Assembly: GCA_030591685.1 (NCBI GenBank)
Contig: JAUVAX010000015.1
Coordinates: 1 to 49,850 of the forward strand
Source: Pseudobdellovibrionaceae bacterium
GTDB taxonomy: Bacteria > Bdellovibrionota > Bdellovibrionia > Bdellovibrionales > UBA1609
Length of the DNA stretch: 49,850 nucleotides
Direction: 5' to 3'
Shown in pieces: positions 1 through 49,850 of this stretch (position 1 is its first letter; each line of letters begins with the position of its first letter). The notes under the pieces were generated by a model. It ran no database searches. It saw only the letters and a list, made by a program, of their open reading frames with translations, and had not been told where the DNA came from. The translations under genes and the position numbers were made by a program.

Positions 1-544
1 TATAGCTGCTGGTCAGTCAAGTGGCCTCACGGGAAAGAGTGGTCCTTCGCCTTTGGGATCCTTACAAACGGCCAACAACAACTCTAACTCAGAGATAGAT
101 AAAAACATACTCACCGGCGAAAGAGGCCGCGGAGGCTTTGTGTCGCCTTCAAGAGGTGGCGGTTATGTTGGTGGCTTTAAAGGCTACCATAGGGGAGAAG
201 ACCCCCGCGGGTTAGCCAGTAACAAAGACCCTTTTGAGGTGTTTAATAAAAAACTCAAAGCTAAGTTTGACAGGCGTACAAAAGACAGAAGATCAGGTTT
301 TAATGGTTTAATTTATAATGCCGCAAAAAAAACAGGGGCTATTAAACTTGTTGCTAGTTTGAGAAAGAGCCTCGGGGTACAAAAAGTGAGGGCAAACCCC
401 TATGGTTATGATTTAGTACCTGTTGTTCATGAGTATGCAGAGAAAGAAACCTCAGAGCGGATCGCCATGTACAGCTTATATACTTTTGTTATGGTATTTT
501 TATTTGTAGCTTTTGTTTTTCTCAGAAGAAAGAAGCTCATTTAA
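1..544 (+). CDS. 5'-truncated membrane-anchored protein (C-terminal TM helix plus basic tail)
   Basis: Frame is open from base 2 (IAAGQSSGLTG...) to TAA at 544. Gly-rich linker; ends IAMYSLYTFVMVFLFVAFVFL-RRKKLI. Confidence 0.7.
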   Translation, partial: IAAGQSSGLTGKSGPSPLGSLQTANNNSNSEIDKNILTGERGRGGFVSPSRGGGYVGGFKGYHRGEDPRGLASNKDPFEVFNKKLKAKFDRRTKDRRSGFNGLIYNAAKKTGAIKLVASLRKSLGVQKVRANPYGYDLVPVVHEYAEKETSERIAMYSLYTFVMVFLFVAFVFLRRKKLI

Positions 545-641
545 TGCCTAAGTGGCACTATAATCCGTATTAAAACGAGATTGTTTTAAAGTTTTAAACG
601 AGTGTTCGTTTTAGATGTTAGAATAAAGTATTGGGGGCTCT

Positions 642-1004
642 ATGCTTAAAAAAGCTATGCTCATAGTATCACTTTTAGTTCTGGTTGTCAGTTTTCAGAA
701 TTGCTCTGATTCGAGTGAATCGCTAAGTTTTGACCTCTCTAGTGAAGTCGCACAAAAAGCAAATTATCAATGGATTTTTGAAAATGTATTTCAAAAAAAA
801 TGTATGGATTGCCATAGCGGGGGGACAACCTTTGCAGGGCTAGATTTAATGTCTTACAACAGTCTTGCCGCATTTATAGTGTCCGGAGAGCCTGACCAGA
901 GCGCACTTTACTTGCGTTCATTTAGTACTAAGTTTTTTGTATTAACAGATCTAGAGCGCTCGGTTATCAGAGCCTGGATTGAGGACGGTGGCAAGAAAAA
1001 CTAA
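642..1004 (+). CDS. c-type cytochrome lipoprotein (planctomycete-type cytochrome c-like)
   Basis: Signal peptide ending SFQN-C, heme motif CMDCH, GEPDQSALY and L...E...I..WI..G pattern. Confidence 0.8.
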   Translation: MLKKAMLIVSLLVLVVSFQNCSDSSESLSFDLSSEVAQKANYQWIFENVFQKKCMDCHSGGTTFAGLDLMSYNSLAAFIVSGEPDQSALYLRSFSTKFFVLTDLERSVIRAWIEDGGKKN

Positions 1005-1648
1005 GAAACCTTCTCTTGAGGGGTTCTTAAAGCTGAGCTGTTTAATTCTAAAACATTTTTGGGGTCCGGTAGGTTGAGTTGCTCAGATTTTTCGTCGATC
1101 ATGTTTAATAATATTTTTTGTGAATCAGGGTGTGAGGGGTTTTGACTAATTATCAGTAACCGATCTAAATCGTGCTGTGTGCTTTGCTTAAAACTACTAA
1201 AAAAATAATTATAAGTGCTGACGAGCTCTTTAAATTCATCGTCGTCTCGAATAGTAAGGGGTCTAATGTGCCAGCGACCACGAGTGACCTCGTTCAAATG
1301 GTTACGTAGTAATTTAATGGGTGCTATAATTTTACCGGTAATTCTTATACCAAAAAAAGTAAAAAACAGTAGAACACCAGCTAGGCTAGCTACGAGGAGG
1401 GCATTTAAGTAAATAAATTCTCGTTGCAAGTGTTCGACTAAAGTTGGGGTATTCTCATAAGCGATTTCAATAAAAATATTATAATTTTGCTGTAAAAAAT
1501 AATAAAGTGGGCTTATGCAGATAATAAGCGCCAGAAAACACGGGACCACTATCATTCCAAGGTATTTTAACTGAAACTGGCGGTTAATAAATCGACTCTT
1601 ATGAGTTTTATAAGTTGCCGGTTGAATATATGGATTTGAGAACATCAT
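1001..1648 (-). CDS. two-TM HAMP-domain membrane protein
   Basis: INRQFQLKY start, two hydrophobic helices, HAMP-like PIKLL...IRDDDEFKELV. Confidence 0.7.
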   Translation of the reverse strand: MMFSNPYIQPATYKTHKSRFINRQFQLKYLGMIVVPCFLALIICISPLYYFLQQNYNIFIEIAYENTPTLVEHLQREFIYLNALLVASLAGVLLFFTFFGIRITGKIIAPIKLLRNHLNEVTRGRWHIRPLTIRDDDEFKELVSTYNYFFSSFKQSTQHDLDRLLIISQNPSHPDSQKILLNMIDEKSEQLNLPDPKNVLELNSSALRTPQEKVS

Positions 1649-1660
1649 ATAAATAGAATA

Positions 1661-2554
1661 ATGTTGATTGTGTTTTACTCAAAGCTCTTCTACTATTTAT
1701 CTATGAACTCTCATCGTAAGTCAGACGGCAAAAAACTCCAGGTGTTAGCCTTTAATAGGGTTGGGCGAGCTTTATTAAGCTTTTTACTCGCCTTTAGTTT
1801 TATGGGTTGCTCGGCACTCAGTAAAAGGTCAACGGAGGCTTCCGAAGTGGACCCTCAGGAGATTTCATATAAGGACGATCAAAAATCTATTCAAGAACTA
1901 AGAAAAAACATCCCTCTTGAGACGCGTGAGCAAAACGATGAACTCGCCGTTATGTTAAAAATGATTGGCGAGCACATTACCACTGAACCCAATAAAGTTA
2001 GAGGTAAATTTGATAAGCTAGTAAGAAAAAAGCGAGAAAGGTTTAGAAAGACCCTGAAAAAGGATCGCCTTAAATTTACAAAAACAGAGCGTAAAACAAG
2101 AGATCAATTTTTAAAGAAGCTTAAAAAGGAGAGAAAGTCCTATTTAAGCACCAAAAGGGAGCGCGAAGAAAGGCGTGAGTTTTTTGACGATCAACGCCAA
2201 TCCCGAAAAGAGTATTTCGCTAACGAGCGTGATAATAGAAAAGAGTTTGAGTCCATGATGAGACAAAAATCAAATGATTTTAATGGCGAAACAAGAGAGC
2301 AAATCAAACAATTTTACCAAGAATGGGGTCTATACTCTCGCCGGTATAGAGAAAGAAAAAAACAAGAAAAACAAGAAAAGCGCGATAGGCAACGCGGGTC
2401 AAGACAGGGCCGATTTATGCATCAAAATAACTCTTACGGAGCCCCTAAAAACATTCAAACTCTCAGGCCCGGAAAAGGGCACTCCTCTGCACTTGATGAG
2501 TTTGATGAAATGCGTAATATTCCGTCACAAGATTTATCAACCGATGGTAAGTAA
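1661..2554 (+). CDS. hypothetical charged coiled-coil lipoprotein (start may be 1703)
   Basis: Hydrophobic stretch plus FMG-C lipobox, then K/R/E-rich helical body. Confidence 0.65.
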   Translation: MLIVFYSKLFYYLSMNSHRKSDGKKLQVLAFNRVGRALLSFLLAFSFMGCSALSKRSTEASEVDPQEISYKDDQKSIQELRKNIPLETREQNDELAVMLKMIGEHITTEPNKVRGKFDKLVRKKRERFRKTLKKDRLKFTKTERKTRDQFLKKLKKERKSYLSTKREREERREFFDDQRQSRKEYFANERDNRKEFESMMRQKSNDFNGETREQIKQFYQEWGLYSRRYRERKKQEKQEKRDRQRGSRQGRFMHQNNSYGAPKNIQTLRPGKGHSSALDEFDEMRNIPSQDLSTDGK

Positions 2555-2556
2555 TT

Positions 2557-3744
2557 ATGAGTGTTTCTTTTTGGCAAGATTTAAGTAAGTATAAAAATCA
2601 AAAAATTATTAGTAAGGATGTCATAATAGTTGGTGGTGGCATAGCGGGTCTTTCAACCGCTTTTTGGTTAAAGCACGAGGACCCTAGTTTAAGTATTGCT
2701 GTGCTTGAAAAGGGGGCTGTGGGCAGTGGAGCCACCGGTCGCAATGCGGGCTTTATAACCTGTGGGTCTGTTGAGCATTATAACCGCATGGTTGAAAAAC
2801 ACGGCGAATCCCAGGCCAAAGAAATTTGGAAGTTCTCTGAAGAAAATTTAAAACTATTAAACGAGTATCTTTTAAAGGGTCATGAAGGTGAGGTTTCTTT
2901 TCAAACTCAGGGGAGCTTTTCTTTGGCTTCGACAAACGAGGAGTTTAAAGAGTTAAAGCGAGCAAAAGCTCTTATGAGTTCGCATGGTGTAAGTGTTGAA
3001 ACATTAGAGGTTGTTGACATCAAAAAAAGACTTCATGTTGAGGGCTTTGTTGGGGGCATCAAGTACTGTGACGACGCCTCAATTGACCCGATCGCTCTTT
3101 TAAGTTTAATGCGTAAAAAGCTTGAGGCGGGCCCCAGTCCTGTTGAGTTTTATGAGCATAATGAAGTTTTTGAACTCTCCTCTAAGTCTGACACTCAGGT
3201 CGTAGTGACCCAAGCTCATACCTTTGAGGGTCAAGCCGTTGTACTAGCTACAAACGCCTACTCTAGCCTTATAGATAGTTATTTTGAAAATAAAATTTAC
3301 CCAACGCGTGGTCAAATACTCATCACTGAAAAGGTCCCTTTATTTATGGAAGGGCCTTGTTATGCTAACTTTGTTTTAGACTACTTTCGCCAACTCCCCA
3401 CAGGCGAGGTTATTATAGGGGGTTTTAGACAATTACAAAAAGATGCAGAGGTGGGTTTTAGTGACCAAACAACCTTTGTTATACAAAAAGCCCTAGAGGA
3501 TTTTTTGCATCTCCATATACCACATTTAAGAGGTAAAAAAGTGACCCATCGATGGTCTGGAGTCATGGGATTTAGCGCTGATGGTCAGCCCTTGGTGGGC
3601 TCTTTGCCCACGAACCCACAGGTTTATTTTTTAGGGGGGTTTACGGCACATGGCTTAGGCTTGGCTTTTCACTGCGCAAAAACCTTATCTCAACTTATTT
3701 TTGGTCAGTCTCCGCCACAGTGGCTTTCAGCACGAAGATTTTAA
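2557..3744 (+). CDS. FAD-dependent oxidoreductase, DAO/PuuB-like family
   Basis: VIIVGGGIAG, GATGRNAGF, RGQ, WSGVMGFSADGQP, GFTAHGLG motifs. Confidence 0.9.
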   Translation: MSVSFWQDLSKYKNQKIISKDVIIVGGGIAGLSTAFWLKHEDPSLSIAVLEKGAVGSGATGRNAGFITCGSVEHYNRMVEKHGESQAKEIWKFSEENLKLLNEYLLKGHEGEVSFQTQGSFSLASTNEEFKELKRAKALMSSHGVSVETLEVVDIKKRLHVEGFVGGIKYCDDASIDPIALLSLMRKKLEAGPSPVEFYEHNEVFELSSKSDTQVVVTQAHTFEGQAVVLATNAYSSLIDSYFENKIYPTRGQILITEKVPLFMEGPCYANFVLDYFRQLPTGEVIIGGFRQLQKDAEVGFSDQTTFVIQKALEDFLHLHIPHLRGKKVTHRWSGVMGFSADGQPLVGSLPTNPQVYFLGGFTAHGLGLAFHCAKTLSQLIFGQSPPQWLSARRF

Positions 3745-3765
3745 TTATAATCAGAGTACAAATAT

Positions 3766-3798
3766 AAAAAAAGGCAAACACGAGGTTTACCTTTTTTT
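3766..3798. terminator. intrinsic (probably bidirectional) terminator
   Basis: A7-GGCAAAC-ACGAG-GTTTACC-T7 between convergent genes; the stem pairs fully (one G-U) on the minus strand. Confidence 0.75.
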
Positions 3799-3821
3799 AA
3801 TTAAGTTTTGTTTTAAGAAAC

Positions 3822-5021
3822 CTAGTTCATTTTAAATTTAACGACAACGGGGTAGTGATCTGAGTAGCCGAGCTTGTTTATATCTGTAGTGTTGAAGTTG
3901 CCTTTAAAAGGGACCAACTGATCAATGGGGTAGTAGTCAGGAGAGCGGCCCCTATATTGGTGATGTTTAGAGTTTACCGGGGTCCCAACGATGCGATAAC
4001 TATGAGGTAAAACCGTAACCCCTTCAGGAGACCATAAGTTTTGACTAATAAAAAGTCGATCAAAATGGTTATACACGCCCTCCCTTTGATACCAATAGGT
4101 AGCTGGCGGCATTTGATACCTCATTGGGTTTCTAGATTTTTCTGAAATAGATTGAGTGTCGTATAAAAACAAATCCCATGTTGTGGGGCTTGTTAGCATA
4201 TCATGAAAGGGATGAGGAGAGTCGTTAGTCGTAGTATTAAAGTCTCCCGTAGCAATCACATGATAGTTCTTAATACCAATTTTATTTGTTTGCTTGACGA
4301 TTTCTTCAGCTAAAACTTGTGAGGCCGTAAAGCGAGTAACAGAGCCCTTACCTTGCGACGGCCAATGATTAACATAAACGGCGATTACTTTTTTAGATCT
4401 ATTATGGCCTCTTTTTGGGCGAAAATGAGCCCTTAGTATATTACGAGTTTTAAAGTTTACACGGCTAGAAACATCAATCTCCTGATGCTCTATATATTCA
4501 AGCTTGTTTTGGTTAAAAAGCAGGGCTACGTCAATGCCTCGTCTGTCGGGGCTATTTGTAACTAAATAGTTAGAGTAGCCTAAAACCTGGCCAAGCATTT
4601 TTACAACATTTTCGTTTTCAACTTCTTGCACAGCTAATAAATCAGGGAGAGACCCTTGAAGTGCTATTGATTTTTTAAGCTGGTGGAGCTTGAGTAAAAG
4701 TTTTTCTTTGGTCCAATCCAACCTTAAACACTGCTCTCGGTAGTAGTCTTTGCTGAGCCTTTGGCAGTTAATGGCCTTTCCGCGAGAGTTTATCGGTAAA
4801 AATGTGTGATCAAGCTTGCCCTTATCGTGTTTCGTATCAAAGAGGTTTAATACATTATAAGACATCACTTTAAACTCAGTGGCCCCGGTTTTTGTAGCCA
4901 TTCTGGCTTGAGATGAAAAGGGGTAAAATTCTTGTGAATTATAATTGGATTGCTGTTGAGAAAGGGCCTGAATTTGAAATAATATGACCATCCATGCTGT
5001 AAAAACCTTAAGTGCGTTCAT
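3822..5021 (-). CDS. secreted endonuclease/exonuclease/phosphatase (EEP) family protein
   Basis: Signal peptide, SYNVLNLFD, VQEVEN, RGIDVALL, NHWPS, GDFN, GYSDHYPV. Confidence 0.9.
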   Translation of the reverse strand: MNALKVFTAWMVILFQIQALSQQQSNYNSQEFYPFSSQARMATKTGATEFKVMSYNVLNLFDTKHDKGKLDHTFLPINSRGKAINCQRLSKDYYREQCLRLDWTKEKLLLKLHQLKKSIALQGSLPDLLAVQEVENENVVKMLGQVLGYSNYLVTNSPDRRGIDVALLFNQNKLEYIEHQEIDVSSRVNFKTRNILRAHFRPKRGHNRSKKVIAVYVNHWPSQGKGSVTRFTASQVLAEEIVKQTNKIGIKNYHVIATGDFNTTTNDSPHPFHDMLTSPTTWDLFLYDTQSISEKSRNPMRYQMPPATYWYQREGVYNHFDRLFISQNLWSPEGVTVLPHSYRIVGTPVNSKHHQYRGRSPDYYPIDQLVPFKGNFNTTDINKLGYSDHYPVVVKFKMN

Positions 5022-5158
5022 CCGTGCCCCCTAGATATGGTGTTTTTTAATTCCCAACATACATATCATGGGGTATTTGGGGCTCGCAATGGTCTTTTTG
5101 AAAAAAATTCAAATAACACATCAAGGCACTTTGAGTGCTCAATAGGTGTGCTGATACC

Positions 5159-5989
5159 TTACTTTTTGATTGTTTTTTTGGCACCTGTTTTTGAACTCAC
5201 TTTGGCCTTTTTAGAGCCTCTCACATTTTTTGTGGTCTCTGTTTTTTCGACTCTTCTTTTGAAAACCCTAAGTAGGTCTTGAGTTTTTAGCTCTTTGTAG
5301 TCACCGGGCCTCAGTGACGAAAGCCGGTATTCACCAATAGCGATGCGGGTGAGTTTTTTTACATCAAACCCGATTTTTTCAAACATTTTTCGGATTTGTC
5401 TGTTTTTGCCCTCATTAATGACGACTCTCACCCAGTCATATTTTTTTGATTTACCGTAGGGGACAACATCGGCCTGTAAAGCCGCGACCTTACCCCCAAT
5501 GATGGTGACTCCATTTTTTAACTTCTGAAGTTGGGCCGGGGATATTTTGCCATCGATTTTAGCCACATATGTTTTATTTATTTTTGACTTTGGGTTAGAG
5601 ACCTCATTTGAAAAGTCCCCGTCATTGGTGATAAATATTAACCCCTCGGTGGCCCAGTCTAAGCGGCCCACAGGGAAGAGGCGGTGTTTTTTAAATTTTT
5701 TAAAGTACTCCATAACCATGGGTCTATCGAGAGGGTCAGAGGTGGTTGTGACAACATTTTTAGGCTTATGAAAGGCAAAGTAAACTTTATCTTTAGCGAG
5801 CTCTATTACTCGGCCGTTGACTTTAATAGAGTCTTCTTTGGAGTCGACTTGTGTGCCGAGCTCTTTAATGGTTTTGCCGTTCACTTGAACGTCGCCGGAT
5901 GTGATGAGCTCATCGGCCTTTCGTCGGCTGCAAACTCCGGCCTCGGCCAGAAATTTATTTAATCGGGTGAGCTTATTTTTTTGTATCAT
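5159..5989 (-). CDS. rRNA pseudouridine synthase, RsuA/RluB family
   Basis: S4 domain RLNKFLAEAGVCSRRKAD, catalytic VGRLD, EGKNRQIRKM. Confidence 0.93.
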   Translation of the reverse strand: MIQKNKLTRLNKFLAEAGVCSRRKADELITSGDVQVNGKTIKELGTQVDSKEDSIKVNGRVIELAKDKVYFAFHKPKNVVTTTSDPLDRPMVMEYFKKFKKHRLFPVGRLDWATEGLIFITNDGDFSNEVSNPKSKINKTYVAKIDGKISPAQLQKLKNGVTIIGGKVAALQADVVPYGKSKKYDWVRVVINEGKNRQIRKMFEKIGFDVKKLTRIAIGEYRLSSLRPGDYKELKTQDLLRVFKRRVEKTETTKNVRGSKKAKVSSKTGAKKTIKK

Positions 5990-6951
5990 TAGATCCTGCT
6001 ATCGGCTGAATTTTTACGAGTGTGTTTAACAATCGCTAGTTCCAGTTGAGATAGCAGAAGCTTAAGGTATTTGTCATTTGGAAAAATGTTTTCTACTGCA
6101 AATTGAGCCTTTTGGTAGGTAGATCGGGCTAATTTCTCATGCCCGGGGTCATTATTGATGAGCATTTGTGTAGACTTTTCAAGTAAACAGGTGAGTTCGA
6201 TATACTCAGGGTCTGATTTTGCATGGATATAATGGTACTCGAGTTGTTTTAAGTGCCTATAAACATCCGGGACTTGGTTTAAATGGTTAAACTCAATGCG
6301 CGAATGCCTTTGTAGAGAGTAGCCCCTAATTAAGTGCCCATACCCATTACTAGCCCCTGCAATGTATAAATGTGCAAAGGTGTGGTCGTTTATTGAAAGA
6401 GTATGTAAGTGATGAGGTGTAAGTTGCAGGGCATGGTTATAAGTTAAATGAGTAATGGGGCTTAAGGGCTCTAAAACTCCATTATTAATTTTTTGAGTAC
6501 TATGAAACACTTGGACTTGTAAGTCTTGCTTTGTGGAGAAATCTAAAACTAAACATTGGCCCTTGGGGAGCTCTATAATTTTTATTTTTTTTGTGTTGTC
6601 TGAAGGAGCGTTAAATTTTTGCGCTAGGCTGTCTTTAAGGTCCGATGGCTTTTTAATATTTATAAGCTGCCAGTTATACCGTTGACTGATTTGCTGAGCC
6701 GGGTAGTTGAAATGAAAATTACGACAAAACCGGCCGCATAGGTCGGTGATTTGCTCAAGAAGCTCCTCTTGGTTTTGCTGCCAGTGTTCGTAGATATAAA
6801 TGCGATTGAAAAAATCACTTAAAATACCATCACCAAAAACTTCGTTGTCATTTGTATAGTGAGTTAAATAGTTATAAAAACAAAAACGAAAAGCATTTTT
6901 TTGAGGATCTAGGCTTTTTATGAATTCTTTTAATTGCTTTGCTTTGGCCAT
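5989..6951 (-). CDS. hypothetical protein
   Basis: 320-aa ORF whose stop overlaps the synthase start (TAATG). Confidence 0.7.
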   Translation of the reverse strand: MAKAKQLKEFIKSLDPQKNAFRFCFYNYLTHYTNDNEVFGDGILSDFFNRIYIYEHWQQNQEELLEQITDLCGRFCRNFHFNYPAQQISQRYNWQLINIKKPSDLKDSLAQKFNAPSDNTKKIKIIELPKGQCLVLDFSTKQDLQVQVFHSTQKINNGVLEPLSPITHLTYNHALQLTPHHLHTLSINDHTFAHLYIAGASNGYGHLIRGYSLQRHSRIEFNHLNQVPDVYRHLKQLEYHYIHAKSDPEYIELTCLLEKSTQMLINNDPGHEKLARSTYQKAQFAVENIFPNDKYLKLLLSQLELAIVKHTRKNSADSRI

Positions 6952-7102
6952 GCTTAACGATAAAACGAAGTGTCCAATCCACCAAGTTCGTATTTTTTAG
7001 CCACGGCATGTTAAAAGTGCTTTAAAGAAGGCATTTTTTGTTAGGGTTTACTTCAGGAGTGCGTTAAGCTTATTTACGAGTCAGCATATTTATAGTTAGG
7101 GG

Positions 7103-7669
7103 ATGGGGTTGAGAAGAGAGTTAAATCCAAGTATTTTTGGCACAAATCCCCCCTCTTCAGCTGACCGTGAAGGGCCTGAGTCAGGCTCTTCGCCCGCAGT
7201 ACAGCCCCAATATAACTATATGCCGGTCTCAAATTCACAACAGGTGGGTTTAGGTTCGGCAGATGCTCAAATTATTTCGGTCCAAATTGAAGGCTTAAAA
7301 GAAAAGATCAAGCAGCTCGTACATCGTACGCAAACCCAAGACGCCATCATTGAAGAGCTCGTAGGTAGCAGCCAAATTAAATTTGAACGGTTCAAGCAAG
7401 CCTTTCACCGTGTTGAAGAGTTTGTTAAAAACAACATTAACGAACTTAATGGTCGATTCGGAAAATTAAATAGCCGTATTGTTTCACAAAACTATAATGA
7501 TTCAAAACTTGAACAAATGATGCAAAAGCACAATGAAATCATCCTCGCCTTTGAGGCCAAGCTCTCAAAGGTCCAAAAAGTCATGTCAGACCAAGAAATT
7601 CAACTTATGAACTACAAAGGGGCCCTTGAAGAGGCTCGGCACGAAATCGCCCGCTTAAAAAGACTTTAA
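7103..7669 (+). CDS. hypothetical coiled-coil protein
   Basis: Disordered N-terminus followed by a long heptad-like helix ending ARHEIARLKRL. Confidence 0.75.
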   Translation: MGLRRELNPSIFGTNPPSSADREGPESGSSPAVQPQYNYMPVSNSQQVGLGSADAQIISVQIEGLKEKIKQLVHRTQTQDAIIEELVGSSQIKFERFKQAFHRVEEFVKNNINELNGRFGKLNSRIVSQNYNDSKLEQMMQKHNEIILAFEAKLSKVQKVMSDQEIQLMNYKGALEEARHEIARLKRL

Positions 7670-7724
7670 AGCTAATCCTAGAGAAGACCTATATTTACAT
7701 CAAACTCAGTTTCAAAATGAATAA

Positions 7725-9311
7725 TTATTTAGTGAGTTTTATAATGCGATTATAAAACTCTTCGCCCTTTTCAAAGCCAGTAAGCGTTAGCTCTTGTCTG
7801 TAGACCCCTGAGCGATCATAAAAAACTAAATTAGGTAGCCCCACTATATTATATTTCTCTTTAAGGCGTTCAAACTCTTTTGAATTTTCAGTGGCGTTAA
7901 ACTTGAGTAACACAAAATCTTGAGCAAGGTTGTAAACCTTGGGGTGTGTAAATGTGTGTTTTTCGAGCTCAAAGCAAGCCGCACACCAGTCGGCCCAAAA
8001 ATCAATGATAACGGGGATGTTGTTTTTTAATCCCCATTGCAATTTTTCTTCAGTGTACTCTTGAAAGTGAAGCTTTTTTTGGTTTTCATTTTGCACTAAG
8101 TTTGGGGCCATTAAATGGCGCTTAATAAGTGGGTATGCAAAATAAACAGAAACACCAACCATCAGCACCCCAAATACATATTTTACTCGGTTCATCCATT
8201 CGCCCGATTTGGGGAGCTTACTCAGTAATGAACTTGAGGTCCCTAAAACTATGAAGATCATCCCCAGCCCAAGAGCAAATACAAAGAGCAGAAAAAAGCC
8301 TAAAACTAGATCTTGAGTTTTAGCAACATAGGTCAGTATTCCGACAAGTACTGGTCCCACACACGGACTGGCTACGATGCCCGCAATAATACCGGCCCCC
8401 CAGGCGCCGACATACCCAGACCCCGTATTGAGTTGAGTTAAATTTTTAGTAATAAAATTGGGTAACTGCAATTCAAAAACCCCGAACATGCTCAATGCCA
8501 TGAGAAAAAACAAAAGAGAAATTAATGACACAACAACAGGGTGCCCCATATAGGCCCCAAACAGGGCCCCGGTAGAAGCCGCAAAAACCCCAAGGCTTGA
8601 GTAAGTAATAGCAATCCCAAAAACATAGCTAAGGCTTGCAAAAAAGTTTTGGCTTTTAGTGCGTGCATGGGCCCGACTCCCAATAACAGCCATTGTTATG
8701 GGGATCATGGGGAATACACAGGGCGTAAAGCTTGTTAATACCCCCGCAATAAATACAAATAAAAATACAGCAAACCAGCCTTGCTTGATAGCTTGCTCAA
8801 AGAGATCTAATTTTTTAGGCTCAATAAGTATGGGTTCGGTAGGGTCTCGGCCTGTGCTAGAGAGAACGGTGTACTCAAGGGGGACATCTAGTTTTTTAGG
8901 TAGTAAGCAGTAATTGAGCGAACAAGCCTGATAGGTGAGTTGTAAGTTTGTTTTTATGGCTCCGGGCCGGGTATTTAAGGGGATTTCAATAACTGTACGA
9001 AGTGTCGCACTGCCTTTAACGCCGGTTTTTATTTTTTTAAAAAATTTATCTTTCCATGTGAGTAGGGGTGAAATTTTAAAGGTCCCAATAAGAAGAGACC
9101 CTTTGGGGGTCACCTGAAGTTTAAATTGATCTTGGTAGGCCCAGTGATCTGGCGCGAGGTTAAGGTCAACCACAAGTTGAGTATTGGCCCCGGGCTGCAA
9201 ATGAGAAGTTGTGAGATGTGCTGTGGCTTTAAGAGGACTTTTATTGATAACAGGGGACGCAAAAGCAGAGGGAGCTAACAGGGTTAAGAGCAGTAAGGTT
9301 CGGGTTATCAT
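7725..9311 (-). CDS. dsbD: thiol:disulfide interchange protein DsbD (ORF track starts at 9335)
   Basis: Signal peptide, N-domain CSLNYC, TM motifs TPCVFP and SPCVGP, thioredoxin WADWCAAC. Confidence 0.92.
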   Translation of the reverse strand: MITRTLLLLTLLAPSAFASPVINKSPLKATAHLTTSHLQPGANTQLVVDLNLAPDHWAYQDQFKLQVTPKGSLLIGTFKISPLLTWKDKFFKKIKTGVKGSATLRTVIEIPLNTRPGAIKTNLQLTYQACSLNYCLLPKKLDVPLEYTVLSSTGRDPTEPILIEPKKLDLFEQAIKQGWFAVFLFVFIAGVLTSFTPCVFPMIPITMAVIGSRAHARTKSQNFFASLSYVFGIAITYSSLGVFAASTGALFGAYMGHPVVVSLISLLFFLMALSMFGVFELQLPNFITKNLTQLNTGSGYVGAWGAGIIAGIVASPCVGPVLVGILTYVAKTQDLVLGFFLLFVFALGLGMIFIVLGTSSSLLSKLPKSGEWMNRVKYVFGVLMVGVSVYFAYPLIKRHLMAPNLVQNENQKKLHFQEYTEEKLQWGLKNNIPVIIDFWADWCAACFELEKHTFTHPKVYNLAQDFVLLKFNATENSKEFERLKEKYNIVGLPNLVFYDRSGVYRQELTLTGFEKGEEFYNRIIKLTK

Positions 9312-9398
9312 ATTGGCCCTTTTTGTCAAGTGCACATGGTTTTTAACGTTTCAAAAGGTACTATAAAATAACTTCTTCGTAAATTTAAAAATAAAGGG

Positions 9399-10757
9399 TT
9401 ACGCAGCTTGTTTCGTTGCGACAGCTCTTAAATTAATGGCACTTTTTAATAAAATCACAAAACAAGTATTTCCCTCATTGGGTTCGTAAAAAAGTTCACC
9501 ATCAAGGCTTTCAATAACCCCCTTGCTGACACTTAAACTAAGTCCCGTAGACCCAACGCCCTTAGTGGTAAAAAAGGGTTGCATAACTTTACTGACGACG
9601 TCCTGTTCAATGCCAAAGCCTGAATCTATGACTTTTATTCTAATATCCTCCCCCTTAATTTGGGTTGAAACTTCAATCCAAGGGTGTTTTTGGTCACTAA
9701 TAGAGTCAATAGAGTTATTTATAAGGCTTAAAATAACCTGCTCTAACTTTACCCTATGGGTAAATACCTTAATTGTTGGGTGGATGTTTAGGTGAATTTC
9801 TATATTTTTAGACTTGAGCTTCTCTCCGACAAAATTGAGGACATCATCAACTATTCTCTGAGCCGTGTGAAGGTGCTTTTCTGAGTATTTATCTTCGTTT
9901 GAAAAGATTAAAAGAGATTCAGTTATTTTAGCTATCCTCTGAGTGGTTTCTAAAACCCGATTGAGTGCGTGGTTCACCTTAATATAATCAGGGTGTTCTT
10001 TTTGGAGTTGGAGTTTCACATTCTCAGTAAAACCCTGGATAATGGCGAGCGGGTTATTTATCTCGTGAGCAACGCCCCCGGCGAGTTCGCCAATGGTCCC
10101 CATTTTTTGCTGTTGAATCATTTTTGATTGAGATTTGTTAAGCTCTCTATAAGCTCTTTCTTGTGAATCTTTAAAAAAAGCAGCCATAACAAATAAAAAA
10201 GCACCTGTGAGTAAAAGGGCCGTGAAGTGAAAATAAAAATAACCATGGGTCTCAAATGCAGGTGCTGAAAACCACTTAAAGTAACTAGAGGCGAAGAGGA
10301 CGCACATGCTAGCGAGAGTCAGAGTGGCCCAAAGTTTTGCCTGTTGAGTTGTCCCAAAGTAAAGAGCATTAAGAGGGACTATAAACAGGTAGATAGTAAT
10401 GTATGAGGCCAGTCCCCCTGTTCGAGCCGCAAAATGTAAAATAGTAATAAGTTGAGTAAACAGTGAAAGATGGTATGAAAAGCGAAAGTACTTTTTTAAA
10501 AAACGTTCGCTACAAAGAGGTATAAATAGTAAACTAAGCAGTGAGCCCACGAGTGCAATATCAGATCTTTGAAAGTAAAATACAGAGACAAGCGAGTAAA
10601 TTGAACCCGTACAGATATATGTAATGTGAAGGCTTTTTAAAAATAAAAACCTGCTTTGAGTCTTTAGTTTTGAGTTCAAGGCATTTACTAAAATCATAAC
10701 CACATATCGGGTATTACAGAGCAGTAAGTGAGAGGGTTCTAAATTTGGGACACCCAT
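9399..10757 (-). CDS. membrane sensor histidine kinase (start uncertain)
   Basis: Multiple TM helices, H-box GVAHEINNPL, N-box, DSGFGI, PFFTTK. Confidence 0.88.
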   Translation of the reverse strand: MGVPNLEPSHLLLCNTRYVVMILVNALNSKLKTQSRFLFLKSLHITYICTGSIYSLVSVFYFQRSDIALVGSLLSLLFIPLCSERFLKKYFRFSYHLSLFTQLITILHFAARTGGLASYITIYLFIVPLNALYFGTTQQAKLWATLTLASMCVLFASSYFKWFSAPAFETHGYFYFHFTALLLTGAFLFVMAAFFKDSQERAYRELNKSQSKMIQQQKMGTIGELAGGVAHEINNPLAIIQGFTENVKLQLQKEHPDYIKVNHALNRVLETTQRIAKITESLLIFSNEDKYSEKHLHTAQRIVDDVLNFVGEKLKSKNIEIHLNIHPTIKVFTHRVKLEQVILSLINNSIDSISDQKHPWIEVSTQIKGEDIRIKVIDSGFGIEQDVVSKVMQPFFTTKGVGSTGLSLSVSKGVIESLDGELFYEPNEGNTCFVILLKSAINLRAVATKQAA

Positions 10758-10853
10758 AGATTATGTTTTAAATTAAGCTCCGTAAACTTAATAAACAAAC
10801 TCACCCACCTAGTGAGTCGCCTAGACTTAAGCCATGGTGATAACGTTATTTTT

Positions 10854-11849
10854 TTACTTATGGGTATTTGAGTCAGAGGTTTGGGTAAATTTTTGTTTTA
10901 TTTTACGAATCAATCGAGCCTCCATTTGCCGGACAGCTTCGCGGCTCACACCATTTTTTTGGCCAATTTCTTGTAAAGTCATTGGTTCGTCAGAGAGCAG
11001 TCGGGCCTCTAGGAGTTCAAGCTCTCTTTCATTAAGGTCGGCTTTGAGTTCATCAATAACCTCATGTAGATTTTGTATTTCTTCTAAATGTCCAAGGGCT
11101 AAATCTAGTGAACCCTCTTCACTTTTAGACTGAAAGTCCATTAAGGTTGTTTTGCCCTCGGGGTCTAAGGGAGTGTCTAAGCTGATATCACGCCCTCGCA
11201 TTCGCTGCTCCATGATTTCGATTTCAGACTCGGGGATGTCAAGCTTTCCGCTCAATTGCTTGATGACGGTTTGGGCCCCTAATCGATCCATTTTTTCCCG
11301 TTCTTTTTGTAAGCGATAAAATAGCTTTCTTTGGTTTTGTGTGGTTCCAATTTTTACCATAGAATACTGCTTCATTAGGTACTCTTGAATATGTCCTCTT
11401 ATCCACCACACAGCATAGGTAATAAGTTTAACGCCCTTGTAGGGGTTAAAATCTTTAACCGCTTGCATAAGGCCAACATTTCCCTCCTGAACAAGGTCAA
11501 TGAGGCGGGTTCCGAACTTAGAGTACTCAGACGCCACTTTAACAACAAATCGCAAATTACTAGTTACAAGTACTTCAGCGGCCTTTGGGTCTTTAGATTC
11601 ATAGTATTTTACGGCCCACTCACGCTCTTCTTCGCGGGTTAAAAGGGGGTATTTGCTGATTTCCTGCATATACCTGGTGATGGGGTCTGTTGGTGCAATG
11701 GCCTTTTCATCAGCCTTGGGGGCTGTGAGTTCTTTTTCAATGCTATCTGCAAGGGCATCTTCAGGGAGTATGACTTCAGTTGTTACGGCCTCAGGGGCAG
11801 AAGCCTTACGCCGGGGCTTTATTTTTTTTTTACTTTTAAACAAGGCCAT
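10854..11849 (-). CDS. rpoH: RNA polymerase sigma-32 family factor
   Basis: NLRFVVKVA, DLVQEGNVGLM, RpoH box TTQNQRKLFYRL, region 4 TLQEIG..GVSREAVRQ. Confidence 0.88.
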   Translation of the reverse strand: MALFKSKKKIKPRRKASAPEAVTTEVILPEDALADSIEKELTAPKADEKAIAPTDPITRYMQEISKYPLLTREEEREWAVKYYESKDPKAAEVLVTSNLRFVVKVASEYSKFGTRLIDLVQEGNVGLMQAVKDFNPYKGVKLITYAVWWIRGHIQEYLMKQYSMVKIGTTQNQRKLFYRLQKEREKMDRLGAQTVIKQLSGKLDIPESEIEIMEQRMRGRDISLDTPLDPEGKTTLMDFQSKSEEGSLDLALGHLEEIQNLHEVIDELKADLNERELELLEARLLSDEPMTLQEIGQKNGVSREAVRQMEARLIRKIKQKFTQTSDSNTHK

Positions 11850-11864
11850 ACATTACCTCGGGGG

Positions 11865-12170
11865 TCACCCTAGGGCTTGAGAGAGTTTTTTTTCTAAAGT
11901 ATTTTTTATGAGCCCCTTCATAAGGGCAAACTTCATGGGCAAGTCAAGGGTTAAGCTCACCTCACTGCCCGGTGAATTTTCAGTCACGGCAATAATGGCC
12001 GAAAACACATGACCCTTAGCTATGCCTGTTTTTTGAGATTCATTAAAATTAATTTGCAAGTTAGGGTCAATTTTTTTTAAGTCATCACTCATTGTTAAAA
12101 AGTTTTTAACTTTTATAAATGTTTCATTTGCACTAGTTGCTGTCGTAGATTTTATATTTATCTTTGGCAT
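11865..12170 (-). CDS. small protein resembling the polyhydroxyalkanoic-acid-system (PHA_gran_rgn) family
   Basis: About 100 aa, MPKINI... to LDLPMKFALMKGLIKNTLEKKL; resemblance by eye only. Confidence 0.55.
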   Translation of the reverse strand: MPKINIKSTTATSANETFIKVKNFLTMSDDLKKIDPNLQINFNESQKTGIAKGHVFSAIIAVTENSPGSEVSLTLDLPMKFALMKGLIKNTLEKKLSQALG

Positions 12171-12510
12171 GCTAAATACATTAATCAATAGGGGGGGGCT
12201 TGTCCAGCCCTGGGGGTCTGACTGGACGTATTGGGCCTAAAATTCACCTTAGGATAGAAATTATTTCAGACAAGAGCTCCTATAGTTAGGGTATTTTAAT
12301 TAAAATGAGTCATTGAGGGCGTAGAGGACGGTTTTTTTAGTTTTTAAGCACAGTTGGAGGAGGGGGGGTAATGTAAGCCCACTCGGGAGATGACTTGATT
12401 TAGATGGGGGGATATGAGAGGGTCCCGGGCTGTGCTTAAGGGTCAATTGCTGAGGTCTTTAATGCTTTATAAATAATAATTTAAGTGAGTCATATTAAGG
12501 GGTTTTTGTT

Positions 12511-14334
12511 TTGAAGTTTCTAAGCGAGCTAAAGCGAACGCATTACTGTACAGAACTAGGTTTATCAGATACTGACAAAAAAGTGGTCGTAATGGGCTGG
12601 GTTGATACCCGCAGGGATCACGGTGGTTTAGTTTTTGTAGACCTTCGTGACCGAACAGGGCTGTTGCAAATAGTACTAAACCCCAAAGACCCCGCTTTGT
12701 TAGAGAGTAAAAACTTTCGAGGTGAATACGTCATTGCTATACAGGGGGTAGTAAGAGCACGCCCTCAAGATATGGTGAATAAAAAATTACCAACAGGTGA
12801 AATTGAAATAGAGGCCACGCTTTGTGAAATTTTATCAAAGGCTGAAACTCCACCCTTTAAAATAAATGACCCAAAGGTTCATGAAAACCTGCGCTTAAAG
12901 TACCGTTATTTAGATTTACGCTCTTCAAGGTTACAAAAAAACTTAATGTTGCGACATAAAGTGTATCAGGTCTTACGTGAATTTTTAAACAAAGAAAAAT
13001 TCATAGAGGTTGAGACCCCCATTTTATATAAATCCACCCCTGAGGGGGCGAGGGATTATTTGGTCCCTTCGAGAGTCAACTTAGGGCAGTTCTACGCCCT
13101 CCCACAAAGCCCACAAACGTTAAAGCAGTTATTAATGATAGGCGGTATTGACCGATATTTTCAAGTGGCCAAGTGTTTTCGTGATGAGGACCTCCGGGCA
13201 GACCGTCAACCTGAATTTAGCCAAATTGATATTGAAATGAGTTTTGTTGACCAAGGCGATGTCATGGAGCTCAACGAAGCCCTTATGCGGTTTATTTGGA
13301 AGCAGGTTAAGGGTGTTGACGTGGGCCCGATCCCTCAAATGACTTATTTAGAGGCCATGAACCGTTTTGGTTGTGATAAGCCTGACTTGCGCATACCACT
13401 GGAGTTAACAGATATAACTGAGCTTGCTACAGGGTGTGGGTTTAAGGTTTTTGACGACGTTTCGTCTCGTGGTGGAGCCATCAAGGCGCTGGCCGTGCCA
13501 GGGGCGGGTGGTTTTTCTAGGGGGCAAATGGATAAGTTAACAAACTTAGCCAAAAGTTATGGCGCCAAGGGCCTTGTTTGGATTAAATCAAATGAGCTCG
13601 GTGAGTTAACTTCGCCTATAAAAAAATTCTTTGAGGATAATAAATTTAGTGAAATTTTCTCTGCAGCTGGTGGCAAAAATGGGTCTGCTGTATTTATGGT
13701 GGCCGATGATTTTGATATAACCTGTGCGGCATTGTCAGCGATACGTCTACACCTTGCTAAAGAGCTAAACTTAATAGACACCTCCAAAGACTCATTTTTA
13801 TGGGTTATTGACTTTCCGTTACTAGAGTTCAGCGCTGAAGAAAGGCGCTTTGCGGCTCGCCATCATCCTTTTACCATGCCGAGTGACGATGCTGTTGAAG
13901 GCCTGCTTTCAGGGGATGAAAATCGTTATAAAGATCTTCTCGCAAAGGCTTATGACCTTGTTTGTAATGGGCATGAAATTGGCGGTGGTAGTATTAGGAT
14001 TCATAAGGGCGAAATACAGGCCGCCATGTTTAAGTGTTTAGGTATGAGTGCTGAGGAGACAGAGCAAAGGTTTGGGTTTTTCTTAGAGGCTTTAACATAC
14101 GGAGTCCCTCCTCATGGTGGTTTTGCCTGGGGTCTTGATCGAATAGTTATGATTTTGTCAGGCACTGATGCCATACGTGACGTGATTGCCTTTCCGAAAA
14201 CAGCGAAGGCGACAGATTTAATGGCCCAAGCGCCTAGTATTGTTGACCGAGACCAATTGCAGGAGGTCGGAGTTCGTTTAAACACTCAGGCTGAAAAGGT
14301 GTTAGAAAAACTAGACAAAAATCAAGTTAAGTAA
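12511..14334 (+). CDS. aspS: aspartate--tRNA ligase
   Basis: RTHYC, RDHGGLVFVDLRD, STPEGARDYLVP, FRDEDLRADRQPEF, PPHGGFAWGLDR. Confidence 0.98.
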   Translation: MKFLSELKRTHYCTELGLSDTDKKVVVMGWVDTRRDHGGLVFVDLRDRTGLLQIVLNPKDPALLESKNFRGEYVIAIQGVVRARPQDMVNKKLPTGEIEIEATLCEILSKAETPPFKINDPKVHENLRLKYRYLDLRSSRLQKNLMLRHKVYQVLREFLNKEKFIEVETPILYKSTPEGARDYLVPSRVNLGQFYALPQSPQTLKQLLMIGGIDRYFQVAKCFRDEDLRADRQPEFSQIDIEMSFVDQGDVMELNEALMRFIWKQVKGVDVGPIPQMTYLEAMNRFGCDKPDLRIPLELTDITELATGCGFKVFDDVSSRGGAIKALAVPGAGGFSRGQMDKLTNLAKSYGAKGLVWIKSNELGELTSPIKKFFEDNKFSEIFSAAGGKNGSAVFMVADDFDITCAALSAIRLHLAKELNLIDTSKDSFLWVIDFPLLEFSAEERRFAARHHPFTMPSDDAVEGLLSGDENRYKDLLAKAYDLVCNGHEIGGGSIRIHKGEIQAAMFKCLGMSAEETEQRFGFFLEALTYGVPPHGGFAWGLDRIVMILSGTDAIRDVIAFPKTAKATDLMAQAPSIVDRDQLQEVGVRLNTQAEKVLEKLDKNQVK

Positions 14335-14354
14335 TCTCAACTTGAGACCGAAAG
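14328..14354 (+). promoter_or_regulatory. putative sigma28 (FliA) promoter
   Basis: TAAG-N15-ACCGAAAG upstream of the RBS (AGGAGG) of 14409. Confidence 0.5.
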
Positions 14355-14408
14355 GGTTTTTAAGAGCAAGAGGCTCAGTAAATAAAAAAGTCCACAGGAG
14401 GTGGGTTT

Positions 14409-14849
14409 ATGGAAAAGATCAGTGGGATCATCCCCAGTAATAGCAGAGTAAAAACCGTTGATATGTCTGAGGCTCACCCGGTTCGCCCAGGTACGCCGGC
14501 TTTTGGTCGACCCATAGGGGTTTCGCATTTAAGTAGAAATGTCACAAGAAGTAGCATAGACACACAGTTACTCAACGAGAGCCTTTCTACAAGACAGCGA
14601 TCAGAGCTTGAGCGCGCTCGAATTGTTGAGGATGTATCGTCAGGGTTTTTTATGCACAAAAAACCAGAGGTCAGCGTGTCAGAACCAGCAGTCACATTTG
14701 CTGTTTCTGAGCCAGCAATAGAGCAAAACCAAAGGTACAATGAGTACGAGGTCGAGCCTAATGGCAACGAATTTGACACTCAAAGTGCTGAGCCTGAGGG
14801 TGGCAACGAGTATTTAGCCCCAGGCAGTTACATAGACGTAGCTGTATAA
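14409..14849 (+). CDS. hypothetical protein
   Basis: Strong RBS AGGAGG, 146 aa, acidic tail ending GSYIDVAV. Confidence 0.75.
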   Translation: MEKISGIIPSNSRVKTVDMSEAHPVRPGTPAFGRPIGVSHLSRNVTRSSIDTQLLNESLSTRQRSELERARIVEDVSSGFFMHKKPEVSVSEPAVTFAVSEPAIEQNQRYNEYEVEPNGNEFDTQSAEPEGGNEYLAPGSYIDVAV

Positions 14850-14870
14850 TTTATTTTTAAAAGACGAGCC

Positions 14871-15989
14871 TCATTTATCAAGCTGGTAAATGGGGTCAAT
14901 TAAAAAACCAAACTTCTCAAGCGACGTGATTTTGTAAATACCCCTGAGCTGTCGCTTGGATTCAATTAATTCTGTTTGCACAATATAATCAAGACCAAGT
15001 TTGATAAGCCCTCTTATGGCATCAATGCTCCATTGAGGGGCGCCTATTTGTACGAGGACTTCAAGTCTCCATAGGGCCTGTTGTGGGTCGCCGGCGTGCA
15101 ATGTTGAAAGGCTTCCTTTGTGCCCCGTGGAGAGGGCTAATATGTAGTCCTTGGCCTCACCACCTCTGAGTTCACCCATGATAATCCTCTCAGGCCTCAT
15201 GCGTAGAGATTCAATAATTAGATCTGTTTGATTAAATTTTTTTAAAAGATTATTTGGGTCACTGCGAGTCAGCAGTTTTGTACTGGCGTGATTGGGTAGG
15301 GTTAGCTCGCTCGTGTCCTCGATGGTGACGACCCTTTCGTTAATAGGCAGGTGCTGCAAAAAGGCATTTAATACAGAGGTTTTACCAGAGCCTGTTGGCC
15401 CGATAATGAGTATGTTTTGTTTTTTAGTGATTAATGATTTTAAGGTGTTTATGGCTATCTCTGGGGCCCAGCCAGTTTTTAATAGTTGCGATAAACACCA
15501 GGGGTTTTTAGGGTGACGCCTTAAACACAGCTGCGTGTACTCCGGAACAAGTGGTGGGTTTATGAGGTGAAGTCTAAAATTTTGCCAAGATCCATTAGCG
15601 CAAGGGGCTTCAAGGTTTAGGGTTACGTTTGCCTTTTGGCAAATACGATGAATAAAGTTGGCATAAGAGAGGTCTGAGAAAAAATGATCCTCGTGCTTTC
15701 TCAGTTCACCATGGCGTTCATACCAAATCTCACGGGGGCTGTTAATAATAATTTCAGTGATGCTCTCGTCAGTAATAATTTTTTGCAATGGCCCAAAGTA
15801 TAAAAACTCACTCGTTAACCGGTCAGCATCGTAGGGGGATAGGTCTTTTGAGTACTTACTTAAAAGTTGAGGCAGTAGTGATTGCTCTTGTTCTTGCAAA
15901 TAAGATGGATCTGTAATGAGGTGTATCTCTGACCCATTTTGTAATTCATCAGAGATTTGAAGGAAAGCTTTTTTAAGACTCTCCATCAC
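14871..15989 (-). CDS. cpaF: Tad/Flp pilus assembly ATPase CpaF/TadA
   Basis: ITEIIIN, Walker A GPTGSGKT, TIEDTSEL, LRMRPERIIMGELRG, TGH..STLHA. Confidence 0.9.
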   Translation of the reverse strand: MMESLKKAFLQISDELQNGSEIHLITDPSYLQEQEQSLLPQLLSKYSKDLSPYDADRLTSEFLYFGPLQKIITDESITEIIINSPREIWYERHGELRKHEDHFFSDLSYANFIHRICQKANVTLNLEAPCANGSWQNFRLHLINPPLVPEYTQLCLRRHPKNPWCLSQLLKTGWAPEIAINTLKSLITKKQNILIIGPTGSGKTSVLNAFLQHLPINERVVTIEDTSELTLPNHASTKLLTRSDPNNLLKKFNQTDLIIESLRMRPERIIMGELRGGEAKDYILALSTGHKGSLSTLHAGDPQQALWRLEVLVQIGAPQWSIDAIRGLIKLGLDYIVQTELIESKRQLRGIYKITSLEKFGFLIDPIYQLDK

Positions 15990-17323
15990 ATCGACTCAAT
16001 ATTTAGTTTATCATCCCAACCTTGGGGTCTGTTTTTCAGAGGGTTTATGTGCTTTTCGCCCTCTTCAACAATAGAGGGGGTGATGAACACCACGAGTTCT
16101 GATTTTTTATTCAAGTAGTTTTCGCTTTTAAAAAGAGGCCCTAAAATAGGTAGGCGTTGTAAAAATAATAGCCCTGACGAATCAGTATGGCTCTCCTGTT
16201 TAAGAAGTCCTGAAAGTATAATAGTTTGCGAGCTTTTTAGATCAATGTGTGACGAAATGCGATGTTTCTTTATGCTCGGTATCTGTGAATCGCTGTGTGC
16301 CTTATCAAGGCTAGAAATTTCAGTGTTCACTTTTATGCTCATTTGCCCAGTAAGGTCAGCTTTTGGTTTCACTTTTAAAATAATCCCATAGGGTTTCCAT
16401 GTGACTTGAGTGCTTTTAAATCCGAAGGACTTAATAGGGATCTCGCCGCCAGCAAAAAACTCAGCCTCGCTACCACTTCGTGTGAGTATTGTTGGTGAGG
16501 CGAGGGTTTTGCTTAGCCCCTTTGCCTCTAGGCTTTGCAGGGTCACCTCAACTGGTGAGAGAGTGTGACTTGATAGGTTCGCCTTGTAGGAGTCCGGCCA
16601 TGAAATGCCAAAGTGATTTGAGGATTCTTTTAACAACTCAACAACTAGAATTTTAATTTTAATCATTGGTTTGAGGCCGATTGTGTTTTCAACAAATTTT
16701 GGCTTTAACCCAAAGGGTTTTAAAAAATATGTAAGGTCTTGTTTGTAGAGGTTTTGTTTTTTAGAAAAGTGAATCGCTACATAGGGGGTAAATATAAGTT
16801 GTCCTACGGGCAGGTGGTTTTTTTTAAAAATCATCTGCAAGTGGGCCTCAAATAACTGAGTAAGTTCTGGCTCTAGTTGGGCATTGAATACATAAGATAC
16901 ATTTGTGTTTTGCAAGTGCTGGGCGATATAGAGCCAATCAGAAAGTCTATATAAATGCCCTGTAAGAACGATATCACCCCGATGATAAGTAAGCTTTAGG
17001 CCTAAAAAATTTTTTATAATACCCTTTAATTGGGTGTAGTTTTCGTAATTTTCGTGAGTCAGTATAAGTATTTGAAAGTTCTTATGGCCCACTCGCAATT
17101 GGCTCTGGCCTTGCTTTTTACCAGTAATTAAAAGGGTGAGCCCTAAGTCACGCACTTTTATGATCGCCCCGTTTTGAATATGGACAGAGTCACCGGGTGA
17201 AACTTTTAGTCTTGTCGACCCCCCTGATTTAAGTACAATATCTACACGTTCTGCATTGGCTATACACAGGCTTGGTCCTATAAATATTGTGATCGCAAGA
17301 GTAAGATAAATAAAAAATTTCAT
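15986..17323 (-). CDS. cpaC: Tad secretin CpaC/RcpA
   Basis: Signal peptide, LASPTILTRSG..AEFFAGGEIP, LPILGPLFKS, ELVVFITP. Confidence 0.88.
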   Translation of the reverse strand: MKFFIYLTLAITIFIGPSLCIANAERVDIVLKSGGSTRLKVSPGDSVHIQNGAIIKVRDLGLTLLITGKKQGQSQLRVGHKNFQILILTHENYENYTQLKGIIKNFLGLKLTYHRGDIVLTGHLYRLSDWLYIAQHLQNTNVSYVFNAQLEPELTQLFEAHLQMIFKKNHLPVGQLIFTPYVAIHFSKKQNLYKQDLTYFLKPFGLKPKFVENTIGLKPMIKIKILVVELLKESSNHFGISWPDSYKANLSSHTLSPVEVTLQSLEAKGLSKTLASPTILTRSGSEAEFFAGGEIPIKSFGFKSTQVTWKPYGIILKVKPKADLTGQMSIKVNTEISSLDKAHSDSQIPSIKKHRISSHIDLKSSQTIILSGLLKQESHTDSSGLLFLQRLPILGPLFKSENYLNKKSELVVFITPSIVEEGEKHINPLKNRPQGWDDKLNIESM

Positions 17324-17563
17324 CCCCAGTGACTCCCTTTTACGTCCACACTAGACAATGAATACAAAAACAGTACCAGGCTTTATATGCAATAGGCTTA
17401 TATTTGGCAAAACAAGTCTTCGGTTTTAAGTGAGATACCCTCGAATATCGGACAGATTTTTAAGTAGATAGCCCTCAAATATTTAAGCCTACATGATAAG
17501 GTCTCTAGCCTGAAAGAGGCGCGCTTTTTAGTCTTGAGGTTATGAAGTTTTACTATTCGTTTT

Positions 17564-17608
17564 TTAAAAATTAAAAATTAAAAATTAAAAATTAAAAATT
17601 AAAAATTA
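17564..17608. repeat. heptamer tandem repeat (TTAAAAA)x6 plus TTA
   Basis: Six perfect copies read directly from the sequence, abutting the stop codon of the hybrid kinase. Confidence 0.95.
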
Positions 17609-18694
17609 CAAACTAAATGACACCGTAGTGGTTGCGCCATTGGGGTTTATGTTGAGGTTTGAGTTAAGTAGCCCTAAAAGGGCCTGACATATAGAGAGCC
17701 CCAGCCCCGTACCGGTGGTGTGGTTTAAGGCCTTTTCATCCAGAGTAAAGGGCTTAAGTAGAAGCTTAGTTTTTTTAGGGTCAATGGCTTTACCAGTACT
17801 TTCTATTTTAAACTCAATTTGGTTTTTAATTTTCAGGGCACTTATGTTGATTTTAGAGTTTTTGTCGCTAAATTTAACTGCATTGTCGATAAGGTGAGAG
17901 GTGACCTTGAGTAAAATCTCCTTATCAGTACTCAGCGGCTGAGCCCCTAGGTTTAGGTTTAACTGTAAACCCTTTTTTTCAATAAGCTCTTTATAGGGTA
18001 AGAGGGCCTCGTTAAAAATAGTGATAGGGTTGATTTTTTTTATGTGAACGGGTGTTTGCCCTGTTTCGGCATTAATAAGCTCAAGGCTGTCGTTAATAAG
18101 TCGGTTAAGTCTATGAGTGGCCTCATCAATGCGAGAGAGGGATTTTTGTTGTACTTTATCAAGCGTGGACTCTTGTAAAAGTTGTGAGTAGCTAGAAATA
18201 ACAGTCAGTGGTGTTTTTAACTCATGGTTAATAAGTAGCATAAAATTATTTTTAGACTCATCAAGAGCTTTGAGCTCATCAAGGGCTATTTGCAATTGCT
18301 CGTTTTTATTTTTTAGCTCGGCCCGCAAGTTGTACTTTTCTGCAGACTTATCAACGGTGTTGAGCAGGTCAATGGGGTCCCAGGGTTTTGTGACATATCT
18401 ATATATTTGACCCGCATTTATGGCCTCTATTATTGATTCAACGTCAGTAAATCCAGTTAAAAGTATTCGAATTGAGTGAGGTTGAATAGGGATAGATTTT
18501 TTTAAAAACTCAACCCCCGTCATGCCAGGCATTCGTTGGTCACTAATAATGATGGTCATTTGATTTTTTTTCAAAATCTCTAAACCCTCAAGGCCAGAGG
18601 TGGCTTTAAACACAGTATAGGATTTTCTAAAAAGTCGCTCGAGGGCCTCTATATTATCAATCTCATCATCTATTAAAAGAATATTTTGTTTCAT
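17606..18694 (-). CDS. hybrid response regulator/histidine kinase (REC-HisKA-HATPase)
   Basis: LLIDDE, IISDQRMPGMTG, KPW, NHELKTPL, DNAVKFS, GTGLGL. ORF track starts at 18712. Confidence 0.92.
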   Translation of the reverse strand: MKQNILLIDDEIDNIEALERLFRKSYTVFKATSGLEGLEILKKNQMTIIISDQRMPGMTGVEFLKKSIPIQPHSIRILLTGFTDVESIIEAINAGQIYRYVTKPWDPIDLLNTVDKSAEKYNLRAELKNKNEQLQIALDELKALDESKNNFMLLINHELKTPLTVISSYSQLLQESTLDKVQQKSLSRIDEATHRLNRLINDSLELINAETGQTPVHIKKINPITIFNEALLPYKELIEKKGLQLNLNLGAQPLSTDKEILLKVTSHLIDNAVKFSDKNSKINISALKIKNQIEFKIESTGKAIDPKKTKLLLKPFTLDEKALNHTTGTGLGLSICQALLGLLNSNLNINPNGATTTVSFSL

Positions 18695-18771
18695 TATGAA
18701 ATGATAATGCATCTTGGGAGATATTTTGAGTAAAAAAGTGTCTAGATATAGGTCTAGAAGTGTCTATTTTT

Positions 18772-18799
18772 TAAAGACTTGAGTTTCAGATGTCGATCA
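18772..18799 (+). promoter_or_regulatory. possible sigma28-like promoter
   Basis: TAAA-N16-GTCGATCA about 60 bp upstream of 18861; spacer is one base longer than canonical. Confidence 0.35.
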
Positions 18800-18860
18800 A
18801 ACCTTAGACAAAAAGCTCCTAAAGGGCTTTAAGTATTGAAATTGTGAGGGGATTGTTCCT

Positions 18861-20864
18861 ATGAATATCAATTTAATATTAACCAGTTTACTTGTGGTCG
18901 CCTTTTCGCAATCCAGTTTAGCGCAGTTTCCGATGCAATACGGTATAGGCGCGAGCATGGGGATGCAAGCCTGCCCTTACGGGAGTTCGGCTGGGGTTTT
19001 TGCAAATAATGATGATTGGGTCGAAGCCAATGAAGAGCTGAGAGCTTTAAAACCAGCAAGTAAACGAGTTAAAAAAATTAGAAAGTCTTTAGGTAAAGTT
19101 TTAGTTGGTAGTCTTGGGTCAGCCCTTGTTGATCACATGATCGTGGGGCGAAATAAAAGTGCTTATAGGTCTTGTAGTGATACCTTTCCGGGTAAGTGCG
19201 TTGCTGTTGCTGCGACTGAGACTGAGACTGAGGCTGAGACGGCGGAGCCTGTCCTTGAACGAGGTCCAGGTGGGGTCGTTTCTGCTCAGGATACAGAAAG
19301 CCCTAATTACAACTCTATTGAAAACACCCTTCGTATGCCCGCAGCTATACAAGGTGGCAGTACCAGTGGTGCGCCCCAAACGGGCGGTTCACAAATAGGT
19401 AATGCCTCTATCAATGGAGCTTTTTGTAGAAAATTTGAATTTCCAATGCCAGCGGACCTTTCGGATGGTCTTTGCTCAAACTTAGCTCGTCGCCATCTTC
19501 TTGATAGTGGTGAGGTAGATATAAACTCAATTTGTGAGAGATCCGTTGTCGATAAGCCAACTGGAGAAAGTGCTTATACTTACCTTAAAAAGAAAAAGAA
19601 AGGTCGGCGAAAGTGTAAAGACCTACTTAAAGAGCTAGAGGATTTAATAGAGGACCTCGAAGATGATGGTTATGGTTTAGTGGGTGCTGAGGATCGAATT
19701 GATGACCTCGAAGATGAAATAGAGGACACCGAAGAAGACATCCAAGACGAGATTGCCGATGGTACTTACTGTGCCACTTGTAGAAACGGAGAGCGACACA
19801 TTAGCGATACCATAGGTAATATTGCCGGCATGATGATCGGTGCTTACACCGGATATAAAAGTTACGATAATATTTCTAAAAGAAATGCGCGCATGGGTTG
19901 GCCTTCGAACTCTTCACAGGCTGCGATGGCTGGGTATCCGTTTTTTGCGGCCGGTTTATATGGTGCTGTTAATGGCGGAATGGGCCAAGGCGGCTACGGT
20001 TGCTCTGGGACAGTTGGCGGCGGAGCCTACGGCCCCGGCGGCATGCTAGGTATGAACGGTATGGGCGGCGCCTTTGGTTACCCACAAGGGATGATGGGCG
20101 CTGGCATTGGTGGTGGTTTATATGCAGGAGGCCTAGGGCCTTGGGGCATGGCCGGACCCAACGGACCTTATGGTATGGGTGGCAACATGGGCATGGGTAT
20201 GGGCCTTGGAATGGGCCTTGGAATGGGCGGTAACCCCTATGGTATGGGTGGCAACATGGGCATGGGTATGGGCCTTGGAATGGGCCTTGGAATGGGCCTT
20301 GGAATGGGCGGTAACCCCTATGGTATGGGTGGCAACATGGGCATGGGCGGTAACCCTTACGGTATTATGGGTGGTAATCCCTATGGTATGGGTGGCAACA
20401 TGGGTTTAGGCTTAGGTCTTGGCATGGGTGGCAACATGGGCATGGGCGGAAATCCTTACGGTATGATGGGCGGTAATCCCTACGGTATGGGTGGCAACAT
20501 GGGTATGGGCGGCAATGGATTAGCTGGAATGAACCCCCAGATGATGCAACAACAAATGCGTATGCTTGAAGAGCAACAGTATCAAATGCGCATAGCTATG
20601 GAGAACGCTCAAAGGCAACAACAAATGCGTATGCAAGCCTCGCAGCAGGCTATGTCCATTAATCAGCAAATTAGTGAATTGCAAATGCAACTACAGCGTT
20701 TAGGAAGTGGGGTCAACGGTGGCCTTAGTGGAGGCATCAACGGTGGTTTTAATGGCAGCATCAATGGTGGATTTAACACTAACATCAATGGTGGGTTTAA
20801 CACCAATATAAATGGTGGTTTTAATGGCAACACCGGCGGAACAAGGCCCACATTTAGTCGGTAA
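18861..20864 (+). CDS. secreted protein with Cys-containing N-region and Gly/Met-rich low-complexity repeats
   Basis: Signal peptide (SSLA-Q), scattered Cys including CATC, acidic coiled coil, GGNPYGMGGNMG repeats, Q-rich helix, INGGFN repeats. Confidence 0.85.
   Translation: MNINLILTSLLVVAFSQSSLAQFPMQYGIGASMGMQACPYGSSAGVFANNDDWVEANEELRALKPASKRVKKIRKSLGKVLVGSLGSALVDHMIVGRNKSAYRSCSDTFPGKCVAVAATETETEAETAEPVLERGPGGVVSAQDTESPNYNSIENTLRMPAAIQGGSTSGAPQTGGSQIGNASINGAFCRKFEFPMPADLSDGLCSNLARRHLLDSGEVDINSICERSVVDKPTGESAYTYLKKKKKGRRKCKDLLKELEDLIEDLEDDGYGLVGAEDRIDDLEDEIEDTEEDIQDEIADGTYCATCRNGERHISDTIGNIAGMMIGAYTGYKSYDNISKRNARMGWPSNSSQAAMAGYPFFAAGLYGAVNGGMGQGGYGCSGTVGGGAYGPGGMLGMNGMGGAFGYPQGMMGAGIGGGLYAGGLGPWGMAGPNGPYGMGGNMGMGMGLGMGLGMGGNPYGMGGNMGMGMGLGMGLGMGLGMGGNPYGMGGNMGMGGNPYGIMGGNPYGMGGNMGLGLGLGMGGNMGMGGNPYGMMGGNPYGMGGNMGMGGNGLAGMNPQMMQQQMRMLEEQQYQMRIAMENAQRQQQMRMQASQQAMSINQQISELQMQLQRLGSGVNGGLSGGINGGFNGSINGGFNTNINGGFNTNINGGFNGNTGGTRPTFSR
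20169..20515 (+). repeat. in-frame tandem repeats encoding YGMGGNMGMG(LGMG)nGNP
   Basis: Near-identical DNA units start at 20169, 20238 and 20319 (periods 69 and 81 bp; the difference is one 12-bp GGCCTTGGAATG unit). Confidence 0.9.
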
Positions 20865-20898
20865 AAGTTCTAAATTATTATTTTTAATTTCTGATAAG

Positions 20899-20930
20899 AA
20901 AAGAGCACTGCTACAAGCCGTGCTTTTTTT
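20899..20930. terminator. probable bidirectional terminator
   Basis: AAAAG-AGCACTGCT-ACA-AGCCGTGCT-T6 between convergent genes. Confidence 0.6.
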
Positions 20931-21927
20931 ATTTAAGGCTCGGGTGCGGAGGTTCATAGATAACCCTTTGCTTGAGGTCCTTATTGTTTTTTGATTTTAA
21001 ATAAAAATACCCTGCCGTCACAGCTGCTCCCCATAGCCACTTGTTTTTATACCAAACTTTACTTGATGGCATAGGTTGAGTAATAAATGGTATATCTTGA
21101 GGCTCTATAGATTTCGGTAAAACCCCGGCAAGGGTTACAGGGGCTTTAAATTTAGCAATACAGTTTTTATTAAAAAATAAAACAAAAGGGGGCCTCGTAA
21201 AGCGTGAGTCTATAGCCGCGATGTGGTCGCAATGACTTGTTAGTAAGGGTTTTTGGGTTATTTTTTTTTGCTTTAAATCGTGTAGGCTTACTTTAAATTC
21301 AATGGGTTTTAGTCGGCTAGACAGGGCCATAATGCTGACTACCCCCTCGGGCCAAGTGATGTTTTTAGTTTTTCTAAGGTCAAAAAGGGTATTAAAAATC
21401 ACTAAATACTCAAAGTCCTTAAAGTCTTGAGTAAGGGTTAGTTTGACCCTTGGGGATGTGGTTTTAATGTGCCTCCACTTATTCATAATGTCCGTGCTAA
21501 AAAGGTCCTTTATGGGGGTGTGCTCGGGGTTATATAAAAACCCCTTTTTAAGCCAATACATTTGCCTATGGTGCTGGCTCTCTAGTGCTGCACGCCTTAA
21601 GTAACTCATTGAAATTACATCGGTAAATTTTTCGGGCAATAAGTGGAGTTCCCCAGTGGCAATTATTTTTTCAAAACTGAGTTTTGATTTTTCATATTCG
21701 CCAGAAAAAAACTGTAACTGAGCATTTTCAAAGTCATCAAGTAACTGGTCAGTATTAACCTGTGATCGAAGTGTAATCACTTGATGTTGAGCATACGAGA
21801 TCACCCCTTCGTTTTTATGAACATAGGTCTGAAAGTTTAATTTTTGATTTTCTGCACCCAATAGGGCCACATCTGAAAAAGCAACACAGGGTATTGCAAA
21901 AAATATTATAAAAAACTTAAACATCAC
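20929..21927 (-). CDS. exported hypothetical protein with TPR-like helices and C-terminal aromatic/hydrophobic segment
   Basis: Signal peptide, AQLQFFSGEYEKSKLSFEK, WYKNKWLWGAAV; last gene of the flp operon. Confidence 0.7.
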   Translation of the reverse strand: MMFKFFIIFFAIPCVAFSDVALLGAENQKLNFQTYVHKNEGVISYAQHQVITLRSQVNTDQLLDDFENAQLQFFSGEYEKSKLSFEKIIATGELHLLPEKFTDVISMSYLRRAALESQHHRQMYWLKKGFLYNPEHTPIKDLFSTDIMNKWRHIKTTSPRVKLTLTQDFKDFEYLVIFNTLFDLRKTKNITWPEGVVSIMALSSRLKPIEFKVSLHDLKQKKITQKPLLTSHCDHIAAIDSRFTRPPFVLFFNKNCIAKFKAPVTLAGVLPKSIEPQDIPFITQPMPSSKVWYKNKWLWGAAVTAGYFYLKSKNNKDLKQRVIYEPPHPSLK

Positions 21928-22397
21928 TCGACTCCTATGGTTATTACACGTTTGGTTTTTTTGGGGCTCATTGGCATTTTTATAGCAGGGCTCTTACGGT
22001 TTTTAATAACTGCAAACATTTTTTGATCTAGACTGATAAACTTATGTGTTTGATCATCAAAAACAAGTGCGTACAGTAGGTTTTCGTTTTTTCGGGACTT
22101 AAAAATTTTTAAGTTTTCAGCAATGAGTATTTTTTTATTATTAGGTATAAATCTATATAAATCAATAACCCCAAAGTCACCAATCATACTTAAAATAGAC
22201 TCTTGATTAGTTAACTCTAGCGGAAACAACGAGTGCCCGGCGGGTATTATAGTGTCGATCTCTAGTAGGTTAACACGCTCAAGCTCAATAGGCTCAGTTT
22301 TAGTAGAGTTAAAAATAAGCTGCAAGGCTAATACTGTCAGTATGCATGCGATTAATATTTGCTTATCATATTTTTTTAAATATTCTTTAATACTCAT
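21924..22397 (-). CDS. divergent CpaB/RcpC-like Flp pilus assembly protein
   Basis: N-terminal TM, IPAGHSLFPL...G..GVIDLY resembles the CpaB IP.G.R...G....VDV motif; Tad context. Confidence 0.55.
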   Translation of the reverse strand: MSIKEYLKKYDKQILIACILTVLALQLIFNSTKTEPIELERVNLLEIDTIIPAGHSLFPLELTNQESILSMIGDFGVIDLYRFIPNNKKILIAENLKIFKSRKNENLLYALVFDDQTHKFISLDQKMFAVIKNRKSPAIKMPMSPKKTKRVITIGVE

Positions 22398-22576
22398 GGG
22401 GGCAACCGACTTTCATTAATTAAAAATATATTTTTTAGTTTAAATAGTGATTTTAAGCTATCCTCGTCTGTAAAAAAATATACAAAACTCATAAGGGCGA
22501 TGAGTGACAATACGAGCTCTATAATAATTTGGCCGCTAGGCGCCTTTTTAGCACCCTTATCGCTGGAGTTAGACAT
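22394..22576 (-). CDS. small TadE-like pseudopilin
   Basis: SG|QIIIELVLSLIAL prepilin motif (G-1, E+5); ATG at 22576. Confidence 0.6.
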   Translation of the reverse strand: MSNSSDKGAKKAPSGQIIIELVLSLIALMSFVYFFTDEDSLKSLFKLKNIFLINESRLPP

Positions 22577-22587
22577 ACAGATAAGTT

Positions 22588-23379
22588 TTAAAACGAATAA
22601 ATTTGCGCTTTCCACAATAGCCCCTTGTTTTCAGTGAGTGTTACTTGGCAAAATTGTGGCACTTTATACTCATTATTTGAGCTGATAAAGGGTGAAAGTA
22701 TTCGAGCAAAATACTCACCAAGTATGCGCGAGTTAAAAAGTGCTGATGAGGCATTAAATTGCCAGCTCACTTGAGCCGCTTGGTTTTTAGGGAGCTCTAA
22801 AACAAGCTGATACTCACTAAAGGGTGACCATGGTGACGTTTTCTCTACAGGCATGGGTATTTTTGATACTTTCGAGTGCCTGGCACTCAACATTCTACCA
22901 AAATACATTTTAACTTTTAATTGCTCAGCCCTTCTGTACATGTTTATGCCCTCAATCAAAATTGTTTGTTGGGCTTTTGCGGCCATTAGGTGAGCCAACT
23001 GTGTAGCCACATAAGCCGCGGCCGCCGCAATGGCATAGGGGTTGCCTACTTTAGTTACTTGTAAAAGGCGTTTTTTAGCATTTAAGTAGGCCTTTAATTT
23101 TTTTCTAATGGTCTTATTAAAGTTAAGCAAATTGTTTACAAGGGGTATTAGATTTTGTTGGGCCTGATAAAGTTGAGTGAGGCAGGCTTTAAAGGGTCTG
23201 TTTGATTCGTTCACTAGGTAAACACAAGTGGCTGTGCCTAAAACTAAAGTGAGTAACAAGGGTAGGGTGATCATGGTGATCATTAATATATAGCCCTTGT
23301 TATTTTGAAAAGGTCTTTTGAGTGCAGTTTGTACCTTCTTTTGATGGTGGCTTTTTGATTGAAATACATAAGTGCCCAA
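22588..23379 (-). CDS. TadG-like minor pilin (start uncertain)
   Basis: NNKG|YILMITMITLPLLL class III signal lacking E+5; Tad context. Confidence 0.55.
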   Translation of the reverse strand: MGTYVFQSKSHHQKKVQTALKRPFQNNKGYILMITMITLPLLLTLVLGTATCVYLVNESNRPFKACLTQLYQAQQNLIPLVNNLLNFNKTIRKKLKAYLNAKKRLLQVTKVGNPYAIAAAAAYVATQLAHLMAAKAQQTILIEGINMYRRAEQLKVKMYFGRMLSARHSKVSKIPMPVEKTSPWSPFSEYQLVLELPKNQAAQVSWQFNASSALFNSRILGEYFARILSPFISSNNEYKVPQFCQVTLTENKGLLWKAQIYSF

Positions 23380-23666
23380 TAGACCTCCCCTTCAAAGTAA
23401 AAATCATTTTTTTTCAAACCTAATGTGAGTTGTTGTCCCTTGGCTTTTAAAAGAAGCCCAGAGTTCATAAGATGTTTTATTTTTAGCTCACAACTTGTTT
23501 TAGAGCTCTCCCATTGAGCCATGCACACAAGCCCCCTGTGCATACTGTGTTTGATCCAAAATAAATCCCACTGTATTGAGATGATAAAAAATACCCCCGT
23601 AAAAAGAGTCATTATTACAAGTATAGAACTCGTGGCCTCAATCACACTTTGCCCACTGTGGTTCAT
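23283..23666 (-). CDS. TadE-like pseudopilin
   Basis: MNHSG|QSVIEATSSILV motif; ATGA overlap with flp. Confidence 0.7.
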   Translation of the reverse strand: MNHSGQSVIEATSSILVIMTLFTGVFFIISIQWDLFWIKHSMHRGLVCMAQWESSKTSCELKIKHLMNSGLLLKAKGQQLTLGLKKNDFYFEGEVYWALMYFNQKATIKRRYKLHSKDLFKITRAIY

Positions 23667-23929
23667 CTTTTGTCACTTTTTTTTGGGTTGGCGGCACTTC
23701 TCATAAAATTAGATAAGTCCTTTTTTTTATAGTGATTGCTTCGTACTTTATTTATTTGACTGAGCTCGTTTGAACCTTCAGACCCCTGAAGAGCATTTAT
23801 AATTTGTGCAAATTTATAATTAGTAGTGTGCTGTAAAAGTTTTATTACACTAATGGCAGCCACCCCCATTAAGGCGACTATAATTAAGTACTCAATGACC
23901 CCTTGCCCCTTACTATTTTTTATAGCCAC
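23663..23929 (-). CDS. flp: Flp family type IVb pilin
   Basis: RBS AAGGAG then GTG at 23929; KG|QGVIEYLIIVALMGVAAI Flp motif (E+5, Y+6). Confidence 0.88.
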   Translation of the reverse strand: MAIKNSKGQGVIEYLIIVALMGVAAISVIKLLQHTTNYKFAQIINALQGSEGSNELSQINKVRSNHYKKKDLSNFMRSAANPKKSDKR

Positions 23930-24060
23930 AGCAAACTCCTTACAGTTGTAACAAGAGTATCCCGTGCAACAACTGTGACAGGTGTCTATTAAAAAAGAGC
24001 AGGACATAGAGGATAGCGCATCCGGGATTTTTTAAAATTGTCCGAATGTCGAATGCTATT

Positions 24061-24101
24061 TAAAACTTTGGTGTAAAAGCTGTGGTGTAAAAACTATGGT
24101 G
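24061..24101. repeat. three imperfect 13-14 bp direct repeats upstream of flp
   Basis: TAAAACTTTGGTG / TAAAAGCTGTGGTG / TAAAAACTATGGTG, contiguous. Confidence 0.75.
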
Positions 24102-24383
24102 TTAAATATTAGGAGCTAAAATAATGTCGCTAAATGTAATCATAGAGGACTCAGTAATAATGTGATTTTTTTAATTCAAAAGTATTAAGTCTCTGTTAGG
24201 TCGAGGCTAACAAAAGGGCCTTTGGCACAGCCGTTCGCTTAAAAAGAGGTAGAGTTATAAACGCCTGGGGCGCCTTTGTTGATTCAATTAACGGTAAGGC
24301 AGTTAATCACAATACGTGAGTTTATCACAATGTGATGAATAATAGATAAATTAACTAATTAAGTAGTGGTACAGGCGGTGGGG

Positions 24384-24611
24384 TTATTTTTTTCGAGCGG
24401 CTTTTTTTGCAGCGGCCTTTTTTTCAGCGCGTATCCGGTAGTTGCGGTCGATGATTTCGAAGGTTTCTTTTCGTAGGTCGTGCTCGTATATAAACCGGTA
24501 AAAGGCATTGACCTCAGCACTTTTTCTAAATTTTTTAGTAGTTGCAGGGAGGGCATCACTGGCGTCGTAGCTGATACTACCATCTTGTGCGACTTGAACT
24601 TTTGTGGCCAT
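24384..24611 (-). CDS. small basic hypothetical protein with Lys/Ala tail
   Basis: RBS AAAGGAG, FYRFIYEHDLR core, tail KKAAAKKAARKK. Confidence 0.75.
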   Translation of the reverse strand: MATKVQVAQDGSISYDASDALPATTKKFRKSAEVNAFYRFIYEHDLRKETFEIIDRNYRIRAEKKAAAKKAARKK

Positions 24612-24705
24612 TGAATCTCCTTTTAAAGCTTCAAATACAAGTTTTAGACAAAAAAAGCCCTTTGGTCAACGGGTAATCTATAGCTCAAAGATAGATCCTT
24701 AAAAA

Positions 24706-24718
24706 TATCAATAAGTTA
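24706..24718 (+). promoter_or_regulatory. IHF consensus match
   Basis: TATCAATAAGTTA fits WATCAANNNNTTR in a divergent intergenic region; a chance match is possible in AT-rich DNA. Confidence 0.3.
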
Positions 24719-24790
24719 AAAAAATGTGGCCAACCTGGGGCGTGTTGATTAAAGTGAGGGATGTAAAAAAACTACATACTCTAAGAGGGC

Positions 24791-25657
24791 TTGATGCAAA
24801 TATTAGACGGCAAAGAAGTTTCGAAAAAATGTAAAAAGCAAATTTTCAAGCAAGTTCAGGCGCTTAAGGCCGAATCAGGCCGTGCCCCTTGTTTGGCCGT
24901 GGTCCTTGTTGGCGATGACCCGGCAAGCCAAGTGTATGTGCGAAATAAAATAAAATCTTGTGAAGAGGCGGGTATTTTATCCAAAGAGGTGCGCTTACCC
25001 TCTGATGTCACTCAAGCCCAGCTTGAAGAGCACATCAAAAAACTTAATAACGATGACAGCGTACATGCTTATTTAGTGCAGTTGCCTTTGCCAGAGACCC
25101 TCGATAAAACTAGGGTTTTAGACCTTATTGACCCCCTTAAAGACGCCGATGGCCTCACAACAAGTAACTTAGGGCTTTTATTTGCCTCAAGGCCAAGGGT
25201 GGTCCCTTGCACCCCTAAGGGTGTTATGAAAATTTTAGAGCACTATAACATTGAACTTGCAGGCAAGAGAGCCGTTGTTATTGGCCGAAGCCAAATCGTG
25301 GGTCTCCCCATGGCGCACCTTTTATTAGGGGCTAATGCTACAGTGACCGTATGCCACTCCAAAACAGCCCAATTAAGTGAGGTCACACGCCTGGCCGACA
25401 TTGTGATTGCAGCGGCCGGAAAGCCAGAATTTTTAACAACCGAGTATTTTAAAAAAAATGCCGTAGTTATAGATGTAGGCATACACAGAAAGGCTCTTGA
25501 GGGCGACAAATCAAAACTTTGTGGTGACGTCAATTTTGACGATGTCAAAGATCACCTTTTAGCCCTCACCCCTGTGCCTGGGGGGGTCGGCCCCATGACC
25601 ATAGCTATGCTTTTGCAAAATACTTTAGAGCTATTTAAACTAAGGCTTCAGGTTTAA
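24791..25657 (+). CDS. folD: bifunctional methylene-THF dehydrogenase/cyclohydrolase
   Basis: ASQVYVRNK, VQLPLP, PCTPKG, GRSQIVG, TPVPGGVGPMTIAML. Confidence 0.97.
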   Translation: MMQILDGKEVSKKCKKQIFKQVQALKAESGRAPCLAVVLVGDDPASQVYVRNKIKSCEEAGILSKEVRLPSDVTQAQLEEHIKKLNNDDSVHAYLVQLPLPETLDKTRVLDLIDPLKDADGLTTSNLGLLFASRPRVVPCTPKGVMKILEHYNIELAGKRAVVIGRSQIVGLPMAHLLLGANATVTVCHSKTAQLSEVTRLADIVIAAAGKPEFLTTEYFKKNAVVIDVGIHRKALEGDKSKLCGDVNFDDVKDHLLALTPVPGGVGPMTIAMLLQNTLELFKLRLQV

Positions 25658-25690
25658 AGAACTGGGTTTAATAAGTAGTTATAATCAAGC

Positions 25691-27826
25691 TTATCTATAG
25701 GGGTTATAGAGCTTCATGGCCTTTTCATCAATGGCAGTAGGGTTCACGGTAAAACCATATTTTTCAGGGTTCATTGTGACAAGTGAAATGGCTAAAAACT
25801 TATAAGTCTCTGAAATACGCATACAGTGTACCATTTTATGTTTTCGGATCATCTTAAGGCTATTATCAAACATCTTTGTATCATCAAACACCTGGTATCT
25901 AGCCGGCAGTTTGTTAAAGCAAGCTCGCCTCTTAGAAAAATCGTCAATACCTGCGCATTGAAGGGCTCTCATGACGGAGCCTTTATTTTTTTGTAAACTT
26001 TTTTTACATTGCTCTGGGTTTTCTGCTTGGGCGCAGGCGACGTTGACAGCAGCGTTGGGTTCACCTAAATGATAGCCCAAATATAATAGCTCGGGGTTGT
26101 TACCGATCATTTTAAATATGTCACTGTGAAAAATAGCCCCCAGGTAGGCTGAGGGCACAAGGTAGGCACGGTCATCTGATAGGTTATGAGTTATTTTATT
26201 AACGGTACGGCCATCGACATTGGTTTGTCCGGGGCCCACAAGGCTAAAAATATGTGGTTCGGCATTAATGTTTAAGTCTTTATAAATTTCTTTTGTATAA
26301 ACCTTCGCCTCAACGGGTTTAAACTGAAAGGGCCCTACAACTTTTGAGCTCGAAACGTTCGCGATGGGAAAGCTATTGTTCTGACCATACGTATACGCTG
26401 ACTCTACATACATAACATTTGAAGCAATGGGAGTTACGTCATAAAAATCATAGGCCTGTCTTAAGTAAGGGCTGAGCGCGGCCATGTTGTTAATGTGCTG
26501 TTGTGCCATTTGGCTTTGGTCCTGTGAGCGGTAGTTTTTTTTACAAGAGCCATCAGGGCACTCTAAATTTTGTTTAGCAATATTGAAGTATTGGCAGTAA
26601 TTGAGGTCTTTTTTACCGGGGGAGATAATATTAAGGTGGTATTGTAGGTACTTATCGACGTCTAAATTTAAAAACTTTTCTGTTTGCTTGTGTGCATTGT
26701 TAAGAGCTTTGTTGTTAAGGTCGATTTTAAAAACTTTAGGGCTGACCTTTTTGTCGACGGACTGACGCTTTTCATGGGGCACAATCGTAGTGGGTACAAA
26801 ATCGGGGTCTGTTGTGACAATTTGTAGGCTCTCTTCGGGTAAGTCAATGCGGGTCACCTGATCATGTGAGCCGTAGTTGTCACTTTTTGAGTCCGCGTTG
26901 ATATAATCAACACCAGTAATGTCACTGCTGGCATCGGTAACAGGGGTGATGGTCCCATCAGCGTTATGTATGCTCACTGTGCCTGTAATCGGCAGGGTGC
27001 TTTCGTCGCTCAGGTCGTTTTCATCAGTGGGTCTTACAATATTTTTAAGGGTTAATTCTTTTCCAGAGTCAGAAATACTAATACTTACCGTTGAGGTTGT
27101 GGGCCCTTTAGCAATAGATATTTTCTCTTGAGTTGAAACAGTGGACTCGTCGAGGTTAACAAGGTCGTCAACAAGTGGGCTCATTTCAACAGGGTGCCTC
27201 GTTGCTCTTTTGACTTTAATTTGAACTTGTTTTTTTGAGTAAATAAATCCAACGCGACCTGTTTTAATACTGGCCTTATCTTTAACTTGATGTTCAGTCA
27301 CATAAGCAGCAACAACTTTGCAAGCAGGGGCTTTTACCGAAACACAGGTGGCGGTCATAACATAGCTTGTCCCTGGGATGCCGCTTTCAAGAGTGGAGCT
27401 GTAGCTTTTATCCAGGGAGAGGGGCTGAGCCTCTGTGTTAATAAAAAACTCTAAAGGCTGTTCAAGGTGTTTAAATTCAAATTTAAATTTTATAAAAGCA
27501 ACTTCTTTTGAGGGGGCGGTTTTTAATAAATACTTTTGCTCGCTATTGTACTGCGAGACTTCAAGAGCTTTTAATTGGCTCAGTAGGTTTTCAGTAGTGA
27601 GCTCATTAGTTTGACGCAGTAACTTTTTATACTGTTTGTCGTACTGTCGCTCTCGTTGAATGTAACTTGGGGGCGTGGGTCTGGTGGCAGTGAGTTCAGT
27701 TAAATCAGCTGGCGTTATGGTGGTAATGTGTGTGGTCTGTCCACCTTTTGGCCACTGAGCTTGCTCAGCGCAGGCAAGAGCCACAGTACTTAGAAAAATA
27801 ATAAGAACGCTTTTTTTTATCACCAC
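25691..27826 (-). CDS. lipoprotein with divergent MltD-like lytic transglycosylase domain
   Basis: VALA-C lipobox; VES, SSSKVVGPFQF, DDR, GYHLGE, ETYKFLA...NPEKYGF match SLT/MltD motifs in order. Confidence 0.7.
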   Translation of the reverse strand: MVIKKSVLIIFLSTVALACAEQAQWPKGGQTTHITTITPADLTELTATRPTPPSYIQRERQYDKQYKKLLRQTNELTTENLLSQLKALEVSQYNSEQKYLLKTAPSKEVAFIKFKFEFKHLEQPLEFFINTEAQPLSLDKSYSSTLESGIPGTSYVMTATCVSVKAPACKVVAAYVTEHQVKDKASIKTGRVGFIYSKKQVQIKVKRATRHPVEMSPLVDDLVNLDESTVSTQEKISIAKGPTTSTVSISISDSGKELTLKNIVRPTDENDLSDESTLPITGTVSIHNADGTITPVTDASSDITGVDYINADSKSDNYGSHDQVTRIDLPEESLQIVTTDPDFVPTTIVPHEKRQSVDKKVSPKVFKIDLNNKALNNAHKQTEKFLNLDVDKYLQYHLNIISPGKKDLNYCQYFNIAKQNLECPDGSCKKNYRSQDQSQMAQQHINNMAALSPYLRQAYDFYDVTPIASNVMYVESAYTYGQNNSFPIANVSSSKVVGPFQFKPVEAKVYTKEIYKDLNINAEPHIFSLVGPGQTNVDGRTVNKITHNLSDDRAYLVPSAYLGAIFHSDIFKMIGNNPELLYLGYHLGEPNAAVNVACAQAENPEQCKKSLQKNKGSVMRALQCAGIDDFSKRRACFNKLPARYQVFDDTKMFDNSLKMIRKHKMVHCMRISETYKFLAISLVTMNPEKYGFTVNPTAIDEKAMKLYNPYR

Positions 27827-27851
27827 AGAGTACTCCTTAGCTTATTGTTAT

Positions 27852-27867
27852 AGCAATTTGAGTGCCA
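27852..27867 (-). promoter_or_regulatory. sigma54 (-24/-12) promoter
   Basis: TGGCAC-TCAAA-TTGCT, consensus match 25 bp upstream of the GTG start. Confidence 0.8.
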
Positions 27868-28063
27868 TGAGCATTAAGCCCGAAAGCCCCCTAACTCTCT
27901 GTAATCATTGCCCCTCTATGATACTTAGGGGCCCTCATTTGTAGAATAGTAAGCCGGGCCCGCCTTTTTGGTCCGGTGCGAGGCCCCTCACATGCGCTGT
28001 GACTAGTCATTTAGTAAAAAAAACATTAAAAACTTACTAATTTCATTAAAAGGAGCCGTCCAT

Positions 28064-29155
28064 TTGAGCACACAAAAAACCCCACTATCAAGTGAGCATG
28101 AGCGCCTCGGCGGCAAGATGGTTGATTTTGACGGCTGGTGGATGCCGGTGCAGTTTAAAGGTCTTAAGCTTGAGCACGCCTGTGTGCGAGAAGGGGTGGG
28201 GTTATTTGATGTTTCTCATATGGGAGAGCTTCGAGTGAGCGGTGAACACTCTTTAAAGTCTCTGCAGTGGCTTACGAGTAATGATGTTTCAAAGTTAAAA
28301 AAAGGTCAGGCTCAGTACTCACTTTTAACAAATTTTGAGGGCGGCATTGTTGATGATTTAATTGTGTACTGCTTAGAGCCGGGCGCTGATTACCTTTTAT
28401 GCGTGAATGCCTCCAATAAAGATAAAGACCTAGCCTGGGTGACAAAAAATAATAAGGGCGCTGACATTACAGATGAGAGTTCTTTTTGGGCCCAGGTTGC
28501 TATTCAGGGGCCAAAGGCTATGGAGTTAATGAAAGAGGTTCTCGGAGCTTCTGTTGAAAGTATAAATAGTTTTAGTTTTTTACCCTTAAGTTTCAAGGGC
28601 ACTGAGTGCCTAGTGGCTCGAACAGGGTATACGGGCGAAGACGGGGTAGAGGTGTTTATCCCCTCAGAGGTGGCTGTTGATTTTTGGTCAACCCTGCTCA
28701 AAAAAGGTGAGCCCTTTGATGTTCAGCCCATTGGCTTAGGCGCTCGGGACACCCTGAGGACCGAAATGAAGTACTCACTTTATGGCCACGAAATTGACGA
28801 CTCCACAAGCCCCATAGAGGCTGGTTTAGGCTGGGTTGTTAAGTTAGAGGCAAAAGAGTTTATCGGCAGCGAAAAGATACAGAGTGTTAAAGATAAGGGC
28901 CCTCAACAAAAGCTTGTAGGGTTTAAAATGCTAGAGCGTGGGATTGCAAGACAGGGCTATAGGCTGTTTTCCTTTGACAATAATGAAGTGGGCAGGGTAA
29001 CAAGTGGTACACCGTCACCAAGTTTGAGCGAAAATATAGGCATTGCTTATTTGCCTGTTGAGTATTGTAAAATTGGGTCTGAATTTTTAGTTGAAATCAG
29101 AAACAAAAAAATTAAGGCAGTGACCGTAAAAACACCATTTGTGCAAAAAGGGTAA
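28064..29155 (+). CDS. gcvT: glycine cleavage system T protein
   Basis: GLFDVSHMGE, ARTGYTGEDG, GLGARDTLR.E. Confidence 0.97.
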   Translation: MSTQKTPLSSEHERLGGKMVDFDGWWMPVQFKGLKLEHACVREGVGLFDVSHMGELRVSGEHSLKSLQWLTSNDVSKLKKGQAQYSLLTNFEGGIVDDLIVYCLEPGADYLLCVNASNKDKDLAWVTKNNKGADITDESSFWAQVAIQGPKAMELMKEVLGASVESINSFSFLPLSFKGTECLVARTGYTGEDGVEVFIPSEVAVDFWSTLLKKGEPFDVQPIGLGARDTLRTEMKYSLYGHEIDDSTSPIEAGLGWVVKLEAKEFIGSEKIQSVKDKGPQQKLVGFKMLERGIARQGYRLFSFDNNEVGRVTSGTPSPSLSENIGIAYLPVEYCKIGSEFLVEIRNKKIKAVTVKTPFVQKG

Positions 29156-29163
29156 AATAAATT

Positions 29164-29562
29164 ATGACTACATATAAAATTCCAGAAGAAAATTATTACA
29201 CAAAAGAGCATGAGTGGGCTTATGTTGATGAAAATCTAGTCACAGTCGGCATCACTGAATTTGCTCAAGACGCTTTGGGCGAAGTTGTTTACTGCGAACT
29301 CCCCGAAGAGGGCCAAAAAGTAAATCAAGGCGAGCCCTTTGGTGTTGTTGAGTCTGTAAAGGCTGTGAGTGATTTATTAGCACCTGTTTCGGGCACAGTT
29401 ATTGAGGTGAATGCCCCTTTACAAGATGACCCGGGCGCAATTAACGATGACCCTCAAAACGAGGGCTGGCTTGTACGCATCGAAATGGACACTGAAAAAG
29501 AACTAGCAAACCTAATGCGCGCTCCTGAATACAAAAAAACAATAACCGAGTCGCAAAGTTAA
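29164..29562 (+). CDS. gcvH: glycine cleavage system H protein
   Basis: YTKEHEW, GITEFAQ, lipoyl motif VESVKAVSD. Confidence 0.97.
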   Translation: MTTYKIPEENYYTKEHEWAYVDENLVTVGITEFAQDALGEVVYCELPEEGQKVNQGEPFGVVESVKAVSDLLAPVSGTVIEVNAPLQDDPGAINDDPQNEGWLVRIEMDTEKELANLMRAPEYKKTITESQS

Positions 29563-29623
29563 TATTTTAGCTAGACAATTTGAGGGGTATCTTTTAACTT
29601 ATCCACTTAAAATCACATAACAG

Positions 29624-29708
29624 GCCCATGTGGTGAAATTGGCAGACACGCTAGACTTAGGATCTAGTGCTTCGCGGCGTGGGGGTTCGACTCCCTCCAT
29701 GGGCACCA
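29624..29708 (+). tRNA. tRNA-Leu(TAG)
   Basis: Acceptor stem GCCCATG/CATGGGC-A-CCA, anticodon arm CTAGA-CTTAGGA-TCTAG, long variable arm, GGTTCGA T-loop. Confidence 0.97.
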
Positions 29709-29736
29709 ACTTTTTTAAATTTTTTTCGGTGATTAT

Positions 29737-29934
29737 ATGCCAGAGTTTTTAAAAAAATCTGATAAAAAGGCCTCCAGAAGGCCTACAAATTTAGAAATGG
29801 CCGATCAAATGTTCAAAGATGCTTTTTTGGTTAAAAAAACACGTTTTTCTCACCTGCACCCAGAACTATCCGATAAAGAGCTGACCAAGATGACGGCTAA
29901 TTACTTTAAAGAACTCAACGAAAGAGAATCTTAA
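29737..29934 (+). CDS. small protein, putative antitoxin/partner of the nucleotidyltransferase
   Basis: 65 aa, HPELSDKEL motif, TAATG coupling to the next gene. Confidence 0.6.
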   Translation: MPEFLKKSDKKASRRPTNLEMADQMFKDAFLVKKTRFSHLHPELSDKELTKMTANYFKELNERES

Positions 29935-30488
29935 TGACAGGCATGCTTGATGTGCTTAAAGATGTTGTTAGCCGTTTTGATAGCCAGGGCATTGAGTACT
30001 TTCTTGTGGGCTCAATGGCCACCATGTACTACAGCCGCCCTCGATTTACTCAAGATTTAGATTTAGTGGTAAGGATTAAATCCAGTCAGGTTTCAGGGTT
30101 TGAAAATTTATTTCCCGTTGAGGATTACTACAGCCCACCCAAAGAGGTTCTGCGTGATGAGGTGATCCGTAAGGGGAGTTTTAATCTGATTCATCAAGAC
30201 TCAGGCATTAAAGTAGATATCATGCTGGACAAGGGGACTGACTTTTATATTTCTGAATTTTCCAGAAGAAAAAATCTAGAGATGGCTCCTGGTCTTGAGG
30301 TTTACATTGCCTCCCCTGAAGATCTTATTTTAAAAAAACTAGATTTTTACCGCGAAGGGGAGTCTGAAAAACACCTGACAGATATTCGAGAGGTTATTAT
30401 GAGTGTTAATGTAGACAATAGTTACATTGAAGAGTGGGTCACTCGCTTAGGTCTTACCAAAGAGTGGACAAAAGCCTCTAATAGTTAA
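29934..30488 (+). CDS. nucleotidyltransferase, DUF6036/AbiEii-like
   Basis: LVGS.A..Y..PR.TQDLD, KVD, ASPEDLILKKL, KHLTDI. Confidence 0.8.
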   Translation: MTGMLDVLKDVVSRFDSQGIEYFLVGSMATMYYSRPRFTQDLDLVVRIKSSQVSGFENLFPVEDYYSPPKEVLRDEVIRKGSFNLIHQDSGIKVDIMLDKGTDFYISEFSRRKNLEMAPGLEVYIASPEDLILKKLDFYREGESEKHLTDIREVIMSVNVDNSYIEEWVTRLGLTKEWTKASNS

Positions 30489-30651
30489 GCTACAATATTT
30501 TTTAAATCAAAAAATGACAGACCATTTATATTGTTAGTATAAATGAAGAAATGCTACAGGCGTTTATAAAATTAAATTTCTACACATAAGTTCTCCTCTC
30601 TGTAAGTGCCTTGAAAAACCTGATTCTAAGCACTGTTACCTGAAAGAAAGA

Positions 30652-33600
30652 TTAATTTTTAGTGCCCGAAATATTTATTAAGTCTGAGCTTGTGCCATCA
30701 GTGACGTCGAGTGTGGACGTGTCAACTCCGTTAGGGGTTTTCCATTTATACTGTACATCAACGGAACAAGTGGCCCCGTTGATCAGTGTGGTTGTGTCGC
30801 AGGAATCAGATAAAATAACAAATTTAGATCCTGTCGCTGTCAGAGTGGTAGTAAGTACACCTGTTGTAGAGCCCGTGTTGTTAGTTAGCGTAAAAGCGTG
30901 AGGTGTATCGCCGCCCGGGGAGCCGTAGTCGTAAGTGTCGATGTCCCACTCGAGCAGGCCAAAAACAATATTTACTGTAACCCCTGAGGTGTCGGGTGGT
31001 GTAAAGGTCAGGGCGGCATTGTTACCGGCTGCATCTTTTAGCGTGCCGCCGTTTAACCCTAACGGTGAGGTGGAGCTAATACCGTCTAAATCAGAGTCTC
31101 CGCCGGCAACGATGTGTCTAAAAATTAAATTCGCACTACCTGAGCCTGAGAGGTACGTGGCGTACACGGTGCCAGAGGTTAAGTTTAATTGTATTTGAGG
31201 TGTGTTTGCAACCGTGACGCTTTCGTTATAGTTCACTGTAAAATCTAGATTATTACCGGTAGTGTAATTACCATCAGCGGGTGGGGTAACGCTACTTAAA
31301 GTAGGTGCTGTACCGTCATACTGAAAGGCCGTACCCGTACTGACGGTAGAAACATTACCGGCCTGGTCGTGCGCCCTTACGGAGATATAGTAATTTGTTA
31401 ATGCCGAAAGGCTAAGCCCTGAAAAAGTTTTACTAAGTACAAGGGCATTTGTAGCCCAATTTACGACTTCACCCCCACCTGAGCTGGTACCAAGAGCTAC
31501 CTCATAACGGGTTACACCATTGGTGTCAGTAGAGGCCGTCCATGTAGAGGCCGGTGATGAGGCTGAGTTTGTGGTAAAGGCCGCGTAGGCAAGGCCCCCA
31601 GGTGTAGTCGGTGAGGTGTTGTCGATAAGGGCCGAAACACTTAGCACACTACTTTCGTTGCCAAACCCATCTTTAGCTTGAACATGTATGTAGTAAGTGT
31701 TGCTCCCAGACCCTTGGGTGTCACTTGTTGTAGCTCCGTAGGGCTCAACAGTAAAGGTGTGTGTTGCATTTGTGTTGATAACATATCTATAAGTACAAGA
31801 GGCGGCATCGCAACCCCAAGTCCATGATTTAGATTTTGTAGGCGTCGGGTCACTTGTAAGCCCTGTTACATTTACTGTGGCCACATTGACGGTGATCCCT
31901 GAGGTATCAGGTGGTGTAAAAGTCAGGGTGGCATTATTACTGGCGGCATCTTTGAGTGTTCCGCCGTTTAACCCTAATGGTGAGACAAGAGTGATTCCGT
32001 TTAAATCAGAATCGCTGCCAGTTATGGCGTATCTAAAAATTAAATTCGCACTACCTGTACCTGAGAGGTATGTGGCGAACACCGAGCCAGAGGTTAAATT
32101 TATTTGCAACTGAGGCACATTTGTAACAGTGATGTTTTCGTTGTAGTTCACTGTAAAATCTAAATTATTAGTGGTGGCGTAGTTGCCATCAGCGGGCGTG
32201 GTAATGCTACTCACAGTGGGTGCTGTGCCGTCATACTGAAAGGCGCTGCCCGTACTGACAGTCGAAACATTACCGGCCTGGTCGTGCGCCCTGACAGAAA
32301 TATAGTAATTTGTTAATGCTAAAAGACCAAGCCCTGAAAAAGTTTTACTAAGTACAAGGGCATTTGTAACCCAATTAACGACTTCGCCCCCACCAGAGGT
32401 GGTGCCCAGAGCCACCTCATAATGGTCCACTCCGTTAGCATCAGTGGAGGCGGTCCATGACGAGACCGGTGATGAGGCTGAGTTTGTAGTAAAGGCCGCG
32501 TATGTGAGGCCCCCAGGTGTTGTGGGTAAGGTGTTATCAAGTATTGCCGAAACACTCATGACACTACTGACTTGGCTCAGCCCGTCTTTGGCCTGTACGT
32601 GAATATAGTAAGTATTATTTCCGGACCCTTGGGTGTCACTTGTTGTCGCTCCGTAGGGTTCAACAGTAAATGTGTGTGTTGCGTTTGTGTTTATAATATG
32701 TCTGTAAGTGCATGGGGCGGCATCGCAACTCCAAGACCACGATTTAGATTTTGTAGGCGTGGGGTCATTAGATAAGCCTGTCACTGCAACGGGGTTAGCA
32801 ATTTGCCAAGCCCCACTTGAAACCCCCGGGGATGTGTTTGTCGAAGCGTCCACCGAGCGAACAGACAGGTAATAATTAGTAAACACAGCGAGGGTGAGCC
32901 CTGTTCTTTGTGACGAGGTCACGTTTCCGACGTTGCTCCACCCCTCTATCTCGGTCCCGCCAGCAGTTGTCCCGACAGCGACTTCATAGTGAGACATAGC
33001 ACAGTTGTCTACACTGGCATTCCAAGAGAGTGTTTGAGTGGTCGTGGGCGTCCCGGCCCCGCTCAAGTTTAATCCGGTAGGTGTACTTGGCAGAGTGGCA
33101 TCAGGGGAACAGCCATCATTAGCCACCCAAGTGTCAGTGATAACTGTAGACTCATTACCAGCATTATCTAAAGCCTTAACATTCACGGTGTATGTGTCAC
33201 CACCTGTTAAACTAAGCCCGGTAACGGCGGCACCACTCGTATGCGCACTGTAGGCCTTAATCACTGACAGGGCTGAGTTTTGTATTTCTACATGGTGGGC
33301 TAAAAGGCCAGACCCTCCATCAGAGCCCGAACTGTACGTAAACGTAGGAGTTGTTGTTGTGCTTATGGGCACGCCACTTAATACGAGTACTGAGGGGGGC
33401 AGTGGGTTTACACCATCATGTAAAATAAAAGCATTCGCGCAGTTGGTTTCTACAAGCCCGGAGTTTCTAAATATGACATAAAAAGTGTTTAAGGCATTGG
33501 GGTTTGAGAGTGTCACGGTCTTAACTGAAGTAAAGGGCTCCCAAGTCCCCCCGGAGGAGCAACCAGAGGTTTCTGTAATGTACATCTCTGCGACGAGATC

Positions 33601-33795
33601 ACAGTTATACTGCATATTTGTGGTTAAGCTATTAGTAAACCCTACATTTACAAAAGAGGCAAAACAGGTGCCAACGGTATCCCGACGGTCGTGAAAGTAA
33701 CGGTCTGTATCGCCGCCTAAAACCCCTTCCTCACAAGACACCAATGGGAGTAGCGAAAACAAAATAAGTATTAAGTATAAAAATTTATTTTTCAA
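30652..33795 (-). CDS. large Thr/Ser-rich surface lipoprotein with FN3/Ig-like domains (putative adhesin)
   Basis: LVS-C lipobox, repeated W.AS.D...YEVA.GT...YY.SVRA.D.AGN.S FN3-like units, C-terminal Cys-containing Ig-like domain. Confidence 0.8.
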   Translation of the reverse strand: MKNKFLYLILILFSLLPLVSCEEGVLGGDTDRYFHDRRDTVGTCFASFVNVGFTNSLTTNMQYNCDLVAEMYITETSGCSSGGTWEPFTSVKTVTLSNPNALNTFYVIFRNSGLVETNCANAFILHDGVNPLPPSVLVLSGVPISTTTTPTFTYSSGSDGGSGLLAHHVEIQNSALSVIKAYSAHTSGAAVTGLSLTGGDTYTVNVKALDNAGNESTVITDTWVANDGCSPDATLPSTPTGLNLSGAGTPTTTQTLSWNASVDNCAMSHYEVAVGTTAGGTEIEGWSNVGNVTSSQRTGLTLAVFTNYYLSVRSVDASTNTSPGVSSGAWQIANPVAVTGLSNDPTPTKSKSWSWSCDAAPCTYRHIINTNATHTFTVEPYGATTSDTQGSGNNTYYIHVQAKDGLSQVSSVMSVSAILDNTLPTTPGGLTYAAFTTNSASSPVSSWTASTDANGVDHYEVALGTTSGGGEVVNWVTNALVLSKTFSGLGLLALTNYYISVRAHDQAGNVSTVSTGSAFQYDGTAPTVSSITTPADGNYATTNNLDFTVNYNENITVTNVPQLQINLTSGSVFATYLSGTGSANLIFRYAITGSDSDLNGITLVSPLGLNGGTLKDAASNNATLTFTPPDTSGITVNVATVNVTGLTSDPTPTKSKSWTWGCDAASCTYRYVINTNATHTFTVEPYGATTSDTQGSGSNTYYIHVQAKDGFGNESSVLSVSALIDNTSPTTPGGLAYAAFTTNSASSPASTWTASTDTNGVTRYEVALGTSSGGGEVVNWATNALVLSKTFSGLSLSALTNYYISVRAHDQAGNVSTVSTGTAFQYDGTAPTLSSVTPPADGNYTTGNNLDFTVNYNESVTVANTPQIQLNLTSGTVYATYLSGSGSANLIFRHIVAGGDSDLDGISSTSPLGLNGGTLKDAAGNNAALTFTPPDTSGVTVNIVFGLLEWDIDTYDYGSPGGDTPHAFTLTNNTGSTTGVLTTTLTATGSKFVILSDSCDTTTLINGATCSVDVQYKWKTPNGVDTSTLDVTDGTSSDLINISGTKN
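30961..32790 (-). repeat. intragenic tandem duplication, 2 x 915 bp (305 aa)
   Basis: Matching anchors at 31131/32046 and 31826/32741, both offset by 915. Confidence 0.92.
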
Positions 33796-34466
33796 AACAA
33801 GTACCTTTTAAAAATAAGTACTTTAAAACTTCGACTGGACTGAGGCCTGCTCGTAAAAATAGTTTCACCCTTATAAACATTATTGAGGCCCCACTCTGTG
33901 CGCTTGCCCTTCCAGGTAAAAATTAAACTCACTTGAAAGTTATCCATTTTTACAGAGCCCTCTGAGCCAGCAACGAGACTCCCAGTAAAGCTTTTTCTAA
34001 AGCCTAACTGCATTTTTGAACCCATAAAACGCCCTGAAAAATATATGCCTAAATCCCCCAAACTAGCAGTGCTCTTTCCGATAAAAATGGTATCTGCTGT
34101 TGAAGAAAAAATAAGTGTCTCGTCAGAGTAATAAGAGGCGTCTAAAAATATCCATTGAAACCTTAAAAAAAGCCCCACACGGGTTTTAAGTAAAAATTCA
34201 TTAGATTTTGATAAACCCACCTCTGAGTTACTCGGTACAGAGAAAAAGGTCCCCCCAAGGTTTAACAAATAACCTACGCGCCTTGAGATGTGTTGTTGAA
34301 AGGATGTTTGTATAATGGGGTTGAAATTACTTTTTACTAAAATGCTGCTTTCTATATCTTCAAAATCAAATCGAGACTCTTCTGTGCCCACAGAAAACCC
34401 AAAATTGGTCCTCGCCGACGCAAAGCTTGCGATCATCATAAATAATATAAAAATGAAATACTTCAA
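33792..34466 (-). CDS. putative outer-membrane beta-barrel protein
   Basis: Signal peptide (ASA-R), alternating aromatic strands, terminal Phe; TTGA overlap with the lipoprotein gene. Confidence 0.6.
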   Translation of the reverse strand: MKYFIFILFMMIASFASARTNFGFSVGTEESRFDFEDIESSILVKSNFNPIIQTSFQQHISRRVGYLLNLGGTFFSVPSNSEVGLSKSNEFLLKTRVGLFLRFQWIFLDASYYSDETLIFSSTADTIFIGKSTASLGDLGIYFSGRFMGSKMQLGFRKSFTGSLVAGSEGSVKMDNFQVSLIFTWKGKRTEWGLNNVYKGETIFTSRPQSSRSFKVLIFKRYLF

Positions 34467-34853
34467 TTAAAGCACCCCTTTGGCCTTCCTAGCCTCGTGT
34501 TGATTATACCATTTATGCGGTGTGTTTTTGAGCTGAAAGTAGTGACCTAATCATTAAACTCAAATAACTAAGACTTAGGGGTTGCTAAGCTTAAGCCCTA
34601 AGTCGTGAGCCCATTAAATTATAAGGGTTTAAAAGAAGGTCCATTAAACCTTTGTCTATATAGGCTCAAGCATTGAGAGATCCGGTAAATAAATTTTATT
34701 TATGCCGAAACGCTTCAAGGAATGAGGCTTTTATAAAAAAACAAAGTTACCGTTTTAACCCTAAGCAGGTTTTAATCATTAAGGGTCACAACGAAATATC
34801 ATTGTAAATAACAAGTGGGTCAGAGTAATTTAACTTTTATTTGAAGACTTGTA

Positions 34854-37097
34854 CTAAACTCTCTCTAGGCGGGCAAATTTAACAACAAATTTTTTAACAG
34901 AATTATTCTTAAACACAACGCTGACTTTTTGGTTATCACCCTTGCCCTCGACTTGGTGAATACTGCCCACACCAAAAGTAGGGTGCTTCACTCGCATACC
35001 CTTAGCAAAACCACTGTCTTCGTCAAAATAGGTGTCGTCAAAATCGTCAAAGCTGTCTTGGTAAAACTCGTTGTATTGGTTTTTTGTAGACCCTGAAGGG
35101 TGTTTTTTTGAATACTTATTTAAAAATTTTGGTTTAAAGGGTTGCTGCTCGTCAAGGTATTGAGCGGGTATTTCTTTTATAAATCGGCTCGGTGAGTGGC
35201 TTTGTTCCTGCCCCCATACTCGGCGATTAAGGGCATAGCAGAGGTAAAGTTTTTTCATCGCACGGGTCATGCCGACGTAACAAAGCCTTCGCTCCTCTTC
35301 AATAGCGTCACCATTTGAATCTTCAAAGCTTCTCGCCGAGGGGAACAAGCCCTCCTCTAAGCCCACTACAAATACCACAGGGTACTCAAGCCCCTTTGAT
35401 ATATGTAGGGTCATTAAGGTCACGGCGTCTGTTGACTCATCAAGGCCGTCAATGTCTGAAACTAGGGCCATCTCTTCTAAAAAGGTTTGTAAACTAGCTT
35501 CGTCACCACGCTCTTGCTCAAACTCAGTGGTGGCGTTGTTGAACTCTTCTAAGTTGTCTATTCGGGCTAAAGACTCAGAGGTGTTTTCGTCTTTGAGCCT
35601 TAAGGCGTAGCCTGTTTCATCTAAAATATTTAAGTACGTATCACTTAAGCCCGCTGATTCGGCAAACTTAAATATACGCCCCATTAAGGTGTAAAAATTT
35701 TGTAGTTTTTTACAAGCTCCCGCGTGCACAATTTTTTGTTCAATGGCTTTGGGGATGACACTTAAAAGGCCCTCTCCGGTGAGTGCTGCTAAAGCCTCAA
35801 GCTTATCAATGGTAGTTTTACCAATCCCCCTTGTGGGCACGTTAATAATTCTCTTTACAGCTACGTCATCAGTGGGGTTTAAAATGAGCTTCATGTAGGC
35901 TAAAATATCTTTGATTTCTTTTCGTTCAAAAAACTTAACTCCGCCTACGATTCGGTAGGCAACGCCCAAAGAGCGCAAGTTTTCTTCGATCACGCGAGAC
36001 TGTGCGTTTGTTCGGTAAAAAATAGCAACGTCATTAAGTATGGTGTCTCCCGCTTCAAATATTTTTTTAATCTCACCACTCACAAAACGCGACTCATCGT
36101 ATTCAGTTTGCCCGGCGTGTACGGTTATTTTTTCGCCCTCTTCTTTTTCGGTAAATAAAGTTTTGTCTTTTCTTTGGGTATTATTTTTTATCACAAACCC
36201 GGCGGCCTCTACTATGTTTTTAGTAGACCTATAGTTTTGCTCCAGTTTTACTACCGTCCCTTCGGGAAAGTCTTTTTCAAAGTTTAAAATATTTGTAATA
36301 TCAGCCCCGCGCCAAGAGTAAATAGACTGGTCCTCATCGCCCACCACACAGAGGTTTCTGTACTTTTTAGCAAGAAGCTTTAGTAATTTGTACTGTATGT
36401 GGTTTGTGTCTTGGTACTCGTCGACCATAATAAATTTAAACTGATCTTGGTATTGCTCTAATAGGGCCGGGTAGTACTCAAAGAGTTCGTGGGTTTTTAA
36501 CAACAGGTCCGAAAAATCAAGAGAGTTAGACTTTTTCATTTCTTTTTCGTAAATGCGGTAAACCTCTAAAGACTCATCGTCCATAACAAAGTGACTTTTT
36601 TTAGAGACCCCATCGGGGGTGAGCCCCTCGGTTTTGGCATTGTTAATGCGCGACTGAAAACCCTTGGCGGGGTTTAATTTTTCGTTAATGTTAAGTTTGT
36701 TTAAAACTCGTTTTATCATGCTCAGTTGGTCTGAGCTGTCGTAGATGCCAAAAAAAGGTTGGTACTCAAGTAAGTGTATGTGCTCTCTTAAAATGCGCAC
36801 ACAAGTAGAGTGAAAGGTGCTCACCCACAGTTGTGAGGGGACCGGTATTTTTAAACTAAAAAGAAGCTTGTAAATGCGGTCATTCATTTCGCGGGCGGCT
36901 TTATTGGTAAAAGTCACACATAGTATTTCATTGGGCTGAGCCTCACCCTGGGCAATAAGGTTTGCAAAGCGGTAAGTGAGCACACGGGTTTTTCCCGACC
37001 CAGCGCCAGCTAGTATAAGCAGGGGCCCTAAGAGTTTATAGGCGGCCTCAAACTGCGTTGGGTTAAGCTCTGATTGAAATAAAGGGGCCTTGCTCAT
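34854..37097 (-). CDS. pcrA: ATP-dependent DNA helicase PcrA/UvrD
   Basis: AGAGSGKT, TFTNKAA, VDEYQD, QSIYSWRGA, EEERRLCYVGMTRA, C-terminal Tudor HPTFG. Confidence 0.95.
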   Translation of the reverse strand: MSKAPLFQSELNPTQFEAAYKLLGPLLILAGAGSGKTRVLTYRFANLIAQGEAQPNEILCVTFTNKAAREMNDRIYKLLFSLKIPVPSQLWVSTFHSTCVRILREHIHLLEYQPFFGIYDSSDQLSMIKRVLNKLNINEKLNPAKGFQSRINNAKTEGLTPDGVSKKSHFVMDDESLEVYRIYEKEMKKSNSLDFSDLLLKTHELFEYYPALLEQYQDQFKFIMVDEYQDTNHIQYKLLKLLAKKYRNLCVVGDEDQSIYSWRGADITNILNFEKDFPEGTVVKLEQNYRSTKNIVEAAGFVIKNNTQRKDKTLFTEKEEGEKITVHAGQTEYDESRFVSGEIKKIFEAGDTILNDVAIFYRTNAQSRVIEENLRSLGVAYRIVGGVKFFERKEIKDILAYMKLILNPTDDVAVKRIINVPTRGIGKTTIDKLEALAALTGEGLLSVIPKAIEQKIVHAGACKKLQNFYTLMGRIFKFAESAGLSDTYLNILDETGYALRLKDENTSESLARIDNLEEFNNATTEFEQERGDEASLQTFLEEMALVSDIDGLDESTDAVTLMTLHISKGLEYPVVFVVGLEEGLFPSARSFEDSNGDAIEEERRLCYVGMTRAMKKLYLCYALNRRVWGQEQSHSPSRFIKEIPAQYLDEQQPFKPKFLNKYSKKHPSGSTKNQYNEFYQDSFDDFDDTYFDEDSGFAKGMRVKHPTFGVGSIHQVEGKGDNQKVSVVFKNNSVKKFVVKFARLERV

Positions 37098-37241
37098 AAA
37101 ACTCTTTTTAGTTGTTTAGCGAGTGAGGGCCTACGCTTAAAACCATTGTTTACAACAGCGAAATACCAAAGCCCTCAAACCGTATGTTTAAGGGGTTTTA
37201 TAAGGTCTATCGCAGTAATTGTAAAGGTGTTAAGGGCCTAG

Positions 37242-38066
37242 TTACCTGATTATCTTTTGAACAATGGCAGAGCTAATGCTGGCTTGCTTCAAGAGTTCTT
37301 TTCTAAAGTGATTTGCACTTTTTCGGCCCTCAAAAAGACCAATACTTACTCGGTACCAGATTTTACCCTTAATGTTAGCCGGCACGTAAAAGGCAAAGTA
37401 CTCAGGCTTTAGCTTTTCAGCATGTATTTTAGCCTCTTTTTCAGTGGCATAAGACGCAATTTGTACTGTGTATTTACCTATAGATGTTGGGTTAAGGATC
37501 GGCAGCACACTGGCTGGCTTTCTTGTAGGCTTAACGTTCGGGGTAGGGGTTTTTCCCTTCGCTAAGCGGTTCATGGCCGTAGGCACAGGTTCTGGTTTAA
37601 AGGGCTTGGCCTCAAGTGGTTTTTTAATTTCAGGTGATTTTTTTACGAGAGTTGTCTTTTCAGGCGTAGTTGATTTAGTCGTAGCTTTTGAAGCATGTGT
37701 TCTGGCAATAGGTGTGTAGCCGTCTTCAGTTTTAGTCGTCTTTGTAGGGGTGGGTTCACTCTTTTTCGCCACAACCTTGGGCTCTTGTACTGGTTTAGTG
37801 TTGGCCTGTTGCTTTTCGGCCTCAACAAAAGATTTAGACAGCTCATTGACCTCGGCTTCTGTGATAACACCTTCAGAAGAGTCATGCTTTGTACTGGCCG
37901 TGTTTCGAACATGGTCATACTCAGCCTCTAATGCAACACGACGACGGTCACTATCGCTCACTTGCTTACCGACATATGTACCAACTGAAAATGAAAAAAG
38001 TGAAATAAAAAATATCAGAGCTAATTTAACGACAGTCTCTGCTTTTGTCCCCCCGTGATTATCCAT
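37242..38066 (-). CDS. SPOR-domain protein
   Basis: N-terminal TM, P/K/T-rich linker, YTVQIASY...WYRVSIG. Confidence 0.88.
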   Translation of the reverse strand: MDNHGGTKAETVVKLALIFFISLFSFSVGTYVGKQVSDSDRRRVALEAEYDHVRNTASTKHDSSEGVITEAEVNELSKSFVEAEKQQANTKPVQEPKVVAKKSEPTPTKTTKTEDGYTPIARTHASKATTKSTTPEKTTLVKKSPEIKKPLEAKPFKPEPVPTAMNRLAKGKTPTPNVKPTRKPASVLPILNPTSIGKYTVQIASYATEKEAKIHAEKLKPEYFAFYVPANIKGKIWYRVSIGLFEGRKSANHFRKELLKQASISSAIVQKIIR

Positions 38067-38134
38067 ACTCTCTCCCCCTCTTTAAAATTATCAGTTTGCT
38101 TTTACTACGTTTAGTTTTTGTAGAGTTAATTTAC

Positions 38135-38161
38135 TTGTCGGCAAACTAAAACGTGTTCTTA
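38135..38161 (-). promoter_or_regulatory. putative sigma28 (FliA) promoter
   Basis: TAAG-N15-GCCGACAA about 70 bp upstream of the SPOR gene. Confidence 0.65.
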
Positions 38162-38243
38162 GGTATATGTTAAACTTTTCGCCCCAAAGGGTCAATCCGT
38201 CAAAGTCTTGACAATAGGGGACTTGGCAGGTTTATAGGGGCTT

Positions 38244-39059
38244 ATGTCGCAAAGCTTAACGCCCGTAATAAAAAATCAATTACTCTCAAGCGCTTGCCAG
38301 GCGGCAAAGCTTGGTAGACAGGTATTGTTGGATTATTTCGGGCACTTATCTAAGGTGAGTGAAAAGCACTTGGCCGGTCTAGTGAGCGAGGCCGACGTGG
38401 CCAGCGAAAAGGTAATTAAGGACTATTTAGCACAAAGGCATCCCAAAATTGGCTTTTTGGGCGAAGAAGAGGCCTTTGAAAACCCCAACCTTAGCCTATC
38501 ATCACATGAGTCACTTTGGGTGGTTGACCCCTTAGATGGCACGACTAATTATGTGCACAGGTTCCCTATTTTTTGCATAAGTATTGGGCTTATTATTAAC
38601 GGTAAAATCGAAGTGGGCGTTATAGATGTGCCTATGCTCAATAAAACCTATATGGCCACCGCCGGGGGCGGGGCCTTTGCCAACGAGGTCCCTTTAAAGG
38701 CCAGTCAACGAAGCCAAGTTTCTCAAAGCTTATTGGCCACAGGTTTTTTTGCTCAAAATAAGCCCGCCTTAAAACAGCAGTTAAAAATATTTTCTGAATT
38801 TATAGGCCAAGCCAGGGGTGTTCGGCGAGCCGGCGCTGCGGCTTATGATTTATGCATGGTTGCTGAGGGTGTTTTTGATGGTTTTTGGGAGCGTAATTTA
38901 AGCCCATGGGACACCTGTGCCGGCACCTTGCTTGTTCGCGAAGCCGGGGGCATTGTAACTAACTACGAGGGCGGCGAGTACCACCCCGATCAAAACTCTA
39001 TCCTAGCCTCTAATAAGCCTCTTCATGGGCAACTTTTAAAGGTGACTTCATTATATTAA
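38244..39059 (+). CDS. suhB: inositol monophosphatase family protein
   Basis: LGEE, WVVDPLDGTTNY, RRAGAAAYD, WDTCAG. Confidence 0.92.
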   Translation: MSQSLTPVIKNQLLSSACQAAKLGRQVLLDYFGHLSKVSEKHLAGLVSEADVASEKVIKDYLAQRHPKIGFLGEEEAFENPNLSLSSHESLWVVDPLDGTTNYVHRFPIFCISIGLIINGKIEVGVIDVPMLNKTYMATAGGGAFANEVPLKASQRSQVSQSLLATGFFAQNKPALKQQLKIFSEFIGQARGVRRAGAAAYDLCMVAEGVFDGFWERNLSPWDTCAGTLLVREAGGIVTNYEGGEYHPDQNSILASNKPLHGQLLKVTSLY

Positions 39060-39110
39060 TTTCTTTAAGTCTTATACTTAGCGCCCCTCCCTTTGGGGTT
39101 TTAAGTGCTA

Positions 39111-39866
39111 TTATTGATAGGTTAAATTTTCTAACTGTGCTTTTTTAATCCGTCGTATAAACTCCCTGCGGCTAATCATCTTACTGTTATGGCTTTGGAT
39201 TAAGGGCGACATCTCCTGAGTATCGATCCACTTTAGGCCCCGTGTTTTTAAATGCTCAATAAGAGCAACAAATGCAATTTTTGAAGTGTTGTCTTTAAAA
39301 TGAAACATGCTTTCCCCAAAGTACACGCCCTTAATAAATGTGCCATAGAGGCCGCCGACAAGTTTTGACCCCTCCCAGACCTCAACACTGTGCGCGTAGC
39401 CGAGTTTATGTAGCTCTATATAGGCATTAATAAAATTTTTAGAAATCCATGTTGGTCCTTGGTTGCCCCTCGAGGCATCTGCCGAGGCGTTAATGACCCC
39501 AATAAAATTTTCATCAAAAGACACCCTGTAGGGTGAGTTTTTAATAATTTTTTGAGTTGTTTTGTTAATGCGAAAATCAGAAAACTCTAAAATTGCACGA
39601 TGTGGGGGGGAGTACCACTGTATGTGGTCGCCATTATCTACCCACGGAAAGATCCCGTTCCTGTACGCCTCAATTAAACTGGGGACAGTTAGGGGAGCGT
39701 CCACAAAAACTTCACCAGTAAGGGGGCTCGTAACTAAGGGTTTTTTAAAAAACACAGGTCGCGGCTTAAATGTTTTATAGCAAACATTCTGCCCCCATAG
39801 GGGCCCGCTCATAGAAGAGCCTAAAAAAAATATTAATATTATAAGTGCCTGATACATTTTGATCAT
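39111..39866 (-). CDS. aat: leucyl/phenylalanyl-tRNA--protein transferase with N-terminal signal-like extension
   Basis: AYRNGIFPW, TWIS, AHSVEVW, LVGGLYG, GESMF, SKIAF, IDTQ. Confidence 0.92.
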   Translation of the reverse strand: MIKMYQALIILIFFLGSSMSGPLWGQNVCYKTFKPRPVFFKKPLVTSPLTGEVFVDAPLTVPSLIEAYRNGIFPWVDNGDHIQWYSPPHRAILEFSDFRINKTTQKIIKNSPYRVSFDENFIGVINASADASRGNQGPTWISKNFINAYIELHKLGYAHSVEVWEGSKLVGGLYGTFIKGVYFGESMFHFKDNTSKIAFVALIEHLKTRGLKWIDTQEMSPLIQSHNSKMISRREFIRRIKKAQLENLTYQ

Positions 39867-39997
39867 AAACCCCTGCGGACTTAAAATTAACGAAGCAAGT
39901 GGGGTTTTATCTTACAAAAAGTGAAATTTAAAGTTTAAGTCTTAAAATTTATATAAACTTAACTATTTTTTGAAATATGTACTTATTTTTTGATTAT

Positions 39998-40031
39998 AAA
40001 AAAAAGGGGCTTACTAGTAAGGCCCCTTTTT
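39998..40031. terminator. intrinsic terminator
   Basis: A8-GGGGCTTACTAGTAAGGCCCC-T5, downstream of the minus-strand lipoprotein gene. Confidence 0.85.
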
Positions 40032-40058
40032 ACATTAAGTTGTAGCGCGCTCTTGGCT

Positions 40059-40655
40059 TTACATGCAGTACCCAACAAATTCATAAACTTTACGCTGCCA
40101 GTTACGGGCTGATGTAAAGTGGGCTAATTTGTGGCTGTCACTTTTTTGAAAATCAATATTCGTTTGCTCGGTGTAAAATATAATGCGGTATTCAACATCT
40201 CTAACGCCGCTATTTCGCTCATAGTAGCAAATTTTTTCGTGGCCATTCCAAAAGCAAACATACCTCTGGGGGCCTTCGCAGAATTCGGTACCTCTTATTA
40301 AGCGTCCTGTTTCATGCTCTGTTGTGCGAGAGCCTGTGATATCAAAATCTTGCTTAATCTTTTTGCGATCAATAAAAATATTTTTCATATTCTCATCAAA
40401 GGCATCCTTAGGCAGCATAAAGCTAAACTTTTTTGTGAGTTCTTCGTTTTTAACTTCGGCCTTTAGAGTAAGGTGATCGCCACTTTTTTTGACCTTTACC
40501 TTTGCCTCATAAGTACCGGTGGGTATTGTGGTAGAATCCTTTTCATCGCTAAAGGTAATATCCTCATTAACGGTAAACTGACCAATTAATGTATCGCTAC
40601 AGGCTGTGAGCATTAAAGACGCGCACACAAACAGACTTGTTAATATTTTATTCAT
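40059..40655 (-). CDS. hypothetical lipoprotein
   Basis: RBS GAGGGGGA, MNKILT...LTA-C lipobox, four Cys in the C-terminal part. Confidence 0.8.
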   Translation of the reverse strand: MNKILTSLFVCASLMLTACSDTLIGQFTVNEDITFSDEKDSTTIPTGTYEAKVKVKKSGDHLTLKAEVKNEELTKKFSFMLPKDAFDENMKNIFIDRKKIKQDFDITGSRTTEHETGRLIRGTEFCEGPQRYVCFWNGHEKICYYERNSGVRDVEYRIIFYTEQTNIDFQKSDSHKLAHFTSARNWQRKVYEFVGYCM

Positions 40656-40901
40656 AGTATCCCCCTCATTGGACTTTAGTAGAGTATAGGACACATAAAA
40701 TTAAGAGCAACAGAGGTTTATGCGCTTATCACGCCGCTTCCTAAATTTATTAGCTCTTTGTCTGTAAGCCGTCGAATAGTCCTGTCAAAAATGTCACTTA
40801 AAACCCTTTAGGGGGGTCAAAAAATTATCAATGAGTAGTGGCAAAAATTACCTACTCAATGTGACGGGGGTTTGAATGAGCAACTTAGGCGAAGGTCTAT
40901 A

Positions 40902-40917
40902 TGGCATCTGGTTTGCT
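40902..40917 (+). promoter_or_regulatory. sigma54 promoter of the fliL operon
   Basis: TGGCAT-CTGGT-TTGCT with GG-N10-GC spacing. Confidence 0.8.
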
Positions 40918-40956
40918 AAGTAGAGGTATGTAGAATTGTCAATTAAGGAGGACTTA

Positions 40957-41490
40957 GTGGCTGAAGAAGCAAAACAAGACCAGGGACAGGCCGCTCCCAG
41001 TAAATCAACACCCGGACAAAAGCCGATGCTATTTATTATACTCGCTGTATTTAATATGCTGGTTGTCGTGGGTGTGGGTGCAATGATTTATATGGGTCAA
41101 AAAAAATTAGAACATGAACCAAAAATTGATGACGTCATAAAGGGTGAAAAAATAGCGCAAGACCTTGAAAAAGACAGTCAAAATGCCATTGGTAAATTAG
41201 TACCTCTTGAGACTTTTTTAGTAAACTTGTCAGGCAGTCGAGGGCGAAAACTCGCTAAAATAAATATGGAGCTCGAGGTCAGCAATGATGACGTCCAAGA
41301 AGAAATAGATCAACTCAAGCCTAAAATTAGAGACATTATAATTATGATCTTATCCAGCAAATCTTATGCGCAAGTATCGACCAAAGACGGTAAAGATAGC
41401 TTAAGAAAGGAAATAAGGGACCAAGTTAATTTATTTTTAACTAAAGGTAAAATTAAACGAGTTTATTTTACAGAGTTTATTTATAGCTAA
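40957..41490 (+). CDS. fliL: flagellar basal body protein FliL
   Basis: RBS AAGGAGG plus GTG; TM, FLVNL, PKIRD, VYFTEFI. Confidence 0.93.
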   Translation: MAEEAKQDQGQAAPSKSTPGQKPMLFIILAVFNMLVVVGVGAMIYMGQKKLEHEPKIDDVIKGEKIAQDLEKDSQNAIGKLVPLETFLVNLSGSRGRKLAKINMELEVSNDDVQEEIDQLKPKIRDIIIMILSSKSYAQVSTKDGKDSLRKEIRDQVNLFLTKGKIKRVYFTEFIYS

Positions 41491-41499
41491 GGGTGATGT

Positions 41500-42510
41500 A
41501 TGAACCAAGTACTTTCACAAGGTGAAGTGGATGCGCTGCTAGCAGCAGTATCAGATGGTGATGTTGATTCAGGTGAATCCGAAAGCAGTGCTTTATCTGC
41601 GGGCGGAGGAGATGATGATGAGGTCATAGCGATTACCTATGACCTGACGAGCCAGGATAGGATAGTTAGAGGGCGACTCCCTCAACTTGACGTTATTTAT
41701 GAAAAATTCATGCGCTCCTTCAGGGTTTCCCTCTCCAGTGCTTTAAGAAAAATCGCCACACTTAACCATGCGAGTACAGATTTTTTAAAGTTTGGTGAGT
41801 TTATTAATACGTTGCCAATGCCTACATGTATGAGTGTTTTAAGGTTTAACTCTCTTAGGGGCTCAGCTCTTTTTGTGATCGAAAGTAAGCTCGCTTATGC
41901 CCTTGTAGATAATTTTTTTGGTGGGGCCGACCAGCCCTATACAAAAATTGAGGGCAAAGACTTTACCCCCATTGAGTTACAAATTATAAGAAAGGTCGTA
42001 GATTTAGCAATACATGACCTCGATCAAGCCTGGGCTTCAGTAGAAAAGATAGATTGTACTTTTGTTCGTACCGAAATAAACCCGCAGTTTGTTGGTATTG
42101 TGCCCCCAACAGATATAGTCATTGCCTCAACCTTTGACGTTGAACTAGAAAACGCAAACGGCACCATAACACTCGTTGTCCCCTACTCGACTATTGAGCC
42201 CATAAGGCAAAAACTACAAACAGGATTTCAGGTAGAGAGTGATCAAACAGATAAAAAACTTTGGACCGCCATAATTACAGAGCAATTACTTGATACCGAG
42301 GTCGATTTAAAAGTCAACTTAGGTAACACCGTAATTAAGGCTGAGGACTTAATGAAATTAAAAATTGGAGATGTACTGCCTTTAGATCAAGATGCCACAG
42401 GTGAGTTTGATTTACAGGTCGAAGGGGTTAAGAAATTTAAATCATATTATGGGATACATCACGGTACCGTTGCGGTGCAAGTTACAAAACAGGTTAAAAG
42501 ACCAAAATAA
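41500..42510 (+). CDS. fliM: flagellar motor switch protein FliM
   Basis: VLSQGEVDALL, FGG, EINPQF. Confidence 0.96.
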   Translation: MNQVLSQGEVDALLAAVSDGDVDSGESESSALSAGGGDDDEVIAITYDLTSQDRIVRGRLPQLDVIYEKFMRSFRVSLSSALRKIATLNHASTDFLKFGEFINTLPMPTCMSVLRFNSLRGSALFVIESKLAYALVDNFFGGADQPYTKIEGKDFTPIELQIIRKVVDLAIHDLDQAWASVEKIDCTFVRTEINPQFVGIVPPTDIVIASTFDVELENANGTITLVVPYSTIEPIRQKLQTGFQVESDQTDKKLWTAIITEQLLDTEVDLKVNLGNTVIKAEDLMKLKIGDVLPLDQDATGEFDLQVEGVKKFKSYYGIHHGTVAVQVTKQVKRPK

Positions 42511-42535
42511 AAAATATAAGCAAGAGGTAAAGAAT

Positions 42536-42934
42536 ATGGCAGATGAAGCACAAAACATAGAAGACGACTTAGGGCAAGAACTCGCTGACGCAGGTATCAC
42601 TGATGAGGCACTACAAGAGGTCACAGGCGAAGCACCTGCACCCGTCGAGACACTGAGTGACGACGAAAACGGAGCGCGAAACTTAGACCTTATTTTAGAC
42701 ATCCCCCTGCGGGTAACTGTAGAGTTAGGGCGAACTAAAATGGTTGTGAGTGAGCTACTTAACTTAGGTCAGGGCAGTGTTGTAGAGCTCAGTAAATTAG
42801 CTGGGGAGCCTATGGAAGTCCTAGTCAACGACAAGCTCGTTGCAAGGGGTGAGGCCGTCGTAGTTAACGAAAAGTTTGGTGTACGGTTGACAGACATTAT
42901 TTCTCCCACGGAGAGAGTAGAACAACTCAAGTAA
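42536..42934 (+). CDS. fliN: flagellar motor switch protein FliN
   Basis: LDIPLRVTVELGR, GEAVVVNEKFGVRLTDI; ATG at 42536 with GAGG RBS. Confidence 0.96.
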   Translation: MADEAQNIEDDLGQELADAGITDEALQEVTGEAPAPVETLSDDENGARNLDLILDIPLRVTVELGRTKMVVSELLNLGQGSVVELSKLAGEPMEVLVNDKLVARGEAVVVNEKFGVRLTDIISPTERVEQLK

Positions 42935-42978
42935 AGCAAAGCTTTATGGGTTAAATATTGACTGTCAGGAGGACAGCT

Positions 42979-44133
42979 GTGAAAAGCAGGATGCTTATAT
43001 TATTATCACTCATCATTATGACAGCGCCGTTTGTTTGGGCTGAAAACATGGTCACCGCGGTGAATGCCTACAGGGTAGGAGATGAGTTTATAACTGAAAT
43101 CAACTTTGAGCACCCGGTCAAAGAGGGCGACCTCACTGTGGATTACATCAACCAAACAGTACAAGTTGAAATTGAAGGCGCAAAACTCATTGAGGAGCAA
43201 TTTCTTCGAAAAGTTAAAGATGATAAATTTAAAAGTGTGTATAGCTATATGCCTAAAGATGGTTACGTGCGGGTCAGGATTATTCAACATAAACCCCATT
43301 TAGCAAAAGAATTAAAAGACCAAATCAAAATTGAATACAAAGGTCATCTTGCTTTTGTAAAAATTAAAAAGACCCCAAGGGCATTACCGGCTAAAACCTC
43401 CGTAGAGGTTAATGAGGGGTTAGTTATACCCCCTATAGGTTTTGCTTTAAATAAAAACCCTAGCAAAAAAAATAAATTGTCTTTCTCGGTCGACGAAATA
43501 CTTACAAATGAGATAGGCGCGACTCCAAAGCCTATAATTAAGAGTGAAGTAAAGGCTGAAAAACCAAAGTCTCAAAAATCAGAACAAAAATTATCAATAG
43601 CTCAAAGCAGTACTCAAGGTAAAAAGAATAGACTAGAGTCAGAAATCCCAATTTTTACAGCCAAAACTAAGACTAGTACAAAGGCCTCAAACCCTTACTT
43701 TAAAATGATCATAAGCTTATTGATTGTTGGATTGCTCGGTGGCGGGATTACGCTGTTTACTAAGTGGTGGTCAAAAAAGCAGACAAAGTCTTTAGATAAT
43801 AATAAAATACGTGTGCTCACTCAGCACCACCTTGGACCTAAAAAAAGTTTAGCTATTATACAGGTCGCAGGCGAGAGTATTTTAATCGGTGTGACTGATC
43901 AAAACATTAACATGATCAAAACTCTAGCTCTTTTAGACGAAGAGGTTCCTGAAATCTCTAACAATATAAATTTTAAAAGTACTCTTGAAGCCAGTGTGGC
44001 CACCGATAATGTTTTAGACCAGGTGGGTGTGCCCGCTCTTTCTAAAGAGGGCGGCTCTCCAGTAGAGGACTACTCTTTAGTTAAAATTAAAGACATTGTA
44101 TCTAATCGACTTAAGGACATGAGGACGCTTTAA
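42979..44133 (+). CDS. fliO: flagellar biosynthesis protein FliO with large periplasmic N-extension
   Basis: Lies between fliN and fliP; LGPKKSLAIIQVAGESILIGVT; RBS AGGAGG before GTG 42979. Confidence 0.85.
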   Translation: MKSRMLILLSLIIMTAPFVWAENMVTAVNAYRVGDEFITEINFEHPVKEGDLTVDYINQTVQVEIEGAKLIEEQFLRKVKDDKFKSVYSYMPKDGYVRVRIIQHKPHLAKELKDQIKIEYKGHLAFVKIKKTPRALPAKTSVEVNEGLVIPPIGFALNKNPSKKNKLSFSVDEILTNEIGATPKPIIKSEVKAEKPKSQKSEQKLSIAQSSTQGKKNRLESEIPIFTAKTKTSTKASNPYFKMIISLLIVGLLGGGITLFTKWWSKKQTKSLDNNKIRVLTQHHLGPKKSLAIIQVAGESILIGVTDQNINMIKTLALLDEEVPEISNNINFKSTLEASVATDNVLDQVGVPALSKEGGSPVEDYSLVKIKDIVSNRLKDMRTL

Positions 44134-44891
44134 TGTTTACTAGCAAAAAAATTACAGCCTTATTTTCTTTAATAGCGGTAGCGTTACTTTTGCCTCAAGA
44201 TTGCTGGGCTCAACTCAGTATACCGTCGGTCAATTTAGGTTTAAAATCAACCGACAACCCTCAAGAGGTTGTGAGTACTATTAAAATTTTAATGGCACTC
44301 ACTATACTTACTCTAGCTCCGGCTATTTTAATAATGATGACCAGTTTTACTCGAATCATCATTGTTTTAAGTTTTGTCAGGCAAGCGCTAGGTACCCAGC
44401 AAATGCCACCCAATCAACTGCTTGTGGGGTTGGCGCTATTTTTATCACTTTTTATAATGACGCCATTTTTAAAACAAATAAATACAGAGGCGGTACAGCC
44501 CTATTTGGCAGGGGCCATTAACCATGAGGTGGCGTTAGAGAAAACCCTCTCCCCTCTGAGAAAGTTTATGTTTAACCAAACAAGAGATGCCGACCTGTCT
44601 TTATTTTTAAACCTGACCGGAGCAAAGGCACCGAAAACAAGGGCTGATGTATCTACGACAGCACTGATCCCAGCTTTTATTATTTCTGAACTAAAAACGG
44701 CCTTTCAAATTGGTTTTATTATTTATCTGCCGTTTTTAGTTATAGATATGGTGGCAGCCAGTGTGCTGATGGCCATGGGTATGATGATGCTTCCACCAGT
44801 AATTATCTCACTGCCATTTAAAATTATGATTTTTGTTTTTGTTGATGGATGGGCACTACTTGTGGGCTCCCTTGTAAAGAGCTTTGGTTAA
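44133..44891 (+). CDS. fliP: flagellar export gate protein FliP
   Basis: TSFTRIIIVL, PPNQ, PAFIISELKTAFQIG, MGMMMLPP. Confidence 0.97.
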   Translation: MFTSKKITALFSLIAVALLLPQDCWAQLSIPSVNLGLKSTDNPQEVVSTIKILMALTILTLAPAILIMMTSFTRIIIVLSFVRQALGTQQMPPNQLLVGLALFLSLFIMTPFLKQINTEAVQPYLAGAINHEVALEKTLSPLRKFMFNQTRDADLSLFLNLTGAKAPKTRADVSTTALIPAFIISELKTAFQIGFIIYLPFLVIDMVAASVLMAMGMMMLPPVIISLPFKIMIFVFVDGWALLVGSLVKSFG

Positions 44892-44899
44892 GGATATTT

Positions 44900-45175
44900 A
44901 TGACTGAACAAATGATAGTAGAAATTGGTACACAAGCTTTAGAGACAGCAGCAATGGTGGCCTCACCAATGCTTATTGGGGCTTTAGTTATTGGTCTGTG
45001 CATAAGTGTTTTGCAAGCCATTACGCAAATCAACGAAGCCACATTAACGTTTATACCAAAAATTGCAGTTGTTGGGCTTATTATGGTTATTGCGGCCCCC
45101 TGGATGCTCGACGTTGTAAGTAAGTTTACAATTAATTTATATCAAAACATACCTGACTATGTGGGGAACTGGTGA
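44900..45175 (+). CDS. fliQ: flagellar export protein FliQ
   Basis: QAITQINEATLTFIPKI. Confidence 0.96.
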   Translation: MTEQMIVEIGTQALETAAMVASPMLIGALVIGLCISVLQAITQINEATLTFIPKIAVVGLIMVIAAPWMLDVVSKFTINLYQNIPDYVGNW

Positions 45176-45951
45176 CAGCACTTTATAGTTTTAACGAAGC
45201 ACAAATAATGGCCTTTATACTTGTGGTCATTCGTATGTCAGCCTTTACGGTGAGTTGGCCCATATTTGGGACGCAAACGGTGCCAGCCCCTGTTAAAATT
45301 TTATTTGCTTTAAGCTTATCTTTAGTGCTGTTCCCTGTGGTGAACATCACCGGGCTTTCAGCGGATATGTCGACGTCTTCACTTATTTTTATGACCATTA
45401 AAGAGGCCTTTATAGGTGTGTCCATAGGGTATTTAGCTCGAATGTTTTTATATGCCATTAGTATTTCAGGGCAAATTATTAGCGTAACAATGGGTTTAAG
45501 TGGGGTGCAGCTATTTAACCCCAGTATTGGTGAAACTTCGACCCCTATTGATCAGTTTCAGGTGTTTTTAGTTTCACTGCTTTTTTTGGCCATCAATGGT
45601 CATCATATTTTTTTATCGGCACTCACAAAGAGTTTTCAAATGGTGCCTTTGTCGGCAGACTTATTGTCTTTGCAAGTTTTTAGTAACGTAGGTGTTATGG
45701 TACAGCAAATTATGGTGATTGGTGTAAAACTGGCGGCCCCTGTACTGGTGGCGATCACTATAACGAATATCATGATGGGTATTATTGGCCGTGCAGTGCC
45801 GCAGATTAATGTTTTAATCACCTCGCTACCGGTAAATATTTTAGTTGGATTTATAGTTTTAATTTTTTCTCTACCTGTTTTTATGGGCCAGGTAGAGGGG
45901 TTGCTTGCAGTGACTGCGGACAACCTATTTAAAGTACTCAAGGCATATTAG
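45172..45951 (+). CDS. fliR: flagellar export protein FliR
   Basis: Multi-TM, NGHH, RAVPQINV. Confidence 0.96.
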   Translation: MTALYSFNEAQIMAFILVVIRMSAFTVSWPIFGTQTVPAPVKILFALSLSLVLFPVVNITGLSADMSTSSLIFMTIKEAFIGVSIGYLARMFLYAISISGQIISVTMGLSGVQLFNPSIGETSTPIDQFQVFLVSLLFLAINGHHIFLSALTKSFQMVPLSADLLSLQVFSNVGVMVQQIMVIGVKLAAPVLVAITITNIMMGIIGRAVPQINVLITSLPVNILVGFIVLIFSLPVFMGQVEGLLAVTADNLFKVLKAY

Positions 45952-45964
45952 GAGAGCGTAAAAA

Positions 45965-47032
45965 TTGGCAGAGTCAGACAGTGGTGAAAAAACAGAAGAC
46001 GCAACCCCGCAAAAGCGAGAGGACTTTCGTAAGCGCGGGCAAGTCGTACAAACTAAAGAGCTAGGTACGGTCTTTACTTTGTTTGCTGCTATTTTGGCGA
46101 TGTGGTTACTGGGCCGATTTTTAATGCAAAACCTAGTAGATATTTTTAGTTTATCTTTTTCAGATTATATTTTAATTGCAGTGAAGCAGGGGGATTACCT
46201 CCCTATTGTTCATAAAGTATTTAAACTTACTTTATATATATTAGCCCCAATACTCGGCTTGTTTTGGTTGATTAGTTTTTCAGCGTCTGTTTCTCAGGTG
46301 GGTATATTAATTAATGAAGAGGCCTTGCAGTTTAAATTAGAAAAGCTAAACCCCACAGAGGGCATAAAAAGACTCTTTAGCATGCGCTCTGTTGTTGAAG
46401 GGTTAAAGGCCGTATTTAAAGTGACCTGTGTGGTGGCAGTGGTGTTTTTAATTATAAAAAGTGAAATTTTATCACTCCCAAATTTAGTTCACTTATCAAT
46501 AGCTCAGATTATGACTTATATAGGAGATATGTCTGTTAAGCTTTTTGCCGGTGTTGGGTTTTTTATGATTATTATTGCCGCCGCGGATTACTTTTTTCAG
46601 CGCTTTGATATGGAAAACAAAATGAAAATGACCAAACAAGAGGTCAAAGAAGAGATGAAGTCCAGAGAAGGGGACCCTTTAATTAAAGCCCGTATCCGTC
46701 GTACACAGCGAGAAATGTCTCAACGTCGTATGATGGAGGACGTGCCCAAGGCCGACGTTATCATTACAAACCCCACCCACCTTGCCATAGCCATTAAATA
46801 TGATGCAACAATGGTGGCCCCCACAATAATTGCAAAGGGTGCCGATTTAATTGCAGACAATATACGCGCCTTAGCTAAAGAGCACAATATACCTATTGTA
46901 GAAAACAAACCCCTTGCGCGGGTAATATATAAGACCATAAAAATTGGGCAAGGGATCCCTAAAGAACTCTACACTGCCGTGGCTGAAGTATTAAGCTATG
47001 TTTTTCGGCTTAAAAATAAAGTGAGGGCTTAA
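45965..47032 (+). CDS. flhB: flagellar export protein FlhB
   Basis: EKTEDAT, KMTKQEVKEE.K..EGDP, autocleavage NPTH. Confidence 0.97.
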   Translation: MAESDSGEKTEDATPQKREDFRKRGQVVQTKELGTVFTLFAAILAMWLLGRFLMQNLVDIFSLSFSDYILIAVKQGDYLPIVHKVFKLTLYILAPILGLFWLISFSASVSQVGILINEEALQFKLEKLNPTEGIKRLFSMRSVVEGLKAVFKVTCVVAVVFLIIKSEILSLPNLVHLSIAQIMTYIGDMSVKLFAGVGFFMIIIAAADYFFQRFDMENKMKMTKQEVKEEMKSREGDPLIKARIRRTQREMSQRRMMEDVPKADVIITNPTHLAIAIKYDATMVAPTIIAKGADLIADNIRALAKEHNIPIVENKPLARVIYKTIKIGQGIPKELYTAVAEVLSYVFRLKNKVRA

Positions 47033-49128
47033 TGGATCAAGTTTTTGAGACACTTAAAAAGTTAGAGAAGTACACTAAAAATGTAGACCTGCTCGTGGCA
47101 ATAGGGCTTATCGGTACGCTATTAATGATGGTAGTGCCATTGCCTCCAATTATGATGGACATAGCTTTAACTATTTCGATCTCCTCAGGGTTATTGATTT
47201 TGTTTGTAGCGATATACACAGACAAAGCTTTAGAGTTTAGTGTTTTCCCTAGTCTTTTATTAGTCACTACATTATTTAGGTTGTCTTTAAACGTAGCTTC
47301 GACTCGTTTGATTTTATCTGAGGGTCATACGGGGTCTGCCGCTGCAGGTGAGGTGATCAATGCATTTGCCAATGTTGTGGTTGGCAATAATTACGCAATT
47401 GGTTTGATTGTTTTTATTATACTTGTCGTGATTAACTTTGTTGTGATCACCAAAGGTGCTGGCCGCGTGGCTGAAGTGGCCGCTCGGTTTACTTTAGATG
47501 CTATGCCGGGTAAGCAAATGTCCATTGATGCTGATTTAAACGCAGGGCTTATCTCAGAGGACGCCGCCAGAACGCGCCGAAAAGAAATCGAGCAAGAGGC
47601 TGATTTTTATGGGTCCATGGATGGTGCTAGTAAATTTGTTCGTGGTGACGCCATTGCGGGCATAGTAATCACCGTGGTGAACATTGTAGGGGGACTGCTT
47701 GTTGGTGTGCTACAAAAGGATTTAACCTTAGCCACCGCTGCACAAAACTACACCCTATTAACAATAGGTGATGGGTTGGTGAGTCAGATCCCAGCACTTA
47801 TTATCTCTACAGCTGCTGGTATAGTGGTCACTAGAAGTTCTACCAGTGGTAACATGGGTAAAGAAATGGCGACCCAGCTTTTATTAAAACCAAAAGCACT
47901 TTATTTAGTGGCCGCAATATTAGGTTTATTTGCGATTATACCAGGGTTACCAGGGCTACCATTTTTTATGATATCAGCATTGCTTGGCGGACTAGCATGG
48001 GCCATTGATCAGTTTCAAAAAGGCAAGTCCTCTGAAAAGCAACGTCATGATGAGGAAGAGGCGAGAAAACCTCAAAAAGAAAATGTCGAAGCCTTACTGC
48101 CACTGGACCTTATAGAGTTAGAGGTGGGGTATGGTTTAATTAACATTGTAGAGTCTGATGAGGCGGGTGACCTGTTAGAGCGCATTGTCAGTATTAGAAA
48201 GCAATTTGCAATGGACATGGGTATTGTTGTACCCAGTATTCATATCCGAGATAATTTACAACTAGAGCCGGGCGAGTACCGTTTAATGATTAAGGGCAAC
48301 CGTGTCGCCGGTGGCGACCTACGACCTGATTGTTTTATGGCCATGGACCCCGGTAATGTTTCGAACCCTGTTGATGGCATGCCGACCTCTGAGCCAGCTT
48401 TTGGCTTAGACGCTCTGTGGATTTCAAAATCTGCCAAAGAAGATGCCGAGATTGCTGGCTATACTGTTGTAGATTTACCAACGGTAATGGCCACCCATAT
48501 AACAGAAGTCATAAGAACCCATGCCTTTGAAATTTTTGGTCGTCAAGAGGCCGACACACTGATTCAAAACTTTAAAAAGTCATATCCAAAAGTTGTGGAT
48601 GAGTTAATCCCTGAAATATTGCCTTTGGGGACTGTTGTTAAAGTATTACAGAACCTTTTAAAAGAGCAGGTTTCAATCCGTGATTTACTGACTATCTTTG
48701 AGACTCTTGCCGACGAGGGCTACCGCTCTAAAGATGCGGAGCCGTTAACAGAGTCAGTGAGGCGCTCACTTTCAAGGTCAATCACCTCTAAGTACGTTAA
48801 TGAAGAGGGGGAGGTGTCTGTAATGAGCCTATCACCTCAAATCGAAGAGCTCATTTCAAACTCATTAATACAAACTGAACAAGGTGTGCAACTGATTATG
48901 GACCCATTAATAGCTCAACAACTTATAAATGATATTTCTAATAATGTGGGCCAGCACCCCGATATCGCGGCACAGCCAATTTTACTAACAAGCCCCACAA
49001 CAAGAAGGCATTTATATAAGTTAACAAATCGTTTTATCCCACAGTTAATTGTTTTATCCCATAATGAACTGGCAAGCAGTGCGCATGTTCAGTCTGTAGG
49101 AGTCGTGGAGTTGCAAGATGCAGGTTAA
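47032..49128 (+). CDS. flhA: flagellar export protein FlhA
   Basis: RVAEVAARFTLDAMPGKQMSIDADL, FYGSMDGASKFVRGD. Confidence 0.98.
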   Translation: MDQVFETLKKLEKYTKNVDLLVAIGLIGTLLMMVVPLPPIMMDIALTISISSGLLILFVAIYTDKALEFSVFPSLLLVTTLFRLSLNVASTRLILSEGHTGSAAAGEVINAFANVVVGNNYAIGLIVFIILVVINFVVITKGAGRVAEVAARFTLDAMPGKQMSIDADLNAGLISEDAARTRRKEIEQEADFYGSMDGASKFVRGDAIAGIVITVVNIVGGLLVGVLQKDLTLATAAQNYTLLTIGDGLVSQIPALIISTAAGIVVTRSSTSGNMGKEMATQLLLKPKALYLVAAILGLFAIIPGLPGLPFFMISALLGGLAWAIDQFQKGKSSEKQRHDEEEARKPQKENVEALLPLDLIELEVGYGLINIVESDEAGDLLERIVSIRKQFAMDMGIVVPSIHIRDNLQLEPGEYRLMIKGNRVAGGDLRPDCFMAMDPGNVSNPVDGMPTSEPAFGLDALWISKSAKEDAEIAGYTVVDLPTVMATHITEVIRTHAFEIFGRQEADTLIQNFKKSYPKVVDELIPEILPLGTVVKVLQNLLKEQVSIRDLLTIFETLADEGYRSKDAEPLTESVRRSLSRSITSKYVNEEGEVSVMSLSPQIEELISNSLIQTEQGVQLIMDPLIAQQLINDISNNVGQHPDIAAQPILLTSPTTRRHLYKLTNRFIPQLIVLSHNELASSAHVQSVGVVELQDAG

Positions 49129-49850
49129 AAAATTCGAAGCCCATAGTATGAAAGAAGCCCTAGAGATGGTGAAAACGAATCTAGGCCCAGAGGCTATTAT
49201 TTTACAAGCTAAAGACAACACAGGGGGGTTTGGCCTAGGGGGCCGTTCGAGTGTTGAAATTACAGCTGCTGTGAGCGAGAACATGCTCACGCAAAAAAAA
49301 TTAGCCGAATCTAAAATGACAGTTAAAGCCAAAGAGAAGTTTCAAAACATACCGGCAGCAAGGCAAAAAAAATATATTAATAAATTTATTGAAAACAGAA
49401 GTGTTGAGGCTCAGGCTTTAACAAAAAGGCGATACGTAGATATTATAGATGAGTCTGACTCGACTGGTGATCATGATTTTACCCCCGAGGGCATGACAGG
49501 TATTAGTGTGGACCGAGCGATGAACCTAGATGCAAAAGCATTGCCTTCACAGGTGAGTTCGACTGATCGCATTCGTCAAGCTGCACAGTCGGCCTGGGCG
49601 GCAGTACAAGATACCGTTGAGCCTAAAAAAAGGCCTACTACGGAGCCCCTACTTGCACCTACAGGGCACGAGGTGTTAGCGCTTAAAAAAGAAATTAGAG
49701 ACCTTAAAACTATTATTTCAGGCTTTCAAAAAATGCCACAAACGCTACTAAGTACTCACCCGGGGGCTAATGAGGGTATTTCATACGAACTCAGTGGTAT
49801 GTTTGACAAGCTCACGCGAGCTGGCTTGAGTGCTGAAAATTCAACATTAA
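49118..49850 (+). CDS. flhF: flagellar biosynthesis GTPase FlhF, 3'-truncated by the window
   Basis: MQVKKFEAHSMKEALEMVKTNLGPEAIIL directly after flhA; not in the ORF track because no stop falls within the window. Confidence 0.88.
   Translation, partial: MQVKKFEAHSMKEALEMVKTNLGPEAIILQAKDNTGGFGLGGRSSVEITAAVSENMLTQKKLAESKMTVKAKEKFQNIPAARQKKYINKFIENRSVEAQALTKRRYVDIIDESDSTGDHDFTPEGMTGISVDRAMNLDAKALPSQVSSTDRIRQAAQSAWAAVQDTVEPKKRPTTEPLLAPTGHEVLALKKEIRDLKTIISGFQKMPQTLLSTHPGANEGISYELSGMFDKLTRAGLSAENSTL

Follow-up and report, generated by a model that had tools for sequence, protein, structure and literature searches.

A second leucyl/phenylalanyl-tRNA-protein transferase with a putative Sec-type signal in a Pseudobdellovibrionaceae genome

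Leucyl/phenylalanyl-tRNA-protein transferase (Aat), the enzyme of the bacterial Leu/N-degron pathway that moves Leu or Phe from aminoacyl-tRNA onto an N-terminal Arg or Lys, is a textbook cytoplasmic enzyme, and it is regarded as cytoplasmic because its donor, aminoacyl-tRNA, exists only there; aminoacyl-tRNA is absent from the periplasm. An aat gene in a Pseudobdellovibrionaceae bacterium (GenBank assembly GCA_030591685.1, contig JAUVAX010000015.1) departs from this picture of a cytoplasmic protein devoid of a targeting signal, provided that its longest open reading frame is translated from the first Met. The gene lies in a stretch of 49,850 nucleotides, which is referred to here as the window.

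The window gene is a member of the Leu/Phe-tRNA-protein transferase family with its motifs intact. Residues 63-231 of the 251-residue product, counted from Met1, match PF03588 with an E-value of 1.5e-59 (200.8 bits against a cut-off of 22.7), covering profile positions 3-170 of 171, and the protein also exceeds the cut-off of the NCBIfam equivalog TIGR00667 'aat' (169.7 bits against 143.55). It matches the Escherichia coli Aat structures 2z3k, 2dps and 2cxa with E-values of about 4e-36 (3.4e-36 for 2z3k, query residues 55-247), and families other than Aat were absent from its Pfam and NCBIfam matches. The preliminary description of this DNA had called the core Aat motifs intact, and all of them are present: GIFPW at residues 71-75, GESMF at 184-188 and IDTQ at 214-217, together with TWIS at 139-142. 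The alignment with the E. coli enzyme spans the whole catalytic body, with GIFPW, TWI, GESMF and ID-x-Q kept; GESMF is aligned with GESMF, and IDTQ with an IDCQ that contains D186 and Q188, which we take to be the catalytic residues of E. coli Aat.

The basic cluster on which tRNA docks in E. coli Aat consists of R76, R80, K83 and R84 (PMC4105747). The corresponding window residues, inside INKTTQKIIKN (100-110), are K, K, K and N, so that three of the four positions are basic and all three are Lys. Where the window protein does differ from the E. coli enzyme is ahead of the fold, in a hydrophobic segment of 18-20 residues and a linker of about 20 residues. An AlphaFold2 model has a mean pLDDT of 86 and a pTM of 0.79; its confidence is high from about residue 40 onward, and the modelled fold excludes approximately the N-terminal 35-40 residues. 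There, pLDDT is below 50 at residues 1-4 and 16-34, residues 1-30 average 42-51, and the sole predicted structure is a short helix at 7-12. The features of the locus are listed in Table 1.

Table 1. Positions of the features of the aat locus, numbered from the first nucleotide of the window.
Feature	Positions	Strand	Remark
aat open reading frame	39111..39866	-	251 codons if read from Met1
PF03588 catalytic domain, residues 63-231	39174..39680	-	profile match
Cys29 codon, only cysteine of the window protein	39780..39782	-	unstructured linker between signal and fold
Putative Sec-type signal peptide MIKMYQALIILIFFLGSSMS, codons 1-20	39807..39866	-	passes heuristic
Internal ATG (Met19), rival start	39810..39812	-	AGG ending at -8
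TATAAT hexamer, codons 8-10	39838..39843	-	26-31 nt upstream of Met19
AGGGG Shine-Dalgarno-like run	39870..39874	-	3' end at -4 from Met1
Terminator-like hairpin, then U8	40002..40030	-	3' of upstream lipoprotein gene; -14.3 kcal/mol, z -1.89
Upstream same-strand gene	40059..40694	-	211 aa, lipoprotein-like start

The assembly to which the window belongs (2.66 Mb, 98 contigs, completeness 100) returned exactly two matches in a whole-assembly search with PF03588, namely the window gene and a gene on contig C38; in this, too, the window gene differs from that of E. coli, being a second genome copy. A second aat lacking a signal had been proposed as something to look for in this genome, and the C38 gene is such a copy: it encodes about 220 residues without a hydrophobic N-terminus and shares 39% identity with the window protein. 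In a tree of 55 rows, the C38 copy clusters with the lone aat genes of two genomes of the same family, and the window copy stands alone on a long branch (0.76). As in E. coli, clpS and clpA are also present, adjacent to each other on contig C84. Since the C38 aat and clpS-clpA already complete the Leu/N-degron set, the window gene is an accessory Aat paralogue of this Bdellovibrio-like predator, and the housekeeping N-degron enzyme is the C38 copy.

The surroundings of the window gene contain no pointer to its function, and no secretion or injection genes are found beside it. The 211-residue protein encoded upstream has no family match in Pfam or NCBIfam. The hairpin and U8 that follow this lipoprotein gene indicate that aat forms a transcription unit of its own. 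Downstream, a convergent gene of the inositol-monophosphatase family ends at 39059, and a SPOR-domain protein and FliL are encoded further away.

The N-terminus of the window protein reads MIKMYQALIILIFFLGSSMSGPLWGQNVCYKTF, with Met at positions 1, 4 and 19. Its putative signal parts are an n-region with K3 and an h-region spanning A7-L15 (mean Kyte-Doolittle 3.59); candidate cleavage falls between MIKMYQALIILIFFLGSSMS and GPLWGQNVC, with S18/S20 or G16/S18 as the small residues at -3/-1. Every signal-peptide call in this study comes from a heuristic of our own, not from SignalP. In its strict form, the heuristic demands an n-region with a net positive charge and a 9-residue uncharged window with a mean Kyte-Doolittle of at least 2.0, from which an uncharged stretch has to lead to small residues at -3 and -1. 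The earlier claim of a Sec-type signal ahead of the Aat body stands up to this treatment: the window N-terminus passes, as opposed to 0.8% (6 of 756) of the ATG-initiated open stretches of at least 19 codons found in 653 intergenic gaps. The pass rate was 1.66% among 100,000 first-order Markov sequences modelled on the intergenic gaps, and 22.4% among 1310 near-unambiguous N-termini of the same genome.

Within the 293 signal-like N-termini that these 1310 yielded, the hydrophobicity of the window h-region is in the top 8.5%. Codons 1-18 have a GC content of 24%, against 41% for the open reading frame and an intergenic mean of 35%; a GC content as low or lower occurs in 16.7% of the 293. The signal codons ATA, TTA and TTT are among the common codons of the genome, and the 33 codons before Met19 contain no stops in the aat frame, compared with six and one in the other two frames. 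It is unlikely that an in-frame signal look-alike arose by chance at this gene, and it is mainly for this reason, as judged from the heuristic rates, the codons, the GC content and the open frame, that Met1 is favoured as the start.

Other types of signal were considered and rejected by eye. A lipoprotein signal for signal peptidase II would call for a lipobox, the consensus of which we take to be L-[ASTVI]-[GAS]-C, and the residues before C29 are Q-N-V; a Tat signal, defined by a twin-arginine motif, is discounted by the absence of RR from the n-region. The preliminary description had also pointed to a CxxxF segment, and this is present as C29-YKT-F33, although we could tie it to no known motif.

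Translation start sites were compared with a reference of 872 genes from the same genome, in which the first ATG lies within 8 codons of the upstream stop. The AGGGG run that had been described before the first ATGs was located (Table 1). AGGGG is a common Shine-Dalgarno variant in this genome and precedes 91 of the 872 reference starts, with its 3' end at -8 to -6 in 48 of the 91 and at -4, as for Met1, in three. The principal rival to Met1 is a start at Met19 (MSGPLWG...), which would make the product a second cytoplasmic Aat of ordinary or slightly altered specificity, perhaps acquired by transfer, and would make the AT-rich 54 nt upstream a promoter and leader with an open frame by coincidence. 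Spacing speaks for this rival, since the AGG before Met19 ends at the common distance of -8 (73 of 721 AGG occurrences counted, with the peak at -9), while the AGGGG before Met1 is unusually placed. The low GC content of codons 1-18 would also fit intergenic DNA, and the TATAAT hexamer is a perfect match that might serve as a -10 box were translation to begin at Met19. However, a promoter scan of the minus strand upstream of Met1 and Met19 found no sigma-70-like site; the same scan also missed the folded upstream hairpin.

A position weight matrix spanning -25 to +12 gives Met19 a score of -0.66 (percentile 14 among true starts and 74 among internal ATGs), slightly below the 0.35 of Met1 (percentiles 23 and 84, respectively). 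Both scores are mediocre. A start at Met4 was rejected: it scores -3.56, at percentile 3 among true starts, would put the end of AGGGG at -13, and would leave the n-region uncharged. The start-site data thus slightly favour Met1. A further point against Met19 is that an upstream in-frame ATG followed by 18 open, signal-like codons is rare by chance (0.8-1.7%).

Comparison with homologues also offers arguments for Met19. The window protein forms a cluster of one among about 5.8 billion proteins, and its best matches, at about 50% identity (maximum 51%) and 75-86% query coverage, align with the body only. Those that are named belong to Pyrinomonadaceae, and some source names are Acidobacteriota; the idea that one match of about 50% identity came from a Bdellovibrionales record was dropped, as the sequences differ. 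With residues 1-62 as the query, no match was returned except the window protein itself, and none of the 119 nearest Aat homologues has a signal-like N-terminus by the strict heuristic, as would be expected for a start at Met19. Ahead of GIFPW, these homologues have a median of 41 and a maximum of 56 residues. The corresponding length in the window protein is 70 for a start at Met1 and 52, which is inside their range, for a start at Met19.

A search of relatives points the other way. In a survey of 384 genomes of the order, Bdellovibrionales by source names, PF03588 was matched in 327, and twice or more in 38. For comparison we took one full-length second copy from each of 20 genomes, which belong to three families, and one long form (L049). 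A hydrophobic, signal-like N-terminal segment was present in all 20, behind ATG, GTG or TTG, and the heuristic accepts 18 of them in its strict form and 19 in a relaxed form; 16 of the 20 have an Ala just before the mature part (e.g., ...SFA, ...AEA), and a Cys soon after. The long form has the hydrophobic stretch, with no standard start codon ahead of it. The 19 second copies included in the tree make up one side of a branch that leaves out the window row (SH-aLRT 83).

A database search from one second copy retrieved 73 protein clusters at E-values of 2e-45 or better (P0121-P0193; L033, L031 and L035 are examples of the group among the genome loci), the source annotations of which are exclusively L/F-transferase or 'GNAT family N-acetyltransferase [Bdellovibrionales bacterium]'; the source names point to Bdellovibrio-like predators. 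In its strict form the heuristic accepts forty of these clusters, and in its relaxed form 56, whereas none of 46 canonical Aat matches further down the same list passes the strict form. Among the 73, several of the failures have a truncated N-terminus in the gene call or a signal that contains neither Lys nor Arg. When the 73 clusters and the window protein were aligned, the catalytic Asp, Gln, Glu and Ser, as well as W148, proved invariant in all 74 rows. From its sequences, this group reads as an exported, catalytically intact Aat lineage.

The group also has a distinctive pair of cysteines, one following the signal and one in a VIxxCA motif, and 65 of the 73 clusters have both. Among the rows with the N-terminal Cys, 64 of 66 have exactly two Cys from that residue on, and the three members that lack a signal also lack the N-terminal Cys. 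This Cys is located about 10 residues before an F-x-[KR]-x-P motif, and the predicted structure of one member is confidently folded from it onward. Judging by the Cys counts, the pair probably forms a disulfide.

The distribution of the group was also examined with profiles. A profile of its N-terminal motif, run against 401 genomes of the phylum, matched only in three of the four genomes of one genus, in addition to one weak match (a 106-aa frame). A profile search of contigs with the alignment of the group, some motifs of which are shared with canonical Aat, recovered at least 79 canonical loci and at least one locus of the secreted type. Since paralogues of Aat with Sec signals are found in the same order, export of the Aat family appears to occur in these predators, which counts against a start at Met19 in the window gene. 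The secreted lineage of the relatives is a stronger case for export than the window gene, for which export and a start at Met1 are probable.

The window gene shares several properties with the secreted group: it is an extra Aat beside a canonical copy in the same order, its putative N-terminal signal is followed by a Cys about 10 residues before the F-x-[KR]-x-P motif, and its catalytic residues are intact. Membership in the group was nevertheless ruled out by the indel pattern, by the lack of the Cys pair and by the N-terminal motif. The window row has the canonical gap pattern in the alignment, without the SDRKxLR block, the insertion of about 10 residues after C-A-x-x-x-R, or the GLxxKWGA motif of the group. 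C29 aligns with the N-terminal Cys of the group, but Ser occupies the position of the second Cys; it is here that the window protein also differs from Aats in general, given that the VIxxCA Cys is found in at least 90% of 22 aligned Aats. The window protein does not begin with the CExxLxxEFxRxPDD of the group, and the N-terminal profile (CExxLxxEFxRxPDDxxNGLVT) found no match anywhere in the window genome, in which no copy of the secreted lineage was detected.

A quick free tree placed the window protein and the secreted group on one side of a branch, with weak support (78.6). When the window protein was forced together with nine canonical database rows, the resulting tree exceeded the quick free one by 17.6 log-likelihood units (p-AU 0.767). 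The trees do not put the window protein inside the group, and a sister position to the group is compatible with them. Most simply, the signal of the window gene, if real, was gained independently on a body of the canonical type, and this body may have come from outside the order. A body that is canonical in its indels and closest to canonical Aats, some of them Acidobacteriota by source name, and a constrained tree at least as good as the free one, would also suit a cytoplasmic protein started at Met19. On the other side, a canonical aat is already present in the genome on C38. The case against export had been framed as a cytoplasmic protein started at Met19 and encoded by the sole aat of the genome; the second half of that scenario is excluded by the C38 copy, and the first half, a Met19 start, we hold to be unlikely though far from negligible. 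Translation most likely begins at Met1.

If Met1 is the start, the hydrophobic segment could still be an uncleaved anchor in the inner membrane, with a body that, if it faced the cytoplasm, would still meet aminoacyl-tRNA and could act on substrates close to the membrane. A classical A-x-A site is missing, S-M-S or G-S-S being the nearest candidates, and the segment is followed by K31, K34, R36, K41 and K42 while only K3 precedes it. By the positive-inside rule, such charges could favour an N-out, C-in orientation. However, the hydrophobic run of only about 9-11 residues (A7-L15), which is then followed by GSSMSGP, is short for a membrane span; the run and GSSMSGP together are typical of the h-region and c-region of a signal, and no charge occurs in the first 10 residues past the putative cleavage site. 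We consider an anchor very unlikely and regard the window protein as probably exported.

The sequences show the family, the intact motifs, the paralogy, a signal-like N-terminus that is rare by chance, and secreted Aat paralogues as a precedent in the order. The course of events that we infer, which comprises start codon, export, cleavage, donor substrate and action on prey, would be as follows. Translation would begin at Met1, and the first 18-20 residues would serve as a Sec-type signal peptide, with export through Sec and cleavage near residue 18-20. The mature enzyme would begin at about G21 and would consist of a flexible linker of about 20 residues, containing one Cys, and a canonical Aat fold; it would transfer Leu or Phe from aminoacyl-tRNA to the N-terminus of a protein, and it would do so in prey. 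As the residues that contact the aminoacyl-adenosine and the tRNA are kept, the chemistry is most likely still Leu/Phe transfer. Outside the cell's own cytoplasm, aminoacyl-tRNA would be met only in another cell or leaking from one, which makes prey the likely site of action. This reading as a whole, namely an intact second Aat that is started at Met1, bears a Sec signal, is exported and likely acts in prey, is one that we favour with moderate confidence.

A Sec signal by itself delivers a protein to the periplasm of the predator only. An effector for the tagging of prey proteins or the depletion of charged tRNA in prey would be compatible with the conserved catalytic and tRNA-contact residues, and this compatibility is what links such an effector to the data. 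The broader proposal, that predators export active L/F-transferases, that this arose at least twice (in the window gene and in the two-cysteine group), and that the enzymes use Leu- or Phe-tRNA of the prey to add destabilising residues to its proteins, so that its ClpS-ClpAP machinery is turned against it, strikes us as quite unlikely.

Alternatively, the exported protein could stay in the periplasm of its own cell and use another donor, such as an aminoacyl ester or a peptide, as a repurposed GNAT-like transferase or hydrolase. The lack of aminoacyl-tRNA in that compartment would be accounted for in this way, and the secreted group offers a hint of a small-molecule context: in five of nine loci, from two families, an MFS transporter gene is arranged head-to-head with the secreted-group aat. 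These paired MFS proteins match aromatic acid/H+ symporters, though weakly and with scores under the cut-off. Against another donor, all of the examined catalytic and aminoacyl-adenosine/tRNA-contact positions are conserved in the window protein and in the secreted group, the window genome contains no such MFS gene, and no result indicates an alternative donor. This alternative appears highly improbable.

Bpt, eukaryotic ATE1 and the peptidoglycan transferases FemX/FemABX, with which an exported Aat might be compared, all act in the cytoplasm to our knowledge. These enzymes resemble Aat in having a GNAT-like fold and in using aminoacyl-tRNA as a donor outside translation (documented in part in PMC4105747); they differ in that none of them matches the window protein better than Aat does. 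Full-text literature searches returned no description of an Aat that is secreted or bears a signal, and PMC12419801 cites the Aat structure simply as a reference for GNAT. The Aat family is known, and within the scope of these searches its exported form is apparently undescribed.

If predators do export active Aat, either an enzyme of the N-degron pathway serves as a weapon in prey, or a new donor outside the cytoplasm has become available to the fold. Both outcomes would be new biology for the N-degron and predation fields, and a prey effector would be the first case of N-degron enzymes acting as inter-bacterial effectors. The 73 clusters of the secreted group provide many sequences with which this could be tested.

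In the order Bdellovibrionales, related loci and protein clusters show that Leu/Phe-tRNA-protein transferase (Aat) paralogues with classical Sec signals form a separate lineage, in which two conserved cysteines and the lineage's own insertions accompany invariant catalytic residues. The source annotation describes its members only as ordinary L/F-transferases or as GNAT acetyltransferases. Three protein clusters (P0177, P0181 and P0182) score with this secreted lineage and carry the APDD..NGLV motif, and their proteins have neither a signal nor an N-terminal cysteine. They may represent cytoplasmic proteins that are related or ancestral to the secreted lineage.

An MFS transporter gene lies divergent from the secreted Aat paralogue in five of the nine loci examined, with two families represented. 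Four of the five transporters give weak matches, below the cut-off, to aromatic acid/H+ symporters, and the fifth (L144) has no NCBIfam family match. No such MFS transporter was found by tblastn in the window genome. The gene just upstream of the window aat, from which it is separated by a terminator-like hairpin, encodes a protein of 211 aa that begins like a lipoprotein (…LMLTAC) and contains four cysteines besides the one in that segment; it has no match in Pfam or NCBIfam.

Whole lineages of these predators seem to be without Aat, since a match to the Pfam Aat domain (PF03588) is absent from 57 of the 384 genomes in the order-wide search, entire genera included (15/15 genomes of one and 10/10 of another). 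Several of the genomes that have no match are single-contig assemblies of 1.2-2.5 Mb. In one relative (genome G001), the canonical Aat has a low-complexity insertion about 60 residues long, with many T, G, D, A and E residues, between its N-terminal and catalytic parts, which splits its Pfam match in two.

A third class of frames matching PF03588 is long (about 390-630 aa), with a weak match to the C-terminal half only. The sole long frame read, L049 (430 aa), shows a hydrophobic segment and then a cysteine near its start, and no ATG, GTG or TTG ahead of that segment. We also observed a divergent secreted Aat-like gene of 349 aa at L145, in which an insertion of about 40 residues follows FPW and the catalytic Asp is replaced by Tyr; the gene directly downstream encodes a secreted subtilase that contains a PPC domain.

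Features in the window and in related genomes (G, genomes; C, contigs; L, loci; P, protein clusters)
Feature	Source	Positions	Strand
Secreted Aat lineage, loci	L028, L030-L048		
Secreted Aat lineage, genomes	G020, G253, G257, G260, G261, G289, G293, G323, G326, G328-G331, G336, G337, G339, G340, G381-G383		
Secreted Aat lineage, clusters	P0121-P0193		
Secreted Aat/divergent MFS gene	L139	7027-8436	
Secreted Aat/divergent MFS gene	L140	6928-8145	
Secreted Aat/divergent MFS gene	L141	3995-4930	
Secreted Aat/divergent MFS gene	L146	494-1714	
Secreted Aat/divergent MFS gene	L144	8288-9424	
211-aa protein	window	40059-40694	minus
Canonical Aat with insertion	G001, L022/L029, C3	about 25057-25875	
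Long PF03588 frame	G337:C21 (L049)	52527-53009	
Long PF03588 frames, other examples	G253:C12, G253:C4, G301:C55, G302:C5, G329:C262, G346:C71		
Aat-like gene and subtilase pair	G020, L145	3931-5811 and 6130-7179
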